A stretch of 64,000 bases of DNA from Dehalococcoidia bacterium (lineage in GTDB: Bacteria; Chloroflexota; Dehalococcoidia; SM23-28-2; RBG-16-64-32), in the NCBI GenBank assembly GCA_963665775.2, contig CAXXTF010000002.1, positions 1,088,001-1,152,000 on the forward strand. The letters are read 5' to 3'. The notes below the pieces were generated by a model, which saw nothing but the letters and a program-made list of their open reading frames with translations, was not told where the DNA came from and did no database searches. Position 1 is the first letter of the stretch. Every line of letters begins with the position of its first letter. Both the position numbers and the translations under genes were made by a program. Of the stretch, positions 1 through 64,000 are shown in pieces.

Positions 1-717
1 GCGCAGGATCAGGTTCCCTTCGGCATCCACGTCTTCCGCCAATCCCTCCTCCACCTGATCACCAGAGGTGACCCGCACGTGGCGACCCAGGGTCTCCAGA
101 CGCGAGCGCCACGCCTCGTACACGGCTGTACCGCGCTCCGACTCCACGTAAAGCGCCTCGAATCGGTTCAGAAAGGCCGCCAGGACCTCCTCCCGCGAGA
201 CCTCGTGCCCCAACTCTTGCCAGAGGCTGGTGGCGATGGAAGCGATCTCTGGTATCGCCCGGACGTCCAGGTTAACGTTCAGCCCAACCCCCACGAGCGA
301 ATACTGCGGCATCTGCCCGGAAAGCTCTGTATCTATCATCACCCCCGCCAGCTTGCGTCCTGCCACTAGGAGATCGTTGGGCCACTTGATGCGGGGCGAT
401 AGACGGGTGGTCGTCTCGACGGCCTGAGCCGCCGCCAGGGGTGCGACCATGCTGAGGGAGCGCATGCGCTCCAGGGACGGTCGTAAGAGCAGGGTCACGT
501 AGAGGTTCGCTCCCGCCGGGGACACCCAGGAACGGCCCAGACGGCCTCGCCCGGCGGTCTGGGCTTCAGCCACGACGGCCGTGCCCTCGGGCGCACCGCC
601 TTCGGCCTCGCCACGCGCCACGTCCTGGGTGGACGAGACGCTGGCGTGATAGAGCAAGCGGCGGCCAACGAACGCGGTGTTGAGCCGCCCGTCTATCGAC
701 TCAAGATGTAACGACAT
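1..717 (-). CDS. birA: Biotin--[acetyl-CoA carboxylase] ligase without N-terminal HTH; runs off the window edge
   Basis: Not in the ORF track. Manual translation from ATG 717 gives MSLHLESIDGRLNTAFVGRRLLYHASVSSTQDVA...AEAQTAGRGRLGRSWVSP, and IKWPNDLLV further on; GRGRxG and KWPND are BirA motifs. Confidence 0.95.
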   Translation of the reverse strand, partial: MSLHLESIDGRLNTAFVGRRLLYHASVSSTQDVARGEAEGGAPEGTAVVAEAQTAGRGRLGRSWVSPAGANLYVTLLLRPSLERMRSLSMVAPLAAAQAVETTTRLSPRIKWPNDLLVAGRKLAGVMIDTELSGQMPQYSLVGVGLNVNLDVRAIPEIASIATSLWQELGHEVSREEVLAAFLNRFEALYVESERGTAVYEAWRSRLETLGRHVRVTSGDQVEEGLAEDVDAEGNLILR

Positions 718-744
718 GAGAGTGTCCGGGGGATAGTCGCGGTG

Positions 745-780
745 AAAACAAAAGGCCAGCCGCAAGCGGCCGGCCTTTTG
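745..780 (-). terminator. Intrinsic terminator-like hairpin
   Basis: Minus strand reads aaaaggccggccgc-tt-gcggctggcctttt followed by gtttt. Confidence 0.75.
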
Positions 781-816
781 CGCTAGGCACGTAGGCCTGT
801 CCTACGCACCTTTCGG

Positions 817-891
817 TTATCGCACCAACACCTCGGAGAGCTGAAGGTGTGAATGGACAGGCCTACGGCCAGAGCTTGGTTTGTCACCCAT
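817..891 (-). CDS. Putative 24-aa small ORF / leader peptide MGDKPSSGRRPVHSHLQLSEVLVR
   Basis: AAGGAGGTGA SD (897-906) 5 nt before ATG 891; TG-n-TAGCAT -10-like box at 918-923; TAA at 817-819; terminator downstream. Confidence 0.45.
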   Translation of the reverse strand: MGDKPSSGRRPVHSHLQLSEVLVR

Positions 892-1107
892 TCACATCAC
901 CTCCTTTCCTGAGAAGGATGCTAACACAGGGGAGCATCATCCACAAGCCCGTGTGCGCACCGATCGAGCGCCACGGCGCGGGTCGCCATCTGAGAACTCT
1001 ACCCCTAGCCCTTTACGCCTCTCAATCCCTTGAATTGGTTACAAAAATAGGGACGAGGCGCGTCTGGGGCCAAGGAAGGGAACGGACGGAAGAGGCGCGC
1101 GGCGGCC

Positions 1108-2628
1108 TTAGCGGCCCGCCAGCAGTTCCCGGAGCACGCTCCTCGCCACGTTGCGATCGTCGCACTCGTACGAGGAGTCCGCCAGGAATACCTCCCCCTC
1201 GTGGCCCTTTCCGGCTAGCAGCACTACATCCTCGTCCACAGCCATGGCCAGCGCCTGGGCTATGGCCTGGCGTCGGTCCGGAATCAGGGCGAAGTCGTGG
1301 CCCTCACGCTTGCCGGCGGCGCGCAGGCCGGCGGCGATCTCCGCGCCGATCCCATTTCGATCCTCGCTGTACGGGTTATCATCGGTAACGATGGTGTAGT
1401 CGGCATCCTCTGCCGCCACCCGACCCATGGGGAGGCGCCGCTCCTCCTCACGCTCCCCGATGCAGCCGAAGACGGCGATCAGCCGTCCACGCGAGCGGGC
1501 CCGCAGCAGCTGGAGCGCCCGCCGCAATGAGTCCGGGGCATGGGCGAAGTCCACGACCACCGTAAAGGGCTGACCCTCGTCAATGAGCTCCATCCGCCCC
1601 GGGGCGCCAGGCCAGCTGTCCAAACCTCTAACGACGGCGTCCAGCTCCAGGCCGGCAGCCAAGCCCACAGCGGCGGCGGCCAGGGCGTTGGCAACATTGA
1701 AGAGACCGGGCCGCCCTATCCTCGCGCCGGCCTCCCCCGCAGGGCTCCTCAGCAGGAAGCGCGAGCCCCACCCCTCCGGCACGACCTCGGAGGCGGACAC
1801 GTCGGCCTGAGATCGAAGACCATAGGTGACCGGCAAGGCTCGGCTCCGGCCGGCAAGATACTCGTGGGATGGATCGTCCGCATTGAGAACGGCCGCCTTC
1901 TCGACATCCTTGGCGAGCGATCTATCCAGCATGGCGAAGAGCTGCCCCTTGGCGGCCAGATACTGCGCGGCCGAGCCGTGGAAACCGATATGGTCCATCC
2001 CCACGTTGGTAATCGCGGCGATATCGAACTCACAGCCGTCGAGGCGGTGGAGACTGAGTCCGTGGGAGGTGGCCTCAACGACTGCCCAGCGACAGCCGTC
2101 CGCCAGCATCTGAGAGAGCATCGACTGTAGGTGGGGCGCCTCGGGCGTGGTGAACCGCCCCGTGTCGGGTAGCGGGGCCTGGCCGCTGCGACAGCCAGCG
2201 GTACTCACCAGCCCGCTCCTCTGGCCGGCCGTCTCCAGGACGTGAGCGATGAGGTGGGCCAGGCTGGTCTTGCCATCGGTCCCCGTTACGCCCACGACCC
2301 GTAATCGCCGAGCCGGGTGCCCGTGCAGCGCTGCGGCGACCTCGGCCAGGGCAGCGCGGGTGTCGGGCACTACCAGCGCCGGGACGACGCCCGCTAGCGT
2401 GGGACGCCACCTCTCCTCACGATCGGCCTGCACGACGACGGCCGCAGCGCCGGCGTCCAGGGCCTGAGCGATGTAGTCGTGGCCATCGGCCTGGAGACCG
2501 GGCACCGCCACGAAGATAGAGCCAGGGCCGGCCTGACGAGAGTCGTAGCAAACCGAGGTTATCGTGACGCTGCCGTCGCCACGCAGTTCGGCCTGGGATA
2601 GTTCAGCCCGCAGTTGGCTCAGATTCAT
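1108..2628 (-). CDS. murE: UDP-N-acetylmuramoyl-tripeptide ligase MurE
   Basis: GVTGTDGKTS P-loop, TTPEA, EATSHGL, PGRME, DFAH, DDNPYSE and LAGKGHE motifs. Confidence 0.93.
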   Translation of the reverse strand: MNLSQLRAELSQAELRGDGSVTITSVCYDSRQAGPGSIFVAVPGLQADGHDYIAQALDAGAAAVVVQADREERWRPTLAGVVPALVVPDTRAALAEVAAALHGHPARRLRVVGVTGTDGKTSLAHLIAHVLETAGQRSGLVSTAGCRSGQAPLPDTGRFTTPEAPHLQSMLSQMLADGCRWAVVEATSHGLSLHRLDGCEFDIAAITNVGMDHIGFHGSAAQYLAAKGQLFAMLDRSLAKDVEKAAVLNADDPSHEYLAGRSRALPVTYGLRSQADVSASEVVPEGWGSRFLLRSPAGEAGARIGRPGLFNVANALAAAAVGLAAGLELDAVVRGLDSWPGAPGRMELIDEGQPFTVVVDFAHAPDSLRRALQLLRARSRGRLIAVFGCIGEREEERRLPMGRVAAEDADYTIVTDDNPYSEDRNGIGAEIAAGLRAAGKREGHDFALIPDRRQAIAQALAMAVDEDVVLLAGKGHEGEVFLADSSYECDDRNVARSVLRELLAGR

Positions 2629-2674
2629 AGCTAAGGATAGGAACGGCCCGCCGGCCGTTTCGTTGCGGCGGTGA

Positions 2675-3043
2675 GCGGACCCAGTAGGCCTGTAGGCCGA
2701 GTTCTGTATCCCGACACTGTCAGGACGGTGACCATCTATCTGGGACGACGGTTACCCGCCGCCTCCTGCAGCCAACCCGAGGGTTTGGGCCGGGCGTCCC
2801 TTAACACCCTCCTATTTGGCCTTGCTCCGCGCGGGGTTTGGCCGGCCTCCAACTCACGCTGAAGCCGGTGGGCTCTTACCCCACCATTTCACCCTTACCC
2901 CGATGAATCGAGGCGGTATGTTTCTGTGCCACTTTCCGTCGGGTCACCCCGCCTGGGCGTTACCCAGCGCGCTGCCCGGAGGAGCTCGGACCTTCCTCCC
3001 CCCGCCAGAGACGGGGAGCGGTCACCCGGCCTACTGGGCCCGC
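2675..3043 (-). ncRNA. rnpB: RNase P RNA (bacterial type A)
   Basis: Minus strand has GAGGAAGGTCCGAGCTCC near the 5' end and ACAGAACTCGGCCTAC near the 3' end; terminal P1 pairing; TGcTATACT extended -10 upstream. Confidence 0.96.
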
Positions 3044-3168
3044 AGCCAGTATAGCATCCCGCCACAACCTCCCCTGCGGCTCCACACGACTTACCTGTAA
3101 CGTCCGGAAGCGATACGCATCCCAAGCTTGTTGCAACCGAATCGACTATGTTAAGGAGACGAGAGCCC

Positions 3169-3387
3169 ATGGAATGCCCGATGTGCCGCGGCGGTGGAAG
3201 CTGCCTCGAGTGCGATGGGCTCGGCGCGGTCACCTGCCGGGAATGTGATGGGCTGGGCTGCGAGGTATGCCGGCGGAGCGGGGCGGAGCCATGCCTGCCC
3301 TGCAACAGCAGTGGCTCTTGCCGCCGCTGCCAGGGAGAGGGCCAGGTGGACACGGCTATACCACTTCCCTTCCGCTACGGCCACTGA
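3169..3387 (+). CDS. Small stand-alone DnaJ-type Cys-rich zinc-finger protein
   Basis: Six CxxCxxxG repeats (e.g. CPMCRGGG, CLECDGLG, CRRCQGEG); AAGGAG SD upstream. Confidence 0.7.
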   Translation: MECPMCRGGGSCLECDGLGAVTCRECDGLGCEVCRRSGAEPCLPCNSSGSCRRCQGEGQVDTAIPLPFRYGH

Positions 3388-3408
3388 GAACAGGCGGGCA
3401 ACCGGTCT

Positions 3409-3822
3409 CTAGTCCAGGCCGCGATCCAAGGCCAGATTGGCCAGCTCATCGGCCCGCCTGTTCTGCTCCCGCGGGATGGCACGCACCTGGAAGGCAGCGA
3501 ACTGTCGCCGGAGGTCCACGAGCCGCCCGAAAAGGGGCTTAAGTCGGGCGTTGCGCACCCGGTACCGGAACTCCAGCTGACGCACGACGAGCTCTGAGTC
3601 CATCCTCAGTTCGACGTTTTGCGCCCCCATGGCCACCGCCGCCTCCAGGGCAGCGATGGCGGCCTGATACTCGGCCTCATTGTTGGTGGCTCGGCCGATG
3701 CGGCGGGAGATAGCGTGAATCTCTTTCCCAGCCTCATCATAGATCGCTGCCCCAATAGAAGAAGGGCCGGGGTTGCCGCGGGAAGCACCGTCAGTGAATA
3801 TAAGCCACGTTGCGTCAGGCAA
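3409..3822 (-). CDS. rnhA: Ribonuclease HI family protein
   Basis: FTDGASRGNPG, TNNEAEY, DSELVV and REQNRRADELAN motifs. Confidence 0.93.
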   Translation of the reverse strand: MPDATWLIFTDGASRGNPGPSSIGAAIYDEAGKEIHAISRRIGRATNNEAEYQAAIAALEAAVAMGAQNVELRMDSELVVRQLEFRYRVRNARLKPLFGRLVDLRRQFAAFQVRAIPREQNRRADELANLALDRGLD

Positions 3823-3829
3823 CGGCGCC

Positions 3830-5230
3830 CTACGGATTCACCAGCGTCTCGACGCTATCATCACGCACGACGACTCGATCGAGCAGGACGCGCAGAAGCT
3901 CCTGCCGTTGCGGGAAGGGGAGCCGGCCCCAATCGTCTCTCAGACGAACCAGAACCCCTTGACGTTGGCGCCTCCTCTCCGCCTCCGTCACCTCCTGCTG
4001 AACCAGGCGCTGCGCCTCGGCGAGCTTCTCCTCCAGCTCCAGTTGTTGAGTGGCCAAGGCCAGACTGAGGGAGCGCAACCGCTCTCCATTCATGCGACCA
4101 GATGTCGTGGAGTCAAGATGGCGCTCCAACCGCTTGTCCAGGCCCCGCATCCTCTCTCGCAACCGCCGGCTGCGATCCTCCCTCTCCTCCGGAGTGCCAG
4201 CCCCATCGCCGGGTTGGGAATGCGCCGACTGCGATTCGCCACTGAGGAGGGCTTGACAAACGGCCTCCTCCAGCTCTTCCGCACGGTGGGTGTGATAGTC
4301 GCATACGCTGCGGTTGGCACGGGACTCGCACTGGTAGTAGCGGTACTTGGCAGCGCGAACGGTGCCATCGCGTCGCCGCCAGCTCTGCTTGCGAGTGACG
4401 CCGATCATCTTGCTGCCACAGTAGCCGCAGTGGGCCAGGCCCGAAAGCAAGAACGGTGACAGCTGGCGGGACCCCATCACGGGCTGCCGCTGGTCCAGCC
4501 TCTCCTGCACATCACGGAAGTCATCCTGGGAGATCAAAGGGGCATGGCTGGCCGGCACCCGTACTCCGAACCGGCTGTAGGTCCCAAGGTAAGCGCGGTT
4601 CCTGAGGATATCCCGCACCGTGACCATACTCCAGAGACCACCTCGGCGGGTGCGGAGACCGTCGTCGTTGAGCCGACGGGCTATGCGGCGAATACCCAGC
4701 CCATCCTTCAGATACAGGCGAAAGATGTATCGGACAATGGAGCCCTCTTCAGGCATCACCACCAGGCGCCGCTTGGCCCCGACCCGATATCCGTAAGGGG
4801 GACGGCCCAGCACCTCGCCCTTGATCGCCTTGCGCCGCATCGCCTCCCTCACCCGATCCCCCAGGCGCCCGTTGGACCGCTGACTCGTCCAGCGCTCCAA
4901 CAGCGGACTGGCGGCATCATCGCCGTTCTCAAGACTGATGACGGTAACGCCCAGGCTGGCCAGCTGATAGTAGCGTCGGGCGGATTCGGTGAGGGCGGCA
5001 CCCAGGGTGGCCAAGTCTGACACCACCACGAGCAGGAAGCCACGATTCCCCTGCTGCCTGACGAACTCCACCATCTGGCGGAAGCCGGGCAGATCGCCCC
5101 CGTCCCTGTTAGCATCGAGAAAGGCGGCGGCCGCCTCGTACCCGTTACCACGGCAGAACTCCAGGAACAGCCGGCTCTGCTCAGCCAGCGAGTCGCCTTG
5201 CCTTTCCCTGAAGTAGCCTATCGCCCGCAT
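3830..5230 (-). CDS. Large serine recombinase-family protein with degenerate catalytic domain
   Basis: Resolvase-like N-terminus, PPYGY, recombinase domain (ILRNRAYLG, HAPLIS), zinc ribbon (CGYCG...YYQC...C) and coiled coil; catalytic Ser absent. Confidence 0.85.
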   Translation of the reverse strand: MRAIGYFRERQGDSLAEQSRLFLEFCRGNGYEAAAAFLDANRDGGDLPGFRQMVEFVRQQGNRGFLLVVVSDLATLGAALTESARRYYQLASLGVTVISLENGDDAASPLLERWTSQRSNGRLGDRVREAMRRKAIKGEVLGRPPYGYRVGAKRRLVVMPEEGSIVRYIFRLYLKDGLGIRRIARRLNDDGLRTRRGGLWSMVTVRDILRNRAYLGTYSRFGVRVPASHAPLISQDDFRDVQERLDQRQPVMGSRQLSPFLLSGLAHCGYCGSKMIGVTRKQSWRRRDGTVRAAKYRYYQCESRANRSVCDYHTHRAEELEEAVCQALLSGESQSAHSQPGDGAGTPEEREDRSRRLRERMRGLDKRLERHLDSTTSGRMNGERLRSLSLALATQQLELEEKLAEAQRLVQQEVTEAERRRQRQGVLVRLRDDWGRLPFPQRQELLRVLLDRVVVRDDSVETLVNP

Positions 5231-5231
5231 G

Positions 5232-5933
5232 CTACCTTACAAGCAGTATCCGCTCGCAGCTGACGCACTGGACCACTCCCAGACCAGCCCTCGCCTTCTG
5301 CAATATGGACATAGGAAGCGTTATCCGGCACCCCCGGCACATCCCCCGCTCGACGATGGCCACCGCCTGACCACTTCGCCTCTTCCTCAGCAACTGATAC
5401 ATGCTGTGCGCAGCCCTCTCGATCCCCTCCGATCGCTTGGTCTGTCTCTCCCGGAGCCGCTCTAGCTCGGGCTCGATCCGGCCTTTTTCGATCTCCATCT
5501 CCTGCTGGCCAGCGCGCCAGCGAACCTCCAGCTGAGAGAAGGCTGAGTCCACCTCCTTCAGCTGCGCCGCCGCCTCCTCTATCTCCACCAGTACAGCCAG
5601 GAGCACATCCTCCTGCTTGGCGATCTGTCCCTGGAGCGATGTGAGATCGGCCTGCAAGTCCGCCAACTCCTTGGGGTTCCCTATGCTCCCGCCGTAGAGC
5701 TTCTTCTCGACCGCCGAGGCCTTGCCGCGGATCTCATCCACCCCATACTCCAGATCCTTTTGGCGTGAGCGAAGCTCCGCGACAGCCTGCCGCTTCCCTT
5801 CCACCTCCCGTCTGGCCTCTACGAGCTCCTCGCTCTCGCCCAGTTGCTCCTCGATCTCTGCCAACCGCGACATAGCCCCATCCAGAGCAAGATCGATCTC
5901 TTGCAGGGCATATAAATCAGTGGCTACCGTCAA
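5232..5933 (-). CDS. Coiled-coil plus C4 zinc-ribbon protein (DUF164/CT398-like)
   Basis: LYALQEID start, long coiled coil, CRGC...CVSCERIL C-terminus. Confidence 0.9.
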   Translation of the reverse strand: MTVATDLYALQEIDLALDGAMSRLAEIEEQLGESEELVEARREVEGKRQAVAELRSRQKDLEYGVDEIRGKASAVEKKLYGGSIGNPKELADLQADLTSLQGQIAKQEDVLLAVLVEIEEAAAQLKEVDSAFSQLEVRWRAGQQEMEIEKGRIEPELERLRERQTKRSEGIERAAHSMYQLLRKRRSGQAVAIVERGMCRGCRITLPMSILQKARAGLGVVQCVSCERILLVR

Positions 5934-6087
5934 AATAAGAGCACCGGTCTGGCTTTACGCCTGTCAGGGGATGGACAGTGTTTGCAGCGGGATTATAGAC
6001 TCAGAGCGAGAGTTTTTGCAAGATGGTCGGCCATAGCGAAATGCCCAGTCTGCCCTAACCACAACGCTAATTCTCAACATTACCGCC

Positions 6088-6615
6088 ATGCTTATTCCCG
6101 TAGCCCAACTACTGCAGCAGGGCGTTGGAACGGTCACCACGATCGACCTCCAGGAGCCCTCCCTTACCGTGGAGGACACGATCCTCCGCGACTTGACCGG
6201 CGTGGCGACCCTCTTGCGCACCAACCGCGGGCTCCTGGTTTCGCTCCACATGGAGGCCACGGTCCACGAGAGGTGCTCCCGCTGCCTGATAGAAGTCAGC
6301 TGGCCCGTCAATATCGATCTCCAAGAAGAGTACATTCCGATGATAGATGCCCTGACCGGGGCGCGCGTGCGCCTGGACGAACCGGGCGACCTGTTCCGCA
6401 TCGGGGCGGACTTCGTTCTAGACTTGCGTGAAGGGGTACGGCAGTACACACTTATATCGGAAGCGGCCAAGCCATTGTGCAAGCCTGACTGCGCTGGGCT
6501 CTGTCCGGACTGCGGCGCGGACAGGAACGAGGGAGCTTGCGATTGCTCGCCACAAGTGGACGAACGCTGGCAAAGGCTGTCCGACTTCTCCACCACCGAT
6601 AAAGAAGGGAGCTAG
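6088..6615 (+). CDS. DUF177/YceD family protein
   Basis: CSRCL and PLCKPDCAGLCPDCG...CDC...DERW; directly upstream of rpmF. Confidence 0.92.
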   Translation: MLIPVAQLLQQGVGTVTTIDLQEPSLTVEDTILRDLTGVATLLRTNRGLLVSLHMEATVHERCSRCLIEVSWPVNIDLQEEYIPMIDALTGARVRLDEPGDLFRIGADFVLDLREGVRQYTLISEAAKPLCKPDCAGLCPDCGADRNEGACDCSPQVDERWQRLSDFSTTDKEGS

Positions 6616-6618
6616 CTA

Positions 6619-6828
6619 GTGGGAGCCCAGCCCAAAAAGAAAATCTCTCTGTCACGCAAGCGGCGCCGTCGCGCACACCTTTCGGCAACCGTTTCTGCCC
6701 TGGTAATCTGCCCTCAATGCCGCAGCCCCAGGCCATCCCACCACGCCTGCCCAACCTGCGGCACATACCGCGGGCGCAGTGTCCTCGCCGTGGGTGGCCA
6801 ATCCCAGGGCCCGGCCGGCGGCGCCTAA
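6619..6828 (+). CDS. rpmF: 50S ribosomal protein L32 (Zn-binding form)
   Basis: PKKKISLSRKRRRR, CPQC...HHACPTCGTYRG. Confidence 0.96.
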   Translation: MGAQPKKKISLSRKRRRRAHLSATVSALVICPQCRSPRPSHHACPTCGTYRGRSVLAVGGQSQGPAGGA

Positions 6829-6875
6829 CGTCGCCCTTCTCCACCTAGCCCAGCCCATGCTATACTTCGGCTGCC

Positions 6876-7070
6876 ATGCGACGAGCCGTCCTTCTACTAC
6901 TTCCCCTTAGCCTCCTGCTGGCAGCCATGGCCACCGTCGCCTACTTTGTCTGGTGGGACGCTAACCATTGCACTTTGTGCCGCGCCCGCGTGGACGAAAA
7001 CGGGCGCTGTCCGAACCCGGACTGTCACCTGAACCGCCCCGCGGGACAGCCGGAAGCCCAGGGGGCTTAA
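6876..7070 (+). CDS. Small membrane-anchored protein with C4 motif
   Basis: Hydrophobic N-terminus, then CTLC...CPNPDC; TATACT box upstream. Confidence 0.6.
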   Translation: MRRAVLLLLPLSLLLAAMATVAYFVWWDANHCTLCRARVDENGRCPNPDCHLNRPAGQPEAQGA

Positions 7071-7080
7071 GCGGCGTCAC

Positions 7081-8061
7081 ATGATCTCTCCTTCAGACCT
7101 ACCAAGCCAGATTCTAGGGAAGCTTCACCACAAGCCCCTGGAAGGAACCCTGGCCCTCGTGTTCCCCGGCCAAGGATCGCAGCAGGTAGGCATGGGAGCC
7201 GAGCTCTACCGGGAATCCGCCGCGGCCCGGAAGGTGTACCAGGAAGCGGAGACCATCCTGGAGTTCGAACTGAGCCATCTCTGCTTCCAGGGCCCTGAGG
7301 AGGAGTTGCAGCAGACCGTTAACGCCCAGCCCGCTATCCTGGTTACTTCCCTGGCCTGCCTCGCGGCAGCGCTGGACACAGGCGCCATCGGACAGCGGCC
7401 GGCGTTCGTAGCCGGTCACAGTTTGGGCGAGTACACGGCCCTTGTGGCCGCCGGCGCGCTCACCTTCGAGGACGGCCTTCGATTGGTGGGCCGGCGCGGC
7501 CGGATCATGCAGGAGGCCGGACAGGCCCAGCCGGGCACGATGGCTGCCCTCCTTGGCTTGAGTGACGAGACAGTCGCCGATGTCTGCCGCCTCTCTGGGG
7601 CCGAGCCCTGCAACTACAACTCGCCCGGTCAAGTCGTGGTCGGCGGCGACCCGTCGGCGGTGGCGAAGGCATCTGACCTCGCCAAAGAGCGTGGCGGGCG
7701 GGCCACCCCCCTCAACGTCTCCGCCGCTTTCCACACCTCGCTGATGAAATCCGCCGCCGGCAAGTTCAGCCGAGCCGTTCAGGACACCCCAATCTCTGAT
7801 CCAGTCATACCGGTGCTGGGCAACGCTAGCGGCCACCCCCTGACCCGCGCGGAGGAGGTCAAAGGTGAACTGCGACAACAGATGACCAGCCCCGTCCTCT
7901 GGCACCAATCCGTAGCAGAAATGGCGCGGGCCGGCGTCAACACGTTCATCGAAGTAGGACCCGGCCGTGTCCTGAGCGCTCTCCTGAAGCGGATAGCGCC
8001 CGAGGCAGCAGCCATCTCCATCGACGGACCGACGGCCATAGCCAGCCTTAGCGATGTTTGA
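7081..8061 (+). CDS. fabD: Malonyl-CoA:ACP transacylase
   Basis: FPGQGSQ, GHSLGEY, SAAFH and EVGPG motifs. Confidence 0.96.
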   Translation: MISPSDLPSQILGKLHHKPLEGTLALVFPGQGSQQVGMGAELYRESAAARKVYQEAETILEFELSHLCFQGPEEELQQTVNAQPAILVTSLACLAAALDTGAIGQRPAFVAGHSLGEYTALVAAGALTFEDGLRLVGRRGRIMQEAGQAQPGTMAALLGLSDETVADVCRLSGAEPCNYNSPGQVVVGGDPSAVAKASDLAKERGGRATPLNVSAAFHTSLMKSAAGKFSRAVQDTPISDPVIPVLGNASGHPLTRAEEVKGELRQQMTSPVLWHQSVAEMARAGVNTFIEVGPGRVLSALLKRIAPEAAAISIDGPTAIASLSDV

Positions 8062-8800
8062 CCTCGCAGGCCGATCTGCCTTAGTTACCGGAGCCTCCCG
8101 TGGCCTTGGTCGCGCTATTGCCGTTCACCTTGCCCGCGCCGGCGCCGCCGTCGCCATCAACTACCGCCAGAGCGAGGCTCAGGCCAGGGACGTTCAGGCG
8201 GAGATAGAATCAGTCGGTGGCCGGGCCATCACCGTTCAGGGAGACGTGAGCGTCCCAGAAGATGCGGAGCGCATCATTCAGACGGCCGGGGACGCCTTTG
8301 GCCATCTAGACATCCTGGTTAACAACGCGGGCTTCAACCGCGACACCCTGATCCTGCGTATGTCCCCGGAAGACTGGGACCAGGTGATGAATGTGAACCT
8401 GCGGGCGGTGTTTCTGTGCACCAAAGCCGCCCTGAGACCGATGCTCCACAATCGTTGGGGACGGATCATCAACATCGGCAGCATCGCGGGCCTGGCCGGC
8501 AACGCTGGCCAAGCAAACTATTCCGCTGCCAAGGCCGGGCTCATCGGCTTCACCAAGGCCGTGGCCCGGGAGGTGGGCTCCCGAAGCATCACGGCCAACC
8601 TTGTGGCGCCCGGCCTGGTCCGGACGGAGCTCACGAAGGACCTCTCGAAGCAGATAGTGAAGCAGGCGATGGAGCGAATCATCCTGGGCCGGCTGGGGAA
8701 GCCGGAAGACATCGCCGCCACGATAGTCTTTCTGGGGTCGGAAGAGGCCTCATACATCACGGGACAGGTGCTGGCCGTGGATGGCGGCCTGGGGATGTAG
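8054..8800 (+). CDS. fabG: 3-oxoacyl-ACP reductase
   Basis: TGASRGLG, NNAG, GQANYSAAK; overlaps fabD. Confidence 0.95.
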   Translation: MFDLAGRSALVTGASRGLGRAIAVHLARAGAAVAINYRQSEAQARDVQAEIESVGGRAITVQGDVSVPEDAERIIQTAGDAFGHLDILVNNAGFNRDTLILRMSPEDWDQVMNVNLRAVFLCTKAALRPMLHNRWGRIINIGSIAGLAGNAGQANYSAAKAGLIGFTKAVAREVGSRSITANLVAPGLVRTELTKDLSKQIVKQAMERIILGRLGKPEDIAATIVFLGSEEASYITGQVLAVDGGLGM

Positions 8801-8803
8801 CCG

Positions 8804-9214
8804 ATGGTAAGCAGACGACGCAGGGCCCGAATCCTGGCCCTCCAGGCCCTGTTCGAGCTGGACACCGTGGGCCATCAGCCCGACCAGACTATAGCTAGCC
8901 TCCTAGATGAGACCCCCACGCCAAAGGATAGCGAAGAATTCGCGCGGGAGCTGGTGCAGGGCGTCCTCCAGAACCAGGAGCGGATCGACGCGGTGATCCG
9001 CAAGAAAGCGCCAGCCTGGCCCCTGGAACAGGTGGCAGCCATAGACCGAAACATCCTGAGGCTTGCCATATACGAAATCGTCATTGATAATAAGGTGCCG
9101 ATGCGTGCCGCCATAAATGAGGCTGTAGACCTAGCCAAGGAGTTTGGCGGCGAGACTTCCCCAAAGTTTGTTAACGGAGTATTGGGATCAGTTAGCCTTT
9201 CGGCAACGGGCTGA
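8804..9214 (+). CDS. nusB: Transcription antitermination factor NusB
   Basis: RRRARILALQALF, DRNILR, INEAVDLAK and FVNGVL motifs. Confidence 0.96.
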   Translation: MVSRRRRARILALQALFELDTVGHQPDQTIASLLDETPTPKDSEEFARELVQGVLQNQERIDAVIRKKAPAWPLEQVAAIDRNILRLAIYEIVIDNKVPMRAAINEAVDLAKEFGGETSPKFVNGVLGSVSLSATG

Positions 9215-9243
9215 CGAGAAGGCTAACGATAAGGAGGTGACTA

Positions 9244-9510
9244 GTGGCCACTGTCTTGGAACGGGTACGGAAGATTATCGCCGATCAACTCGGCGTTGAC
9301 GAGAAGGAGATCACCCCAGAGACATCGTTTGTCGATGACCTCAACGCTGACTCCTTGGACCTGGTGGAACTCATCATGTCGCTGGAGGAGGAGTTCAGCA
9401 AAGAGGGCAAAAGCATGGAGGTCTCTGACGAGGACGCCGAAAAGATGGCAACCGTGGGGGACGCGGTCAACTACATCGTCGAACACGGTATCGCCGAAGA
9501 CGAGTCCTAG
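9244..9510 (+). CDS. acpP: Acyl carrier protein
   Basis: [14 protein letters not shown]; AAGGAGGTGA SD. Confidence 0.96.
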
Positions 9511-9622
9511 CCTGGCGGCGGCGCGAGCCTTCAATATCCCTCCATTACCCAGCAGGCTTATATCCCTCACCCAGCGCGGGGGCTCCTCTTGCCCCACGCT
9601 TGTCATATAATGGAACTGAGAT

Positions 9623-10366
9623 ATGAACATTCTCGGCGTCGGCCCTCTGGAGATCCTCCTGGTCATGATCATCGCGGTCATCGTGGTGGGGCCGCAGCGT
9701 TTCCCAGAGATGGCTGTACAGGCGGCCCGCGCCCTCAAGTACCTGCGCACTTACGCCACCAGCGCGACCGCCCAGATGCGCGGCGAACTGGACGAGCTTT
9801 CAAGGGAGTATGCGGAGGTCCGCAAGGAGCTGCGAGAGCTTCGGCAGGTGGCTCAACAGGAGGTTGGCTCCATTACGGAGCAGCTCAACCAAGAGGTCTC
9901 CGCCGTTGCGGATACAGTTGACCAAGAAGTTTCCGCCGTCAGGGAGTCGGTTGACAAGGAGGTCTCCTCGGTTACGGAATCGGTTGGCACAGAGGTCTCC
10001 TCCGCCAAGGATGCCATGAACCGGGCCTTGCACGACAGCCAACCGATCATCGAGTCCAGCGGCGAGCCCCCTCCCCGAAAGCGACAAGCCGCCTCGTCAG
10101 GAGCGGCCTCCGCTGCGGACACAGACGGCGAGAAGCCTTCCCCGGCTATAGATAACAAGGAGCCGGCCTTGGCAGACGCTCAGCCGATCGTAGAGTCCAG
10201 CGCCGAATCCGCGCCCAAAAAGCGACGAGCCGCTTCGTCCGGGGCCGCCTCCGCTGCGGACACAGACGGCAAGAACCCAGCGTCGCCGGACGACCAGCCG
10301 ATCGTCGAGTCCGGGGCCAAACCGCCGCCCAAAAAGCGGCGGGCGCGGGGTCCAGCCGCATCCTGA
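9623..10366 (+). CDS. tatB: Twin-arginine translocase TatB/TatA family subunit with repetitive tail
   Basis: GVGPLEILLVMIIAVIVVGPQRFPE; upstream of tatC. Confidence 0.88.
   Translation: MNILGVGPLEILLVMIIAVIVVGPQRFPEMAVQAARALKYLRTYATSATAQMRGELDELSREYAEVRKELRELRQVAQQEVGSITEQLNQEVSAVADTVDQEVSAVRESVDKEVSSVTESVGTEVSSAKDAMNRALHDSQPIIESSGEPPPRKRQAASSGAASAADTDGEKPSPAIDNKEPALADAQPIVESSAESAPKKRRAASSGAASAADTDGKNPASPDDQPIVESGAKPPPKKRRARGPAAS
9890..10345 (+). repeat. Intragenic repeats in tatB: about 4 x 33-bp units and 3 copies of a QPI(I/V)ES block
   Basis: QEVSAVADTVD/QEVSAVRESVD/KEVSSVTESVG; QPI(I/V)ES blocks start at 10040, 10181 and 10295. Confidence 0.8.
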
Positions 10367-10402
10367 AAGAAGCCCCATGGTAAGCGCCCCTGAGCGATCA
10401 CG

Positions 10403-11173
10403 ATGAGCGTCTCCGCACCGTCCGAGCAAGCCCCGGGCGGCCCCCCCAGCGGCATCAGCGACAAGCAGCTGACCCTGATGGAGCATCTACAGGAGGCCCG
10501 CTTCCGGCTCTTCGTGTCCGCGGTCACCGTGGTCGTCGGGCTCGGCATCACCGCCTACTTCGGCAAGGACGTAATCGAATTCCTGAAGCAGCCGGCCGTG
10601 GACCGCAGCCCCGACTTCGAGCTTCAGTTCATCGAGCCTTTCGAGCTGTTCGTCACCTACTTCCGGGTGGCCCTCCTGGGAGGACTTATCTTCGGCATGC
10701 CGATGATTCTCTACCAGACCCTGCGCTTCGTCTCGCCCGGCCTCAGCGGCAACGAACGGCGCTGGGTGTACTTCACCGTGGTGGGATCATCGGGGCTATT
10801 CCTGGGCGGCGTGGCCTTCGCCTACTACATCGCCCTGCCGCCAGCCCTCGGTTTTTTACTGAACTTCGGCGGCGACCTGGCTGATCCAAACATCCGGATC
10901 GGCAGCTACATCGATTTCGTGACCAGGCTACTCTTCTGGACAGGCATCTCCTTCGAAACCCCCATTATAGTCATGTTCCTGTCCCGATTCGGCGTCGTCA
11001 GCCCCCGCCAGTTAATCCGCTGGTGGCGCCTGGCAATCGTTGCCGCCTTCATCGTCGCGGCCATCGTCACGCCCACGATAGACCCCGTAACCCAGTCCCT
11101 GATAGCCGGGCCTATCATCGTCCTCTACTTCCTGGGCATCGCCCTGGCCTACTTGGTGACCCGAAATCGATAA
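10403..11173 (+). CDS. tatC: Twin-arginine translocase TatC
   Basis: MEHLQEARFR, FVSPGL, SFETP and IVTPTIDP motifs. Confidence 0.96.
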   Translation: MSVSAPSEQAPGGPPSGISDKQLTLMEHLQEARFRLFVSAVTVVVGLGITAYFGKDVIEFLKQPAVDRSPDFELQFIEPFELFVTYFRVALLGGLIFGMPMILYQTLRFVSPGLSGNERRWVYFTVVGSSGLFLGGVAFAYYIALPPALGFLLNFGGDLADPNIRIGSYIDFVTRLLFWTGISFETPIIVMFLSRFGVVSPRQLIRWWRLAIVAAFIVAAIVTPTIDPVTQSLIAGPIIVLYFLGIALAYLVTRNR

Positions 11174-11286
11174 GGTGGAGAGCGGCTCCCACCAAAAGGA
11201 TGGGCCTCCAAACGGCAGGGGTGCCGCCACCTCCCGTAGACGCCGGAATTGACCCTCTTCCACGCTCACGCTATCATCGTCTCAAC

Positions 11287-11895
11287 GTGAGCGAGCTCCA
11301 AGAGCTGCACAAAACCATCGCTGTCTGTACCGACTGCGACCTCTGCCGCACCCGCACCCACGCCGTCCCTGGTGAAGGGGCCCCAGACGCCGAAGTCATG
11401 CTTGTGGGCGAGGCCCCGGGCTTCTACAAGGATCAGCAGGCCCGCCCCTTCATCGGCCCCGCCGGGCGCTTTCTAGACGCCCTTATTACGTCCGCCGGAC
11501 TGAAGAGGGAGCAGCTGTACATCGCCAACGTCATCAAGTGTCGCCCTCCCGATAACCGCGACCCCCTGCCGACGGAGATAGAGGCCTGTCGCAAGCACCT
11601 CCGGCGCCAGATCGAGCTGATCAAGCCCCGTCTGATAGTCACACTGGGCCGCTACTCCCTATCCTGGTTCTTCCCCCGCGAATCCATCGGGAAGGTGCAC
11701 GGGCGTCCCCGCACTAGGGACGGCATCTGCTTCCTCCCCATGTACCACCCCGCCGCGGCCCTCCACGCCGGCAACATGCGCAAGGTGATAGAGGAGGACT
11801 TCCGGAGAATACCGGAGGTGCTAGAGACCGCCCGGCAAGCCCAGCCGGTGGCAACGGCCCCTGAACCTGAGCCTGAACAGATGCGGCTTTTCTAG
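11287..11895 (+). CDS. Uracil-DNA glycosylase family 4 (4Fe-4S)
   Basis: CTDC, VGEAPG, PFIGPAG, KCRPPDNRDP and YHPAA; probable GTG start at 11287. Confidence 0.93.
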   Translation: MSELQELHKTIAVCTDCDLCRTRTHAVPGEGAPDAEVMLVGEAPGFYKDQQARPFIGPAGRFLDALITSAGLKREQLYIANVIKCRPPDNRDPLPTEIEACRKHLRRQIELIKPRLIVTLGRYSLSWFFPRESIGKVHGRPRTRDGICFLPMYHPAAALHAGNMRKVIEEDFRRIPEVLETARQAQPVATAPEPEPEQMRLF

Positions 11896-11901
11896 GTCAT
11901 C

Positions 11902-13569
11902 ATGGCTGAGAAGCTACGCGTCGTGCCCCTGGGCGGCCTGGGCGAGATCGGCAAGAACATGATGGTCATGGAGCTGGCCGATGACCTCATCGTGGTGGAC
12001 GCCGGCCTCATGTTCCCAAACACGGAGATGCTGGGGGTGGACCTGGTCATCCCCGATGTATCCTACATAGAGGAGCGCATCCATAAGCTACGCGGCATCG
12101 TCATCACTCACGGCCACGAAGATCATACCGGTGCCCTTCCTTACGTACTGCGGCGTCTGCGCCCGCCCGAGGGGAAACCGGTGCCCATTTATTGCACCCG
12201 CCTGGCTCACGGCCTTATCTCAGTCAAGCTGAAGGAACATAACCTCCTATCGGACGCGGATCTGCGCGTCGTAGGGGCCGGCGAACGGGTCCGGCTCGGT
12301 AACTTCAACGTGGAGTTCGTCCACATGACCCACAGCATCCCGGACTCGGCGGCCCTGGCCATCCAGACGCCGGTGGGCACCGTCTTTCACACCGGCGACT
12401 TCAAGCTGGACCACACACCCATCATGGGAAGGCCGCCGGACCTGTCCCGCATCGCGGAGATTGGGCGACAGGGCGTGCTGCTCCTCCTCTCGGACTCCAC
12501 GTACGCTGAGATTCCGGGCTATACCCCCTCGGAGCAGGTGGTGTCCGAGGCGTTGGACCGCATCATGGCCAACGCGCCGGGGCGCGTCATCGTGGCCACC
12601 TTCGCGTCCCTGATCGCCCGGGTCCAGCAGGTGATCGATGCCGCCACCCGGCACGACCGGCGCGTCTTCGTTACCGGCCGCAGCATGCTGAACAACGTAC
12701 AGATGGCCGTCGATCAGGGCTATCTGAACGCCCCAGACAATCTACTGGCCCCTCTAGAGAAGATGCGAGGCCTCCCACCAGAGCGCATCGCTATCGTCAC
12801 TACGGGCTCGCAGGGGGAACCCACGTCCGCTCTGGTGCGCATGGCCAACCACAACCACCGCTTCATAAAGATCCAGCCCGAGGACACCGTTGTCCTCTCG
12901 TCCTCCCCCATTCCCGGCAACGACCTGCTCATCAGTCACACTATCGATAACCTGTGCCGGATTGGGGCCAAGGTTCTGTACAGCCGAATCGCCGACGTGC
13001 ACGTCCGGGGCCACGCCGCCCAAGAGGAGCTCAAGCTGATGCTTAGCCTGGTTGGGCCACGCTACTTCGTGCCCGTTCACGGGGAATACCGTCATCTGGT
13101 GATGCACGCTGAGATCGCCCGCTCTATGGGCGTGCCCGAACAGAACGTATTCACTCTGGAGGATGGCGATATCCTGGAGGTGGACGGGCAGGGAGCGCAG
13201 GTTGTTGGCCGCGCCTCTTCTGATTTCGTGTACGTGGATGGCCTGGCCGTAGGGTTCGACCAGGTGATTCTGCGCGACCGGAAGCACCTGGCGGAGGACG
13301 GCGTCATCGTCGCCATCGTCACCATCGACAAGCACACCGGTAAACCAATCGGCCACCCCGACGTTGTATCTAGGGGATTTGTCGAAACGGAAATGTCTGA
13401 AAGCCTGATGGAAGGAGCCCGGGAGGCCATCATGGAAGCGTTATCTGGGGCCGAGCACGTCGCCGAGCGCAGCGATTTCAACGCGCGCGTCCGGGACGCC
13501 CTCTCCCGCTACCTCTACGATGAGACCCGGCGACGGCCCATGATTCTGCCCATGAGCGTGGAAGTCTAG
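11902..13569 (+). CDS. rnj: Ribonuclease J
   Basis: PLGGLGEIGKN, THGHEDH, TGDFK, GSQGEP and PVHGEYRH motifs. Confidence 0.96.
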   Translation: MAEKLRVVPLGGLGEIGKNMMVMELADDLIVVDAGLMFPNTEMLGVDLVIPDVSYIEERIHKLRGIVITHGHEDHTGALPYVLRRLRPPEGKPVPIYCTRLAHGLISVKLKEHNLLSDADLRVVGAGERVRLGNFNVEFVHMTHSIPDSAALAIQTPVGTVFHTGDFKLDHTPIMGRPPDLSRIAEIGRQGVLLLLSDSTYAEIPGYTPSEQVVSEALDRIMANAPGRVIVATFASLIARVQQVIDAATRHDRRVFVTGRSMLNNVQMAVDQGYLNAPDNLLAPLEKMRGLPPERIAIVTTGSQGEPTSALVRMANHNHRFIKIQPEDTVVLSSSPIPGNDLLISHTIDNLCRIGAKVLYSRIADVHVRGHAAQEELKLMLSLVGPRYFVPVHGEYRHLVMHAEIARSMGVPEQNVFTLEDGDILEVDGQGAQVVGRASSDFVYVDGLAVGFDQVILRDRKHLAEDGVIVAIVTIDKHTGKPIGHPDVVSRGFVETEMSESLMEGAREAIMEALSGAEHVAERSDFNARVRDALSRYLYDETRRRPMILPMSVEV

Positions 13570-13576
13570 TCCAGCG

Positions 13577-15979
13577 ATGCCGGTAAAGACCAGGTCTCGG
13601 CCCCGCAGCGGGGCTGTTAGCTACCGATCCGGGCGCACTGGCCCGCGTCGCGTCTCTCGCCGCTCGTCCCCCCTGACCCGCCTGACACACTCCGCGCGGG
13701 TGCGACCACGGTATTGGCTGGGCGGAGCTGCCCTCCTCGCTCTAGCGGTGGCTATACTGCTCCTTAGGCCAACCATCATCGACGGCTTCGAGGAGGCCGT
13801 GAGCCTGTTCGGGCTGGGGCTGGCCCTGCTGGCCGTCGCCATCGCCGCCGACGTAAGACTAGCCCTGCGGCGACCGGCCCTCACCCGCACTTTCTGGCGG
13901 ACGTGGGCAGGGCTGCACCTGACCTTCTTCTTCGTGCTTGGGCTGGCGGCGTTCTTCAAGCCGGGGTGGCAGATCGGAGACGTCTCATTCTCGGAGGTGA
14001 GCGCCGGCGGCGACCTGGGCCGGCAGCTGGCGGGAAGCGTCCTGGGCATCCTGGGCTGGCTGGCTATAGGCCTGGCCAGCGTAAGCCTGATCTACCCACA
14101 AAGCATCCGCCTGGCCGGCCACGGCTCCCTCGCCAGCCTCAGGTATACCGTATCGTTGCGGATCCCGCAGCGCCTGGCCGGTGTCTTCCTGTCGTTCTTC
14201 ACCGCCCTTCTGCCCAAAGTTGAGGAAGAGACCGAGGCCATAAAGGAGCCTACCTACATCCCCCAGTGGGACGAGAAATGGGAGGAGAGCCCGCCTGCCG
14301 CGGAACCCGAGGAGTTTCCCGACTCTCCAGTCGCCACGGAGGAAACCACGGATCAGGAGGAAGGGGCGGAGCCCGTCCTGGCCGTCGGCAGGCCCGAAGA
14401 GGAGCCGGCCAACTTCCAGCCGGCGCTGCCCATGGGCCGCCCGGCCGGCAACCGCTGGGAGCTGCCGCCGTTGAAGCTGCTGACCGAAGCCGCCGAGATT
14501 GAGCTACGCCCCGTGGACAATGAGATCAAAGCCAAGCTTATCGTAGATACGCTCGCCTCTTTCGGGGTGAATGCCCGCGTAGTTAACATCAACCAGGGAC
14601 CGACGATCACCCAGTTCGGCATAGAGCCCGGATGGGAGACCAAGACCCGCGCCGTCGCCGTTCGCGACGAGAAGGGACGCCCCACCTATGACAGGGACGG
14701 CAAGCCAAAGATGCACACGGAGGTGGTCTCCCGAACCAGGGTGCGGGTAAGCCGGATCACGGGGCTAGCGAACGACCTATCGCTGGCGCTGGCCGCTCCC
14801 ACGATCCGTATCGAGGCGCCGGTGCCGGGCAAGCCCGTCGTCGGTATCGAGGTGCCCAACAACACCGCCTCCCTGGTCGCTCTACGCGGCGTCATCGAGC
14901 ACACGGCCTTCCAGAAGACCGTCGCCCGTACCACCCTCGCCATAGGGTTGGGCAAGGGAGTCTCCGGCGAGTCCATAGCGGCGGACCTGGCCAAGATGCC
15001 CCACCTGCTCGTGGCCGGCGCCACCGGCAGCGGCAAGAGCGTCTGCATCAACTCCATCATCGTCAGCTTGCTCCTGCACAACACACCGGAGCAGCTCCGT
15101 CTGGTCCTCATCGACCCCAAGCGGGTGGAGATGACCGCCCTCGCCCACATCCCGCACCTGGCCTTCTCCCGCGTCATCACCGACATCGAGGAGGTCCCCG
15201 GCGTCCTGCAGGCCGTGATCCACGAGATGGACAGCCGCTATCGAAGGTTCGCCAGCATGGGCGTCCGCAACATCGAAGCGCACAACAAGAGCCCTCGCGC
15301 TACCCACGAGCTGCCCTACTGGGTGGTCATTATCGATGAGCTGGCGGACCTTATGATGTCCGCGCCCTATCAGGTGGAACGTCAGATCTGCCGTCTGGCC
15401 CAGCTGGCCCGAGCGACCGGCATCCATCTGGTGATCGCCACTCAGCGCCCATCGGTGGACGTGGTGACGGGTCTCATCAAGGCTAACTTCCCTACCCGCA
15501 TCGCCTTCGCGGTCTCCTCCCAGGTGGATTCGCGCACCATCATCGACGGCGCCGGAGCCGAAAAGCTCCTGGGCCGCGGCGACATGCTGTTCATGCCCAC
15601 GGACGCCTCCAAGCCGCGGCGGCTCCAGGGCTCCTTTGTCTCCGATCAAGAGCTGGAGCGGGTCGTAGACTGGTGGACCAACGACCGCTTTCGCCACCTG
15701 CGGCCCGAGGCCATGGATCACCTTCTGCAGGAGGTTCAGGCTGAGGAGGACACGGGTTCGGCGACGGAGGATGACTCGCTGTATGAGTCCGCCAAGGAGC
15801 TGGCCACCCAGCACGCCCGTATCTCCACCTCGCTGCTGCAGCGCCGGCTGCACATCGGCTATCCGCGGGCGGCCCGCCTCGTCGATATGCTGGAGGAGGA
15901 AGGAGTCGTCTCAGCCTCCGAGGGAGGCCAGTCGCGCCAGGTCCTGATAACCCAGGACGACACCGAGCAGTTCGAGTAG
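13577..15979 (+). CDS. ftsK: DNA translocase FtsK/SpoIIIE
   Basis: N-terminal TM region, AGATGSGKS, IIDELADLMM, ATQRPSVDV and gamma domain (LQRRLHIGYPRAARL). Confidence 0.96.
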   Translation: MPVKTRSRPRSGAVSYRSGRTGPRRVSRRSSPLTRLTHSARVRPRYWLGGAALLALAVAILLLRPTIIDGFEEAVSLFGLGLALLAVAIAADVRLALRRPALTRTFWRTWAGLHLTFFFVLGLAAFFKPGWQIGDVSFSEVSAGGDLGRQLAGSVLGILGWLAIGLASVSLIYPQSIRLAGHGSLASLRYTVSLRIPQRLAGVFLSFFTALLPKVEEETEAIKEPTYIPQWDEKWEESPPAAEPEEFPDSPVATEETTDQEEGAEPVLAVGRPEEEPANFQPALPMGRPAGNRWELPPLKLLTEAAEIELRPVDNEIKAKLIVDTLASFGVNARVVNINQGPTITQFGIEPGWETKTRAVAVRDEKGRPTYDRDGKPKMHTEVVSRTRVRVSRITGLANDLSLALAAPTIRIEAPVPGKPVVGIEVPNNTASLVALRGVIEHTAFQKTVARTTLAIGLGKGVSGESIAADLAKMPHLLVAGATGSGKSVCINSIIVSLLLHNTPEQLRLVLIDPKRVEMTALAHIPHLAFSRVITDIEEVPGVLQAVIHEMDSRYRRFASMGVRNIEAHNKSPRATHELPYWVVIIDELADLMMSAPYQVERQICRLAQLARATGIHLVIATQRPSVDVVTGLIKANFPTRIAFAVSSQVDSRTIIDGAGAEKLLGRGDMLFMPTDASKPRRLQGSFVSDQELERVVDWWTNDRFRHLRPEAMDHLLQEVQAEEDTGSATEDDSLYESAKELATQHARISTSLLQRRLHIGYPRAARLVDMLEEEGVVSASEGGQSRQVLITQDDTEQFE

Positions 15980-15998
15980 CACCAGCACCGGCGATCCC

Positions 15999-18065
15999 CT
16001 AGCGCCGGCGATGGGGGCGAGCGTGCGTGCTCTGCCGCATCTCCGAGATGTAGCTCAGCCCCTCTTCATCGCCGACCAGCTCGCGCCGCAGCTCGACGAT
16101 GCGATCCCGGAGAAGCGCCGCCTTCTCGAACTCCAGGTTGCGGGCGGCGTCCTTCATCTGCTTCTCCAACTCCTTGACCAGCCGCGCGATCTCGTCCTTG
16201 GGAATGGGCCCGGTAACGTAGTCCGGCCGCTCCTCCGCCACCTGACGGACCCGGTCCGTTATGTCCCGAACCGCCTTATGAATCCCCTCCGGCTGAATGC
16301 CGTGGCGCTGGTTGTGCTCCTCCTGGAGGCGCCGCCGCCGCTCCGTCTCGTCGATGGCGCGGCGCATCGAATCGGTGACCCTATCACCGTACATTATGGC
16401 GCGGCCGCTGACGTGGCGGGCGGCGCGGCCCATGGTCTGGATCAGCGACCACTCTGAGCGCAGGTAGCCCTCCTTATCGGCGTCCAGAATGGCTACGAGG
16501 CTCACCTCCGGCAGGTCCAGCCCCTCCCGCAGCAGGTTGATCCCCACGACGACGTCGTATACGCCCAGGCGAAAGTCCCGCAGGATCTCCACCCGCTCCA
16601 GGGTCTGGATCTCGGAGTGAAGGTAGTGGGTCTTGACCCCCATCTCGATCAGGTAGTCGGCCAGGTCCTCGGCCATCTTCTTGGTCAAGGTGGTCACCAG
16701 CACCCGCTCGCCACGTTCGGCGCGCTCCCGAATCTCGTCCAGCAGGTCGTCGACCTGACCCGCGGTGGGCCGGACCTCGACGACGGGGTCGAGGAGGCCG
16801 GTGGGGCGGATAATCTGCTCGACGATCTGCTCGCTGTGCTCATGCTCCCAGGGGCCGGGCGTAGCCGAGACGTAGATTACCTGCCTGACGTGAGCAAGAA
16901 ACTCGTCGAAGTTCAGAGGGCGATTGTCCAACGCCGAGGGTAGGCGAAAGCCGTAGTCCACCAGCGTCCGCTTGCGGGAGATGTCGCCGTGGAACATGCC
17001 GCGGATCTGGGGAACGGCCATGTGCGACTCGTCGATAAACAGAAGGAAGTCGTCCGGGAAGTAATCCAGGAGAGTCCAGGGCTGCGAGCCGCAGGCTTCG
17101 GCGATACCGTTGCCGGTGCGGTGTCGCCGCGCCAGGTGGCAGGAGTAGTTCTCGATGCCGGAGCAGTAGCCCTGCTCCCGCAGCGACTCCATATCGTAGC
17201 GGGTGCGCTCCAGCAGCCGCTGCGCCTCCACGAGCTTGCCCCGCTCCTGGAGCCAATCGCACCGCTCCGCCAGCTCCGTCTCGATGTCGGCGATTGCGAC
17301 CTCCAGCTTTTCCTGAGAGGTGACGAAGTGCTTGGCGGGATAGATATCGATGGCGTCCATCTCGGCCAGGACCTCGCCCGTAAGGGGATCGAGCTGGAGG
17401 ATGCGCTCCACCTCGTCGCCCCAGAAGTCGATGCGGACGGCCAGCTCCTCGTAGGCCGGCAGGATCGTGAGGCTATCGCCGCGCAGGCGGAAGCGGCCGC
17501 GCACCAGGTTCTGGTCGTTGCGCTCGTACTGCATGTCGACGAGGCGGCGGAGGGCGCGCTGGCGGTTGATCGCCCCGCCCTTCTTGAAGCTGAGGACGAA
17601 CTTGTAGTACTCGGAGGGCTCGCCCAGGCCGTAGATGCAGGAGACGGAGGCGACGATGACGATGTCACGACGCTCGAAGAGGGCGCGGGTAGCGGCATGA
17701 CGCAGCTTGTCGATCTCCTCGTTGATGTCGGCATCCTTGGCGATGTAGGTGTCGCTGCGGGGGATATAGGCCTCCGGCTGGTAGTAGTCGTAGTAGGAGA
17801 CGAAGTACTCCACGGCGTTCTCGGGGAAGAACTCGCGGAACTCGGCGTAGAGCTGGGCGGCGAGGGTCTTGTTGGGGGAGATGACGAGGGCGGGGCAGCC
17901 GTAGTGGGCGATGACGTTCGCCATGTTGAATGTCTTGCCGCTACCGGTGACGCCCAGGAGCGTCTGGTGCTTCTGACCGGCCTCCAGCCCCTGGAGGAGC
18001 TTATCGACGGCCTGCGGCTGGTCGCCGGTCATCTGGTAGTCAGAGACGAGGTGGAAGTCGGTCAT
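15999..18065 (-). CDS. uvrB: Excinuclease ABC subunit B
   Basis: [33 protein letters not shown] and UVR tail; start ATG 18065 with GAGG SD. Confidence 0.97.
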
Positions 18066-18165
18066 GGCTACCTCAATTGTAGCGCGTTTGCGGCCTCGCT
18101 TGTCAGGCCCTACGGCGCACGGTATCATTGCCCCATCGTAAGAGACGGAATCATCGGGAGGGCCC

Positions 18166-18693
18166 ATGCGCATCGGCCTCATCTCTGACACCCACATCCC
18201 TTCATTTGGACGTGAGCTCTGGCCCCAGGTCTACGAGGCGTTCCGCGGCATGGACCTGATCATGCACGCCGGTGACCTGTACATCCCGGCGGTGCTGGAC
18301 TGGCTGGCCGAGGTAGCGCCAGTCGTCGCCGTCAGCGGCAACGGCGACTACGTGAGCTGGAAAAACGGCAAGGAGGTGCTGGACCCCCGTCTGCCGGAGA
18401 CGCAGTTGCTGGAGATCGAGGGGCTCCGGATCGGACTGATCCACCAGCTAGAGCCAGAGAGCCCGCTCTTCGGCACCTGGGAGCGCACCATCGAGCACTA
18501 CTTCGGCGAGCCGCCGGACGTCATCGTTGCCGGCCATACGCACGTGGAGGAGATAAGGACCCACGAGGGCGTGCTCCTGGTGAATCCCGGCAGCCCAACG
18601 CTCCCACATAACCGGCAACCCCGCCTGGGGACCGTCGGATTCCTGGAGATCGAGGGGGGGCGTGCGCGTCCCTCCCTTCTGCAGCTATCGTAG
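18166..18693 (+). CDS. YfcE/MJ0936-family metallophosphoesterase
   Basis: ISDTH, HAGD, GNGD, GHTH and NPGS motifs. Confidence 0.9.
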
Positions 18694-18780
18694 GGAACGG
18701 GCCAGCGCCACCTTCTCCCCTCGGCACCGCCTGAAAGACGAGAGGCGTACGGCTGATGAGCCTGTTACAGACCGCCAGGA

Positions 18781-20055
18781 ATGACGCCCGTGGAAGGGAT
18801 TGACCTCGCCGCCCTGCGGGATATCTGCTCGCAACCATACGGCTTCTGGCTGGACAGCGCCCTGACCGGCGGCCGCCTGGGCCAGCGCTCGTTCTGGGGC
18901 GCAGACCCTGATCTCGTGCTTCGCTCCTGGGGAGAGCGCATAGAGATCGAACGCTGTCGCGGCGTCACGGAGCGGTTCGAAGGCGACCCGTTCGACGTGC
19001 TGAGGGCGTTGCTGGCGGAGCGCACACAGGCGCCCGGCGGGGCCGCCGTCGGCTACCTCGGCTACGGGCTGAAACGCCACATCGAGCGCCTTCCCGATAC
19101 CGTCCTCGACGACCTGCGCCTTCCGGACTGCCACCTGGCGTTCTACGACCGGGTGCACCCGTTTGACCCTCGCCCGCTCTCCCCGCCGGCAGCGAGCCCG
19201 GGCCCGCCGGCCCAGTTCGAGGGGCTGCGCTCTACGTTCACCCGGGAGGAGTACGAGGCGGCGATCCGGCGGGCGCTCGCCTACATCCGGGCGGGCGACA
19301 TCTACCAAGTGAACCTCTCGCAGCGCTTCCAGGCTCCCTGCGGCGGCAACCCCTTCGATACGTACCTGGCCCTGCGCTCCCAGTCCCCAGCCCCCTTCGG
19401 CGCTTACCTCTCGTACCCTGGCTTCGCCGTCCTGTCATCGTCGCCGGAGCGCTTCCTGCGCTATCAGCCGCAAGGCAGCCTGGTGGAGACGCGGCCGATC
19501 AAGGGTACACGCCCGCGCGGGGCCGACCCGAGGTCCGATCGTGCCCTAGCCGGAGAGCTCTTGGCCAGCGCCAAGGACCGGGCCGAGAACGTCATGATCG
19601 TGGACCTGGAGCGGAACGACCTGGGAAGGGTGGCGGCGGTGGGAAGCGTGGTTGTCACCGGCCTCTGTGAGCTGGAGACGTACGCCACGGTCCATCACCT
19701 CACGTCGACCGTGCAGGCCCGCCTGAGTGCGGAACGGGATATCGTCGACCTGCTGCGGGCGACGTTTCCGGGCGGCTCCATCACGGGAGCGCCCAAGATC
19801 CGGGCTATGGAGATCATCGACGAGCTGGAACCGGTGGCCCGCGGCCTCTACACCGGCGCCATCGGCTACGTCGCCTTCGACGGCTCCCTGGACCTGAACG
19901 TCGCCATCCGGACGATGGTCGTAAAGGACGGCGTCGCCTCGTTTCATGTGGGCGGCGGCATCGTCGCCGACTCGGACCCGGCGCAGGAGTTCGAGGAGAC
20001 GCTGCACAAAGGTGCAGCCATGACCCGAGTCCTGGTAGGCGAGGGCGGACCATGA
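18781..20055 (+). CDS. pabB: Aminodeoxychorismate synthase component I
   Basis: GDIYQVNLSQR, SSPERFL, PIKGTRPR, ENVMIVDLERNDL and PGGSITGAPK motifs. Confidence 0.9.
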   Translation: MTPVEGIDLAALRDICSQPYGFWLDSALTGGRLGQRSFWGADPDLVLRSWGERIEIERCRGVTERFEGDPFDVLRALLAERTQAPGGAAVGYLGYGLKRHIERLPDTVLDDLRLPDCHLAFYDRVHPFDPRPLSPPAASPGPPAQFEGLRSTFTREEYEAAIRRALAYIRAGDIYQVNLSQRFQAPCGGNPFDTYLALRSQSPAPFGAYLSYPGFAVLSSSPERFLRYQPQGSLVETRPIKGTRPRGADPRSDRALAGELLASAKDRAENVMIVDLERNDLGRVAAVGSVVVTGLCELETYATVHHLTSTVQARLSAERDIVDLLRATFPGGSITGAPKIRAMEIIDELEPVARGLYTGAIGYVAFDGSLDLNVAIRTMVVKDGVASFHVGGGIVADSDPAQEFEETLHKGAAMTRVLVGEGGP

Positions 20056-20903
20056 CGTGGGTGTATCTGGACGGCGCCTACCTTCCCGCAAGGGATGCGA
20101 AGGTGGCCGCCAGCGACGCCGGGCTCCTCTACGGCCGCGGCCTGTTCGAGACGTTCCGGGCGCGGCGCGGGGCCGTCTACCGGCTGGAACACCACTTCCA
20201 GCGGCTACAGACGGGAGCGCAGGTCCTGGAGATCACGCTGCCGCTGGCGCTGGCGGAGCTGCGGGTCGCCGTGCGCGATCTCGCTGACCGATGCGGTCTG
20301 GAGGACGCCCGTGTGCGGCTGACGCTGACTGCCGGCCCTTCGACGGGGGTCATGCCAGGCCCCGAGGGCGGGCAGCCCTCGCTCCTCATGCAGGCGCGGG
20401 CACCCACAGAGTATCCGCCGGCGCTGTACGAGCGGGGCATGTCGGCGATTATGGTATCGGTCCGGCGCAACGAGACATCGCCCCTGAGCCGGGTGAAGTC
20501 GCTGAACTGTCTGGATAACCTGCTGGCCAGGGAGGAGGCTCAGCGCGCCGGCGCGACCACGGCCGTCCTGCTGAACACGCGCGGCAGGCTTGCGGAGGGC
20601 TGCACGGCCAACCTCTTCCTGATCCGGGACGGCGACTTACTGACGCCACCGGTAGAGGACGGCGCCCTGCCGGGCATCACCCGCGGCGCCGTGCTGGAGC
20701 TGGCCCGCGCGAACGGGATCAGCGCGCGAGAGGCCTCGCTGTCCCTGGATGACCTGCGAGAGGCCGAGGAGACGTTCCTCACCGGCGCCGTGATGGGGGT
20801 GATGCCCCTGGTGTCGGTGGACGCAGCGAAGGTGGGCTCCGGCCAGCCAGGGCCACTGACGGGCCGGCTCAGGGCGCTCTACGAGACGGCAGCGAGGGGT
20901 TGA
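20052..20903 (+). CDS. Class IV PLP enzyme, probable aminodeoxychorismate lyase
   Basis: YGRGLFETFR, KSLN, EGCTANLF and LPGITR; ATGA-coupled to pabB. Confidence 0.85.
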   Translation: MTWVYLDGAYLPARDAKVAASDAGLLYGRGLFETFRARRGAVYRLEHHFQRLQTGAQVLEITLPLALAELRVAVRDLADRCGLEDARVRLTLTAGPSTGVMPGPEGGQPSLLMQARAPTEYPPALYERGMSAIMVSVRRNETSPLSRVKSLNCLDNLLAREEAQRAGATTAVLLNTRGRLAEGCTANLFLIRDGDLLTPPVEDGALPGITRGAVLELARANGISAREASLSLDDLREAEETFLTGAVMGVMPLVSVDAAKVGSGQPGPLTGRLRALYETAARG

Positions 20904-21868
20904 TCGTGCCAGACGAACATACACTCCTGCCATCCGATCTCGCGAGCCTCCCAAAGGCCGAGGTGCATATTCATCTCGAGGGCGCTGTGCGCCCAGCAAC
21001 GCTCGAAGAGTTCTGCACCCGCACTGGCCTGAGTGTTCCCAGATCGTTCACAGACCTGGATAGCTTCGTTCACCTTTATGAAACCGCTTGGCAGGCGATG
21101 GCCTCGCCGGGGGACTATGCCCGCCTCGTGCGCGAGTATTGCCAAGACGCCGCCCGCGCTGGCGTGCGGTACGCCGAACTTGAGTTGACGCCCACCGGCC
21201 GGACGTTCGACTGCCTTCAGGAAGCTGTCGAGGCGGCGGCACGGCAGCGCGACGTGTCTGTTCGATTCATCGTCGAGGTATCACGCCACCTTCCGGTCGA
21301 CGACGGCTGGGAGATACTGGAGACAGCAAAGGACACACCGGAGGTCATTGGTGTCGGGCTGGGCGGCCGGGAGGATGGCTTCCCGCCAGATACCTTCCGC
21401 GATTTGTTTGCAGAAGCACGTCGTCGCGGCCTCCATGTCGTGCCCCATGCGGGGGAAGACGCTGGCCCAGAATCGATCCGTGAGGCACTGTCAGCCCTAC
21501 AGGCAGAGCGTATTCAACACGGCGTTCGGGCTGTCGACGACCCGGTGCTTGTCACAGAACTCGCCTCACGCCACATCCCGCTGGCGGTCTGTCCCACATC
21601 CAACTTGCGGCTCGGCGTAGTGCCCTCGCTCGACGAGCACCCTCTGCCGCAGCTTTGGGACGCAGGAGCCCTGGTATCCGTCAACACCGATGACCCAGGC
21701 TTATTCGGCTGCGATCTGGTCGATGAATATGCGATCGCCGGTCGCTTGCTCCATCTCGATCGCCAGGGCTATGCCCAGCTAGCGCTGAACTCAGTCGAGA
21801 GCTCCTTTGCGCCAGACACGCTGAAGGCGGAGATGATAGTCGCCATCGACGACTGGGCAAACCGGTGA
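20900..21868 (+). CDS. add: Adenosine/adenine deaminase
   Basis: PKAEVHIHLEG, HAGE, ERIQHG, CPTSN and NTDDP motifs. Confidence 0.9.
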   Translation: MIVPDEHTLLPSDLASLPKAEVHIHLEGAVRPATLEEFCTRTGLSVPRSFTDLDSFVHLYETAWQAMASPGDYARLVREYCQDAARAGVRYAELELTPTGRTFDCLQEAVEAAARQRDVSVRFIVEVSRHLPVDDGWEILETAKDTPEVIGVGLGGREDGFPPDTFRDLFAEARRRGLHVVPHAGEDAGPESIREALSALQAERIQHGVRAVDDPVLVTELASRHIPLAVCPTSNLRLGVVPSLDEHPLPQLWDAGALVSVNTDDPGLFGCDLVDEYAIAGRLLHLDRQGYAQLALNSVESSFAPDTLKAEMIVAIDDWANR

Positions 21869-21875
21869 GCCGCTC

Positions 21876-22466
21876 CTATTCCTCACCCGCTCTCGCTCGC
21901 CCGAAGTAGCTCAGGGCCAGGCGCACCTTCTCCTCCACCGGAGCGTCCGGCGGCAGGTCGCTCTTGGCCACGGCCTCCAGCGCCTCGGCCTGGGAGTAGC
22001 CGAGGCCGATGAGAGCGGAGACGACCTCGGACTCCTCGCCGGGTAGGGCCGTCGGCACCCCTGAGACCAGCTTGTCGCGGAGATCGAGGACGATGCGGCC
22101 GGCCAGCTTCTGACCGACGCCCGACGCTCGGGCCAGGGCAGCGGTGTTGCCGGAGGCGATTGCATAGGAGAGCTCATCGACGGTCATGACAGAGAGTAGA
22201 GCCAGGGCGGCCTTGGGACCGACGCCGTTGACGCCCACGAGGGCCTGAAAGAGCCGCTGCTCGTCGGCTGAGGAGAAGCCGTAGAGGGTCATGCCGTCCT
22301 CGCGGACGACCAGGTGGGTGTGTAGAGTGACCTCGGCGCCGCTGCGGGCGTGGGCGAGGGTGCCGCTGGGACCGTAGACGAGGAAGCCGACACCGCCGAC
22401 ATCGACGATAATCCAGTCGGGCCCGCGCTCGATGACGGCGCCTCTGAGGCGGGCGATGGGGCTCAT
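21876..22466 (-). CDS. ruvA: Holliday junction branch migration protein RuvA
   Basis: VGGVGF, VVRED, LYGF, GVGPKAA and ALIGLGY motifs. Confidence 0.95.
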   Translation of the reverse strand: MSPIARLRGAVIERGPDWIIVDVGGVGFLVYGPSGTLAHARSGAEVTLHTHLVVREDGMTLYGFSSADEQRLFQALVGVNGVGPKAALALLSVMTVDELSYAIASGNTAALARASGVGQKLAGRIVLDLRDKLVSGVPTALPGEESEVVSALIGLGYSQAEALEAVAKSDLPPDAPVEEKVRLALSYFGRARAGEE

Positions 22467-22468
22467 GG

Positions 22469-22972
22469 CTACACCTCGACGAGGTTAGCGCGGCGGCGCA
22501 GGCAGTGGCAGAGGGCGACGGCCAGGGCGTCGGCGGCATCGGGCGGCTCGGGCGTCTCCTGGAAGTCGAGGAGGGCTCGCACCATCGCCTGGACCTGCTC
22601 CTTGCTGCCGCGGCCGTAGGAGGTGACGAACTGCTTCACCTCCAGGGGCTTATACAGGGAGACGGGGAGACCAGCCTCAGCGGCGGCCAGGAGGGCCATC
22701 GCGCGTGCCTCGCCAACGGCGACGGCGGCGCGGACATGGCCGACGATGAAGTCCTCAACCGCCACCTCGTCCGGCTTCCAGGCGCGGATGACGCCGGCAA
22801 GCGCCTCGTGTATGCGATGAAGCCGCTGCTCGCGGGGAAGACGGGCGCTGGTGCTGACGGCGCCGAACTCCAGGGAGCGCTGGGAGCCGCCCTGAGTGAG
22901 GACGAGCCCATAGCCGGTGACGGCGAGGCCGGGGTCGACCCCCAGAACGGTGAGCCCGCGCTGGTCTGACAC
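22469..22972 (-). CDS. ruvC: Crossover junction endodeoxyribonuclease RuvC
   Basis: LGVDPG, VAVE, KEQVQAMV and DAADALAVA motifs. Confidence 0.95.
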   Translation of the reverse strand: MSDQRGLTVLGVDPGLAVTGYGLVLTQGGSQRSLEFGAVSTSARLPREQRLHRIHEALAGVIRAWKPDEVAVEDFIVGHVRAAVAVGEARAMALLAAAEAGLPVSLYKPLEVKQFVTSYGRGSKEQVQAMVRALLDFQETPEPPDAADALAVALCHCLRRRANLVEV

Positions 22973-22986
22973 GGGCAGCAGGCCCG

Positions 22987-23742
22987 CTAGCGGGCGGCGT
23001 ACTCCATGAGGACCGCTTCCGGAAAGTCGGCGTTAGAGTACACCTTCTGGACGTCGTCCAGCTCTTCGATCTGGTCCAGCAGCCTAAGCGCCTGGGCGGC
23101 CGCCTGCTCGTCCAAGGTCACCGTGGTCTTGGCAAGTTGGGAAAGCTCAGCGGAGGTCGCGGCAAGACCAGCCTCCTGGAGCTGGCGGCGCACCTTATCT
23201 AGCTCCGTCGGGGGGGTGTACACCTCGACGAGATCCCCCTCGACGTGAACGTCCTCGGCGCCGGCATCGATGGCCGCGAGAGCGATCTCTTCCGGGTCTG
23301 CCTCGTCGGCCACCTCCAGGGCGATCACGCCTTTGCTCTCGAACTGCCAGGCCACGCTGCCGGACTCGCCCAGATTGCCGCCGCCGCGATTTAGCGTGGT
23401 GCGGAGCTCGGAGACGGTGCGGTTTCGGTTGTCCGTGAAGACCTGGACGAGGATGGCGACACCGCCGGGGCCGTATCCCTCGAAGGTAATCTCCTGGAGA
23501 GCGGCGCCCTCGCCCCCACCCACACCACGCTCGACGGCGCGCTTGATCGTGTCGGCGGGCATATTGCTCTCGCGTCCCTTGTCGATGGCGAGGCGGAGGC
23601 GCGGGTTCATGGCGGGGTCGCCACCGCCCTCACGGGCGGCGACGGAGATCTCGCGGGAGAGCTTGGTGAAGAGCGTGCCGCGCTTGACATCGGAGGCACC
23701 CTTCTGCCGCTTGATCTGGGACCAGTGAGAGTGTCCGCCCAT
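22987..23742 (-). CDS. yebC: YebC/PmpR family protein
   Basis: GHSHWSQIK, EGYGPGG, TDNRNRT and DDVQKVYSN motifs. Confidence 0.95.
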   Translation of the reverse strand: MGGHSHWSQIKRQKGASDVKRGTLFTKLSREISVAAREGGGDPAMNPRLRLAIDKGRESNMPADTIKRAVERGVGGGEGAALQEITFEGYGPGGVAILVQVFTDNRNRTVSELRTTLNRGGGNLGESGSVAWQFESKGVIALEVADEADPEEIALAAIDAGAEDVHVEGDLVEVYTPPTELDKVRRQLQEAGLAATSAELSQLAKTTVTLDEQAAAQALRLLDQIEELDDVQKVYSNADFPEAVLMEYAAR

Positions 23743-23906
23743 GGTTTCGCAGGTATCTTACCGCGAGGCGAGAGGGCGGGTCAAAGCGGAAGAGGCGACG
23801 CGGGCCGGGACGAGGTGCGCGGTTACACGGGGCGGTATATCATTGAGCGAGCCGCCCAGCCTCATCGAGGCGCTACACCTAAGCGGTAAGCTGAGGGGTA
23901 AGCGAC

Positions 23907-24383
23907 ATGATCACGTTTGACGAGGGCAAGGCGAGGTTCAACTACCGCGTGGTGGGGATCGCCCTGGATGGCAGCCGGGTGCTGCTGCACAGAGCGGACT
24001 GGGAAAGGTTCTGGTATCTGCCGGGAGGTCGAGGAGAGCTGCTGGAGCCCGCCCGAGAGACGCTAAAGAGGGAGATGCGCGAGGAGCTAGGCGTGGAGAT
24101 CGAGGTCGGGCGGCTGGTGTGGGTGGCCGAAAACTTCTTCGAGCATGAAGAGAAGTCCTACCACGAGCTGGGTTTCTACTTCCTGATGACGCTTCCGGAC
24201 GGCTCAGGTCTCCGCCGGAAGGATGAGTTCGTGGGGGACGAAGAGGGCGTCAAGCTGATCTTCAAGTGGTTTCCGATCGATGAACTCGAAGGTGTCCCGC
24301 TCTATCCCGCGTTCTTGCGAGAGGGGCTCAGGTCGATCCCTCAAAGCACAGAACACGTGGTGTACACAGATGTCATCAAGTGA
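23907..24383 (+). CDS. NUDIX hydrolase
   Basis: Nudix box GGRGELLEPARETLKREMREELG. Confidence 0.9.
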   Translation: MITFDEGKARFNYRVVGIALDGSRVLLHRADWERFWYLPGGRGELLEPARETLKREMREELGVEIEVGRLVWVAENFFEHEEKSYHELGFYFLMTLPDGSGLRRKDEFVGDEEGVKLIFKWFPIDELEGVPLYPAFLREGLRSIPQSTEHVVYTDVIK

Positions 24384-24411
24384 CTTCGCTGGCTCGGCCT
24401 AAGCTCAAACC

Positions 24412-25254
24412 CTAGTCTGAGGCCAGACTCACGTTATCGATAAGCCGGGTGCCACCGATCCGCACCGCCAGCGACACCAGGGCCGTGCGGTCAACAACCG
24501 CCAGCTCCGCCAACGAATCGGAGTCGGCCACGCTGACGTAGTCGACCTGAGCCAGGGACTCCTGGGCCAGCACCTCGGCCACCGCCCGGCGCAGCCCTTC
24601 GGCGTCGCGCTCGCCCGCCCCGAACCGCTCCTCCGCCCGGCGGAGGGAGCGCCAGAGCACCATGGCCGCCCGTCGCTCCTCGGTCGAGAGGTTGACGTTA
24701 CGGCTGGACATGGCCAGTCCGTCGGGCTCCCGCAGCGTGGGGCAGGGCACGATCTCCAGCGGCAGGCCCAGATCGCGGACCATACGGCTGATGACCCGAA
24801 GCTGCTGGGCGTCCTTCTGGCCGAAGTAGGCGCGGTGGGGCCGCACGATGCGGAAGAGCCGGGCGACGACGGTCGTGACGCCGCGGAAGTGGCCGGGGCG
24901 TGAGGCCCCCTCCAGACGGTCGACCAGGGGCCCGCTCACCTCCACCCAGTCCTCGAAGCCGGGCGGATACATCTCTTCGACAGAAGGCATGAAGAGCACG
25001 TCCACGCTCTCGCCCTCCAGGAGGCGGAGGTCACGCTCCGGGTCACGGGGGTAGCGGTCGAAGTCCTCGCCGGGACGAAACTGGGTGGGGTTCACGAAGA
25101 TGCTGACGATGATCTGGTCGCTCTCGGCCCGGGCGCGCCGGACAAGGGAGAGGTGACCTTCGTGAAGGTAGCCCATAGTCGGCACCAAGCCAACGCTGCC
25201 CGCCATGCGGGCCCGCTGGGCCTCCATCTGGGCGACGGTCTCAACGACGTTCAT
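24412..25254 (-). CDS. panC: Pantoate--beta-alanine ligase
   Basis: PTMGYLHEGH, FGQKDAQQ, AMSSRN and RLIDN motifs. Confidence 0.97.
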   Translation of the reverse strand: MNVVETVAQMEAQRARMAGSVGLVPTMGYLHEGHLSLVRRARAESDQIIVSIFVNPTQFRPGEDFDRYPRDPERDLRLLEGESVDVLFMPSVEEMYPPGFEDWVEVSGPLVDRLEGASRPGHFRGVTTVVARLFRIVRPHRAYFGQKDAQQLRVISRMVRDLGLPLEIVPCPTLREPDGLAMSSRNVNLSTEERRAAMVLWRSLRRAEERFGAGERDAEGLRRAVAEVLAQESLAQVDYVSVADSDSLAELAVVDRTALVSLAVRIGGTRLIDNVSLASD

Positions 25255-25271
25255 GTTGGGGCGGGAAAACG

Positions 25272-25298
25272 TATCGCCCCGAGATCGTCGGGGCGATA
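25272..25298 (-). terminator. Perfect 11-bp hairpin between panB and panC
   Basis: tatcgccccga-N5-tcggggcgata, followed on the minus strand by cgtttt. Confidence 0.55.
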
Positions 25299-25322
25299 AC
25301 GAGAAACACCTCGCTATGCTCG

Positions 25323-26165
25323 CTAGGCCAGGTGAGGCACCTCAGAGAACACCGACTCTTCCATGATGAAGCTCTCAAGATCGGTGGGGAAGCGACCGTC
25401 CTTCACCTCGGAAGTGTACTGGCGGACAGCGTCGACGACGGAATCGGCGAGGTGAGCGTAGCGCTTGGCGTGCTTGGGCATGAAATCAGCGATCAAGCCC
25501 AGCATGTCGTGGAGCACCTGCACCTGGCCGTCACAGTCGGGCCCGGCGCCGATGCCGATAGTGGGAACGCTGACCCGCTCCGTGATGGCCTTGGCCAGCT
25601 GAGTAGGGACGGTCTCCAACACGATGGCGTAGACGCCCGCCTGTTCCAGGGCAACGGCATCGTTCACGATCTTGACAGCGGCGGCGGGGGTCTTCCCCTG
25701 CACCTTGTAGCCGCCGAACTGATTGATGGACTGTGGGGTCAGCCCCAGGTGGCCCATAACTGGAATGCCTGCCTCCACCAGACAGCAGACCGCATCGGCG
25801 ACGCGCCGGCCGCCCTCCAGCTTCACGGATTGAGCGCCGCCCTCCTTCAGCATACGGCCGGCGTTGTGCAGAGCCTCCTGCGGACCGGCCTGATAGCTCA
25901 TGAACGGCATGTCCGCCACCACATGGGCGCCACGGGTGCCCCGCACGACAGGCTTCACGTGGTGAAGCATCTCGTCCATCGTCACGGGGATGGTGGAGTC
26001 GTAGCCGAGCACGACCATGCCGAGGCTATCGCCGACGAGAATGAGCGGTACGCCGGCCTCCTCCACAAGACGAGCGGAGGGATAGTCGTAAGCGGTCAGC
26101 ATGACGATCTTCTCGCCACGCTTCTTCATCGCCTTGAGGTCGGTTACTGATACGCGCCGGTCCAT
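25323..26165 (-). CDS. panB: 3-methyl-2-oxobutanoate hydroxymethyltransferase
   Basis: LTAYD, LVGDSLG, KLEGG, GHLGLTPQ and GQVQVLHD motifs. Confidence 0.97.
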   Translation of the reverse strand: MDRRVSVTDLKAMKKRGEKIVMLTAYDYPSARLVEEAGVPLILVGDSLGMVVLGYDSTIPVTMDEMLHHVKPVVRGTRGAHVVADMPFMSYQAGPQEALHNAGRMLKEGGAQSVKLEGGRRVADAVCCLVEAGIPVMGHLGLTPQSINQFGGYKVQGKTPAAAVKIVNDAVALEQAGVYAIVLETVPTQLAKAITERVSVPTIGIGAGPDCDGQVQVLHDMLGLIADFMPKHAKRYAHLADSVVDAVRQYTSEVKDGRFPTDLESFIMEESVFSEVPHLA

Positions 26166-26178
26166 GTGGGATCACCCC

Positions 26179-26553
26179 TTATACAGCTAGGGCCACTTCC
26201 TCGGCTACCCGCACGACGCGGTTATCCTTGTCCACGTAGACGAGCTTCGGCCGGTGGGAGCGGGCTTCCTCTTCCTGGAACTGACCGTAAGTGAGAACGA
26301 TCACCAGGTCACCGGCATGGACGAGGCGGGCGGCGGCGCCGTTGAGCACAACCTCTCCGGCCCCGGGTGTCCCCTCTATGGCGTAGGTGGTCAGGCGAGC
26401 GCCGTTGTTTATGTCGAGTACGTGCACTTGCTCGTAGGGGATGATGTCGGCCGCCTCCATGAGGACGGGGTCCAGAGTGATGGAGCCCTCGTAATCGATG
26501 TCGGCCCCCGTGACGGTAGCCCTATGTATCTTGCTCTTGAGCATCGTCCGCAT
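26179..26553 (-). CDS. panD: Aspartate 1-decarboxylase
   Basis: KSKIHRATVT, YEGSIT cleavage site and LNGAAAR. Confidence 0.97.
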   Translation of the reverse strand: MRTMLKSKIHRATVTGADIDYEGSITLDPVLMEAADIIPYEQVHVLDINNGARLTTYAIEGTPGAGEVVLNGAAARLVHAGDLVIVLTYGQFQEEEARSHRPKLVYVDKDNRVVRVAEEVALAV

Positions 26554-26581
26554 CTATCTCACCTCAGTCCCTCAGGCACCT

Positions 26582-26708
26582 AAAATGCCCTCCCGGTGGC
26601 AACCGAGAGGGCACACATGTTTCGCCTCTATGTGCCGTCTCGGTCGGGTTTCCGATCCAAGCGGGTGCAACTATTCTTCGTGGCTCGCTGCCCACATGGG
26701 TCAGCGGC
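26582..26708 (-). promoter_or_regulatory. Structured pan leader (pan RNA motif-like hairpin plus terminator)
   Basis: Hairpin ccgcttggatcgg-aaac-ccgaccgagacgg with bulged As (about 26634-26666), then terminator gtgccctctcggt...accgggagggcatttt (26582-26614). Confidence 0.65.
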
Positions 26709-26714
26709 AGGCCG

Positions 26715-26744
26715 ATTATAGCAGGCACATAGACAGCGGGTCAA
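26715..26744 (-). promoter_or_regulatory. Sigma70-type promoter of the pan operon
   Basis: TTGACC-N18-TATAAT. Confidence 0.7.
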
Positions 26745-26816
26745 GTACACGAAGACCGAGAACCCAGTTGCCCACACTGAAGAAACTAAAGAAAGAGTCA
26801 CAGCAAACACACCCCC

Positions 26817-27803
26817 CTAGGACGCTGACTGCAGCCACTCCCTCGCCGAGGGCACCCCGGCCAGACCTGTCGCCTGCGTCACCCCTCGCACGATGGCCCG
26901 CTCGACGGCGCGGGCCGCCAAGGCGCCCAGCTGCAGGATGTCCGTCTCGGCGTTCGTGCTGCCGGTGGCCAGAGCGAAGATCGTGTCGCCGTCGACAGGG
27001 CTATGCGCGGGACGGACGGCGCGGGCGAGGCCGGTCTGGGCCATGACGGCGAGCCGGTAAGCCTCCTCCTTCGTAAGGGAAGCGTCTGTGGCGACCACGC
27101 CGATGGTGCTGTTGGGCTCTCGCGCGAAAGGGGAGCGAGGCGGCCGCGCCCGCAGCGCCGCCAGGGTGTCGGCGAAGGCACCGGCGGTCTCGCCACGGGG
27201 CCCAGCGACGACACGACCGCTGTCGGGCTCAACCACCTCGCCGAAGCTGTTGACGGCGACGATGGCGCCGACGGTGACACCTGAAGCCGTGCGCTCACAG
27301 GCGGTTCCGAGGCCGCCCTTGAGAATCCGCTCTCGACCGAGGGCCTTGGCCACCGTGGCCCCCGTGCCGGCACCGACGCAACCCTCATCGACAGCGCCAT
27401 CGCCGGCAGCCCGGCAGGCCGCGTAGCCGCTGTCGGCGTTCGGCCGTACGTCGGACCGGCCCAGCGACAGATCGATGAGCACAGCGCCCACGACTATCGG
27501 TACCACGCCCGCCGAGATGGGGAAGCCGTGGCCCCGCTCCTCCAGCCAGCGCATGATGCCGGCGGCGGCGTCCAGGCCATAGGCGCTGCCCCCCGTCAGG
27601 AGAACGGCGTGCACGCGCTCGACAAGTTGGCCCGGCCTCAGGAGGTCGGTCTCGCGGGTGCCGGGGGCGCCGCCGCGAACGTCGGCGGAGGCGACTGCGC
27701 CCTCCGGACAGAGGACGACAGTGCAGCCGGTAGCGGCCTCTGAATGGGTCCAATGGCCTACTTGAAGACCGGCTACAGCGGTTATCGCGTCAGGTTTGAT
27801 CAA
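26817..27803 (-). CDS. P1/S58 (DmpA-like) peptidase
   Basis: ITAVAGLQVGH, GGAPGTRETDLL, GGSAYGL, NSTIGVVAT and DGDTIFAL motifs. Confidence 0.9.
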   Translation of the reverse strand: MIKPDAITAVAGLQVGHWTHSEAATGCTVVLCPEGAVASADVRGGAPGTRETDLLRPGQLVERVHAVLLTGGSAYGLDAAAGIMRWLEERGHGFPISAGVVPIVVGAVLIDLSLGRSDVRPNADSGYAACRAAGDGAVDEGCVGAGTGATVAKALGRERILKGGLGTACERTASGVTVGAIVAVNSFGEVVEPDSGRVVAGPRGETAGAFADTLAALRARPPRSPFAREPNSTIGVVATDASLTKEEAYRLAVMAQTGLARAVRPAHSPVDGDTIFALATGSTNAETDILQLGALAARAVERAIVRGVTQATGLAGVPSAREWLQSAS

Positions 27804-27960
27804 GATGATGCATCCGATTGGGCACGCAGCACGTCTATAATAAATGATACTCTGAACTAGAGACCAAGCCTGGGGTAACGTATCCGTTGGTCCATTCGTT
27901 TATACTCAAGAGTTGGGCAGGCAGTAGCTTGCGCCGAAATCAGCGTTTATCGGAGGTTAG

Positions 27961-28728
27961 ATGAGGGGCATTCTGAGTAGGCGAGTACTGGTCTCATTGG
28001 GAGCAGTCGCGTTCGTCGTGGGGATAATCATGACGGCGGTGGGAGTGCTCAGCGTCCTCGACTCCCCCGACAAGAGCGCGGCAAACCTAAGCCTACCCTC
28101 TGCAGCGACAGCAACCGCGACAGCGGCACCCGATACGACGCCCACACCCGCGGCGACCCTATCGGCTACGGTAACAGATACGCCATCGCCCACACCAGAG
28201 CCGACGCCGCCCCTGGGAGAGACGCCGTTCCGTATGGTTATCGAGAGCATCGGCGTGGACGCGCCGGTCGAGACGTACGGGCTGGACGCTAACGCGATAC
28301 CCGAGGTGCCCACCGATTACAACAGCGACAACCCCGCTGGCATCGTCGCCTGGTACAGCTTTTCGGGAGAGCCGGGAACGGGCGATAACGCCGTATTCTC
28401 CGGCCACGTGACCTGGTTCGGAAAGGCCGTGTTCTGGGACCTCAACAAGCTGGAAATTGGCGACACCATCAAGCTAAAGGGTGAGAACGGGGCAGAGCTG
28501 GTATACGCCGTGTCCGACAGCTTTCTGGTGGACCCCACCGATCCTGAGGCTGTCAGGGTGATGGACCACGCAACAGAGGACATCATCACCCTAATCACCT
28601 GCGACGGTGCGTTTGTCGACACCGGTGACCCCGTCTTCGGCGGCGAGTACTCGGACCGACGCGTAATCCGCGCCGAGCTGATGAGCATCACCGGGCCGGA
28701 CACGCCGGCGGGGCCGTACGAGCCTTAA
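27961..28728 (+). CDS. Class F sortase
   Basis: N-terminal TM, Pro/Thr linker, AWY, GDNAVFSGHV, LITC and downstream Arg. Confidence 0.88.
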   Translation: MRGILSRRVLVSLGAVAFVVGIIMTAVGVLSVLDSPDKSAANLSLPSAATATATAAPDTTPTPAATLSATVTDTPSPTPEPTPPLGETPFRMVIESIGVDAPVETYGLDANAIPEVPTDYNSDNPAGIVAWYSFSGEPGTGDNAVFSGHVTWFGKAVFWDLNKLEIGDTIKLKGENGAELVYAVSDSFLVDPTDPEAVRVMDHATEDIITLITCDGAFVDTGDPVFGGEYSDRRVIRAELMSITGPDTPAGPYEP

Positions 28729-28798
28729 GGCGGCGGCTAGAATCCACTGAACTGCAACTCCTGCAGCTAGCCTTAATCCGCGCTCATCTGTAGCTGAT

Positions 28799-29614
28799 CT
28801 ATCGCTGACACCGGGGGCAGAAGTGGGTGCTGCGGCCGCCCACCTTGACGCGCCGGATGGGGGTGCCGCAGTCGTAGCAGGGCTGGCTCGTGCGTCGGAA
28901 GACCCGCACGTGCAGCTGATGCATGCCCTCCCTTCCGGCGCTGTCCACGTAGTCGCGAAAGCTGGAGCCGCGGTTGCCCATCGCCTCGACCAACACCTGC
29001 CGGATAGCGGCATGGAGACGGTCGCTCGCCTGCCTGGAGAGGCCGCGGGCGGCGCGCCTGGGGTTGATCCTGGCGACGAACAGGGCCTCGTCGGCATAGA
29101 TGTTGCCGATACCGGCGATCGCCGCCTGATCGAGGAGGACAGACTTCACGGGAGCCGAGCGCCGCAGCAGCGGGCGCAACTCCTGGGGTCCGAACTCCTC
29201 GCCCAGCGGTTCGGGGCCGAGCTTACCGACGACCATAGACTCGTCGTCCACCAGCCACATCATGCCCAACTTGCGCAGGTCCCGGTAGCAGAGCCAGCTA
29301 CCGTCATCCAGGCGGAAGCGAGCGCGCAGGTGCAGGTCAGCGGGGCAGCCGGAGCTGCTGTACTGGAGGGAGCCGGTCATGCGCAGGTGGACGACCCAGA
29401 CGAGGCCGCTGGCCAGGCGGAAGAGGAGGTACTTGCCACGGCGGGCCACGTCATCGATGCGCTGGCCGGACAGGACGCGGCAGAGCTCTTCCGGCGGCAG
29501 AAGCTGGACCAGCTTGGGGGCGTCCGGCGAGACCCTGGCCTCCACGATCGTGCGGCCCAGGATGAGGGGCATTAGGTCCCGCCGAATCGTCTCGACTTCG
29601 GGGAGCTCAGGCAT
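28799..29614 (-). CDS. mutM: Formamidopyrimidine-DNA glycosylase
   Basis: MPELPEVET, HLRMTG, GIGNIYADE and C-terminal zinc finger. Confidence 0.96.
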   Translation of the reverse strand: MPELPEVETIRRDLMPLILGRTIVEARVSPDAPKLVQLLPPEELCRVLSGQRIDDVARRGKYLLFRLASGLVWVVHLRMTGSLQYSSSGCPADLHLRARFRLDDGSWLCYRDLRKLGMMWLVDDESMVVGKLGPEPLGEEFGPQELRPLLRRSAPVKSVLLDQAAIAGIGNIYADEALFVARINPRRAARGLSRQASDRLHAAIRQVLVEAMGNRGSSFRDYVDSAGREGMHQLHVRVFRRTSQPCYDCGTPIRRVKVGGRSTHFCPRCQR

Positions 29615-29669
29615 CTACGCTTTTCGGGCGACGAAGTCGTCCTGCGCGTAGCCGCCGGAGGGGTCCACG

Positions 29670-32477
29670 CTACCCGCCCATCTCCTCGATGCCGGAGGGC
29701 TCTCCGTACTCCATCTCACCCCAGTTGCGGCCCACCTTTGTGTCCACCTTCAGGGGAACGAACATCTCCATCGACTTGGGCATTATGTCGAGGACGAGGG
29801 CGCGAATCTCCTCCAGCTCCTCCTGGGGGCACTCGAAGATCAGCTCGTCGTGGACCTGGAGCGTCATGAGAGCGCGCATCTTGCGGCGCTCCATCTCGGC
29901 GTCGATGCGGCTCATGGCGATCTTGATGATGTCGGCGGCCGTGCCCTGGACCGGCATGTTGATAGCCGCCCGCTCGGCGGCCTGGCGGACGTTGAAGTTG
30001 CCGGAGCTGATCTCAGGCAGGTAGCGACGGCGGCCGAACAGGGTCTCCGCGTAGCCCAGCTCGCGCACCCGCTGGACAGTCTCCTCCATATATCGCTTGA
30101 TGCCGGGGTACTTTTCGAAGTAGGTACGGATGAACTCGGCCGCCTCCTCGCGGGGGATGCGCTCGCGGGTGGAGAGGCCGTACTCGCTGAGGCCGTAGAG
30201 GACACCGAAGTTGAACACCTTGGCGCGGCGGCGCATGTCGGACGTGACCTCCTGGAGGGGGACGCTAAAGACATGGGAGGCGGTCGTGGCGTGGATGTCC
30301 TCGTCGCGGAGGAAGGCCTCAACGAGGCCGGGGTCCTGGGTTATGTGAGCCATGATGCGCAGCTCTACCTGGGAGTAGTCTGCGGAGAGGAGACGCGGAT
30401 CGGGCCCGACATCACGGGCGACGAAAGCGCGGCGAATCTGGCTGCCCAGCTCGGTGCGGACGGGGATGTTCTGGAGGTTGGGGTTGCTGGAAGAGAGGCG
30501 CCCGGTGGCCGCCCCCGTCTGGTTGAAGTCGGTATGGAGGCGGCGAGTACGAGGGTGAACGAGGTCGGGAAGGGTATCCAGGTAGGTAGACTTGAGCTTG
30601 GTCAGCTCCCGGTACTCGTAGATGAAGTCGACGATGTCGTGCAGGCCACGCAGGCCCTCCAGGGCCTGGGCATCGGTGCTGTAGGCGCCGCTCTTGAGAT
30701 GACGGGTCTTGGGCAGGTGCAGCTCCTCGAAGAGGATGTGGCTGAGCTGCTGGGGCGAGCTCATGTTGAACTCGTGGCCGACGGAGCGGTAGATATCCTC
30801 CTCAATGCGGCGAACCTCCAGGGCAAGAGTCTCCGACATCTCCCGCAGCGCTCCCCTGTCGATGGCGACACCGTTCATCTCCATGCGGGCGAGGATGGAG
30901 ACGAGCGGCATCTCGATCTCCTGAAACAGGCGGCGCATCCCCTTCTCCTCCAGCTCGGGCTCGAACAGGTCGCGGAGCCGGGCGGTCATGTCGGCGTCGG
31001 CGCAGGCGTAGCGGGCAGACGTCTCGATATCGACCTGATCCATGGTAAGCTGCGTGCCCTTACGGCCGCTGCCCAGGAGGTCGGAGATCGGGGTCATCTC
31101 GACGCCCAGGCGGCTGGAGGCGAGCCACTTGAGGCCCAGGGCACCCTGGCCGGGGCGACCGCCGCCTTCGCCCAGGAGATAGGCGGCGATCATGGTGTCG
31201 AAGGCGACGCCACGGGGCCAGACGCCGTGTTGGGCCAGAACCACGATGTCGTACTTGAGGTTGTGGCCATCGAGGCGAACCTCCGGCTCCTCCAGGAGGG
31301 GGCCGAGGCGTCCCAGGACGGTGGAAAGCGGTAGCTGACCATCGCCGGCGTGGCCCACGGGCAGGTAGAACACCTCGCCGTCGCCGAGGCCGATGGAGAT
31401 GCCCACGAGGTCGGCGCGCATGGCGTCGATATCCGTGGTCTCGGTGTCGAGGGCGAACCGCTTCTGCCCGGCGATGCGCCCGGCCAGCGCGTCCAGCGCT
31501 TCCTCCGTGCGGACGGTGGAGTAGCGCTCCTCCGGGGCGCCGGCGGAGGCGGGCATAGCCCGGGCGACCTCGCTGGCTGCCGCCCCTTCTGGCACGCGGG
31601 ACGCGAGGCTGCGGAACTCCAGCTCCCTGAAGAAGTCTAGGAGGCGCTGGCGATCGTAGTGGGCGGCGACGTCCGCGCCATCAAGATCGAGCTGCACGGG
31701 CGCGTCCATGACGATGGTGGCTAGGAGCTTGCTCTGACGCAGTTGCTGCTCGCCGGCACGAATGGCGCCCTCGATCCTCGCCGGCTGCACGTCGTCGATC
31801 CGCTCCAGAATCGCCTCGACGCTGCCGAACTCCTGGATCAGCCTGATGGCGGTCTTCTCGCCGACACCGGGCACGCCAGCGATGTTATCGGATGCATCAC
31901 CCTTCAGGGCCTTGAGGTCTGGCATCTGGTTAGGCATGACGCCGTAGCGCTCAGCCACATCATCGTCGGTGAGGTAGAGCACGTAGTCGCGCTGATAAGG
32001 GCGGTACATCCAGAGTTGAACGCCGGGCCCGACGAGCTGGGCGATGTCCGAATCCAGGCTGACGAGGGTCGTGTCGACCCCTTGTTCCGCGGCCTGGCGG
32101 GAGAGGGTACCCAGGAGATCGTCGGCCTCGTAATCCGCCAGCTCGTAGATGGGGATGCCGAAGGCCTCGATGAGCTGGCGGCAGCGTCCCATCTGAGCAC
32201 GGAGCTCGTCGGGCATGGGCGGGCGGTGAGCCTTGTAAGTCTCGGTGATCCGGTTGCGGAATGTGACCTCGCTAAGGTCCATGGCGACGGCGACGTGAGT
32301 GGGCTTCAGCTCCTGGAGGACGGAGAGGAGGGTGCCGGCGAAGCCATAGACGGCGGAGACCACTTCACCCGTACTCTTGACGGTGAGGGGCTGCGCCTTC
32401 TCAAAGGCGTGGAAGGCGCGGTGAATAAGGCCATGGCCGTCTATGAGTACGAGGCGGGCCTCAGCTTGGGGGCTCAC
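29670..32477 (-). CDS. polA: DNA polymerase I
   Basis: 5'-3' exonuclease, 3'-5' exonuclease (DTET) and pol A motifs (DYSQVELR, QVHDE); probable GTG start at 32477. Confidence 0.97.
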   Translation of the reverse strand: MSPQAEARLVLIDGHGLIHRAFHAFEKAQPLTVKSTGEVVSAVYGFAGTLLSVLQELKPTHVAVAMDLSEVTFRNRITETYKAHRPPMPDELRAQMGRCRQLIEAFGIPIYELADYEADDLLGTLSRQAAEQGVDTTLVSLDSDIAQLVGPGVQLWMYRPYQRDYVLYLTDDDVAERYGVMPNQMPDLKALKGDASDNIAGVPGVGEKTAIRLIQEFGSVEAILERIDDVQPARIEGAIRAGEQQLRQSKLLATIVMDAPVQLDLDGADVAAHYDRQRLLDFFRELEFRSLASRVPEGAAASEVARAMPASAGAPEERYSTVRTEEALDALAGRIAGQKRFALDTETTDIDAMRADLVGISIGLGDGEVFYLPVGHAGDGQLPLSTVLGRLGPLLEEPEVRLDGHNLKYDIVVLAQHGVWPRGVAFDTMIAAYLLGEGGGRPGQGALGLKWLASSRLGVEMTPISDLLGSGRKGTQLTMDQVDIETSARYACADADMTARLRDLFEPELEEKGMRRLFQEIEMPLVSILARMEMNGVAIDRGALREMSETLALEVRRIEEDIYRSVGHEFNMSSPQQLSHILFEELHLPKTRHLKSGAYSTDAQALEGLRGLHDIVDFIYEYRELTKLKSTYLDTLPDLVHPRTRRLHTDFNQTGAATGRLSSSNPNLQNIPVRTELGSQIRRAFVARDVGPDPRLLSADYSQVELRIMAHITQDPGLVEAFLRDEDIHATTASHVFSVPLQEVTSDMRRRAKVFNFGVLYGLSEYGLSTRERIPREEAAEFIRTYFEKYPGIKRYMEETVQRVRELGYAETLFGRRRYLPEISSGNFNVRQAAERAAINMPVQGTAADIIKIAMSRIDAEMERRKMRALMTLQVHDELIFECPQEELEEIRALVLDIMPKSMEMFVPLKVDTKVGRNWGEMEYGEPSGIEEMGG

Positions 32478-32685
32478 GAGGCGATTATAGCACCGCGGGC
32501 GAAGCCGGCACTTCATCACCGCCGTCGCAGGCAGCGCCAAGCGCCAGTAACATTACGACCGGCGCCAGAGCGAATAGTCGCATGGAAGCCGCTTTCACGT
32601 TGGCAGTATAACGCGGGGGCAGCGCCCGAGATACGCTCCCCATTCGTTGACGGCAGCTCTGGAAAGACCTATCATCGGCTCAATC

Positions 32686-33552
32686 ATGACAGACCTCACG
32701 TACGACAGCATCGAGGTGGGCAGCGAGTTCGGCCCCTGGCAGTACCCCCTACAAGAGCGTATCGCGCGGCACCTGGAGGCGGTGGAGAACAGCTTCTCCT
32801 GGCATCGGGAGAAGTCCCCCTGGGGCCCGCCCGTGGCTCCGCCGGCCATTCTCACGATCGCCACCCTGCGCTTCCTGGACTCGATCGGACCATTGCCGCC
32901 GGGCACCGTGCACGCCGAACAGGAGCTCGAGCTCATCTCTGTCCTGCGGCTGGACCGGCGCCTCGTCGGCTACGGGCGGTTCGTGGACAAGTACGCGGTA
33001 GAGGGACGCCGCTACGTCGTGTTCGAGGCACGATACCGAGCCGAGACCGGCCTGATCATCGGCCACTCCCGCGCCAAGATCGCCTTCCCAGAGCAGGGGA
33101 AGGCGTCAGAGACGGGAAAAGAGAAAGAGGCAACGGGCCCGGGAGAGCTGCCCGCCATCTCACGAACGCTGACACAGGAGAGTATAACGGGCTACTCGGA
33201 GGACTCAGCCAGCGCCTTACGCGGGCAGTCGATCCACCTGCAGCCAGAGGTGGCGAAGGAGGCGGGCTACGGAGCGACGGTGGCCGAGGAGCTGATGTCC
33301 GCGGACTACATATCGGAGCTGATGACGGGCGTATTCGGACAGGGATGGCTGCTGACCGGCCGAATGTCGCTCGCCTTCGTGCGACCGGCCCTGTGCGGTG
33401 ACACCCTGACGGCCAACGGTCGGGTGACGGAGCGGATCTACGAGGGATCCTTCACACGGCACGTTTACCAGGTGTGGTGCGAGAACCAGCGTGGAGAGAT
33501 GGTGGCCGTGGGCACGGCCAGCGGCCTGCTGCCGAGCGCGGGCGAAAAGTAG
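32686..33552 (+). CDS. Double hot-dog (MaoC-like) dehydratase-family protein
   Basis: Two hot-dog-like halves (VHAEQELE; SIHLQPEVAKEAG...FVRPALCGDTL). Confidence 0.75.
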   Translation: MTDLTYDSIEVGSEFGPWQYPLQERIARHLEAVENSFSWHREKSPWGPPVAPPAILTIATLRFLDSIGPLPPGTVHAEQELELISVLRLDRRLVGYGRFVDKYAVEGRRYVVFEARYRAETGLIIGHSRAKIAFPEQGKASETGKEKEATGPGELPAISRTLTQESITGYSEDSASALRGQSIHLQPEVAKEAGYGATVAEELMSADYISELMTGVFGQGWLLTGRMSLAFVRPALCGDTLTANGRVTERIYEGSFTRHVYQVWCENQRGEMVAVGTASGLLPSAGEK

Positions 33553-33723
33553 TCACTCCACCTTCGCCATTCGTGCTAGAATACGTGTCGCCCTCTCAAC
33601 GGCAGTAGCCCACAATAGCGAGCACCGCCTGCTACCCCTGGGAACAGTTGAGCGCTCTTTCCCCCAGACTTGACCACACCATCGCACTCCTCCGTATCGG
33701 CAGTGCGAAACAGCAACTAGACG

Positions 33724-34992
33724 TTGAGTAGCCGAAGACAGGTCTTCTATGGATGGTGGCTGCTGGCCGGGTCGGTGGTTGCCATGGCCGTGGGAAGCGG
33801 GGTCTCCCTCTGGTCCTTTGGGCTGTACATCGGCCCCCTGGAGGAAGAGTTCGGCTGGTCGCGAGCGGAGGTATCGCTGGGCTTTTCCGCCTCTTTACTC
33901 ATCGGCGGCCTGTCCAGCCCATTTATCGGCAAATGGATTGACATCCGGGGCCCCAGGCTGGTGATCATTGTGGGTGCGGCCCTGACTGCTGCCTCCTACG
34001 GGCTCCTCGCCACCACGAGGGAACTCTGGCAGTGGTACGTCTTCCTATCGGTCAACGCCCTATTCCGGCAGATGATGTTCTTCATCCCCTTCCAGGCGCT
34101 GATCTCCCGCTGGTTTGAGCGCAAACGGGGCATTGCGCTGGGTATCCTGGGCACGGGGTTCTCCATGGGCGGCTTTGTGGTCGTGCCCGTGCTGCGGCTG
34201 ATCATCGACAGCGCTGGTTGGGAGGCCGCCTTTATCGTCTCCGGCATCGTCATCGGCGCAGTGTTCGTGCCGCTGGGGCTGTTCCTCGTCCGCGACAGCC
34301 CGGCGGATGTGGGCGCCGCTCCCGACGGGGTGCTCCTCGCCAAGGATGAAGCTCCGCAACCTCAGACCCCGACCGGCCTGAGCCTGGGACAGGCGTTGCG
34401 GACGCCGCTCTTCTGGACACTGTCGGTAGCCCTGACGCTGTTTTTCTACGGTGTATTCGGTTGGATAGTGCACCAGGTGCCGTTCTATGAGTCGATCGGG
34501 CTCTCGCGGGGCGTGGCGGCGGCGCTCGTATCCGCAGCGGCTGGCCTTGGCGTCCTCTCGCGACTGGCGTTCGGCCTGCTGGCGGACCGCATGCCACGCA
34601 TCGAGAAGGCGGCAATGGGGCTGCTCGCCTTCCTCATCGCCGGGATGACCGTACTCCTCCTGAACTCGGGAGCGGCTGGCATCGTAGTCTTTATTATTTT
34701 CTGGGTCGTGGGCAGCAGCGGCGGCCCCCTGCTGGAGCCGCTGCTCATTACCCGCGCCTTCGGGTTGTCCCATTTCGGGGCGATCCTAGGAGCGTTCGTG
34801 GTGATCGAAACCGTCGGCTTCATCGCCAGTCCCACCATCGCCGCCGCCATCTTCGATGCGACCGGCTCATACGACCTCGTCCTGGCGATGTTCGCGGGAA
34901 CCTTCGCAGCCTCAATCGCCCTCTTCTACCTGGCCGCGCGCCTGCCCTTTCCCTCGATTCCGCAGCCTGAGCCGGTTCCCGCCACCCCCTAG
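33724..34992 (+). CDS. MFS transporter (OFA/MCT-like)
   Basis: Many TM segments; FYGWW, GKWIDIRGPR and RWFERKRGIALG motifs. Confidence 0.9.
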   Translation: MSSRRQVFYGWWLLAGSVVAMAVGSGVSLWSFGLYIGPLEEEFGWSRAEVSLGFSASLLIGGLSSPFIGKWIDIRGPRLVIIVGAALTAASYGLLATTRELWQWYVFLSVNALFRQMMFFIPFQALISRWFERKRGIALGILGTGFSMGGFVVVPVLRLIIDSAGWEAAFIVSGIVIGAVFVPLGLFLVRDSPADVGAAPDGVLLAKDEAPQPQTPTGLSLGQALRTPLFWTLSVALTLFFYGVFGWIVHQVPFYESIGLSRGVAAALVSAAAGLGVLSRLAFGLLADRMPRIEKAAMGLLAFLIAGMTVLLLNSGAAGIVVFIIFWVVGSSGGPLLEPLLITRAFGLSHFGAILGAFVVIETVGFIASPTIAAAIFDATGSYDLVLAMFAGTFAASIALFYLAARLPFPSIPQPEPVPATP

Positions 34993-35160
34993 CCCCGCCA
35001 CTCCCGTAGCCCTCGTCCAGCCAGGGCGCGCAAGCCAGGACCCGGCTGTTCGTTCATGCTTCGCCCCCTTGCTAACCGGTCGATCATAAATTGACAACGA
35101 TTATACTTCTGGTGCGATGGCGCAGCGAACTCCACATTCGACCGCTGCTATAATGCTCTC

Positions 35161-35613
35161 GTGACCACCATCTCCGAATACGGGGAGCACTTCCGGGAGG
35201 CCTTCGCCGCCCTTCACGGAGGCCGTCCCGATGACCCTGAGGGCGCTGTCGAGCGCGAGCCGGCTGAGTCGTTGGAGGAGTTCCTGACGCGCAGCCGCGG
35301 TGAAGCGCTGGGCGGGCTTCAGAGGCGGCTAACGGCCCTGGCGCCTCCACCGCCGCTGCGCAAGGCCCACGACGTCCTGGTACGCCTCCTGGAAAGCTCC
35401 GAGGAGGCGGACGCCGCCCTGACGGCACAGGTGGCGGCGTACCGCTGCGACCAGTTCCAGGAGAGCATCGCTCACTCCGACCGGCTGCACAGCCTCGTGG
35501 CGGAGAGCGCGCGGCTGGACCGGGAGCTGATCCTGGCGCTACAGGAGGCAGAGTCGAACCGCAGTGGCACCCTGGCCGAACTGGGGCTGGCCGATATTGT
35601 ATCGCCCTCCTGA
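35161..35613 (+). CDS. Hypothetical helical protein
   Basis: Fills the gap; TGcTATAAT 6 nt before the GTG. Confidence 0.65.
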   Translation: MTTISEYGEHFREAFAALHGGRPDDPEGAVEREPAESLEEFLTRSRGEALGGLQRRLTALAPPPPLRKAHDVLVRLLESSEEADAALTAQVAAYRCDQFQESIAHSDRLHSLVAESARLDRELILALQEAESNRSGTLAELGLADIVSPS

Positions 35614-35689
35614 ATGCACTAGCATTGCGGCGTAGCGGTACGGAGCCCGCCACGAGCGCTCGGAGTTTTAACCAGCAGGGAGTGATCTC

Positions 35690-37333
35690 ATGGCCCTAGT
35701 TGACGGCGGCGACCTGGTCGTTCGCGCCATCAAGCAGGAAGGCGTGGACACCATCTTCACCCTCTGCGGCGGACACGTCCAGGCGGTCTACGACGCCTGC
35801 CTGGACGAGAACGTCCGCGTCATCGACGTCCGGCACGAGCAGGCAGCGGGCCACGCCGCCGAAGGCTGGTCGCGGGCGACGCGGGGCTGCGGCGTGGCGG
35901 TGCTGACCGCCGGCCCCGGCGTCACCGACACCGTCACGGCCATCGCCAACGCCTACCAGAACCGCTCGCCTATGCTCGTCATCGCCGGCCGCAGCCCCCT
36001 CTCACGATTCGAGATGGGGGCGCTGCAGGAGATGGATCAGGTGGAGCTGGTGCGGCCCATCACCAAATGGGCCCGCTGTGTCTATGAGACGGCGCGGATC
36101 CCGGAATACATCGCCGCCGGATTCCGGGCCGCCCTCACGGGCCGCCGGGGCCCGGCCTTTCTGGAGATCCCCGTAGACATCCTGTTCCGCAAGGTTAACG
36201 AGGATGATGTCTATTTCCCGGCCAGCTACCGGCCGCAGGGCCTGATCTATCCAGACCCGAAGGCGATCGGGCGGGCGGCGGAAGCGCTATCGAAAGCGGA
36301 ACGACCGGTCGTGGTGGCCGGCTCGGAGGTCTACTGGCAGGAGGCCCACGAAGAGCTGCGCCGGCTCGTGGAGCTTACACGGACCCCCGTCTACTTGAAC
36401 GCTATGGGTAGAGGCTCCCTGAGTCAGGAGCACCCTCTCTTCTTCAGCCGCAGTCGGCGGCGTGCCCTGAGCGAGGCGGACGCCATCGTTATTATCGGGA
36501 CCCAGATGGACTTTCGATTGGGCTACGGCAAGCGGTTCAACCCGGGGGCGACGACGGTGCAGATCGACGCCGACCCCCAGCAGCTGGCCCGAAACCGGGA
36601 CATAGACGTGCCCATCGAGGCGGACACCAAGCCCTCCCTGGAGGCGCTAGCAGGGAAATTGGCCGGTTACAGCTCCGACCACCAGGAATGGCTGACCAGC
36701 CTCCGTAACGAGGAAGAGAAGGCCCGCGCCCAAACGGAGGAGTGGATGAACTCGGAGCGGGTGCCCATCCACCCCCTCCGGCTCTGTCGCGACATCGCCG
36801 AGTTCGTGGATGAGAACACGATAGTGGTCGGGGACGGAGGCGACATCGTGACCCTGGCGGCGCGGGTGTTGCCTATCAATCAGCCGGGGCAGTGGTACGA
36901 CCCCGGCCCCATGGGGACGCTGGGGGTGGGGACCGGCTTCTGCATGGCCATCCACAGCGTCCACCCGCAGAAGCGCATCCTCATGGTGAACGGGGACGGG
37001 ACCTTCGGGCTCAACGGCTTCGAATTCGACACCTTCGTCCGGTTAAACATGCCCATAGTCTCCGTCGTGGGAAACGACCAGCAGTGGGGGAACATCGCCG
37101 TGGGCCAGCGGATGATGTACGGCAAAGAGCGGATGGTATCTACAACCCTCAGCGATAACGCCCGCTACGATAGGGTGGTCGAGGCGCTGGGCGGCCACGG
37201 CGAGTTCGTTACCGAGCCAGACCAGATTCGGCCGGCCATCGAGAGAGCCTTCGCCTCCGGGAAGCCAGCCTGCGTCAACGTGATCATGGACCCGGAGCCG
37301 CCGGGAATCATGGGCGGCACCGACATCATGTAA
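35690..37333 (+). CDS. TPP-dependent enzyme (acetolactate synthase-like / 2-hydroxyacyl-CoA lyase family)
   Basis: RHEQAAGHAA, TAGPGVT, PGPMGTLGVG and GDG...N TPP motif. Confidence 0.9.
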   Translation: MALVDGGDLVVRAIKQEGVDTIFTLCGGHVQAVYDACLDENVRVIDVRHEQAAGHAAEGWSRATRGCGVAVLTAGPGVTDTVTAIANAYQNRSPMLVIAGRSPLSRFEMGALQEMDQVELVRPITKWARCVYETARIPEYIAAGFRAALTGRRGPAFLEIPVDILFRKVNEDDVYFPASYRPQGLIYPDPKAIGRAAEALSKAERPVVVAGSEVYWQEAHEELRRLVELTRTPVYLNAMGRGSLSQEHPLFFSRSRRRALSEADAIVIIGTQMDFRLGYGKRFNPGATTVQIDADPQQLARNRDIDVPIEADTKPSLEALAGKLAGYSSDHQEWLTSLRNEEEKARAQTEEWMNSERVPIHPLRLCRDIAEFVDENTIVVGDGGDIVTLAARVLPINQPGQWYDPGPMGTLGVGTGFCMAIHSVHPQKRILMVNGDGTFGLNGFEFDTFVRLNMPIVSVVGNDQQWGNIAVGQRMMYGKERMVSTTLSDNARYDRVVEALGGHGEFVTEPDQIRPAIERAFASGKPACVNVIMDPEPPGIMGGTDIM

Positions 37334-37354
37334 CGGGGTCAGCCGCGGACTGAG

Positions 37355-37404
37355 ACAGATGATCACAGACCAGATTTAATCTGAGCCTATCTGTGCCCAT
37401 CTGT
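37355..37404. repeat. Imperfect nested palindrome (REP-like hairpin)
   Basis: acagatgatcacaga...tctgtgcccatctgt with an inner cagatt/aatctg pair. Confidence 0.55.
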
Positions 37405-37447
37405 GACCCAAATGAAGGGGCCTGGTCGCTGCGCTATACTATATCCC

Positions 37448-37747
37448 ATGCAGGCGGGAGAGCGGCGACCAGGCGAGGGCGACGTTTCCGGACCCACCCG
37501 TGGTGACTTCACCGACTGGGATAATCCAGAGGACGAGTGGGAGGAAGCCGCAGACGAGTACGATGACGACGAAGCGTACGGAGAGATGGATCCTGACGAC
37601 CCGGACTACGACCTTTCGGAATCGGCCGGATACGCCGACCGGGAGCCGCCGAAGGGCCGGCCCTTCTTGCCGGAATGGTTCATAGTGGCCGTATCGCTGC
37701 TGCTGGTCCTGGCCCTGGTGCTACCCGCTCTGCGGCTGCTGAGCTGA
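37448..37747 (+). CDS. Hypothetical acidic protein with C-terminal TM helix
   Basis: Asp/Glu-rich body and hydrophobic tail; TATACT 7 nt before the ATG. Confidence 0.6.
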   Translation: MQAGERRPGEGDVSGPTRGDFTDWDNPEDEWEEAADEYDDDEAYGEMDPDDPDYDLSESAGYADREPPKGRPFLPEWFIVAVSLLLVLALVLPALRLLS

Positions 37748-37951
37748 AGCCGCGGTCACGCCGCCGACCTCCTCGAGTTCGGTCTCCACATAGGAGTTGC
37801 CGTAGCGGTCGCGCTTGATCTCGGCGCGGCTGACCTGACCGTGGTGGAGGGTGTTCTCCTCCCAGTAGGACATCTTCTGCCCCACGAGAGTGGCAGCCAA
37901 CACCTTGAGCCCCTTCTCATCCATGGCGAAGCGAAGCTCTTTAATGGCCAT
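37721..37951 (-). CDS. Small hypothetical protein
   Basis: GAGG SD and typical composition. Confidence 0.65.
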   Translation of the reverse strand: MAIKELRFAMDEKGLKVLAATLVGQKMSYWEENTLHHGQVSRAEIKRDRYGNSYVETELEEVGGVTAASAQQPQSG

Positions 37952-38044
37952 GCTTAATCCCTCACTTCGTAGTAGTCCACGATCATGATAGCGTACGCGA
38001 ATGTGGAGGCAAAGGGAGACCGTCAGCGGGGACGGATCGCGAGG

Positions 38045-38962
38045 TCATTCGGGCCGCGGTTCCGGGAGCGGCGAGCCCTCGTCTGGCCACATGTCTCGGA
38101 AGACGTACCACTGCTCGGGATAGCGCCGCACGAACCGCTCGAAGACGTTGACGATGGCCTGGGTGATCCGGCGGGCGTCCTCCTCCGGGTCGAGATCACG
38201 GTTCGAGAGGATGGGAGGAGTGACATGGGCGAGATAGCGGCCGCCCGGCCTGCGGACGGCGAGCCCGAAGACGATAGGAGCGCCGCTGAGTCGGGCCAGC
38301 CGCGCCGGGGCCACGGGAAAGACCGTCTCCTGACCGAAGAAGCTGATGGGGATGCCGCCTCCCCTGTCGATGCCCACATCGACGACCATGGCGACCATCT
38401 CCTTCTTGCGGAGGGCACGCAGAAGCGCGATGCCGGACCTCGTAGGCGTCAAGAGCGTGATCCCCATCCAAGCGCGGCAGGCTTCCGCCCAGTCCATGAG
38501 GCACTTCGGGCGTAGCCGCTCCGATACGGCCGTAATCTTGTAGCCCCTGAGAACGGCGATGGATGCCGCGATCTCCGCGCTGCCCATGTGGGCGCTGGTG
38601 AAGATGATGCCGCGGCCGTACGACTCTGCCTCGGCGAAGTGCTCCTCGCCCTCGACCTCCATCCGCTCCAGGGTAGACTCGGTATCCCAACCCTGGACGT
38701 GAATCATCTCCACGATATACTGCCCAAACTGCCGGAAGCAGTCCCGGGATAGGCGACGGACAACCGGGTCGTCAACGCTCTGGCCAAGAATGCGCGCGTA
38801 GTTACGGCGAGCCTTCTCACGCTTGCCCTTGAAGATGGCATGGGCCAAGTCGGCGAAGGGGAGCGACAGCCGGCAGGCGAAGCCAAAGGGGAAGATGGGA
38901 ATAGCAGTGCGATTGAAAACATAAAGCCCGGGGCCGGGAATCCAGCTCGATCGTTGGTTCAT
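38045..38962 (-). CDS. Lipid acyltransferase (HtrB/PatA-like family)
   Basis: HMGSAE, FFGQ, PARLA and YPEQW motifs. Confidence 0.88.
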   Translation of the reverse strand: MNQRSSWIPGPGLYVFNRTAIPIFPFGFACRLSLPFADLAHAIFKGKREKARRNYARILGQSVDDPVVRRLSRDCFRQFGQYIVEMIHVQGWDTESTLERMEVEGEEHFAEAESYGRGIIFTSAHMGSAEIAASIAVLRGYKITAVSERLRPKCLMDWAEACRAWMGITLLTPTRSGIALLRALRKKEMVAMVVDVGIDRGGGIPISFFGQETVFPVAPARLARLSGAPIVFGLAVRRPGGRYLAHVTPPILSNRDLDPEEDARRITQAIVNVFERFVRRYPEQWYVFRDMWPDEGSPLPEPRPE

Positions 38963-38970
38963 CGGAGCCG

Positions 38971-39444
38971 CTAGCCCCTCGCCGGCTGCCCTTCAGCGCG
39001 GCCCAGATAGAAGGCCTCTAGCTGGCGAGCGCGCTCCTGCGAGACCCGCAGGAAGACGGCGTTCGCCTCGGCCAGCAACCGTCCCTCAGGGCTACGAATC
39101 GCCGCCGCCACCTCTAGCCGACGACCGCGATCTCGCGTGACCTCACCCCTGACGGTGAGCTCCTGATCGAGGGGGAGCGGCCGCCGGTACCTGACCTCCA
39201 TCCTGGCCGTCACAGCCCAGATGCCGGCGGCGAACACCGCCCAACCCATCGCCTCGTCCAGGGCAGCCGCAGTGATGCCGCCGTGGACGAGGCCGGGGAA
39301 ACCCTGGTGCAGGGTGCGGGCCTGGAACCGACCAACCGCCGTCGTCCCCTCGACGGCGAACTCGATCTGGAGCCCCTCGGGATTGGCTTCGCCGCACCCG
39401 TAGCACCAGCGACGAGGGCTATCCACCGGCTCCTGTGTCACCAT
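38971..39444 (-). CDS. PaaI-family thioesterase
   Basis: CYGCGEANPEGL and HQGFPGLVHGG...DEAMG. Confidence 0.88.
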   Translation of the reverse strand: MVTQEPVDSPRRWCYGCGEANPEGLQIEFAVEGTTAVGRFQARTLHQGFPGLVHGGITAAALDEAMGWAVFAAGIWAVTARMEVRYRRPLPLDQELTVRGEVTRDRGRRLEVAAAIRSPEGRLLAEANAVFLRVSQERARQLEAFYLGRAEGQPARG

Positions 39445-40675
39445 GGTACTTCCGGAAGGCGATAACACCGTTCTGCCCCCCGAAGCCGAAGCCGTTGACC
39501 AGGACCACCTGCACCGGGGCCCGGCGGGCGGTCAGGGGCACGTAGTCCAGATCGCATTCCGGGTCCGGGTTCTCCAGGTTGATCGTGGGGGGGATGAGGC
39601 CCTCGTCCAGAGCCAGAATAGCGGCCAGGGCAGACACGGCGCCGGCCGCGCCAAGCTGGTGTCCAACCATGGACTTGGGGGCAGTGACGGCCAGGTTATA
39701 GGCGTGCTTCCCCAGGGCCCGCTTGATCGCGACGGTCTCGGCGACATCGTTGAGCGCGGTACTGGTACCGTGAGCGACGATACAGTCCACCTCTTCTGCT
39801 CTCAGGCCAGAGGCCTTGAGGGCGCGCTCTATGGCCAGGGCGGCGGCGTCGCCGGTGGGATCGGGGGCGGTGATGTGATAGGCATCGCAGGTGGTGGCGC
39901 CGCCGCAGAGTTCGGCGTAGATACGCACGCCGCGGGCCAGGGCGTGCTCCAGACGCTCCACGACCATGGCGGCGGCCCCCTCACCGTAGACGAAACCGTC
40001 CCGATCGAGATCGAAGGGGCGACAGGCGCGCTCGGGCTCGTCGTTGCGAGAGGACAGCGCCCGCACGTTGGCCATGGCGGAGACGGCGACAGGCACGATG
40101 TTGGCCTCCGCACCACCGACGATCGCAACGTCCACCTCACCCAGGTCGATGAGCCGCTTGGCGTCGACGAAGGCGAAGATGCCGGCGGCGCAGGCGGCGA
40201 CGGAGGTGATGGTGGGGCCACGGATGCCCAGGTTAATGGCGACCTGGCAGGAGGCCATATTCGGGGCCATGGCCGGCACGGTGAAGGGGCTGACCCGGGA
40301 AGGACCCTTCTCCAGGAGAACGGTCTGGCTATCGGCGATGGCGTCCACGCCCCCGCCGCCGGTGTTCATGATTACCGCGGTGTCGTCGCGGTTGCTATCG
40401 TCGATAACAAGGCCGGCGTGCTCCGCGGCTTGGCGGGCGGCCGCCACCGCGAACTGGGAGAAGCGAGCCGCCCGCCGCGCGGCCTTCGCCTCCATGTATC
40501 GTCTGGGGTCCCAATCCTTGACCTCGGCGGCGATCTGACAGTCCATGTCAGCCGGGTCAAAGAGGGTGATGCGCCGGACGCCGGAGACACCGGCGGTCAG
40601 GTTCGACCAAAACTCGTCCACGCTCTGACCGATGGGTGTGATACAGCCGAGGCCCGTGACTACCAACCTGGCCAT
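39419..40675 (-). CDS. fabF: 3-oxoacyl-ACP synthase II
   Basis: VVTGLG, AACAAG, AHGTST, KSMVGH and GFGFGGQN motifs. Confidence 0.95.
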   Translation of the reverse strand: MARLVVTGLGCITPIGQSVDEFWSNLTAGVSGVRRITLFDPADMDCQIAAEVKDWDPRRYMEAKAARRAARFSQFAVAAARQAAEHAGLVIDDSNRDDTAVIMNTGGGGVDAIADSQTVLLEKGPSRVSPFTVPAMAPNMASCQVAINLGIRGPTITSVAACAAGIFAFVDAKRLIDLGEVDVAIVGGAEANIVPVAVSAMANVRALSSRNDEPERACRPFDLDRDGFVYGEGAAAMVVERLEHALARGVRIYAELCGGATTCDAYHITAPDPTGDAAALAIERALKASGLRAEEVDCIVAHGTSTALNDVAETVAIKRALGKHAYNLAVTAPKSMVGHQLGAAGAVSALAAILALDEGLIPPTINLENPDPECDLDYVPLTARRAPVQVVLVNGFGFGGQNGVIAFRKYHGDTGAGG

Positions 40676-40727
40676 TAGCTAATCCCCCATTTAAACGATC
40701 CGGGCGGCGCCGGCCTGAGCGACACGA

Positions 40728-41141
40728 TCAAGCGACCACCTCAGCTTTAGCCGACAGCAGAACCTCGCCGTGCTGGTTACGGCACTCCACGGTGCAGAAA
40801 GTGCGGCCATTCTCCGTCCGTTCGACGCGGCCCGACGCTGTAACCGTGTCGCCGGGCCGGGCGGCAGTGCGAAAGCGCGCCTTGATCCGGCTGCTGGAGA
40901 GCCATCGCGATCCGAATGCCGCCGTCATCATCTCCGAGAGGTAGGCCAGGACGAGCATCCCATGGGCGATCGTGCCGCCGAACTGGGACTGGGCCGCAAA
41001 CTCCGGGTCCGTGTGCAGGGGGTTACCGTCCCCACCGGCGCGGGCATAGCGATCGATCTTCTCCTGGGTCAGCACTTTCGCTACGGAGGACAGCTCGCCC
41101 CCCACCTTCGGGCCTGCCTCCCGGTCAAACTGCTCGGTCAT
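40728..41141 (-). CDS. MaoC-family dehydratase (HadB-like catalytic subunit)
   Basis: Hydratase-2 motif YARAGGDGNPLH...IAHGML; start ATG 41141. Confidence 0.88.
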   Translation of the reverse strand: MTEQFDREAGPKVGGELSSVAKVLTQEKIDRYARAGGDGNPLHTDPEFAAQSQFGGTIAHGMLVLAYLSEMMTAAFGSRWLSSSRIKARFRTAARPGDTVTASGRVERTENGRTFCTVECRNQHGEVLLSAKAEVVA

Positions 41142-41146
41142 CGCTT

Positions 41147-41566
41147 TCAGGTCCGGCTCTCCTGGCCCTGATCCAGGGGCATGGTCACTGTAGTCCGACC
41201 CGTCATGACGAGAGCGAGAGCCTCGTCCTCGACCTTGAGATCGATCCTCATGATGACCCAACCCTGACGTTCGCCCCGGCTGGCGATCCGGCCAGCCGCC
41301 GAGAGCCGCTCGCCCATGCCCACCGGCCGGAAGAAGGCCACCTCTTGCCCCAAGTGGATAGCACCGGTGGGAAGCCTGGCGCTATCCAGGAGAGCGCGGA
41401 TGGAAAGGGCAGCCACGGCCATAGGGGGAACCATGTCCCGGCCCAGGCCAGCGATGGCTCCGTCCTCCACGGCTTCCGCATACTCGCGCACCCACTGTGA
41501 TGACAGGTGGAAGGCCACGGACGGGAACTCATGGCCTTTGGACAGCGCCTCCAGGTTCAGCGGCAT
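41147..41566 (-). CDS. Hot-dog-fold partner protein (HadA/C-like)
   Basis: VREYAEAVED, VPP and IHLGQEVAFFRPV; lacks the catalytic D-x4-H; adjacent to the MaoC gene. Confidence 0.78.
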   Translation of the reverse strand: MPLNLEALSKGHEFPSVAFHLSSQWVREYAEAVEDGAIAGLGRDMVPPMAVAALSIRALLDSARLPTGAIHLGQEVAFFRPVGMGERLSAAGRIASRGERQGWVIMRIDLKVEDEALALVMTGRTTVTMPLDQGQESRT

Positions 41567-41767
41567 TCGCCTTAACCGGCCCACCCAGCGAAGGGGCTCG
41601 CATCGATGATCGATATATGCCTCACGGGGTCGAGTAACCTCCGGTCTCTTGCTCCGCAGCGATGGCGGCTCGACCTCAGTATAAAGGATGAGGCGAGCCT
41701 TGCGGCAAGGGCCAAGCCGTACCGAAAGCGGCAGAGGCGTGCTAACATCAGATAAGAAAGCAGGTAC

Positions 41768-42079
41768 ATGCCAAAGGTAACCATCCAGCCCCTGAATCTG
41801 ACCATAGACGTGGAGGAGGGGGCCACGCTAATGGAGGCGGCCTGGCGTCACGGCCTGTACTGGCCCACCACCTGCGGCGGCCAGGGCATCTGCACCTCTT
41901 GCACCTGTAGCGTGGAAGATGGGGCCGAGAACCTGGAAGCCATGGGCCGCTCCGAGCGCAAGAGCCTGACCGCGGAGTTCAGCGAGGAAGCGCTCAGCCA
42001 GCGACGGCTACGTCTCGCCTGCCAGGCACGGGTACGTGGGGACGTGGCGGTCAGCAAGCGTGGAGTACGTCCGGCGTGA
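41768..42079 (+). CDS. 2Fe-2S ferredoxin
   Basis: CGGQGICTSC...RLACQ. Confidence 0.9.
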   Translation: MPKVTIQPLNLTIDVEEGATLMEAAWRHGLYWPTTCGGQGICTSCTCSVEDGAENLEAMGRSERKSLTAEFSEEALSQRRLRLACQARVRGDVAVSKRGVRPA

Positions 42080-42249
42080 CCCTCAGCGCCCACGCTAGGC
42101 TGACGCTGGGCAGCACAACAGGGGAACCGCCGTCGTCCCTGGGCCAGCTGACCGTTCACTGCCACTTGACGCTGGCGATATAAATCCTTAAGCTCTTGTA
42201 TGTCTCCTATAGACACAGTCGATAATGCCGTACTCTGGAGGCTTCCTTT

Positions 42250-43152
42250 TTGGACTTCGGGCAGGTTCAGGCCTTCGTGCAGGTGGCCGCCCACAACTCT
42301 TTCAGCAGAGCGGCGGAGGTCCTTCAGCTGACACAGCCATCCATCACGGCCCGCATTCAGACCATGGAACGCGAGCTCGGTGAGGAGCTGTTCGAACGGG
42401 GTGGCCGCGGGGTGCGGTTGACCGACGCGGGACGGACATATCACCCTTATGCGGAGCGGATCCTCCGGACGCTACAGGAGGGCCGCGATGCCCTGGAGGA
42501 GGTGGGAACCCTCCGGCTAGGTTCCCTTCGCCTCGGCTCGGCGCTGACCATCTCTACATACGTCCTGCCCAGGATTCTCCACACCTTCCGTCAGCGCTAT
42601 CCAGGTGTCGATGTTGTCATCCGGACCGGCCGCTCCGAGCAGGTGCTGAGCATGCTCCAGGCTGACGAGATCCAGATAGGACTGGTTCGCGCCCTCTCTC
42701 ACCCAGACCTAGAGACAGTCCACCTTTACAACGATGAGATCGCCCTAATCGCCTACCCCGAACACCCGTTCGCCGGCGGCCCCAGAATCAGCGTGGAAGA
42801 TCTGGCAAGCCAGCCCTTAATCCTCTTCGACCGAGGCTCTTCCTATTACGGACTTATTCACAACCTCTTCCGCCAGGCAGGCGTCATTCCCAATGTGGCC
42901 ATGGAGTTGGACTCCCTGGAAGCGACGAAGCGCATGGTGGAGGAGGAGCTGGGCATCGCGCTAGTGCCTCTCGTCACCGTCGAGCGGGAGCTGGCAGCGG
43001 GAACCCTGGTAAGGGTGGATATGAGCGATGCGGAGCCGCTTGAGCACCCCATCGCCCTCATCTCCCGTCGCAACCGCAAACGGCCGCGAACCGTTCAGGC
43101 GTTCGTGGACACCTTAGCCGAGATGTACGCCCCGAGCTTGCCCGTAGGGTAG
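42250..43152 (+). CDS. LysR-family transcriptional regulator
   Basis: SFSRAAEVLQLTQPSIT...LFER HTH plus substrate-binding domain. Confidence 0.94.
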   Translation: MDFGQVQAFVQVAAHNSFSRAAEVLQLTQPSITARIQTMERELGEELFERGGRGVRLTDAGRTYHPYAERILRTLQEGRDALEEVGTLRLGSLRLGSALTISTYVLPRILHTFRQRYPGVDVVIRTGRSEQVLSMLQADEIQIGLVRALSHPDLETVHLYNDEIALIAYPEHPFAGGPRISVEDLASQPLILFDRGSSYYGLIHNLFRQAGVIPNVAMELDSLEATKRMVEEELGIALVPLVTVERELAAGTLVRVDMSDAEPLEHPIALISRRNRKRPRTVQAFVDTLAEMYAPSLPVG

Positions 43153-43202
43153 GTGGTCCCCAGCGTTCCACCCTCTACTTCTGTCTATCACCGCTTGCGG
43201 AT

Positions 43203-43931
43203 TCAGCGTTTTTGCTTCTCCGCCTGAACTCGATCGCGCAGCCGTTTGAGGGCGCGGAAGACGGCGACGCGCACATGACTCGCGGTCATACCCATGACCT
43301 GAGCGATCTCTCCATGCGTTAGCCCCGCTTCGAACTTGAGGGACAGGATCTCCTGGTCACGGTTGATCAGCGTGCGAAAGTGGCGCATGAGCTCGGCAAT
43401 CTCTTCGTCTTGAACTGCCTGTTCCGCGGGATCCGGGGGCCGATCCGCTAGCCAGACGGACTCTTTGGCCCGATCCATTGTGTTGAGCTCTCGCTTGCGC
43501 CTACGGAAGGAGCCCACAACCACGTTCCTGGCGATTGCGAACAGCCAGGCGCCATAGGCCCCCGCTTCCCTCAGGCTATGACCCTTGGCGTAAGCCCGCT
43601 CGAAGATCTCGGCAGTGAGGTCTTTGGTCAACTCCACGTTGTTGACACGGCTGTACACGAAGGCGAACACCCTAGTGTAATAGCTCTCGTATAGCTCCGT
43701 GAAGACCGAGTCATAGTCCTTCTTGCCCGTCATCTGGGCCTGCCTGACTTGCGAAGCCCTCCCCCGTTTCGATGGCCATCTCCCCTCAGCCATTTCTCGT
43801 GCTTCCATGCCCAGGAGGAGGATCTTCGCCAGCCGGACCGCGACGTTCAGGACGGCCTGGGGAAGATCCTCCTCCTGGGCATGGAAGAGTCGCACCGCCA
43901 GCTGCCGCAGGTGCCCTGTATCTACCGACAC
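43203..43931 (-). CDS. ECF sigma-70 factor with N-terminal extension
   Basis: Region 2 (DLTAEIF, AWLFAIARN) and region 4 (EIAQVMGMT...VAVFRALKRLR). Confidence 0.88.
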   Translation of the reverse strand: MSVDTGHLRQLAVRLFHAQEEDLPQAVLNVAVRLAKILLLGMEAREMAEGRWPSKRGRASQVRQAQMTGKKDYDSVFTELYESYYTRVFAFVYSRVNNVELTKDLTAEIFERAYAKGHSLREAGAYGAWLFAIARNVVVGSFRRRKRELNTMDRAKESVWLADRPPDPAEQAVQDEEIAELMRHFRTLINRDQEILSLKFEAGLTHGEIAQVMGMTASHVRVAVFRALKRLRDRVQAEKQKR

Positions 43932-44095
43932 CCCGTTCTCTCACATCAGGTCACAATGGCATGCAAGCACGAACCTTGACTATAGCGGAAAGACGGAGGC
44001 AGCAAACGTGATATCTGTGAAGGATGCCGTGAAGCTTATCGCTTCACGGGGCCTATGGCAGGAGGAACAGGGCTGGGCAGCGCTTCGGCAGGCTG

Positions 44096-44950
44096 CTAGG
44101 GGCGCCGGCCGGTGGCCCAGATCTCTTTCAGTATCTCCAGGTTCTCGCGGTCGGGACCCTGCTTGGCGAATCCTGGCACCTCTAGGAGGAAGGGCACGTC
44201 CGCGAAGGCCGCGTGGGCCATGATCTTCTCGAAGCCGCCGCGGCCGATGTGACCCTGGCCAATGTTCTCGTGCCGGTCGACGCCACCGCCCAGCGGACAC
44301 TTGGAGTCATTGGCGTGAACGGCTACCAGCCTCTCCAGGCCGATCTCCCTATCGAACTCCGCCATGGCGGCTTCCAGCCCGGCCTGGGACTTCAGATCGT
44401 AGCCGGAGGCGAAGGCGTGCTGGGTATCCAGGCAAACCTTGACCCGCGGGCTACCGGCCTCCCGTATAATGGCGGCCAGCTCGCCGAACTTCGAGCCGAT
44501 GGCGTCGCCCATGCCGGCGCTGTTCTCCAGGATGAGCCAGACCTCCTCTGGCGTGGCCGCGATGATCCCGCGGACGGACTCCACAACCTGACCAAACACC
44601 TCATCGTAGCCCCTACCACGGTGGCTACCGATGTGGAAGATAACGCCCGTAGCGCCCAGCAGGTGACAGACCTTCATGTCGTGGACGAGGGCCTCGCGGG
44701 ACTTGGCCAGGTTCTCCGGGTTGCCAGTGGCCAGGTTCACCAGATACACGCCGTGGAGGAAGGTGGGGGAGATGCCGGTCTCCTCCACCCTGGCCGCATA
44801 GGCCTGCACCTCGTCCGGCTTGTACTCCTTACGACGCCAGGCCTGAGGGGCACCGCTGAAGATCTGAACCGCTTCCGCGCCTATCTCCTGCGCGCGACCG
44901 ATGGCCTTATCGACCCCGCCAGAGGCGGAGACGTGAGCCCCTATCTTCAT
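44096..44950 (-). CDS. nfo: Endonuclease IV
   Basis: IGAHVS, HGVYLVNLA, LENSAG, CLDTQH, HANDSK and DRHENIG motifs. Confidence 0.96.
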   Translation of the reverse strand: MKIGAHVSASGGVDKAIGRAQEIGAEAVQIFSGAPQAWRRKEYKPDEVQAYAARVEETGISPTFLHGVYLVNLATGNPENLAKSREALVHDMKVCHLLGATGVIFHIGSHRGRGYDEVFGQVVESVRGIIAATPEEVWLILENSAGMGDAIGSKFGELAAIIREAGSPRVKVCLDTQHAFASGYDLKSQAGLEAAMAEFDREIGLERLVAVHANDSKCPLGGGVDRHENIGQGHIGRGGFEKIMAHAAFADVPFLLEVPGFAKQGPDRENLEILKEIWATGRRP

Positions 44951-45270
44951 CGTCGTCTCCTGGCCAGGGATGGGGTTCGGGCCAGAAGGCCGCGAGCCCA
45001 GGGGAGAAATACTTTATCCTGCACAGCTTCAACCGCCTCCTCGTCTGTCAGGCCGAAGCCGGCCCGCACCGTCGCTATCCCCATCCCCAGGTCGACTTCC
45101 GCCGACGCCGCACCGGGCAGCCCGTCCAGGGCCGCTCTCACGCGACGCGCTCATAAGCCACATATCATCCCCCGCACCTGAAGGCGAAGGGTCTGCCCTT
45201 TCTCATCGGACTCCAGGGATATCACCTGGGCTTCCGGGAAGACGAACAGATTACGGAGCCTGATGGACAT
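44947..45270 (-). CDS. Heavy-metal-associated (HMA/CopZ-like) protein, putative selenoprotein (UGA at 45151-45153)
   Basis: From ATG 45270 (GGAGGTG SD, TATAAT upstream) it reads ...LRLQVRGMICGL*ARRVRAALDGLPGAASAEVDLG..., in frame with the 44947..45141 ORF; SECIS-like hairpin downstream. Confidence 0.75.
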
Positions 45271-45454
45271 CAGCACCTCCAGTGGACCAATTATACCAAG
45301 TCTGATGCCCTAGGTCTCACAAAGGGCCCGCCTCTGACCGCCTGCTTGAGATCAATCGTGGCAGGGGCAGGATGGCAGCTACCTGAACGCTGGACTGGCT
45401 ACGTCTGGCAGCGGTAAAATGTTGATAGGATGTCGTCCCACACACGAGGTTGCT

Positions 45455-45871
45455 ATGTCCAATAGGCTCCAAAAGGAGGTTGAGGAGCTGCTGACCAAGC
45501 TGGACACCTTCCCACCCAAACGTCCCATCTGGGTCCGGGTTCGGGATACGTTCACCAGCCCCTTCAGGAGCACCGGTCGCTGGCTGCGCGATATGCGTCT
45601 GCCCCGCGTCTCTCCCGGTCATATCCTCCTGACCGCGATCGTGGTCATCATCGTCGCCTGGGTCGCCAAGCCGGGTGGCGACTCTATCGCCCGCTACCTC
45701 ATCGTAGCGGGGATCGTCCTCTTCATCGGCGCCTTCGTCCTCTCCCTGCGACACCAATCCCAGACCCACACGCCGCAGAAGCGGTGGCGCGGCCAGCCCA
45801 TGGATCTGAGCAGCCCCACAGCAGGTACCCGCCTGCGTTCCTGGTGGAGCCGCCGGCGTAGCCGCCGCTAG
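45455..45871 (+). CDS. Hypothetical two-TM membrane protein
   Basis: GAGGT SD, two hydrophobic helices and KRWRGQPMDL tail. Confidence 0.75.
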   Translation: MSNRLQKEVEELLTKLDTFPPKRPIWVRVRDTFTSPFRSTGRWLRDMRLPRVSPGHILLTAIVVIIVAWVAKPGGDSIARYLIVAGIVLFIGAFVLSLRHQSQTHTPQKRWRGQPMDLSSPTAGTRLRSWWSRRRSRR

Positions 45872-45878
45872 CAAAGCC

Positions 45879-47201
45879 GTGGCTGCTCCTAGACCCTGGC
45901 TCCCGCTCCTGGCCACAGCGGTGACGCTCCTGGTGCTAGCCTGCAACGGCAACGGCACATCTCCCTCGGCAACCCCCTCACCATCAGCGACGCCCTCCCC
46001 CACCCTCACCCCTAGCCAGTCACCCGGCCGTGGCAACACCAGCGAAGGCCAGCAGTTTGACGGCGAGGCTGCGTTGGCCCACATACGAGCCCTGGCCGTG
46101 GAGATCGGCTCCCGTCGCAGCGGCAGCGAGGCGGAGGCCGCCGCAGCCAAGTACATCCACGAGCAGCTAGACGGATACGGCTACGACACGACCTTACAGG
46201 AGTTTAGCTTCGACGCCTTCTTCGACATCGGGACGACCCTACAGGTGACCTCGCCGGACCAGCAAGCGATCGACGCTGTCCCCCTCGAGCCGAGCATCAG
46301 CGGCCTCGCCGAGGAGCATCTCGTGGCCGCCGGGCTGGGCCGTCCGCAAGAGTTCCCTACGGAGACGGCCGGCAAGATCGCCCTCATAGAGCGGGGCGAC
46401 ATCTTCTTCAGCGATAAGGGGATCAACGCCGCCGCGGCGGGGGCCGTAGCCGCTATCATCTTTAACGACGAGCCGGGCCCCTTTGCGGGAACCTTACGGG
46501 ACGACGTTACCATTCCAATCGTGGGCATCTCTCGGGAGGACGGCCGGAGGCTCCTCACCCTACTCGGCTCGGGTCCCGTTTTCGTGCGCCTGGACGTGCT
46601 GACCGATTCCGGCTCCCAGCCTTAGCAAAACGTTGTAGCGAAGCCGCCAGGAGGCCAGTGCCAGGTCATCGTGGGTGGGCACTACGATTCGGTGCCGGCC
46701 GGGCCGGGTGCCAACGATAATGCCTCGGGAACGGCGACGGCGCTGGAGATCGCCAGCGTGCTGGCCGCCGACGGCGAGCTCGATGACGTCTGCTTCGTCC
46801 TCTTCGGGGCCGAGGAGGTCGGCCTCATAGGAAGCGGCGCGTTCGTCAGGTCACTCTCCCCGGACGAACGGAGTGACGTACAGGGCATGCTCAACTTCGA
46901 CATGGTGGGGGCGGGAACCGACTGGCTTCTGTCAGGCTCCGATGAGCTACGCGATCTGGCCGCGGCGGAAGCGGATCGTCTGGGCCTGGTGTACCAGACT
47001 TCCGGCGGTTTGCCGGCCGGGGCAGGCAGCGACCACGCCCCCTTCATCCAGGCGGGCATTCCGGCCATCATCTTCCACCGGCTGGGCGATCCCCACTACC
47101 ACACGAACGAAGATACGGCGGGGTTCATTCAGGTGAACTTTCTCGAGGAGATCGGCACCCTGGGCCTCGCCGTCCTTGACGCGCTGCTGATGGGACGGTA
47201 G
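45879..47201 (+). pseudogene. M28 aminopeptidase lipoprotein with PA domain, interrupted by an in-frame TAG (46623-46625)
   Basis: LACN lipobox, PA domain (GKIALIERG), then P*QNVVA continuing in frame to GGHYDSV, GANDNASG, GAEEVG, NFDM and SDH. Confidence 0.8.
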
Positions 47202-47248
47202 AGGTTGCCCCCGTCACGCTATTGGGTTACGATGCGGCCGAGACTGCC

Positions 47249-47650
47249 ATGATCCCCCGCATACGGTTGACCACCGCTGGTCTCGCTCTACTGCTGGCGC
47301 TGGCCACGCTAGCCGCCTGTGGTGACGACGGTGAGCCGACCACGCTCCGCCCGGACGGCCAGTTGACGGATCCGGGCAGCGTCGCCACAGCCACCCCGTG
47401 GACCGTGCCGCCGGATGTGATCATCCTGGAGCCGGGGGCTCAGTCAACACCGGAGCCGAGCAACGGCGGCAACGGAGGTAACGGCGGTGTCACACCGGGA
47501 GTGTGCGGCGACACCTACGTCGTAGAGCCGAATGACAACCCGAGCCTCATCGCGGAGAAGTGCGGCGTGGACATAGACGAACTGATGCGGATCAACAGCA
47601 TCGATGACCCCACGACGCTACAGATTGGCCAAGAGCTCATCCTGCCTTAG
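47249..47650 (+). CDS. LysM-domain lipoprotein
   Basis: LAAC lipobox; YVVEPND...IAEKCGVDIDELMRINSIDDPTTLQIGQELILP. Confidence 0.88.
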   Translation: MIPRIRLTTAGLALLLALATLAACGDDGEPTTLRPDGQLTDPGSVATATPWTVPPDVIILEPGAQSTPEPSNGGNGGNGGVTPGVCGDTYVVEPNDNPSLIAEKCGVDIDELMRINSIDDPTTLQIGQELILP

Positions 47651-47765
47651 AGGGAAGACCGGTGGGGAATTGCGAAAGTTTTCACTAAAGGGCCTCGACT
47701 GCCTTGCGTAATCAACGAAGGGATGCTACCATCGGGCCGGCAATAGACAGTCGCTATCACATATC

Positions 47766-47911
47766 GCACGAGCTATAGACCTCTCATGGCCATCGACGAG
47801 AAGCGCACGGAGAATCGACTCTCAGAGCTAGAGCGTCTGCACGAGCTATAGACCTCTCATGGCCATCGACGAGAAGCGCACGGAGAATCGACTCTCAGAG
47901 CTAGAGCGTCT
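47766..47911 (+). repeat. Exact 73-bp tandem duplication spanning the carboxyltransferase start
   Basis: gcacgagctatagacc...gagcgtct at both 47766-47838 and 47839-47911. Confidence 0.92.
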
Positions 47912-49424
47912 GAAGGAGTCGGCCCAGCTCGGCGGCGGCAAGGAGCGCATCGAGGCGCAACACGGCCGCGGCAAGCTGACGGCCCGCGAACGTCTTAACA
48001 TCCTGATGGACGAGGGCTCCTTCGAGGAGTTGGACTCCCTGGTCACTCACCGGTCCCACGAGTTCGGTCTGGAGAGGCAGAAATGCTACGGCGACGCCGT
48101 AGTAACCGGCTACGGAATGGTCGAAGGCCGGCTGGTTTACGTCTTCGCTCAGGACTTTACTGTCTTCGGCGGCTCCCTGTCCGAAGCGGTGGCGGAGAAG
48201 ATATGCAAGGTGATGGACTTTGCGGTCAAGAACGGGGCCCCGATCGTCGGCCTCAACGACTCGGGCGGAGCCCGCATCCAGGAGGGCGTGGTGTCACTGA
48301 AGGGGTACGGCGACATCTTCCAGCGCAACGTCCTGTCCTCCGGTGTAATCCCTCAGATCTCAGTCATCATGGGGCCCTGTGCCGGCGGCGCCGTCTACTC
48401 CCCGGCCATTACGGACTTTGTCTTAATGACATCGGCCAATAGCCAGATGTACATCACCGGGCCGGACGTGATCCGCGCCGTAACCCAGGAAGAGGTGACG
48501 CACGACGATCTGGGCGGATCACTGGTGCACAGTACAAAGAGCGGCGTCGCTCACTTCGCCATCGATGGTGAGGAGGAGTGTCTGAACGAGGTACGCCGCC
48601 TGCTCTCGTTCCTCCCTCCCAACAACATGGAGGACCCGCCTATCAGCGAGCCGGCGGACGAGCCCGATCGTCGCTGTGACGAGCTACGGGGCCTCGTGCC
48701 AGAGGACCCCAGCAAGCCCTACGACATGCGGGAGATGATCTACACTATCGCGGACGATGGCGACTTCATGGAGGTGCACGCTTCCTGGGCTCGCAGCATC
48801 GTCGTCGGTTTCGCCCGCCTGAACGGCCGCCCCGTGGGGATCGTCGCCAACAACCCCGCGGTGATCGCCGGCGTCCTAGATGTCAACTCCTCCCGGAAGG
48901 CCGCCCGCTTCGTACGTTTCTGTGACAGCTTCAACGTTCCCATCGTCACTCTAGCTGACGTGCCGGGCTATCTGCCCGGCACTGAGCAGGAGTACAGCGG
49001 GATCATCACCCACGGCGCCAAGCTCATCTTCGCCTACAGTGAGGCGACGGTACCCAAGGTCACCGTCATCGTTCGCAAGGCCTACGGCGGCGCCTATATA
49101 GTCATGGGCTCCAAGCACCTAAGGGCCGATATCAACTACGCCTGGCCCTCAGCCGAGGTCGCGGTCATGGGCCCAGACGGCGCCGTCAACATCATCTTCC
49201 GCCGGGAGATCGAGGCGGCGGAAGACCGCGAGGCCAGACGGCAAGAGCTGGTCGAGGAGTATCGCCAGAACCTGGCGAACCCGTACGTCAGCGCCTCCCG
49301 CGGCTTCATCGACGACGTGATCGACCCCAGGGACACGCGGATCAAGATCATCCGCGCCCTAGAGATGCTTCAGAACAAAACGGACAGCAATCCGCCCAAG
49401 AAGCATGGCAACATCCCGCTATGA
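47859..49424 (+). CDS. Acyl-CoA carboxyltransferase beta subunit (PccB/MmdA/transcarboxylase 12S-like)
   Basis: QDFTVFGGS, DSGGARIQEG, GPCAGGAVYSPA and KKHGNIPL motifs. Confidence 0.95.
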   Translation: MAIDEKRTENRLSELERLKESAQLGGGKERIEAQHGRGKLTARERLNILMDEGSFEELDSLVTHRSHEFGLERQKCYGDAVVTGYGMVEGRLVYVFAQDFTVFGGSLSEAVAEKICKVMDFAVKNGAPIVGLNDSGGARIQEGVVSLKGYGDIFQRNVLSSGVIPQISVIMGPCAGGAVYSPAITDFVLMTSANSQMYITGPDVIRAVTQEEVTHDDLGGSLVHSTKSGVAHFAIDGEEECLNEVRRLLSFLPPNNMEDPPISEPADEPDRRCDELRGLVPEDPSKPYDMREMIYTIADDGDFMEVHASWARSIVVGFARLNGRPVGIVANNPAVIAGVLDVNSSRKAARFVRFCDSFNVPIVTLADVPGYLPGTEQEYSGIITHGAKLIFAYSEATVPKVTVIVRKAYGGAYIVMGSKHLRADINYAWPSAEVAVMGPDGAVNIIFRREIEAAEDREARRQELVEEYRQNLANPYVSASRGFIDDVIDPRDTRIKIIRALEMLQNKTDSNPPKKHGNIPL

Positions 49425-49501
49425 CTGGTTCAGCGTCAGGGGGAGGGCTGACGGCGCTCTTCCGGACCCCAGGCCTCTGACCCGGGCGGCGTAAGACGAT
49501 T

Positions 49502-50974
49502 ATGGGGATCAAAATCACCGACACGACACTCCGCGATGCCCACCAGTCGCTGCTGGCGACGCGGATGCGCACCGAGGACATGTTGCCCATCGCCCCGGAG
49601 ATGGACGAGGCGGGGTTTCACAGCGTGGAGGTCTGGGGCGGCGCTACCTTCGACACGGCGATACGCTTCCTGCGGGAGGACCCCTGGGAGCGGCTGCGGG
49701 AGCTGAAGAAGCGGTTCAAGAAGACCCCTCTTCAGATGCTCCTGCGGGGCCAGAACGTCGTGGGCTACCGCCACTATGCTGACGACGTGGTGGAGAAGTT
49801 CGTGGAGCTCTCGGTCAAGAACGGCATGGACATCTTCCGCATCTTCGACGCCGTCAACGACCTGCGCAACCTGGAGACGGCGATCCGAGCCGTCAAACGG
49901 GCGGGTGGCCACGTCCAGGGCACCATCTGCTACACCGTCAGTCCCGTGCACACGGCGGATATGTTCGCCAAACAGGCCAAGGAGCTGGTGGAGATGGGGT
50001 CGGACTCCATCTGCCTCAAGGACATGGCAGGCCTCCTCCACCCGTTCGACGCCTACACCATCATCCGTAGCATGAAAAAGGTCGTAAACGTCCCCATCCA
50101 GCTCCACTGCCACTGCACGAGTGGCATGGCGGAGATGGCCTATGTGAAAGCCGTGGAGGCCGGTGTAGACATCATCGATTGCGCCCTCTCTACCATGTCG
50201 CAGGGGACGTCGCAGCCCCCCACGGAATCCCTCATCGCCACCTTCGAGGGGACAGATCACGACGGCGGCCTGGACCTCGAACAGTTGACCCACCTTGCCG
50301 ATTATTTCGTCGATGTCCGCAAGAAGTACGCCGCTTTCGAGGGAAATGTACGGGTGGACGCCGGAGTGCTGTCACACCAGGTGCCCGGCGGAATGATCTC
50401 CAACCTGGTATCGCAGCTGCGGGAGCAGGGAGCGCTGGACAAGCTCAAGGACGTACACGAGGAGATTCCCCGCGTGCGTGCGGACCTGGGCTACCCACCG
50501 CTCGTGACACCCACGAGCCAGATCGTGGGTAGCCAGGCCGTCCTCAACACCCTCTTCGGGCAGCGCTACAAACAGGTCACCAAAGAGACCCGCGCCTATG
50601 TCCTGGGACAGTACGGCAACTCTCCGGCACCGATAAGTGAAGAGATCCGCAAGATCATCGCCCCTGATGCTGAGCCCATCAGCGGGCGACCGGCTGACCA
50701 CATCGCGCCCGAGATGGAGCAGGCCGCTCAGGAGCTGGGAGCGCTGGCCAGGAACGAGGAGGACACCGTCTCCTATGTTCTCTTCCCGCCCATCGTCCGC
50801 GAGTTCCTGGAGTGGCATGCGGGTGGGGCTAGCATCGAGCCAGATCTCGTGGCCGCCATCGCGACCGCCTTAACGCATAACCATCAGCCGGCCCAAGCGA
50901 CACCAGCGGCAGCACAGGACGGAGCCCGGAGCCCGTGGAGACTGGCCGGGCGCCAGAGGCTGCTGCGGGGGTAG
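49502..50974 (+). CDS. Pyruvate/oxaloacetate carboxyltransferase (5S/OadA/PycB-like, no biotinyl domain)
   Basis: RDAHQSLLATR, WGGATFD, KDMAG, HCH, HQVPGGMISNL and PLVTPTSQIVG motifs. Confidence 0.93.
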   Translation: MGIKITDTTLRDAHQSLLATRMRTEDMLPIAPEMDEAGFHSVEVWGGATFDTAIRFLREDPWERLRELKKRFKKTPLQMLLRGQNVVGYRHYADDVVEKFVELSVKNGMDIFRIFDAVNDLRNLETAIRAVKRAGGHVQGTICYTVSPVHTADMFAKQAKELVEMGSDSICLKDMAGLLHPFDAYTIIRSMKKVVNVPIQLHCHCTSGMAEMAYVKAVEAGVDIIDCALSTMSQGTSQPPTESLIATFEGTDHDGGLDLEQLTHLADYFVDVRKKYAAFEGNVRVDAGVLSHQVPGGMISNLVSQLREQGALDKLKDVHEEIPRVRADLGYPPLVTPTSQIVGSQAVLNTLFGQRYKQVTKETRAYVLGQYGNSPAPISEEIRKIIAPDAEPISGRPADHIAPEMEQAAQELGALARNEEDTVSYVLFPPIVREFLEWHAGGASIEPDLVAAIATALTHNHQPAQATPAAAQDGARSPWRLAGRQRLLRG

Positions 50975-50977
50975 CCC

Positions 50978-51487
50978 TTGAAGCTGACCATCCAGGGCGA
51001 GGAGTTCGAGGTCCAGCCGGGCGGCGATACCGTCACCGTCAGCGATAGGCAGTACACTGTCCGCGCGGCGCAGCAGGGCAATATCGTCACCGTCTATGTC
51101 AACGAGCGGCCCTTCCTGGTGCAGCTGCCCAGCCCGTTGGGACAGGGCAGTGCCATCAAGCTGCTGGTGGACGCCAAGGAGTACGAGGTGGAGGTCGAGG
51201 GCCGGGCCGCGTCTCCGCGTCCGAAGGCGCGGCCGGCCGGCCGGCGGCCAGAACCAGCGGGCGGTGCCGGTACCATCTTGGCCCAAATGACGGGGCGGGT
51301 CATCCGAGTGGACGTGCAGCCCGGTGACCATGTAGAGGCCGGAGCCACCTTGATCATCTTAGAGGCGATGAAGATGGAGAACGAGATCGCCGCGCCCGGG
51401 GCAGGGACGGTGACAGAGGTGGCAGTAGCCACCGGCTCCCGTGTCACGGAAGGGGACCTGCTGGTACGGCTAGACCTGGCCGAATAG
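50978..51487 (+). CDS. Biotin carboxyl carrier protein
   Basis: EAMKMENEI biotinylation motif. Confidence 0.92.
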   Translation: MKLTIQGEEFEVQPGGDTVTVSDRQYTVRAAQQGNIVTVYVNERPFLVQLPSPLGQGSAIKLLVDAKEYEVEVEGRAASPRPKARPAGRRPEPAGGAGTILAQMTGRVIRVDVQPGDHVEAGATLIILEAMKMENEIAAPGAGTVTEVAVATGSRVTEGDLLVRLDLAE

Positions 51488-51528
51488 ACTGCGGACTCCG
51501 GAAGAAGGGGTTCGGATCGGTGGGTAAC

Positions 51529-51554
51529 GTCGCCCAGAGCCAGCTCTGGGCGAC
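51529..51554. terminator. Perfect 12-bp inverted repeat between convergent genes
   Basis: gtcgcccagagc-ca-gctctgggcgac. Confidence 0.6.
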
Positions 51555-51571
51555 CCCTCAAGAGCCCGGTA

Positions 51572-51808
51572 TTAGTCCGGTAACGTCACCAGGGAAGTCG
51601 TGCTCTGAATGCCGTCGATGCCGCGGATGCTTTCGCCGAGGATAGGCGGGATCTCTTGCAGAGTCGCCACTTCGATCTCCGCAACGATATCGTAGGGGCC
51701 CATCACCTCATGCATCTCTATAACAGCGGCGATTTTCCGTATCTCATCGACGACGTGCCTGGTCTTACCGGGGTCGGTAACCACCAGAACGTATGCCTTG
51801 ACCGCCAT
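51572..51808 (-). CDS. Stand-alone Lrp/AsnC ligand-binding domain protein
   Basis: KAYVLV, VMGPYDIVAEI and IDGIQSTTS; AAGGAG SD. Confidence 0.88.
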   Translation of the reverse strand: MAVKAYVLVVTDPGKTRHVVDEIRKIAAVIEMHEVMGPYDIVAEIEVATLQEIPPILGESIRGIDGIQSTTSLVTLPD

Positions 51809-52052
51809 ACAGGCTCTCCTTAATGGGGCATTCCTGCCAGAAGCGAGAATCCGCGGTCATTATACAGCATGCGACACGTTCGGCCCTCGCATTTGGCAAA
51901 GAGAGGGCAAAAGGTGGTAAAATAAGCGAGGACTCTCCAAATTGACGCCTCTGTGCCTGGAGAGAGGACGAGTCAGCCTCTGTTCAGCGCGCGTCGACTG
52001 GAGTAGAATAAGGGACGGCGCCGCTGACCGGCGCATAGCAGGGAGCCTTGTC

Positions 52053-53780
52053 GTGCCTAAAGATGATTTCGTGATCCGGATAGGCGGCGACACTGCTATT
52101 GGCGGGGTGATCAGCACCGGCGAAAACTTCAGCGCTGCCGCATCTCACCAGGGCTTTCGGACATTCACTTTCCGCACCTATCCGGCGGAGATCAAGGGCG
52201 GCCACGCCTGGTTCCAGGTCAGGATCTCCAACCGGTCTGTCATCTCCATCGGCGACGGCTGTGACATCCTCATCGCCTTCGACCAAGAGGCGTATGAACT
52301 CCACCGGGACGATCTGAACCAGGGGGGCGTCCTCATCTACGATTCCGACCAGATCGAGATCGAGCATGGGAAGTTCATCGAGTACGGCATCCCCTTCCAG
52401 AAGATCGCCCGGGAGGAGCTGGAATTCGTTCGCGGCACCAACGTCCTCATCCTGGGGGTCATGGCCGGCCTGTTCGGCCTGGCACCGGCCGCCCTGGAGG
52501 AGCTGGTGCGCACCCGCTACAAGCGACGGGCGGAGCTGCTGGAGAAGAACCTGGAGACGCTGCACTACGGCTACGAATACACCAAGAAGATCCAGAAGAA
52601 GGACACGTTCTGGCTGGGCAGCGCCGACCAGGTGTCCCGCCTGGTGATGACCGGCAATGATGCCATCACGGCGGGCGCTCTCCACGCCGGCTGTCGCTAC
52701 TTTGCCGGCTATCCCATCACGCCCGCCTCGGACATCATGGAAACGATGGCCGCCCAGCTGCCGCACTTCGGGGGCGTCTGCCTGCAGGCCGAGGACGAGA
52801 TGGCGGCCCTGGCATCGGTCATCGGCGCTTCCTACGCCGGGACGAAGGCGATGACGGCCACCTCTGGGCCGGGCTTCTCGCTGATGACAGAGCTGCTGGG
52901 CCTGGCCTCCATGGCCGAGATCCCAATCGTCATCGTGAACGCCCAGCGGTCAGGCCCCAGCACGGGGATGCCCACCAAGCTGGAGCAGAGCGACCTGTTC
53001 CAGGCGCTATACGGAGGCCACGGCGACTTTCCGCGCATAGTGGTGGCGCCGGCATCGGTGCAGAACTGCTTCCGGGTCAGCGTCCTGGCCTTCAGCCTGG
53101 CCGAGAAGTACCAGTGCCCTGTGATCCTCCTCTCCGACCAGTCCCTCTCCCACCGGACGGAGACCATCGAGCGGGTGGACGCGGATGTCTTCCCAATCCT
53201 GGATCGCCTGCGGCCCGACGGCGTGAGCCCTGATGATTACCTGCGCTACCAGATCACGGACAACGGCGAATCGCCGATGGCGGTACCCGGCCTGGACCAC
53301 CACACCTACGTGGCCACCGGCCTGGAGCACGACGAGCGCGGCCACCCCCGCCTAACCCCTGAAACGCACGAAGCGATGACAGCCAAGCGGTTCGCCAAGC
53401 TGGAAGCGGCGCGACTGGATATCGACAACGAGGATCTGGCACCCCGCTATGGGCCAGAGAAGGCCGACCTGGGCATCATAGGCTGGGGAGCCACCCAGGG
53501 CTCCATCCGCGAGGGGGTGGATCGGGCGCTGGCGAAGGGCTACAAGGTGGCGGCTATGCACCCGCGCGTGCTCTGTCCGCTGCCGGAGGAGCGACTCAAG
53601 GAGTTCATCGGCTCCTGCAAGCAGATCCTGGTCCCGGAGGTCAACTATCAGGGCCAGTTCGCCCATCACCTGGCCGCCAGTCTGGGCGTTCGGCCCATCC
53701 GGCTCAACAAGATCGGTGGTCTCCCGTTCACACCCGCGGAGATCTTCAACAAGATCGAGGAGGTGCTCAATCATGCCTGA
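52053..53780 (+). CDS. korA: 2-oxoacid:ferredoxin oxidoreductase alpha subunit
   Basis: YPAEIKGG, GYPITPAS, QAEDE, TSGPG and QRSGPSTG; probable GTG start at 52053. Confidence 0.92.
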   Translation: MPKDDFVIRIGGDTAIGGVISTGENFSAAASHQGFRTFTFRTYPAEIKGGHAWFQVRISNRSVISIGDGCDILIAFDQEAYELHRDDLNQGGVLIYDSDQIEIEHGKFIEYGIPFQKIAREELEFVRGTNVLILGVMAGLFGLAPAALEELVRTRYKRRAELLEKNLETLHYGYEYTKKIQKKDTFWLGSADQVSRLVMTGNDAITAGALHAGCRYFAGYPITPASDIMETMAAQLPHFGGVCLQAEDEMAALASVIGASYAGTKAMTATSGPGFSLMTELLGLASMAEIPIVIVNAQRSGPSTGMPTKLEQSDLFQALYGGHGDFPRIVVAPASVQNCFRVSVLAFSLAEKYQCPVILLSDQSLSHRTETIERVDADVFPILDRLRPDGVSPDDYLRYQITDNGESPMAVPGLDHHTYVATGLEHDERGHPRLTPETHEAMTAKRFAKLEAARLDIDNEDLAPRYGPEKADLGIIGWGATQGSIREGVDRALAKGYKVAAMHPRVLCPLPEERLKEFIGSCKQILVPEVNYQGQFAHHLAASLGVRPIRLNKIGGLPFTPAEIFNKIEEVLNHA

Positions 53781-54642
53781 TGGCACACAGGTTGCCGAGG
53801 TACCAGAGGCGGAAGTCCTAACCGTAAAGGACTACAAGAGCGAGGTCAAGCCCATCTGGTGCCCCGGCTGCGGCGACTTCGGCGTTCTGAGCGCCACCTA
53901 TAAGGCCCTGGCCACCCTCCAGCTCCAGCGACACGACGTCGTGGTCGTCGCCGGCATCGGCTGCTCCAGCCGGACGCCGTACTTCATGAGCACGTTCGGG
54001 CTCCACGGCGTGCACGGGCGCTCCCTACCCATCGCCACGGGGATTAAGCTGGCGAACCCGGATCTGACGGTCCTGGTGATGGGGGGCGACGGCGACCTGC
54101 TGGCCATCGGCGCCGGCCACTTCCCCCACGCCGCGGCCCGCAACATCGACCTGACCTGCATCATGATGGATAACCAGACGTATGGCCTGACCAAGGCTCA
54201 GGCCTCCCCTACGTCCTTCCTGGGACATACGAGCAAGACAACGCCCTACGGCGTCATCTCCAAACCGATGAACCCCATGCTCTTCGCCCTAACCAACGGT
54301 GCCACCTTCGTGGCGCGGGGCTACTCCGCGAAGCCCAAGGACCTTACCGAGATGATCGTGCAGGGAATGGAACACAAGGGGTTCTCTTTCATACACGTGC
54401 GAAGCCCCTGCTCCGAGTTCTTGAACACCTACGACTACTACGATGAGCGGGTCGTGGAGATGCCCTCCGATTGGAACAACGGCGACCTCCAGGCAGCGAT
54501 CGACTTGACGCTCACTGAGGAGAAGGACCACCTTGGCCTCTTCTACAAGGAGGAGCGCCCCATCTATGAGCGGTCGGCCCGGGAGTTCGAGCCGGAGCAG
54601 CAGCAGTTCGATCTGGAGACGTATCTCAAGCGGTTCGCTTGA
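53773..54642 (+). CDS. korB: 2-oxoacid:ferredoxin oxidoreductase beta subunit
   Basis: WCPGCGD, GIGCSS, GGDGD and YGLTKAQASPT motifs. Confidence 0.92.
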   Translation: MPDGTQVAEVPEAEVLTVKDYKSEVKPIWCPGCGDFGVLSATYKALATLQLQRHDVVVVAGIGCSSRTPYFMSTFGLHGVHGRSLPIATGIKLANPDLTVLVMGGDGDLLAIGAGHFPHAAARNIDLTCIMMDNQTYGLTKAQASPTSFLGHTSKTTPYGVISKPMNPMLFALTNGATFVARGYSAKPKDLTEMIVQGMEHKGFSFIHVRSPCSEFLNTYDYYDERVVEMPSDWNNGDLQAAIDLTLTEEKDHLGLFYKEERPIYERSAREFEPEQQQFDLETYLKRFA

Positions 54643-54825
54643 TCCGCATTTGAATAGGACCAGAAAGAAGACCCTTCGCCACAGCTCTCAGCGACGGCCC
54701 CGGGATCGTGCCCTGACCGAGCGTTCCCTCGAGCCTCTCCCGGACTGTCACCCTGAGCGGAGCGGAGAGCCCCATTCGAGGCGCAAACCACCACAACCAA
54801 GCGCCTGTAGAGAGGGAGACCTGAC

Positions 54826-56751
54826 TTGGGCAAGAGCCTGACCCGAAAGATCATCGAAGAGCACCTGGTATCAGGCAAGATCGAGCCCGGCGAGGAGATC
54901 GCGCTCAAGATAGACCAGACCCTCACTCAGGATGCCACCGGGACCATGGCCTATCTTCAGTTCGAGGCGATGGAGATCCCGAGGGTGCGCACCAAGCTGT
55001 CCGTCTCTTACGTGGATCACAACATGCTGCAGACCGGCTTCGAGAACGCCGACGACCACCGCTTCCTGCAAACGATAGCCGCCAAGTACGGCCTGTACTT
55101 CTCACGGCCCGGGAACGGGATCTGCCACCAGGTGCACCTGGAGCGGTTCAGCTCACCCGGCGATATCCTCCTGGGCTCCGACAGCCATACACCGACATCC
55201 GGTGGTGCCGGGATGCTGGCCATAGGCGCCGGGGGGCTGGACGTGGCGGTGGCCATGGCCGGTGGCCCCTACTACCTGACGATGCCCAGGATCGTCGGCG
55301 TGCATCTGAGAGGCCGGCTGCAACCCTGGGTGGCGGCCAAGGACATCATCTTCGAGCTGCTGCGCCGTCTCAACGTCAAGGGCGGCGTGGGCAAGATCTT
55401 CGAGTATTTCGGGGAAGGCGTAGCCTCCCTCAGCACGCCGGAGCGCGGCACTATCACTAACATGGGCGCCGAGCTGGGGGCCACGACGTCGATCTTTCCC
55501 TCCGACGAGCGCACTGCCGAGTACCTCCGAGCCCAGCAGCGTGAGAGCCAGTGGAGGCCGCTGGCGGCGGACGCCGACGCCGACTACGACGAGGTCATCG
55601 AAATCGACCTCGACAAGCTGGGGCCCATGGTGGCCCGACCGCAGAGCCCGGACAACGTGGTGCCTATCGAGGAGGTGGAGGGGACGAAGCTGGCCCAGGT
55701 CTGCGTCGGCTCCTGCACCAACTCCTCCTACTACGACCTGTCGGTGGCGGCGGCTATCCTTAAGGGCCAGAAAGTAAACCCTGGCCTCAGCCTGACGGTT
55801 ACCCCCGGCTCCCGTCAGGTGTTCACCATGATCGCCCGCGGCGGCGCCCTCACAGACCTTATCGAGGCTGGAGCGCGCATCCTGGAATCGGCCTGCGGCC
55901 CCTGCATCGGCATGGGGCAGGCACCGCCCTCGGATGGCGCTTCTCTGCGCACCTTCAATCGCAACTTCCCGGGCCGATCGGGCACGGCCAACGACCAAGT
56001 CTACCTGGCCTCGCCGGAGGTGGCCGCCGTCTCCTCACTGCAGGGACAGATCACCGACCCGCGCAAGTGGGGAGAGCCACCCTCGGTGCCGCAGCCCACG
56101 GAGTTCACCATCGATGACGACCTCATCCTGCCGCCGGCCGCGGATGGCGAATCGGTGGAGGTGCACAGGGGACCCAACATCAAACCGCTACCCATTGCCC
56201 ACCCTCTGGACGAGACGATTCGGGCGCCGGTCATCATCAAGCTGGGCGACAACGTCAGCACGGATCACATTTTGCCTGCCGGCTCCAAGATCCTGCCGTT
56301 GCGCTCCAACATTCCGGCGATCTCCGAGTTCGTTTTCCACTACGTTGATCCGGAGTTTCCCCAGAAAGCGAAGGCGGCGGGAACCAGCATCATCGTGGGC
56401 GGAGCGAACTACGGGCAGGGCTCCAGCCGAGAGCATGCCGCCATCGCCCCCATGTACCTAGGGGTGAAGGCGGTGTTGGCCAAGAACTACGCCCGCATGC
56501 ACCACACCAATCTGGTCAATTTCGGCATTGTCCCCCTGCTCTTCGCCCGCGAGGAGGACTACGAGCGCATCAACGTAGGGGATCAACTGGAGTTCCCCGG
56601 CATAGGCAGCACCATCGGCAGTGGAGAAATTGCTGTGCGCAACGTCAGCCAGGGGTTCGAGATAAAGGCCCGTCATAACCTCAGCGAGCGGCAGGTGGAT
56701 ATCCTGTTGAAGGGCGGGCTGCTGAGCCACGTCAAGGCCCAAGCGGGCTAG
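54826..56751 (+). CDS. Aconitate hydratase (short type)
   Basis: QDATG, DHN, DSHT, GSCTN, CGPCIG, NRNF and GSSREHA motifs. Confidence 0.92.
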   Translation: MGKSLTRKIIEEHLVSGKIEPGEEIALKIDQTLTQDATGTMAYLQFEAMEIPRVRTKLSVSYVDHNMLQTGFENADDHRFLQTIAAKYGLYFSRPGNGICHQVHLERFSSPGDILLGSDSHTPTSGGAGMLAIGAGGLDVAVAMAGGPYYLTMPRIVGVHLRGRLQPWVAAKDIIFELLRRLNVKGGVGKIFEYFGEGVASLSTPERGTITNMGAELGATTSIFPSDERTAEYLRAQQRESQWRPLAADADADYDEVIEIDLDKLGPMVARPQSPDNVVPIEEVEGTKLAQVCVGSCTNSSYYDLSVAAAILKGQKVNPGLSLTVTPGSRQVFTMIARGGALTDLIEAGARILESACGPCIGMGQAPPSDGASLRTFNRNFPGRSGTANDQVYLASPEVAAVSSLQGQITDPRKWGEPPSVPQPTEFTIDDDLILPPAADGESVEVHRGPNIKPLPIAHPLDETIRAPVIIKLGDNVSTDHILPAGSKILPLRSNIPAISEFVFHYVDPEFPQKAKAAGTSIIVGGANYGQGSSREHAAIAPMYLGVKAVLAKNYARMHHTNLVNFGIVPLLFAREEDYERINVGDQLEFPGIGSTIGSGEIAVRNVSQGFEIKARHNLSERQVDILLKGGLLSHVKAQAG

Positions 56752-56877
56752 TGCGCTAAGCGCAACTCCGGACCTAATCGCCGGACATCACCATGGCCGG
56801 CAGTCACGCCCCGGCGAGGGCACCACGTCCCCACAGCCCCATCTGGTCGGAGAAGGTGCCGGTCGCGATGTTCCTGG

Positions 56878-58029
56878 CTACTGACCCCGCGTCAGGGCCA
56901 GAAACTGCTCGGCCATATACGACACTGTCCTCAGTACCGAGCCGTGGCTGTCCAAGACGCTCAGCCGTTCCCACCAGGGCCTGACCTGCGACGCTATCTC
57001 CTGCCAGCTAGGCGTCTCCCTGACCGGATCGGTTCTGAACTCGCTGCCGGCCTCCGTGATCAGATTCGGCGTCGGAGATGGCGACGGCGTAGGCATCTGC
57101 GAAGGTGCTGGGGACGGAGATGGAGACGGCGGTGGCGGTGTGGGCGATGGCCTCGGTGTGGGGGACGGCGCTGACGTCGTCGGCACCGGTGTGGGCGATG
57201 GTGTCGCCGTCGGCACCGGCGTGGGCGATGGTGTCGCCATCGGCTTCGGCGTGGGCGATGGTGTCGCCGTCGGCACCGGCGTGGGCGATGGTGTCGCCGT
57301 CGGCACCGGCGTGGGCGATGGTGTCGCCGTCGGCACCGGCGTGGGCGATGGTGTCGCCGTCGGCACCGGTGTGGGCGATGGTGTCGCCGTCGGCGCCGGT
57401 GTGGGTGATGGTGTCGCCGTCGGCACCGGCGTGGGCGATGGTGTCGCCGTCGGCACCGGTGTGGGTGAGGCCGTCGGCACCGGAGATGGTGACGGCGTTG
57501 TTGCCGGGGGCAGCGGCTCGCTCTGCCCCCCGAACTCGGTCGCCCAGTACCAACCGTACTTCGTCTCCGGCCCATAGGCCCGAGCGATGCCAATCACCTT
57601 AAAGTTCGGGTTCAACAGGTTGGCGTTGTGCCCAGGCGAGTTCCTCCACAGCTCGAAGGCCGCCTGCGCGTCCGCCACCCCCGCCGCCAGGTTCTCTCCC
57701 CTCCACGTGTTGTACGTGTAGCCGAAATCGTCCATCCTCTGGAAGGGATCCCGCCCCAGCGAGTCCGTATGGCCAAAGTAGTCGTTGGCTACCATGTCCT
57801 GGCTCATCCAACGGGCGATATCGTTCAGCCGGCTATTCACTGAGAGTGGCGCCAGGCCATCCGCCGCGCGGTAATCGTTAATGATCCGCAGGAACGCCTG
57901 CTCCTCGGCGTCCAGCGCTACTGCTGAACCGGACAGCGTGACCGCCGATAGCCCGATTACGGCCACCACCAGCACGGCCAGAAGGGATGCGCGAGAGAGC
58001 GCCCGCCCAATGCTGCCCCTGAAACCCAT
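56878..58029 (-). CDS. Secreted CAP/SCP-domain protein with Pro/Thr-rich tandem repeats
   Basis: Signal peptide; [21 protein letters not shown] and YWATEFG; ([10 protein letters not shown])n. Confidence 0.88.
57179..57468 (-). repeat. 30-bp coding tandem repeat (9 full units plus a partial)
   Basis: Head-to-tail units gtcggcaccggcgtgggcgatggtgtcgcc, with no spacers. Confidence 0.92.
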
Positions 58030-58166
58030 GTGCTATACTCCGAAACGGACCTAACCCTAGCTGGGCGCGGTTCGTCTTGGACGGGGACCTTGGTTTCCAG
58101 GCCGACATCCCCCGTCCTTTACTGTTTCTAGATAGTGAGACGGCCCGCGCGGGCCGCTGTTACGGA

Positions 58167-58883
58167 ATGAATACCCTGATCAAAGGTGCGAAACGGTTAA
58201 GATTCGATCTGGCCCCTCGGCAGGTCGAAGCCTTCCGCATCTACCAGAAGGAGCTCATCGCCCAGCGTAGCCGGGCCGGCCTCACCTCCCTCACCGATAG
58301 CGGGGCCATCCAGCACCGCCACTTCCTGGAGTCGCTAGCCCTCCTGCGCGCCCTAGAGGATGCCGGCGTTTTCGCCTCCACCGCCATCGATATCGGCGCC
58401 GGGGCCGGTTTCCCCGGCCTCCCCATGAGAATCGTGCGCCCCGACCTAACCCTTACGCTGGTCGAAGCCACCGGCAAAAAGGCCGCCTTCCTGGAGCGTC
58501 TGATCGAGCGGCTGGGACTGACTGGCGTCACCGTAGCCAAGGCCCGAGCCGAGGAGCTGGCACACGACGGGGCGCACCGTGCCGCCTACGAGTTGGCCCT
58601 GGCCCGCGCCGTGGCCCCTCTTCCCACCCTGGTGGAGCTGGCCCTGCCGTTCCTCCGCCTGGGCGGCTATCTGGCCACCCCGAAGGGGAGCGCCACCCCC
58701 CGCGAGGTGCCGGACGCTGCCGTCGCTCTCCAGACCTGCGGCGGCCAGGTGGAACTCCTGCGGGCTCTGGATGTCGAGGGGCCTGAACCTGCGCCTACCA
58801 TGGTCCTGGTTCGGAAGATCGCGGATACACCGGATCGCTACCCGCGGCGACCGGGCATGCCGGCCAAGCGACCCCTGCGCTAG
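58167..58883 (+). CDS. rsmG: 16S rRNA m7G527 methyltransferase
   Basis: HFLESL, DIGAGAGFPG, KKAAFL, RAEE, ARAVA and YPRRPG motifs. Confidence 0.94.
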   Translation: MNTLIKGAKRLRFDLAPRQVEAFRIYQKELIAQRSRAGLTSLTDSGAIQHRHFLESLALLRALEDAGVFASTAIDIGAGAGFPGLPMRIVRPDLTLTLVEATGKKAAFLERLIERLGLTGVTVAKARAEELAHDGAHRAAYELALARAVAPLPTLVELALPFLRLGGYLATPKGSATPREVPDAAVALQTCGGQVELLRALDVEGPEPAPTMVLVRKIADTPDRYPRRPGMPAKRPLR

Positions 58884-58964
58884 TGGCGGAGTGCTTGCGC
58901 CAACCGACCGGACAAGATGTAGAATAGTTCCAGCCCTCGGCGGACAGCCGCAAGGGAGAAAGTT

Positions 58965-59585
58965 ATGAAATTACAGGGAACAAATCTCCAGACGGTGGGC
59001 AGCTGGCTCGGGCGGCTCCTGAGCCTCGACTTCAGCGTCCTCGACGAGATACGCGCCGAGCCGGCCGCCACCAGGGCCGCTGTTGGTATCGTTCTGACCG
59101 CCAGCGCTCTGGCCGGCCTCGGCTCCTGGCTCTGGGCCGTACAGAGCACTAAGCTGGACGGTGTCGACACGGCCGAAGTGTTCCTCAAGTCACTGCTTCT
59201 GGGCAGCATAATACAGACGATGGTCTGGCTTCTCTGGGTCTACCTCACGTACCAGATCCTTGCGCGAGCCTACGGCGTCCCCACCAACTTCTCGGAACTC
59301 ACTCGCATCATGGGCTTCGCGTTCGCCCCTGTGGGCCTCAGCTTGCTCGTCGCCGTCAAGGGGCTCGCCATCCCCTTTGGTGTCATCGCCTTCGCTATGG
59401 CCGTCCTCATCACCAACATCGCCGTCCAACAGACCACGAACTCTGGCGCCCGGGAGACGACGATCGCCAATCTCTCCGGCTTCGCTGTCTTCGCCATCGT
59501 CATGGGCGCTTTCGCCAACATCGCCGAGGTCGAGGCTTTCGGCGGTCTCGCTCCCGGCATCTTCTTCTTCTCACTCGATCTCTGA
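58965..59585 (+). CDS. Yip1-like multi-pass membrane protein
   Basis: About 5 TM segments and RIMGFAFAP. Confidence 0.65.
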   Translation: MKLQGTNLQTVGSWLGRLLSLDFSVLDEIRAEPAATRAAVGIVLTASALAGLGSWLWAVQSTKLDGVDTAEVFLKSLLLGSIIQTMVWLLWVYLTYQILARAYGVPTNFSELTRIMGFAFAPVGLSLLVAVKGLAIPFGVIAFAMAVLITNIAVQQTTNSGARETTIANLSGFAVFAIVMGAFANIAEVEAFGGLAPGIFFFSLDL

Positions 59586-59657
59586 TCCCGCTGTCCAGCC
59601 CGAAACGGGCGCCTCCCTTGCCTGCGAACCGCCGTTCTGCTACGATGCTTTCGGCTA

Positions 59658-59733
59658 GGGGCTGTAGCTCAGCTGGGAGAGCGCCTCAATGGCATTGAGG
59701 AGGTCAGGGGTTCGAGCCCCCTCAGCTCCACCA
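59658..59733 (+). tRNA. tRNA-Ala(GGC)
   Basis: GGGGCTGTAGCTCAGCTGGGAGAGCG...anticodon GGC...GGTTCGAGCCCC...CTCCACCA. Confidence 0.97.
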
Positions 59734-59855
59734 ACTCCGTTTCTAACGACACAATGGCTACCGAAGGGAATGGCACAGGGCCCTCCGTCCCTGGACGCGG
59801 GGCCTTTAGGTTATCATAGACATTGGCTAACAGCTTCTTTCGGGGGTAAATCAAG

Positions 59856-60209
59856 ATGCCAGAAGGACAATCGCATAAGAGAGCCAAATCAGAGGCCGCG
59901 GGCAAGAGCGGCCGCACCGAGGTCAAGATCAGCGGCGGACAACGATTGGATGCCATGACCAAGAATCGAGCTGTAGAGGTGGAGACCAGCGGTGCTTCAG
60001 CCAGATTAACGCAAGCCGCCCGAAGGCTACAAGCAAGCGGAAAATTTCAACGCGTTCTAGTGGTTCCACAGAGAGATTTCCCTAAGGCCCGTCAAGCCAT
60101 GCGGGGGGCCAAGGTTTCCGGTACGGTTAGAAACCTCACAGGGACAAGATCGAGTCATGTCCGTCCGTCCAAGGGACCCACAAGGACCTCGTCGTCTCGC
60201 AAGAAATGA
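59856..60209 (+). CDS. Small basic protein with a PD-(D/E)XK-like motif
   Basis: H..K...E.....R.D......EVETS pattern; ATGA overlap with the PIN gene. Confidence 0.6.
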   Translation: MPEGQSHKRAKSEAAGKSGRTEVKISGGQRLDAMTKNRAVEVETSGASARLTQAARRLQASGKFQRVLVVPQRDFPKARQAMRGAKVSGTVRNLTGTRSSHVRPSKGPTRTSSSRKK

Positions 60210-60790
60210 TGCCGACGCTGGAGGAATTCGTCAAGGAAGAAATCCAGGAGCACGGATTGCGCCTCTACTTCGACACTAGCGTAATCCTGGATCTCTTAAG
60301 GCCAAATCGGCGACCACAGTCCCAAGAACTCCTTGATCTCACGATGGCAAATGATTCGGAGTGTACGAGTTCTTATTTCGCGTTGATGGAGGCCCTCGAT
60401 ATCGAGCAAGAGAATATGTGGTTCCGAAACAAGATACGTGCGGGGGAGGATGTAGCTAGTCTTCTCCGTCGCCGCCAGAAGCGGGACCCCCTCAGCCCTC
60501 AAGCGTCAGGAAGATTGTTTAACCAGATGTATGGAAGGTTTGTTAAAGAAAAACAGGACTTCATCTCTTGGGTCATCCTTGATGAAGAGGCATGGGATGA
60601 AGCCCTCAGGCTGGCAATGACGAGCAACATCAGGGCTCCTGATTGTATCCATGTCGCGGCGGCAGTCACTATGAATTGCAACATGATGATCACCTCGGAC
60701 GAAATACTGCGAGACCTAGCAAATCAGCATGTCCATACCGCCAACCCGATCCAGATGACCGCGCTGCTAAATCGGATATCTGGTAGCTAG
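60206..60790 (+). CDS. PIN-domain (VapC-like) protein
   Basis: YFDTSV, E, PDCIHVAAA and ITSD acidic residues. Confidence 0.85.
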   Translation: MMPTLEEFVKEEIQEHGLRLYFDTSVILDLLRPNRRPQSQELLDLTMANDSECTSSYFALMEALDIEQENMWFRNKIRAGEDVASLLRRRQKRDPLSPQASGRLFNQMYGRFVKEKQDFISWVILDEEAWDEALRLAMTSNIRAPDCIHVAAAVTMNCNMMITSDEILRDLANQHVHTANPIQMTALLNRISGS

Positions 60791-60901
60791 CTAGTCCGGA
60801 GGCGAGGAGCGCCGCTACATCGAGGGCAGTACTGGCCTCATCCCGGATATAATCTAAGCCAGGCAAGCCAGTGACCAGTTAGGCCCGACCCGGAGTACGA
60901 C

Positions 60902-63352
60902 ATGAGTGACCGCTACAACCCACAGGCCATCGAAAGCAAGTGGCAGGGGCGGTGGGAGGCGGACGGCCTCTACCGGACAGACCTGGGCGATGCCAGCTCC
61001 AAGTTCTACTACCTCACTATGCTCCCGTACACCTCGGGCGATCTCCACATTGGCCACTGGTATAGCTACATCGGCCCCGACATCCAGGCCCGCTACCGCC
61101 GCATGCAGGGCCAGAACGTCTTCTTCCCCATAGGCTTCGACGCCTTCGGCCTGCCGGCGGAGAACGCCGCCATCAGGCAGGGCATCCATCCCCACAAGTG
61201 GACCTACGACAACATCGACCGCATGCGGGGACAGTTCCGTTCCATGGGCGCCATGTTCGACTGGTCGAAAGAGGCCATCACCTCTGACCCGGAGTACTAC
61301 CGTTGGAACCAGTGGTTCTTCCTGAAGCTGTTCGAAAAGGGGCTGGCCTACCGCGCCCTGGCTCCCACCAACTGGTGCCCCTCCTGCCAGACCGTCCTCG
61401 CCAACGAGCAGGTCCTGGCCGACGGCACCTGCGAGCGCTGCCACACCGCCGTCACCCATCGCGATCTGGAGCAGTGGTTCCTCCGGATCACGAATTACGC
61501 CGACGAGCTCCTCGACTTCTCCGGCCTGCAGTGGCCGGAGAGGGTCATCACTATGCAGAGGAACTGGATCGGCCGCTCCGAGGGCGTGGAGATCACCTTC
61601 GGCCTCGACATACCCGGCGTCGACCAGAAGGAGCTTCGGGTCTTCACCACCCGCCCCGACACGGTATTCGGCGTCACCTTCATGGTCCTCGCCCCGGAAC
61701 ACCCCCTGGTCCCCCTCATCACCACGCCCGACCGTCGCGCCGAGGTCGAAGCCTACGTCGAGCAGGCCCGCCGTCAGACAGAGATCGAGCGCCTCAGCAC
61801 CGAACACGAGAAGACCGGCGTCTTCACCGGCGCCTACTGCCACAACCCCCTCTCCGACGAGGACGTACCCATCTGGATCGCCGACTACGCCCTCCTCTGG
61901 TACGGCACCGGCGCCGTCATGGGCGTCCCCGCCCACGACCAGCGCGACTTCGAGTTCGCTGAGAGATACGGCTTCCCCGTTCGCGTCGTCATCGCCCCAG
62001 CCGATTGGGACCGCGAACCCCTGGACGCCGCCTACCTGGAGTCCGGGGTGATGGTCAACTCCGCCCAGTTCAACGGCTTCCCCAGCGCGGAGGGCAAGGA
62101 CGCCGTGGCTGATTATGTCGAGTCTAAGGGCTCGGGCCGCCGCACCGTCTCCTACCGACTCCGCGACTGGTTGATCTCCCGCCAGCGCTACTGGGGCACC
62201 CCCATCCCCATCGTTCACTGCCCCACCTGCGGCGCCGTTCCCGTACCGGAGGAGCAGCTACCCGTCATCCTGCCTCAAGACGCCGAGTTCAAGCCTACCG
62301 GCGAGTCCCCCCTGGCCCGCCACGAGGGCTTCGTCAACACCCCCTGCCCTCGCTGCCAAGAACCCGCCCGCCGTGAGAGCGACACCATGGACACCTTCAT
62401 GGACTCCAACTGGTACTTCATCCGCTACCTGAGCCCCCAGTACGACCAGGGCCCTGTAGACCCCGATCTCGCCCAGACCTGGCTCCCCGTGGACCAGTAC
62501 ACAGGCGGCACCGAGCACGCCGTCATGCACCTGCTGTACGCCCGCTTCTTCTGGAAGGTCATCCGGGACTTGGGCGTCACCCTGGGGAGCGAACCGTTCA
62601 TCCGCCTCTTCAACCAGGGCCAGATCCTGGGCCCCGACGGGCAACGCATGTCCAAGTCCCGCGGGAACGTCATCGCTCCCGACGAGCAGGTGGCCCGCCA
62701 CGGTGCTGACACCTTCCGCTGCTACCTCATGTTCATCGGCCCCTGGGACGAAGGCGGCCCCTTCGGCCTTGAGGGGATCGCCGGCATCTGGCGCTGGCTG
62801 AACCGCGCCTGGAGCCTGATCCTCAGCGAACCGAACTTCGGGGCCGCCGAACCGGCCACCACCCGAAACCTGCGGCGCCTTACCCATCAGACCATCCGCA
62901 AAGCCACCGAATGCCTGGAGGGCTTCCACTTCAACACACTCATCGCCGCCCTCATGGAGATGACCAACGGCCTCATCCGCGCTCGCGAGGCCGGCCCCGT
63001 CGATCGCGCCGCCTGGGACGAGGCGACCGGCGGCCTGCTCCTGATGTTGGCACCTCTGGCCCCTCACATCGCCGAGGAGCTGTGGGCCCGCACCGGCCGT
63101 CCCTACAGCGTCCACCAGCAGGCCTGGCCCAGCTGGGACGCAGACCTGGCCCGCGAGGACGAGGTCACCCTGGTCGTTCAGGTGAACGGCAAGCTGCGCG
63201 ATCGCATCCAGGTCGGCGCCGATATCGACGAGGCCCGGGCCAAGGAGTTGGCTCTGGCCAGCCCCCAGGTGCGAAAACACATCGATAACCAGGCGGTACA
63301 GCGGGTTATCTACGTCCCCGGCAAGCTGGTGAACGTAGTAGTAGTACGATAG
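60902..63352 (+). CDS. leuS: Leucine--tRNA ligase
   Basis: HIGH, FTTRPDT, GAVMGVPAHD, RMSKS and VVQVNGKLR motifs. Confidence 0.97.
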   Translation: MSDRYNPQAIESKWQGRWEADGLYRTDLGDASSKFYYLTMLPYTSGDLHIGHWYSYIGPDIQARYRRMQGQNVFFPIGFDAFGLPAENAAIRQGIHPHKWTYDNIDRMRGQFRSMGAMFDWSKEAITSDPEYYRWNQWFFLKLFEKGLAYRALAPTNWCPSCQTVLANEQVLADGTCERCHTAVTHRDLEQWFLRITNYADELLDFSGLQWPERVITMQRNWIGRSEGVEITFGLDIPGVDQKELRVFTTRPDTVFGVTFMVLAPEHPLVPLITTPDRRAEVEAYVEQARRQTEIERLSTEHEKTGVFTGAYCHNPLSDEDVPIWIADYALLWYGTGAVMGVPAHDQRDFEFAERYGFPVRVVIAPADWDREPLDAAYLESGVMVNSAQFNGFPSAEGKDAVADYVESKGSGRRTVSYRLRDWLISRQRYWGTPIPIVHCPTCGAVPVPEEQLPVILPQDAEFKPTGESPLARHEGFVNTPCPRCQEPARRESDTMDTFMDSNWYFIRYLSPQYDQGPVDPDLAQTWLPVDQYTGGTEHAVMHLLYARFFWKVIRDLGVTLGSEPFIRLFNQGQILGPDGQRMSKSRGNVIAPDEQVARHGADTFRCYLMFIGPWDEGGPFGLEGIAGIWRWLNRAWSLILSEPNFGAAEPATTRNLRRLTHQTIRKATECLEGFHFNTLIAALMEMTNGLIRAREAGPVDRAAWDEATGGLLLMLAPLAPHIAEELWARTGRPYSVHQQAWPSWDADLAREDEVTLVVQVNGKLRDRIQVGADIDEARAKELALASPQVRKHIDNQAVQRVIYVPGKLVNVVVVR

Positions 63353-63426
63353 GGGATGCCAGCAGCCGCCGCAGCCGGCGGTGAATGCTGAACGTAGCCG
63401 AACTTTCTGAGATAATCGATTCGCCA

Positions 63427-63915
63427 ATGCCAACGACCTCCGCTTCTCGAGTCATCGCCGCGCCCCAGCAGGAGATCTGGGCCACGCTAGCGGACGTCAC
63501 CAACGCCAGCCGCTGGAACAGCGCCTGGAGCCAGATCGAGTTCACTTCCAGCCAGCAGGAGGGTGCCGGCACGAGCTTCCGCGCCCACGCCGACGGCCGC
63601 CCCTTCGAGTTCGAGATAACCCACTGGACTCCCCCCGAGCACATCGCCTTCGCACCGATCCGCCGGGACGACTCAGAGCGTTACGCTATACACCTGGAAT
63701 CCCAGGCCTTTCGCCTGCAGCCGGCCGACGATCACCACACCAACGTAGAGATCATCGCCACCGCTTCCCTGCACGGTATCCGCGGCCGTCTAATCGGCTA
63801 CTTCCTCTGGCGAGGCTACCAGAAGCCAGGCCTGTACAGTGCCCTGGACGCCCTACAGGCCATCTTCGAGCCGCCGGAGGAAGATGACATCTCGGAGCCT
63901 GAGGAGACACCATAG
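63427..63915 (+). CDS. SRPBCC/polyketide cyclase-family protein
   Basis: SRVIAAPQQEIWATLADVTNASRWN...GAGTSF. Confidence 0.82.
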   Translation: MPTTSASRVIAAPQQEIWATLADVTNASRWNSAWSQIEFTSSQQEGAGTSFRAHADGRPFEFEITHWTPPEHIAFAPIRRDDSERYAIHLESQAFRLQPADDHHTNVEIIATASLHGIRGRLIGYFLWRGYQKPGLYSALDALQAIFEPPEEDDISEPEETP

Positions 63916-64000
63916 TACTCGCCGGACTGATGGCAGTAGGGGCTCCCTGGGTCTGACTCCCGCTTCCCTGCACTCGACCCGCACTTCACTGTCCCTGAGC

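Follow-up and report, generated by a model that had tools for sequence, protein, structure and literature searches.

How a gene that resembles a mobile-element integrase came to lie among housekeeping genes without the residues needed for recombination, and what its product might still do there, are questions raised by an open reading frame (ORF) in the window, the 64,000-nucleotide stretch of Dehalococcoidia DNA analysed here. The original prediction, made from the letters alone, read it as an apparently dead large serine recombinase (LSR) inside a zinc-ribbon/RNase HI operon, and suggested that an integrase had been co-opted as a DNA-binding, synapsis or regulatory factor. These suggestions were followed up through domain and structure searches, catalytic-site alignments, comparative genomics and tests of selection, and the features concerned are collected in Table 1.

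Table 1. Features of the LSR-like locus in the window, in the order in which they would be transcribed.
Feature	Positions	Strand	Length	Basis
Sigma-70-like operon promoter (TTGCAA, 18 nt, TATAAT)	5992..6021	-		Consensus scan, 10/12 matches
CT398/HP0958/MSMEG_4306-family gene (COG1579, DUF164), coiled-coil hairpin and C4 zinc ribbon	5232..5933	-	233 aa	Pfam, A3 profile
LSR-like ORF (large serine recombinase homologue)	3830..5230	-	466 aa	
LSR-like residues 1-120, N-terminal domain of resolvase fold, lacking the nucleophile Ser and the R68/R71 equivalents	4871..5230	-		Pfam Resolvase, Foldseek
LSR-like residues 121-150, alpha-E helix and GRPPYGY linker	4781..4870	-		Identity, charge
LSR-like residues 151-250, recombinase domain (RD)	4481..4780	-		Pfam PF07508
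LSR-like residues 251-330, zinc-ribbon domain (ZD), Cys 268/271/301/310	4241..4480	-		Pfam PF13408
LSR-like residues 331-466, coiled-coil motif and C-terminal strands returning to the ZD	3833..4240	-		AlphaFold2 model
RNase HI gene, TTG start	3409..3822	-	137 aa	Pfam RVT_3, RNase_H
rnpB (bacterial RNase P RNA, class A)	2677..3037	-		Rfam RF00010, 304 bits

Domain architecture and fold

The LSR-like protein carries the full LSR domain set, namely a resolvase-fold N-terminal domain, a recombinase domain, a Cys4 zinc ribbon and a coiled coil. In Pfam searches the Resolvase family (PF00239) scored 29 bits against a cut-off of 23.3, PF07508 scored 79.1 bits over residues 160-248, and PF13408 scored 53.1 bits. 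The AlphaFold2 model (mean pLDDT 87.7) places the coiled coil in predicted helices 347-376 and 382-413, and its best Foldseek matches are the SprA, Bxb1, phiC31 and A118 integrases; the N-terminal domain taken separately matches the catalytic domain of TP901-1 with a TM score of 0.73 by target length and an rmsd of 3.4. Profile comparison points the same way, as the family profile A2 matched SPbeta SprA over positions 4-456 (E 6e-31), A118 Int (E 9e-27) and gamma-delta resolvase (1gdt; E 7.7e-6), and the C-terminal part (331-466) aligns where SPbeta SprA and phiC31 Int have their coiled coils.

Several parts outside the active site are strongly conserved. In alignment A2, C268 of the zinc ribbon is invariant, while C271, C301 and C310 each reach at least 90% conservation. 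Ten residues of alignment A1 that lie in and around the GRPPYGY linker (M131, R132, G138, E139, G142, R143, P144, P145, G147 and Y148) are invariant. The original view that recombinase domain, cysteine ribbon and coiled coil are intact thus agrees with the Pfam matches, the cysteine conservation and the modelled helices. Its remark on host-like composition is likewise matched by a GC content of 0.63-0.65 over the gene, against 0.58-0.70 in the flanks.

Loss of catalytic residues

The three motif readings on which the prediction of a dead enzyme was founded recur exactly in the ORF translation, where residues 6-10 are YFRER, 39-49 are DANRDGGDLPG and 74-78 are ATLGA. Reference sequences for aligning these motifs were available within the same genome, which encodes several LSR paralogues; the four that were checked all have canonical catalytic motifs, such as the YCRVST, DRPGM and IDRLSRN of paralogue L004. 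In the paralogue alignment R10 of the LSR-like protein occupies the column of the nucleophile Ser, L47 that of the Arg in the "RPG" motif, and A74, T75 and A78 those of the D, R and R of DRLxR. Alignment of the family profile with the SPbeta integrase, whose structure is solved, concurs, pairing its YLRRS with YFREs and its RLSR with vLGd of the family. The active-site arginines of LSRs, R8, R68 and R71 in gamma-delta numbering, correspond to a retained R8, to T75 and to A78, respectively; D39 is also retained.

The same picture extends across the family, in which all catalytic columns vary freely. Serine fills the nucleophile column in 6 of the 93 orthologues outside family f9, in 0 of the 10 within f9 and in 15 of 104 representatives, and the DRxxR motif is kept by all ten f9 members. 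Not one of the 103 orthologues combines the Ser with the R68-equivalent Arg, and none has R8, S10, R68 and R71 together. All four catalytic residues were found in only 4 of 104 full-length cluster representatives, and those four stand at the bottom of the list (E ~1e-36 to 1e-38) and fall in a separate clade with active paralogues. Within the first 120 positions only Y6, C26, F37, L76 and G77 are at least 90% conserved, and these look like core positions.

A substitute nucleophile was also considered. S14, in the GDSL stretch that the original prediction had singled out as a possible replacement, aligns with a helix-capping Ser/Thr of active LSRs (TSLETQ), and just 32 of the 104 representatives of the family have Ser at this position; it lies off the nucleophile column, and no conserved alternative Ser was found. 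The nearly invariant C26 aligns with a small buried residue (Ala) in L004. Judged by its residues, the LSR-like protein appears incapable of serine-recombinase chemistry.

Operon and neighbourhood

Immediately upstream lies a gene whose product scored 45.4 bits with CT398_CC (cut-off 27), and 24.8 bits with Zn_ribbon_9, which is under the cut-off of 29.1 but reached the cut-off in another scan. Its C199, C202, C223 and C226 are invariant in alignment A3, and the A3 profile gave full-length matches to solved CT398 (4ilo, E 3.5e-23), MSMEG_4306 (5y05) and HP0958 (3na7), with E values ranging from 3.5e-23 to 1.5e-17. Downstream, the RNase HI gene exceeded the Pfam cut-offs with RVT_3 (75 bits) and RNase_H (53.5 bits), and NCBIfam RNase H models match it below their own cut-offs; beyond it, rnpB is preceded, at a distance of about 10 nt, by a -10-like TATACT of its own. 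The junctions are as tight as first described, with a single base between the CT398-like TAG stop and the LSR-like ATG, and 7 bases between the LSR-like TAG stop and the TTG start of the RNase HI gene.

One promoter-like site precedes the CT398-like, LSR-like and rnhA genes, and no terminator-like sites were found in the gaps between them. By eye, TTGCAA or TTGTCA together with TATAATCC recurs at the same intergenic position in many of 23 orthologous loci. Two metatranscriptome runs also yielded perfect-match contigs that cover 4612-5899 in pieces, one of which bridges the CT398-like/LSR-like junction. Since such RNA-library contigs carry no level, strand or ends and may stem from DNA carry-over, they are a weak hint of co-transcription, and the parts that they leave uncovered are uninformative.

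The predicted operon was partly confirmed in other genomes. The CT398-like gene is directly upstream of the LSR-like gene in 83 of 103 loci, a synteny that the original prediction had proposed to check, and its stop falls -1 to +11 nt from the LSR-like start in 25 of 29 loci. RNase HI is less tightly linked than originally claimed, as rnhA adjoins the LSR-like gene in 36 of 103 loci. Of the 103 loci, 49 have rnpB downstream in the same orientation, 16 of these 49 at a distance of no more than 150 nt; in four loci of one f33 subclade an SRP RNA gene takes its place. The rnpB link persists in two of six loci of family f41, where neither the CT398-like gene nor rnhA was found. More broadly, the CT398-like gene was not found in families f41 and f9 with the A3 profile (five genomes) or PF02591 (four genomes), queries that did detect it in control genomes, and the CT398-like/LSR-like partnership is not obligatory. 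No CT398-LSR fusions longer than 816 aa were seen at E 1e-40 or better, which is weak evidence. Open frames of 659-716 aa were considered as fusions and rejected; the extensions in L016 and L031 are another frame of GC-rich DNA and are not CT398-like.

The arrangement also exists without the integrase homologue. Among five genomes of the class that lack the LSR-like gene, three have the CT398-like gene followed directly by rnhA, and four have rnpB just downstream. A figure legend in PMC3372290 likewise depicts CT398/COG1579 neighbourhoods with rnhA and RNase P RNA in other phyla. The word "recombinase" has 0 occurrences in the main texts of PMC3372290 and PMC8469502, two papers on CT398/DUF164 proteins.

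Hallmarks of mobility were sought at the locus as well. No att-like flanking repeats and no invertible or excisable segment were found at the LSR-like gene, and no cargo genes lie near it, its neighbours being housekeeping genes; repeat search and gene content agree with what had been noticed by inspection. Nor did a binding site emerge, as by-eye alignments revealed no conserved palindrome in the promoter region of the operon (23 orthologous regions) or upstream of rnpB (55 regions). What the aligned regions do share is limited to promoter-like hexamers and, in close relatives, a short conserved stretch past the -10.

Distribution, inheritance and selection

The LSR-like gene was found in 104 of 201 sampled Dehalococcoidia genomes, with one match each; the tally itemised 30 taxonomic families, and 29 of these have it either in all members or in none. 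No copy was seen outside the class in a sample of the phylum, in which 8 of 301 genomes matched, all of the same class, and the nearest homologues carry the source names Dehalococcoidia or Chloroflexi, which makes the Chloroflexota, and not the Actinobacteria, the probable phylum of the genome. The gene tree requires 11 label changes for 12 taxonomic families, which is the minimum, and each of the six families with more than one member is monophyletic. End branches are short, with a median of 0.26 where most active LSRs of that tree have 1.0-3.4, and the reading frame is open in 104 of 104 genomes, with no stops within the matches.

Substitution rates tell a similar story. Seven pairs gave whole-gene dN/dS values of 0.08-0.26, and values of 0.04-0.12 within residues 121-330. 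The N-terminal domain yielded 0.08-0.39 in six of the seven pairs, dS being saturated in the other one. All domains of the gene are, on these ratios, under purifying selection. Mean pairwise identity among 30 orthologues was highest in residues 121-150 (0.74) and in the RD (0.72), followed by the ZD (0.61) and residues 331-430 (0.30). The best conserved parts are also basic, with a net charge of +6 in residues 121-150, +10 in residues 151-250 and +22 over the 210 residues of the alpha-E/linker, RD and ZD.

The idea that Ser-less orthologues are inherited vertically thus stands, given the tree congruence, the dN/dS values and the lack of a full catalytic set in any of 103 orthologues. The opposite outcome, in which close relatives would lack the gene at random or carry an intact one, was not observed: the itemised families are all-or-none with the one exception, and no orthologue is intact. 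The sequence record accordingly indicates that the gene is not a decaying insertion.

Probable exaptation and its alternatives

On balance, the favoured explanation is that the ORF is an exapted, non-catalytic LSR, a vertically inherited, single-copy cellular gene whose product probably binds DNA and perhaps works with the CT398-family protein. In about half of the sampled Dehalococcoidia species, it seems, an enzyme of mobile elements has been turned into a cellular protein. Co-option of an integrase, as first proposed, is well supported because there is neither a conserved alternative Ser nor a pattern of random absence or intact copies, and single-copy distribution, tree congruence and purifying selection all speak for it. 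A DNA-binding, synapsis or regulatory role is proposed from the retained domains, the frozen recognition surfaces and the positive charge.

Under this explanation, an integrase gene would have become fixed between a CT398-family zinc-ribbon gene and rnhA/rnpB, after which its active site would have decayed while the remainder stayed under purifying selection. The protein would presumably dimerise through its degenerate N-terminal domain and alpha-E helix and bind a specific nucleic-acid target, of which a pseudo-palindromic DNA site is the likeliest kind. Contact would be made by the linker, recombinase and zinc-ribbon surfaces, which are basic and almost frozen. The coiled coil could touch other proteins or bridge two sites that stay uncut. 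The gene would share one transcript with the CT398-family gene, and translational coupling is probable. In the preferred version, the protein would be the sequence-specific DNA-targeting partner of an RNA-polymerase-associated factor, and hence a transcription or architecture factor. This version is preferred because a passage of a 2026 preprint predicts, from structure prediction only, binding of the beta' subunit of RNA polymerase by ML1638, a member of the CT398 family (bioRxiv 10.64898/2026.07.15.738315). More specifically, and only tentatively, a dead LSR dimer at a fixed att-like site might use its coiled coil to recruit the CT398-family protein to promoters, possibly those of rnpB-type stable-RNA genes, or to bridge two uncut sites.

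Other roles for an intact but non-recombining protein are conceivable. Action on RNA or RNA:DNA hybrids, either in the biogenesis or expression of stable RNAs (RNase P RNA, SRP RNA) or on R-loops together with RNase HI, would account for the recurrence of rnpB, of the SRP RNA gene and of rnhA beside the LSR-like gene, including the f41 loci that keep rnpB, and basic surfaces would suit any nucleic acid. It is nevertheless unlikely, as the solved RD and ZD complexes are, by their structure titles, all double-stranded-DNA binders, rnpB has a -10-like element of its own, and the CT398-like-rnhA-rnpB order is present without the LSR-like gene. Because that neighbourhood exists independently, adjacency to rnpB and rnhA may merely mark the landing place of the ancestral element. 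Stable-RNA genes are common integration targets, and this bears on a further possibility, that of a decoy or guard against mobile elements that would occupy an attB-like site, perhaps near rnpB, or poison active LSRs through mixed inactive oligomers. The protein apparently keeps the dimerisation, DNA-binding and coiled-coil modules with which to compete with active integrases, and canonical paralogues are at hand in the same genome. A guard is still rather improbable: recognition surfaces that are nearly invariant across the class suggest a fixed cellular target more than they do an arms race, two genomes (G064 and G067) have, on a first look, the LSR-like gene as their sole LSR-like candidate, and neither the repeat search nor the rnpB-upstream alignment yielded an att-like site next to it.

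The two readings that deny a change of function fare worse. A recombinase still active through an unconventional nucleophile or active site could appeal to the retained R8 and D39, to the minority of orthologues and representatives with Ser in the nucleophile column and to the DRxxR of f9. It is very improbable given that Ser and the R68 equivalent never coincide, that every catalytic column varies freely, that the few conserved N-terminal residues are core-like, and that no flanking repeats or invertible or excisable segment accompany the gene. Least credible of all is a functionless, decaying remnant of an integrated element, as the lost catalytic residues and the public annotation as ordinary recombinases might suggest; against it stand the universally open frame, the low dN/dS, the congruence of gene tree and taxonomy, the conserved synteny and the short end branches.

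Should the exaptation reading be correct in its more specific form, with a dead LSR dimer at a fixed att-like site, the protein would stand as the first transcription or architecture factor derived from an LSR, and as a new kind of chromosomal DNA-binding factor throughout the class. Exaptation as such would give the poorly understood CT398/COG1579 family a conserved and testable genetic partner, and an LSR that naturally binds without cutting could reveal which portions of the fold are enough to recognise a site and form a synapse. There is also a practical consequence. Homologues of the protein bear public names such as "recombinase family protein", "site-specific DNA recombinase" and "Pin-like invertase", and because they are annotated as recombinases, any census of integrases and mobile elements based on genomes and metagenomes of Dehalococcoidia includes a non-recombining core gene.

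Comparison with known systems

The LSR-like protein has the domain order and fold of LSRs such as SPbeta SprA/YokA, the A118 or LI integrase, Bxb1 Int and phiC31 Int over its full length, with the coiled coil inserted in the Cys4 zinc ribbon. Unlike them, its family lacks the Ser nucleophile, the R68/R71 equivalents, att repeats and cargo genes, and it is single-copy, syntenic, vertically inherited and slow-evolving (end branches of ~0.26 versus 1.0-3.4). A parallel is offered by the developmental recombinases of the XisF type, which are likewise integrase descendants in the service of the host, and XisF is the best NCBIfam match, although model NF041201 scored 66.9 bits, below its equivalog cut-off of 375. 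SpoIVCA, a domesticated and active LSR, excises a developmental element; enzymes of the XisF/SpoIVCA type still recombine DNA and have kept their catalytic residues.

A review of mobile-element recruitment mentions active serine recombinases only, in its passages on serine recombinases, resolvases and inactivated elements (PMC8987985). Within the literature found on inactive, dead or exapted serine recombinases, the one precedent was poxvirus F16, and the LSR-like family is undescribed there; F16 is characterized, in a passage citing Senkevich et al. 2011, as a serine-recombinase homologue that was kept despite apparent catalytic loss (PMC4304020). Compared by description, F16 is a nucleolus-localised protein of a eukaryotic virus, whereas the LSR-like family is bacterial, has LSR architecture and belongs to a housekeeping operon. 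A shared logic is proposed with regulators derived from other mobile-element enzymes, a short list of enzymes exapted after catalysis loss that LSRs would join. WhiA is a DNA-binding regulator that descends from LAGLIDADG homing endonucleases, and TldR, which derives from TnpB, is described in part of the literature as an RNA-guided transcription factor. Their folds are unrelated to that of the LSR-like protein, whose role is for now a proposal, and the logic proposed to be common to all three is that catalysis was lost and target recognition was kept.

Domain Architecture and Fold

Pfam detected the full domain set of a large serine recombinase (LSR; three domains, see the table) in the LSR-like protein. 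Its nearest homologues are labelled Dehalococcoidia or Chloroflexi by their sources, so the genome probably belongs to Chloroflexota rather than to Actinobacteria. An AlphaFold2 model, produced with a 50-sequence alignment as input (mean pLDDT 87.7), shows an alpha/beta domain resembling that of resolvases, one long helix at residues 123-136, a recombinase domain made of helices, a zinc ribbon rich in beta strands, and a coiled coil of two long helices (347-376 and 382-413). As the original prediction held, the zinc ribbon and coiled coil are intact, the zinc Cys residues (268, 271, 301 and 310) being conserved in family alignments. The top Foldseek matches of the model were the SPbeta SprA, Bxb1, phiC31 and A118 integrases (E 1.8e-22 to 2.7e-15), and its N-terminal domain matched the TP901-1 catalytic domain with a TM of 0.73 by target length; as modelled, the protein has a real LSR fold.

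Features of the LSR-like gene, its neighbours at 103 orthologous loci, and canonical residues in four catalytic columns (gamma-delta resolvase numbering; column counts are approximate because the first 20 residues align uncertainly in the most divergent members)
Feature	Position	Strand	Detail
LSR-like ORF	3830..5230	-	466 aa
Resolvase domain	residues 5-138		Pfam 29 bits, barely above the 23.3 cut-off
Recombinase domain	residues 160-248		Pfam 79.1 bits
Zn_ribbon_recom domain	residues 261-328		Pfam 53.1 bits
rnpB	2677-3037		in the window
CT398/COG1579-like gene	directly upstream	same	83/103 loci (86 within 600 nt)
RNase HI	directly downstream		36/103 loci
YceD	upstream	divergent	50/103 loci; count limited by flank length
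rnpB	downstream	same	49/103 loci (16 within 150 nt of stop)
rnpB	downstream	opposite	1/103 loci
SRP RNA gene instead of rnpB	downstream		4/103 loci, one f33 subclade
R8	column		47/104 representatives
Nucleophile Ser	column		15/104 representatives
R68 equivalent	column		8/104 representatives; His in 45
R71 equivalent	column		10/104 representatives

Loss of Catalysis

The active site of the LSR-like protein is gone. The motifs read as predicted, with YFRER at residues 6-10, DANRDGGDLPG at 39-49 and ATLGA at 74-78. Alignment to four paralogues of the same genome that carry canonical motifs (L004, for instance, reads YCRVST, DRPGM and IDRLSRN) places R10 in the column of the nucleophile Ser, L47 on the Arg of the "RPG" motif, and A74, T75 and A78 on the D, R and R of DRLxR, and the same correspondence was obtained when positions 4-456 of the family profile were aligned to the solved SPbeta integrase. 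The predicted lack of the nucleophile therefore stands, and S14 of the GDSL stretch was rejected as a substitute, since it aligns with a helix-capping Ser/Thr of active LSRs, in a column that is itself variable.

The same genome holds seven further LSR-like matches (L002-L008, on contigs C1 and C2). The four that were checked (L003, L004, L005 and L006) carry canonical catalytic motifs, and L003 is nearly identical to L005, which lies on another contig; the dead gene thus shares its genome with active serine-integrase elements.

When representatives of clusters at 50% identity were searched, 177 clusters matched at E <=1e-30 versus 6128 at E <=1e-10, so the family stands apart from ordinary LSRs. 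The catalytic columns were read in 104 representatives of at least 400 aa, out of 150 listed, and only four of these (P0257, P0265, P0268 and P0270) possess all four catalytic residues together. Those four are the lowest among the matches listed, and the tree places them with active paralogues, outside the family. The full set is absent from every one of the 103 whole-genome orthologues, and none combines the Ser with the R68 equivalent. DRxxR is kept in all ten members of taxonomic family f9, where a replaced N-terminus lacks YxRxS, while L021 and L030, from other families, read DRLG with the final Arg gone. To judge from these sequences, an ancestral active site seems to have decayed piece by piece.

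The f9 orthologues (L043, L044 and L109-L116) are also shorter in their C-terminal region and appear to be a more derived version of the family; no CT398-like gene lies near them, and none was found in two f9 genomes searched. In a large subgroup, which includes 16 of 93 genome orthologues outside f9, the His at the R68-equivalent column stands in an xHLA/G motif (e.g., L047).

Inheritance and Selection

A match to the LSR-like gene at E <=1e-30 occurs in 104 of 201 sampled genomes of the class, exactly once in each and without internal stops. Of the 30 taxonomic families listed one by one, 29 have the gene either in every sampled genome or in none (e.g., f9 10/10, f19 10/10, f26 9/9, f24 0/9 and f8 0/5), and only f30 is mixed (6/7). 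Across the phylum, 8 of 301 sampled genomes match at E <=1e-40, all eight labelled as the same or own class. In a tree of 30 family members and nine active LSRs (a quick search with SH-aLRT support only), the family forms one clade (SH-aLRT 100), six of six multi-member taxonomic families are monophyletic, and taxonomic labels change 11 times, the minimum possible, versus 26.8 in shuffles. End branches are short (family median 0.26, versus 1.0-3.4 for most active LSRs in the same tree).

Nei-Gojobori estimates from seven pairs gave dN/dS values of 0.08-0.26 for the whole gene, 0.04-0.12 for residues 121-330, 0.09-0.41 for residues 331-466 and 0.08-0.39 for the dead N-terminal domain (six of the seven pairs gave a value), although four pairs yield rough ratios because their dS exceeds 1, reaching 2.5 in one. 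Every structural LSR module has thus been retained under selection. Moreover, the helix preceding the recombinase domain with its linker (alpha-E/linker), the recombinase domain and the zinc ribbon are the most constrained parts, with mean pairwise identities of 0.74, 0.72 and 0.61 (N-terminal core 0.42, coiled coil 0.30), and the net charge of their 210 residues is +22.

Vertical inheritance of the Ser-lacking orthologues, which the original prediction had proposed as a check, is borne out by the monophyletic families and the minimal label changes; the companion check, for intact or randomly missing copies in relatives, found none with a full catalytic set and an all-or-none distribution in nearly every family. 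A decaying insertion is contradicted by this distribution, the class-limited range, the taxonomy-matching tree and the low dN/dS. That the protein retains some residual catalysis is very improbable, as this is poorly compatible with the catalytic-column counts, the gene tree, dN/dS and the absence of any full catalytic set among the 103 orthologues. A functionless relic is hardly credible at all, given the same counts, tree and dN/dS together with the orthologue survey.

Gene Neighbourhood and Expression

All 103 loci from other genomes were examined, with flanks of 1.5 kb for 29 loci and ~2.6-3.1 kb for the other 74, some shortened by contig ends. In the window, the predicted tight junctions are present (the upstream TAG, one base, then ATG; the gene's own TAG, seven bases, then the TTG of RNase HI), the GC content resembles that of the flanks, and, as also predicted, no att-like repeats were seen around the gene. 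In 25 of 29 loci, -1 to +11 nt separate the CT398-like stop from the start of the LSR-like gene. A CT398-like match is absent at 17 loci, comprising all ten of f9, all six of f41 and one whose upstream sequence extends for only 340 nt. The profile of the upstream protein (A3) matches the solved CT398, MSMEG_4306 and HP0958 full length (E 3.5e-23 to 1.5e-17), and on these matches the protein is a true CT398-family member.

Five of five class genomes without the LSR-like gene possess the CT398-like gene, followed directly by rnhA (the RNase HI gene) in three and with rnpB just downstream in four; the ancestral order was therefore CT398-like-(rnhA)-rnpB, into which the LSR-like gene has been inserted. 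According to a figure legend, this arrangement has been drawn for other phyla too (PMC3372290). In one f33 subclade, the CT398-like/LSR-like pair has an SRP RNA gene in place of rnpB downstream on the same strand (L025 3180-3447, L026 2659-2924, L028 1172-1437 and L030 1150-1417), so the pair adjoins a stable-RNA gene in both arrangements. A small Cys-rich ORF of 72-79 aa, convergent with the operon, occupies the rnhA-rnpB interval (window 3148-3387 (+), or 3169-3387 if the second ATG is the start). It has repeated CxxCxGxG-like motifs, its sole Pfam matches (BSD2_CRD and a B-box-like zinc domain) are below cut-off at E about 0.02, and a similar ORF occupies the same place in L009.

Upstream of the CT398-like gene there is a single promoter-like site (TTGCAA, 18 nt, TATAAT), with similar hexamers in orthologous loci, and no terminator-like sites were seen in the gaps between the CT398-like gene, the LSR-like gene and rnhA. 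In two metatranscriptome runs, contigs match parts of 4612-5899 perfectly, and one contig (4910-5267) bridges the CT398-like/LSR-like junction, though contigs from RNA libraries are not proof of transcription. The pair is probably translationally coupled. Just after the -10, a conserved stretch (GCAAC, 3-4 nt, TGTCCAYCCC; window 5940-5990 (-)), found at the same position in the closest relatives (L009-L013), may be a transcript start or leader element.

A Probable Mode of Action

The predicted exaptation of an integrase is supported by the dead active site, vertical inheritance and selection on the retained modules, and from the constrained surfaces we infer a function as a non-catalytic dimer. 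In mobile LSRs, the alpha-E/linker, recombinase domain and zinc ribbon read the att sites, and their near-invariance across the class is therefore taken to indicate a fixed target. The dimer would bind a specific site, probably DNA, with the coiled coil kept for protein contacts or the bridging of sites. Against this DNA-targeting version, no binding site was found among repeats round the gene, in orthologous promoter regions or upstream of rnpB. It is conceivable, if unlikely, that the protein acts instead on RNA or RNA:DNA hybrids, in keeping with the persistent neighbourhood of rnpB, SRP RNA and rnhA; a role as a decoy against related integrases is less probable still.

The tight CT398-like/LSR-like pairing suggests joint action. 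In a 2026 preprint, the CT398 family is predicted to anchor on RNA polymerase beta' via its zinc ribbon, with its coiled coil reaching the sigma-binding region (bioRxiv 10.64898/2026.07.15.738315). Given such anchoring, the pair would consist of a DNA-targeting module (the LSR-like protein) and a polymerase-binding module (the CT398-like protein). Counting against this partnership, the polymerase contact is only a prediction, and f41 and f9 keep the LSR-like gene while no CT398-like gene was found in five of their genomes with the A3 profile, nor in four f41/f9 genomes with PF02591; both queries matched in control genomes.

Comparison with Known Systems

XisF and other known host-serving LSRs still recombine DNA. 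On the XisF model, whose cut-off is 375 bits, the LSR-like protein scores 66.9 bits. A review of mobile-element recruitment mentions, in its passages on serine recombinases, only active ones (PMC8987985). Literature searches on inactive or exapted serine recombinases, and term look-up within two papers on DUF164/CT398, turned up no description of this bacterial family. The sole precedent found is poxvirus F16, a predicted inactive serine recombinase (PMC4304020). With LSRs themselves, the protein has its architecture in common, but the defining catalytic features and mobile-element context are absent, and it is therefore filed as an exapted derivative rather than as a recombinase.
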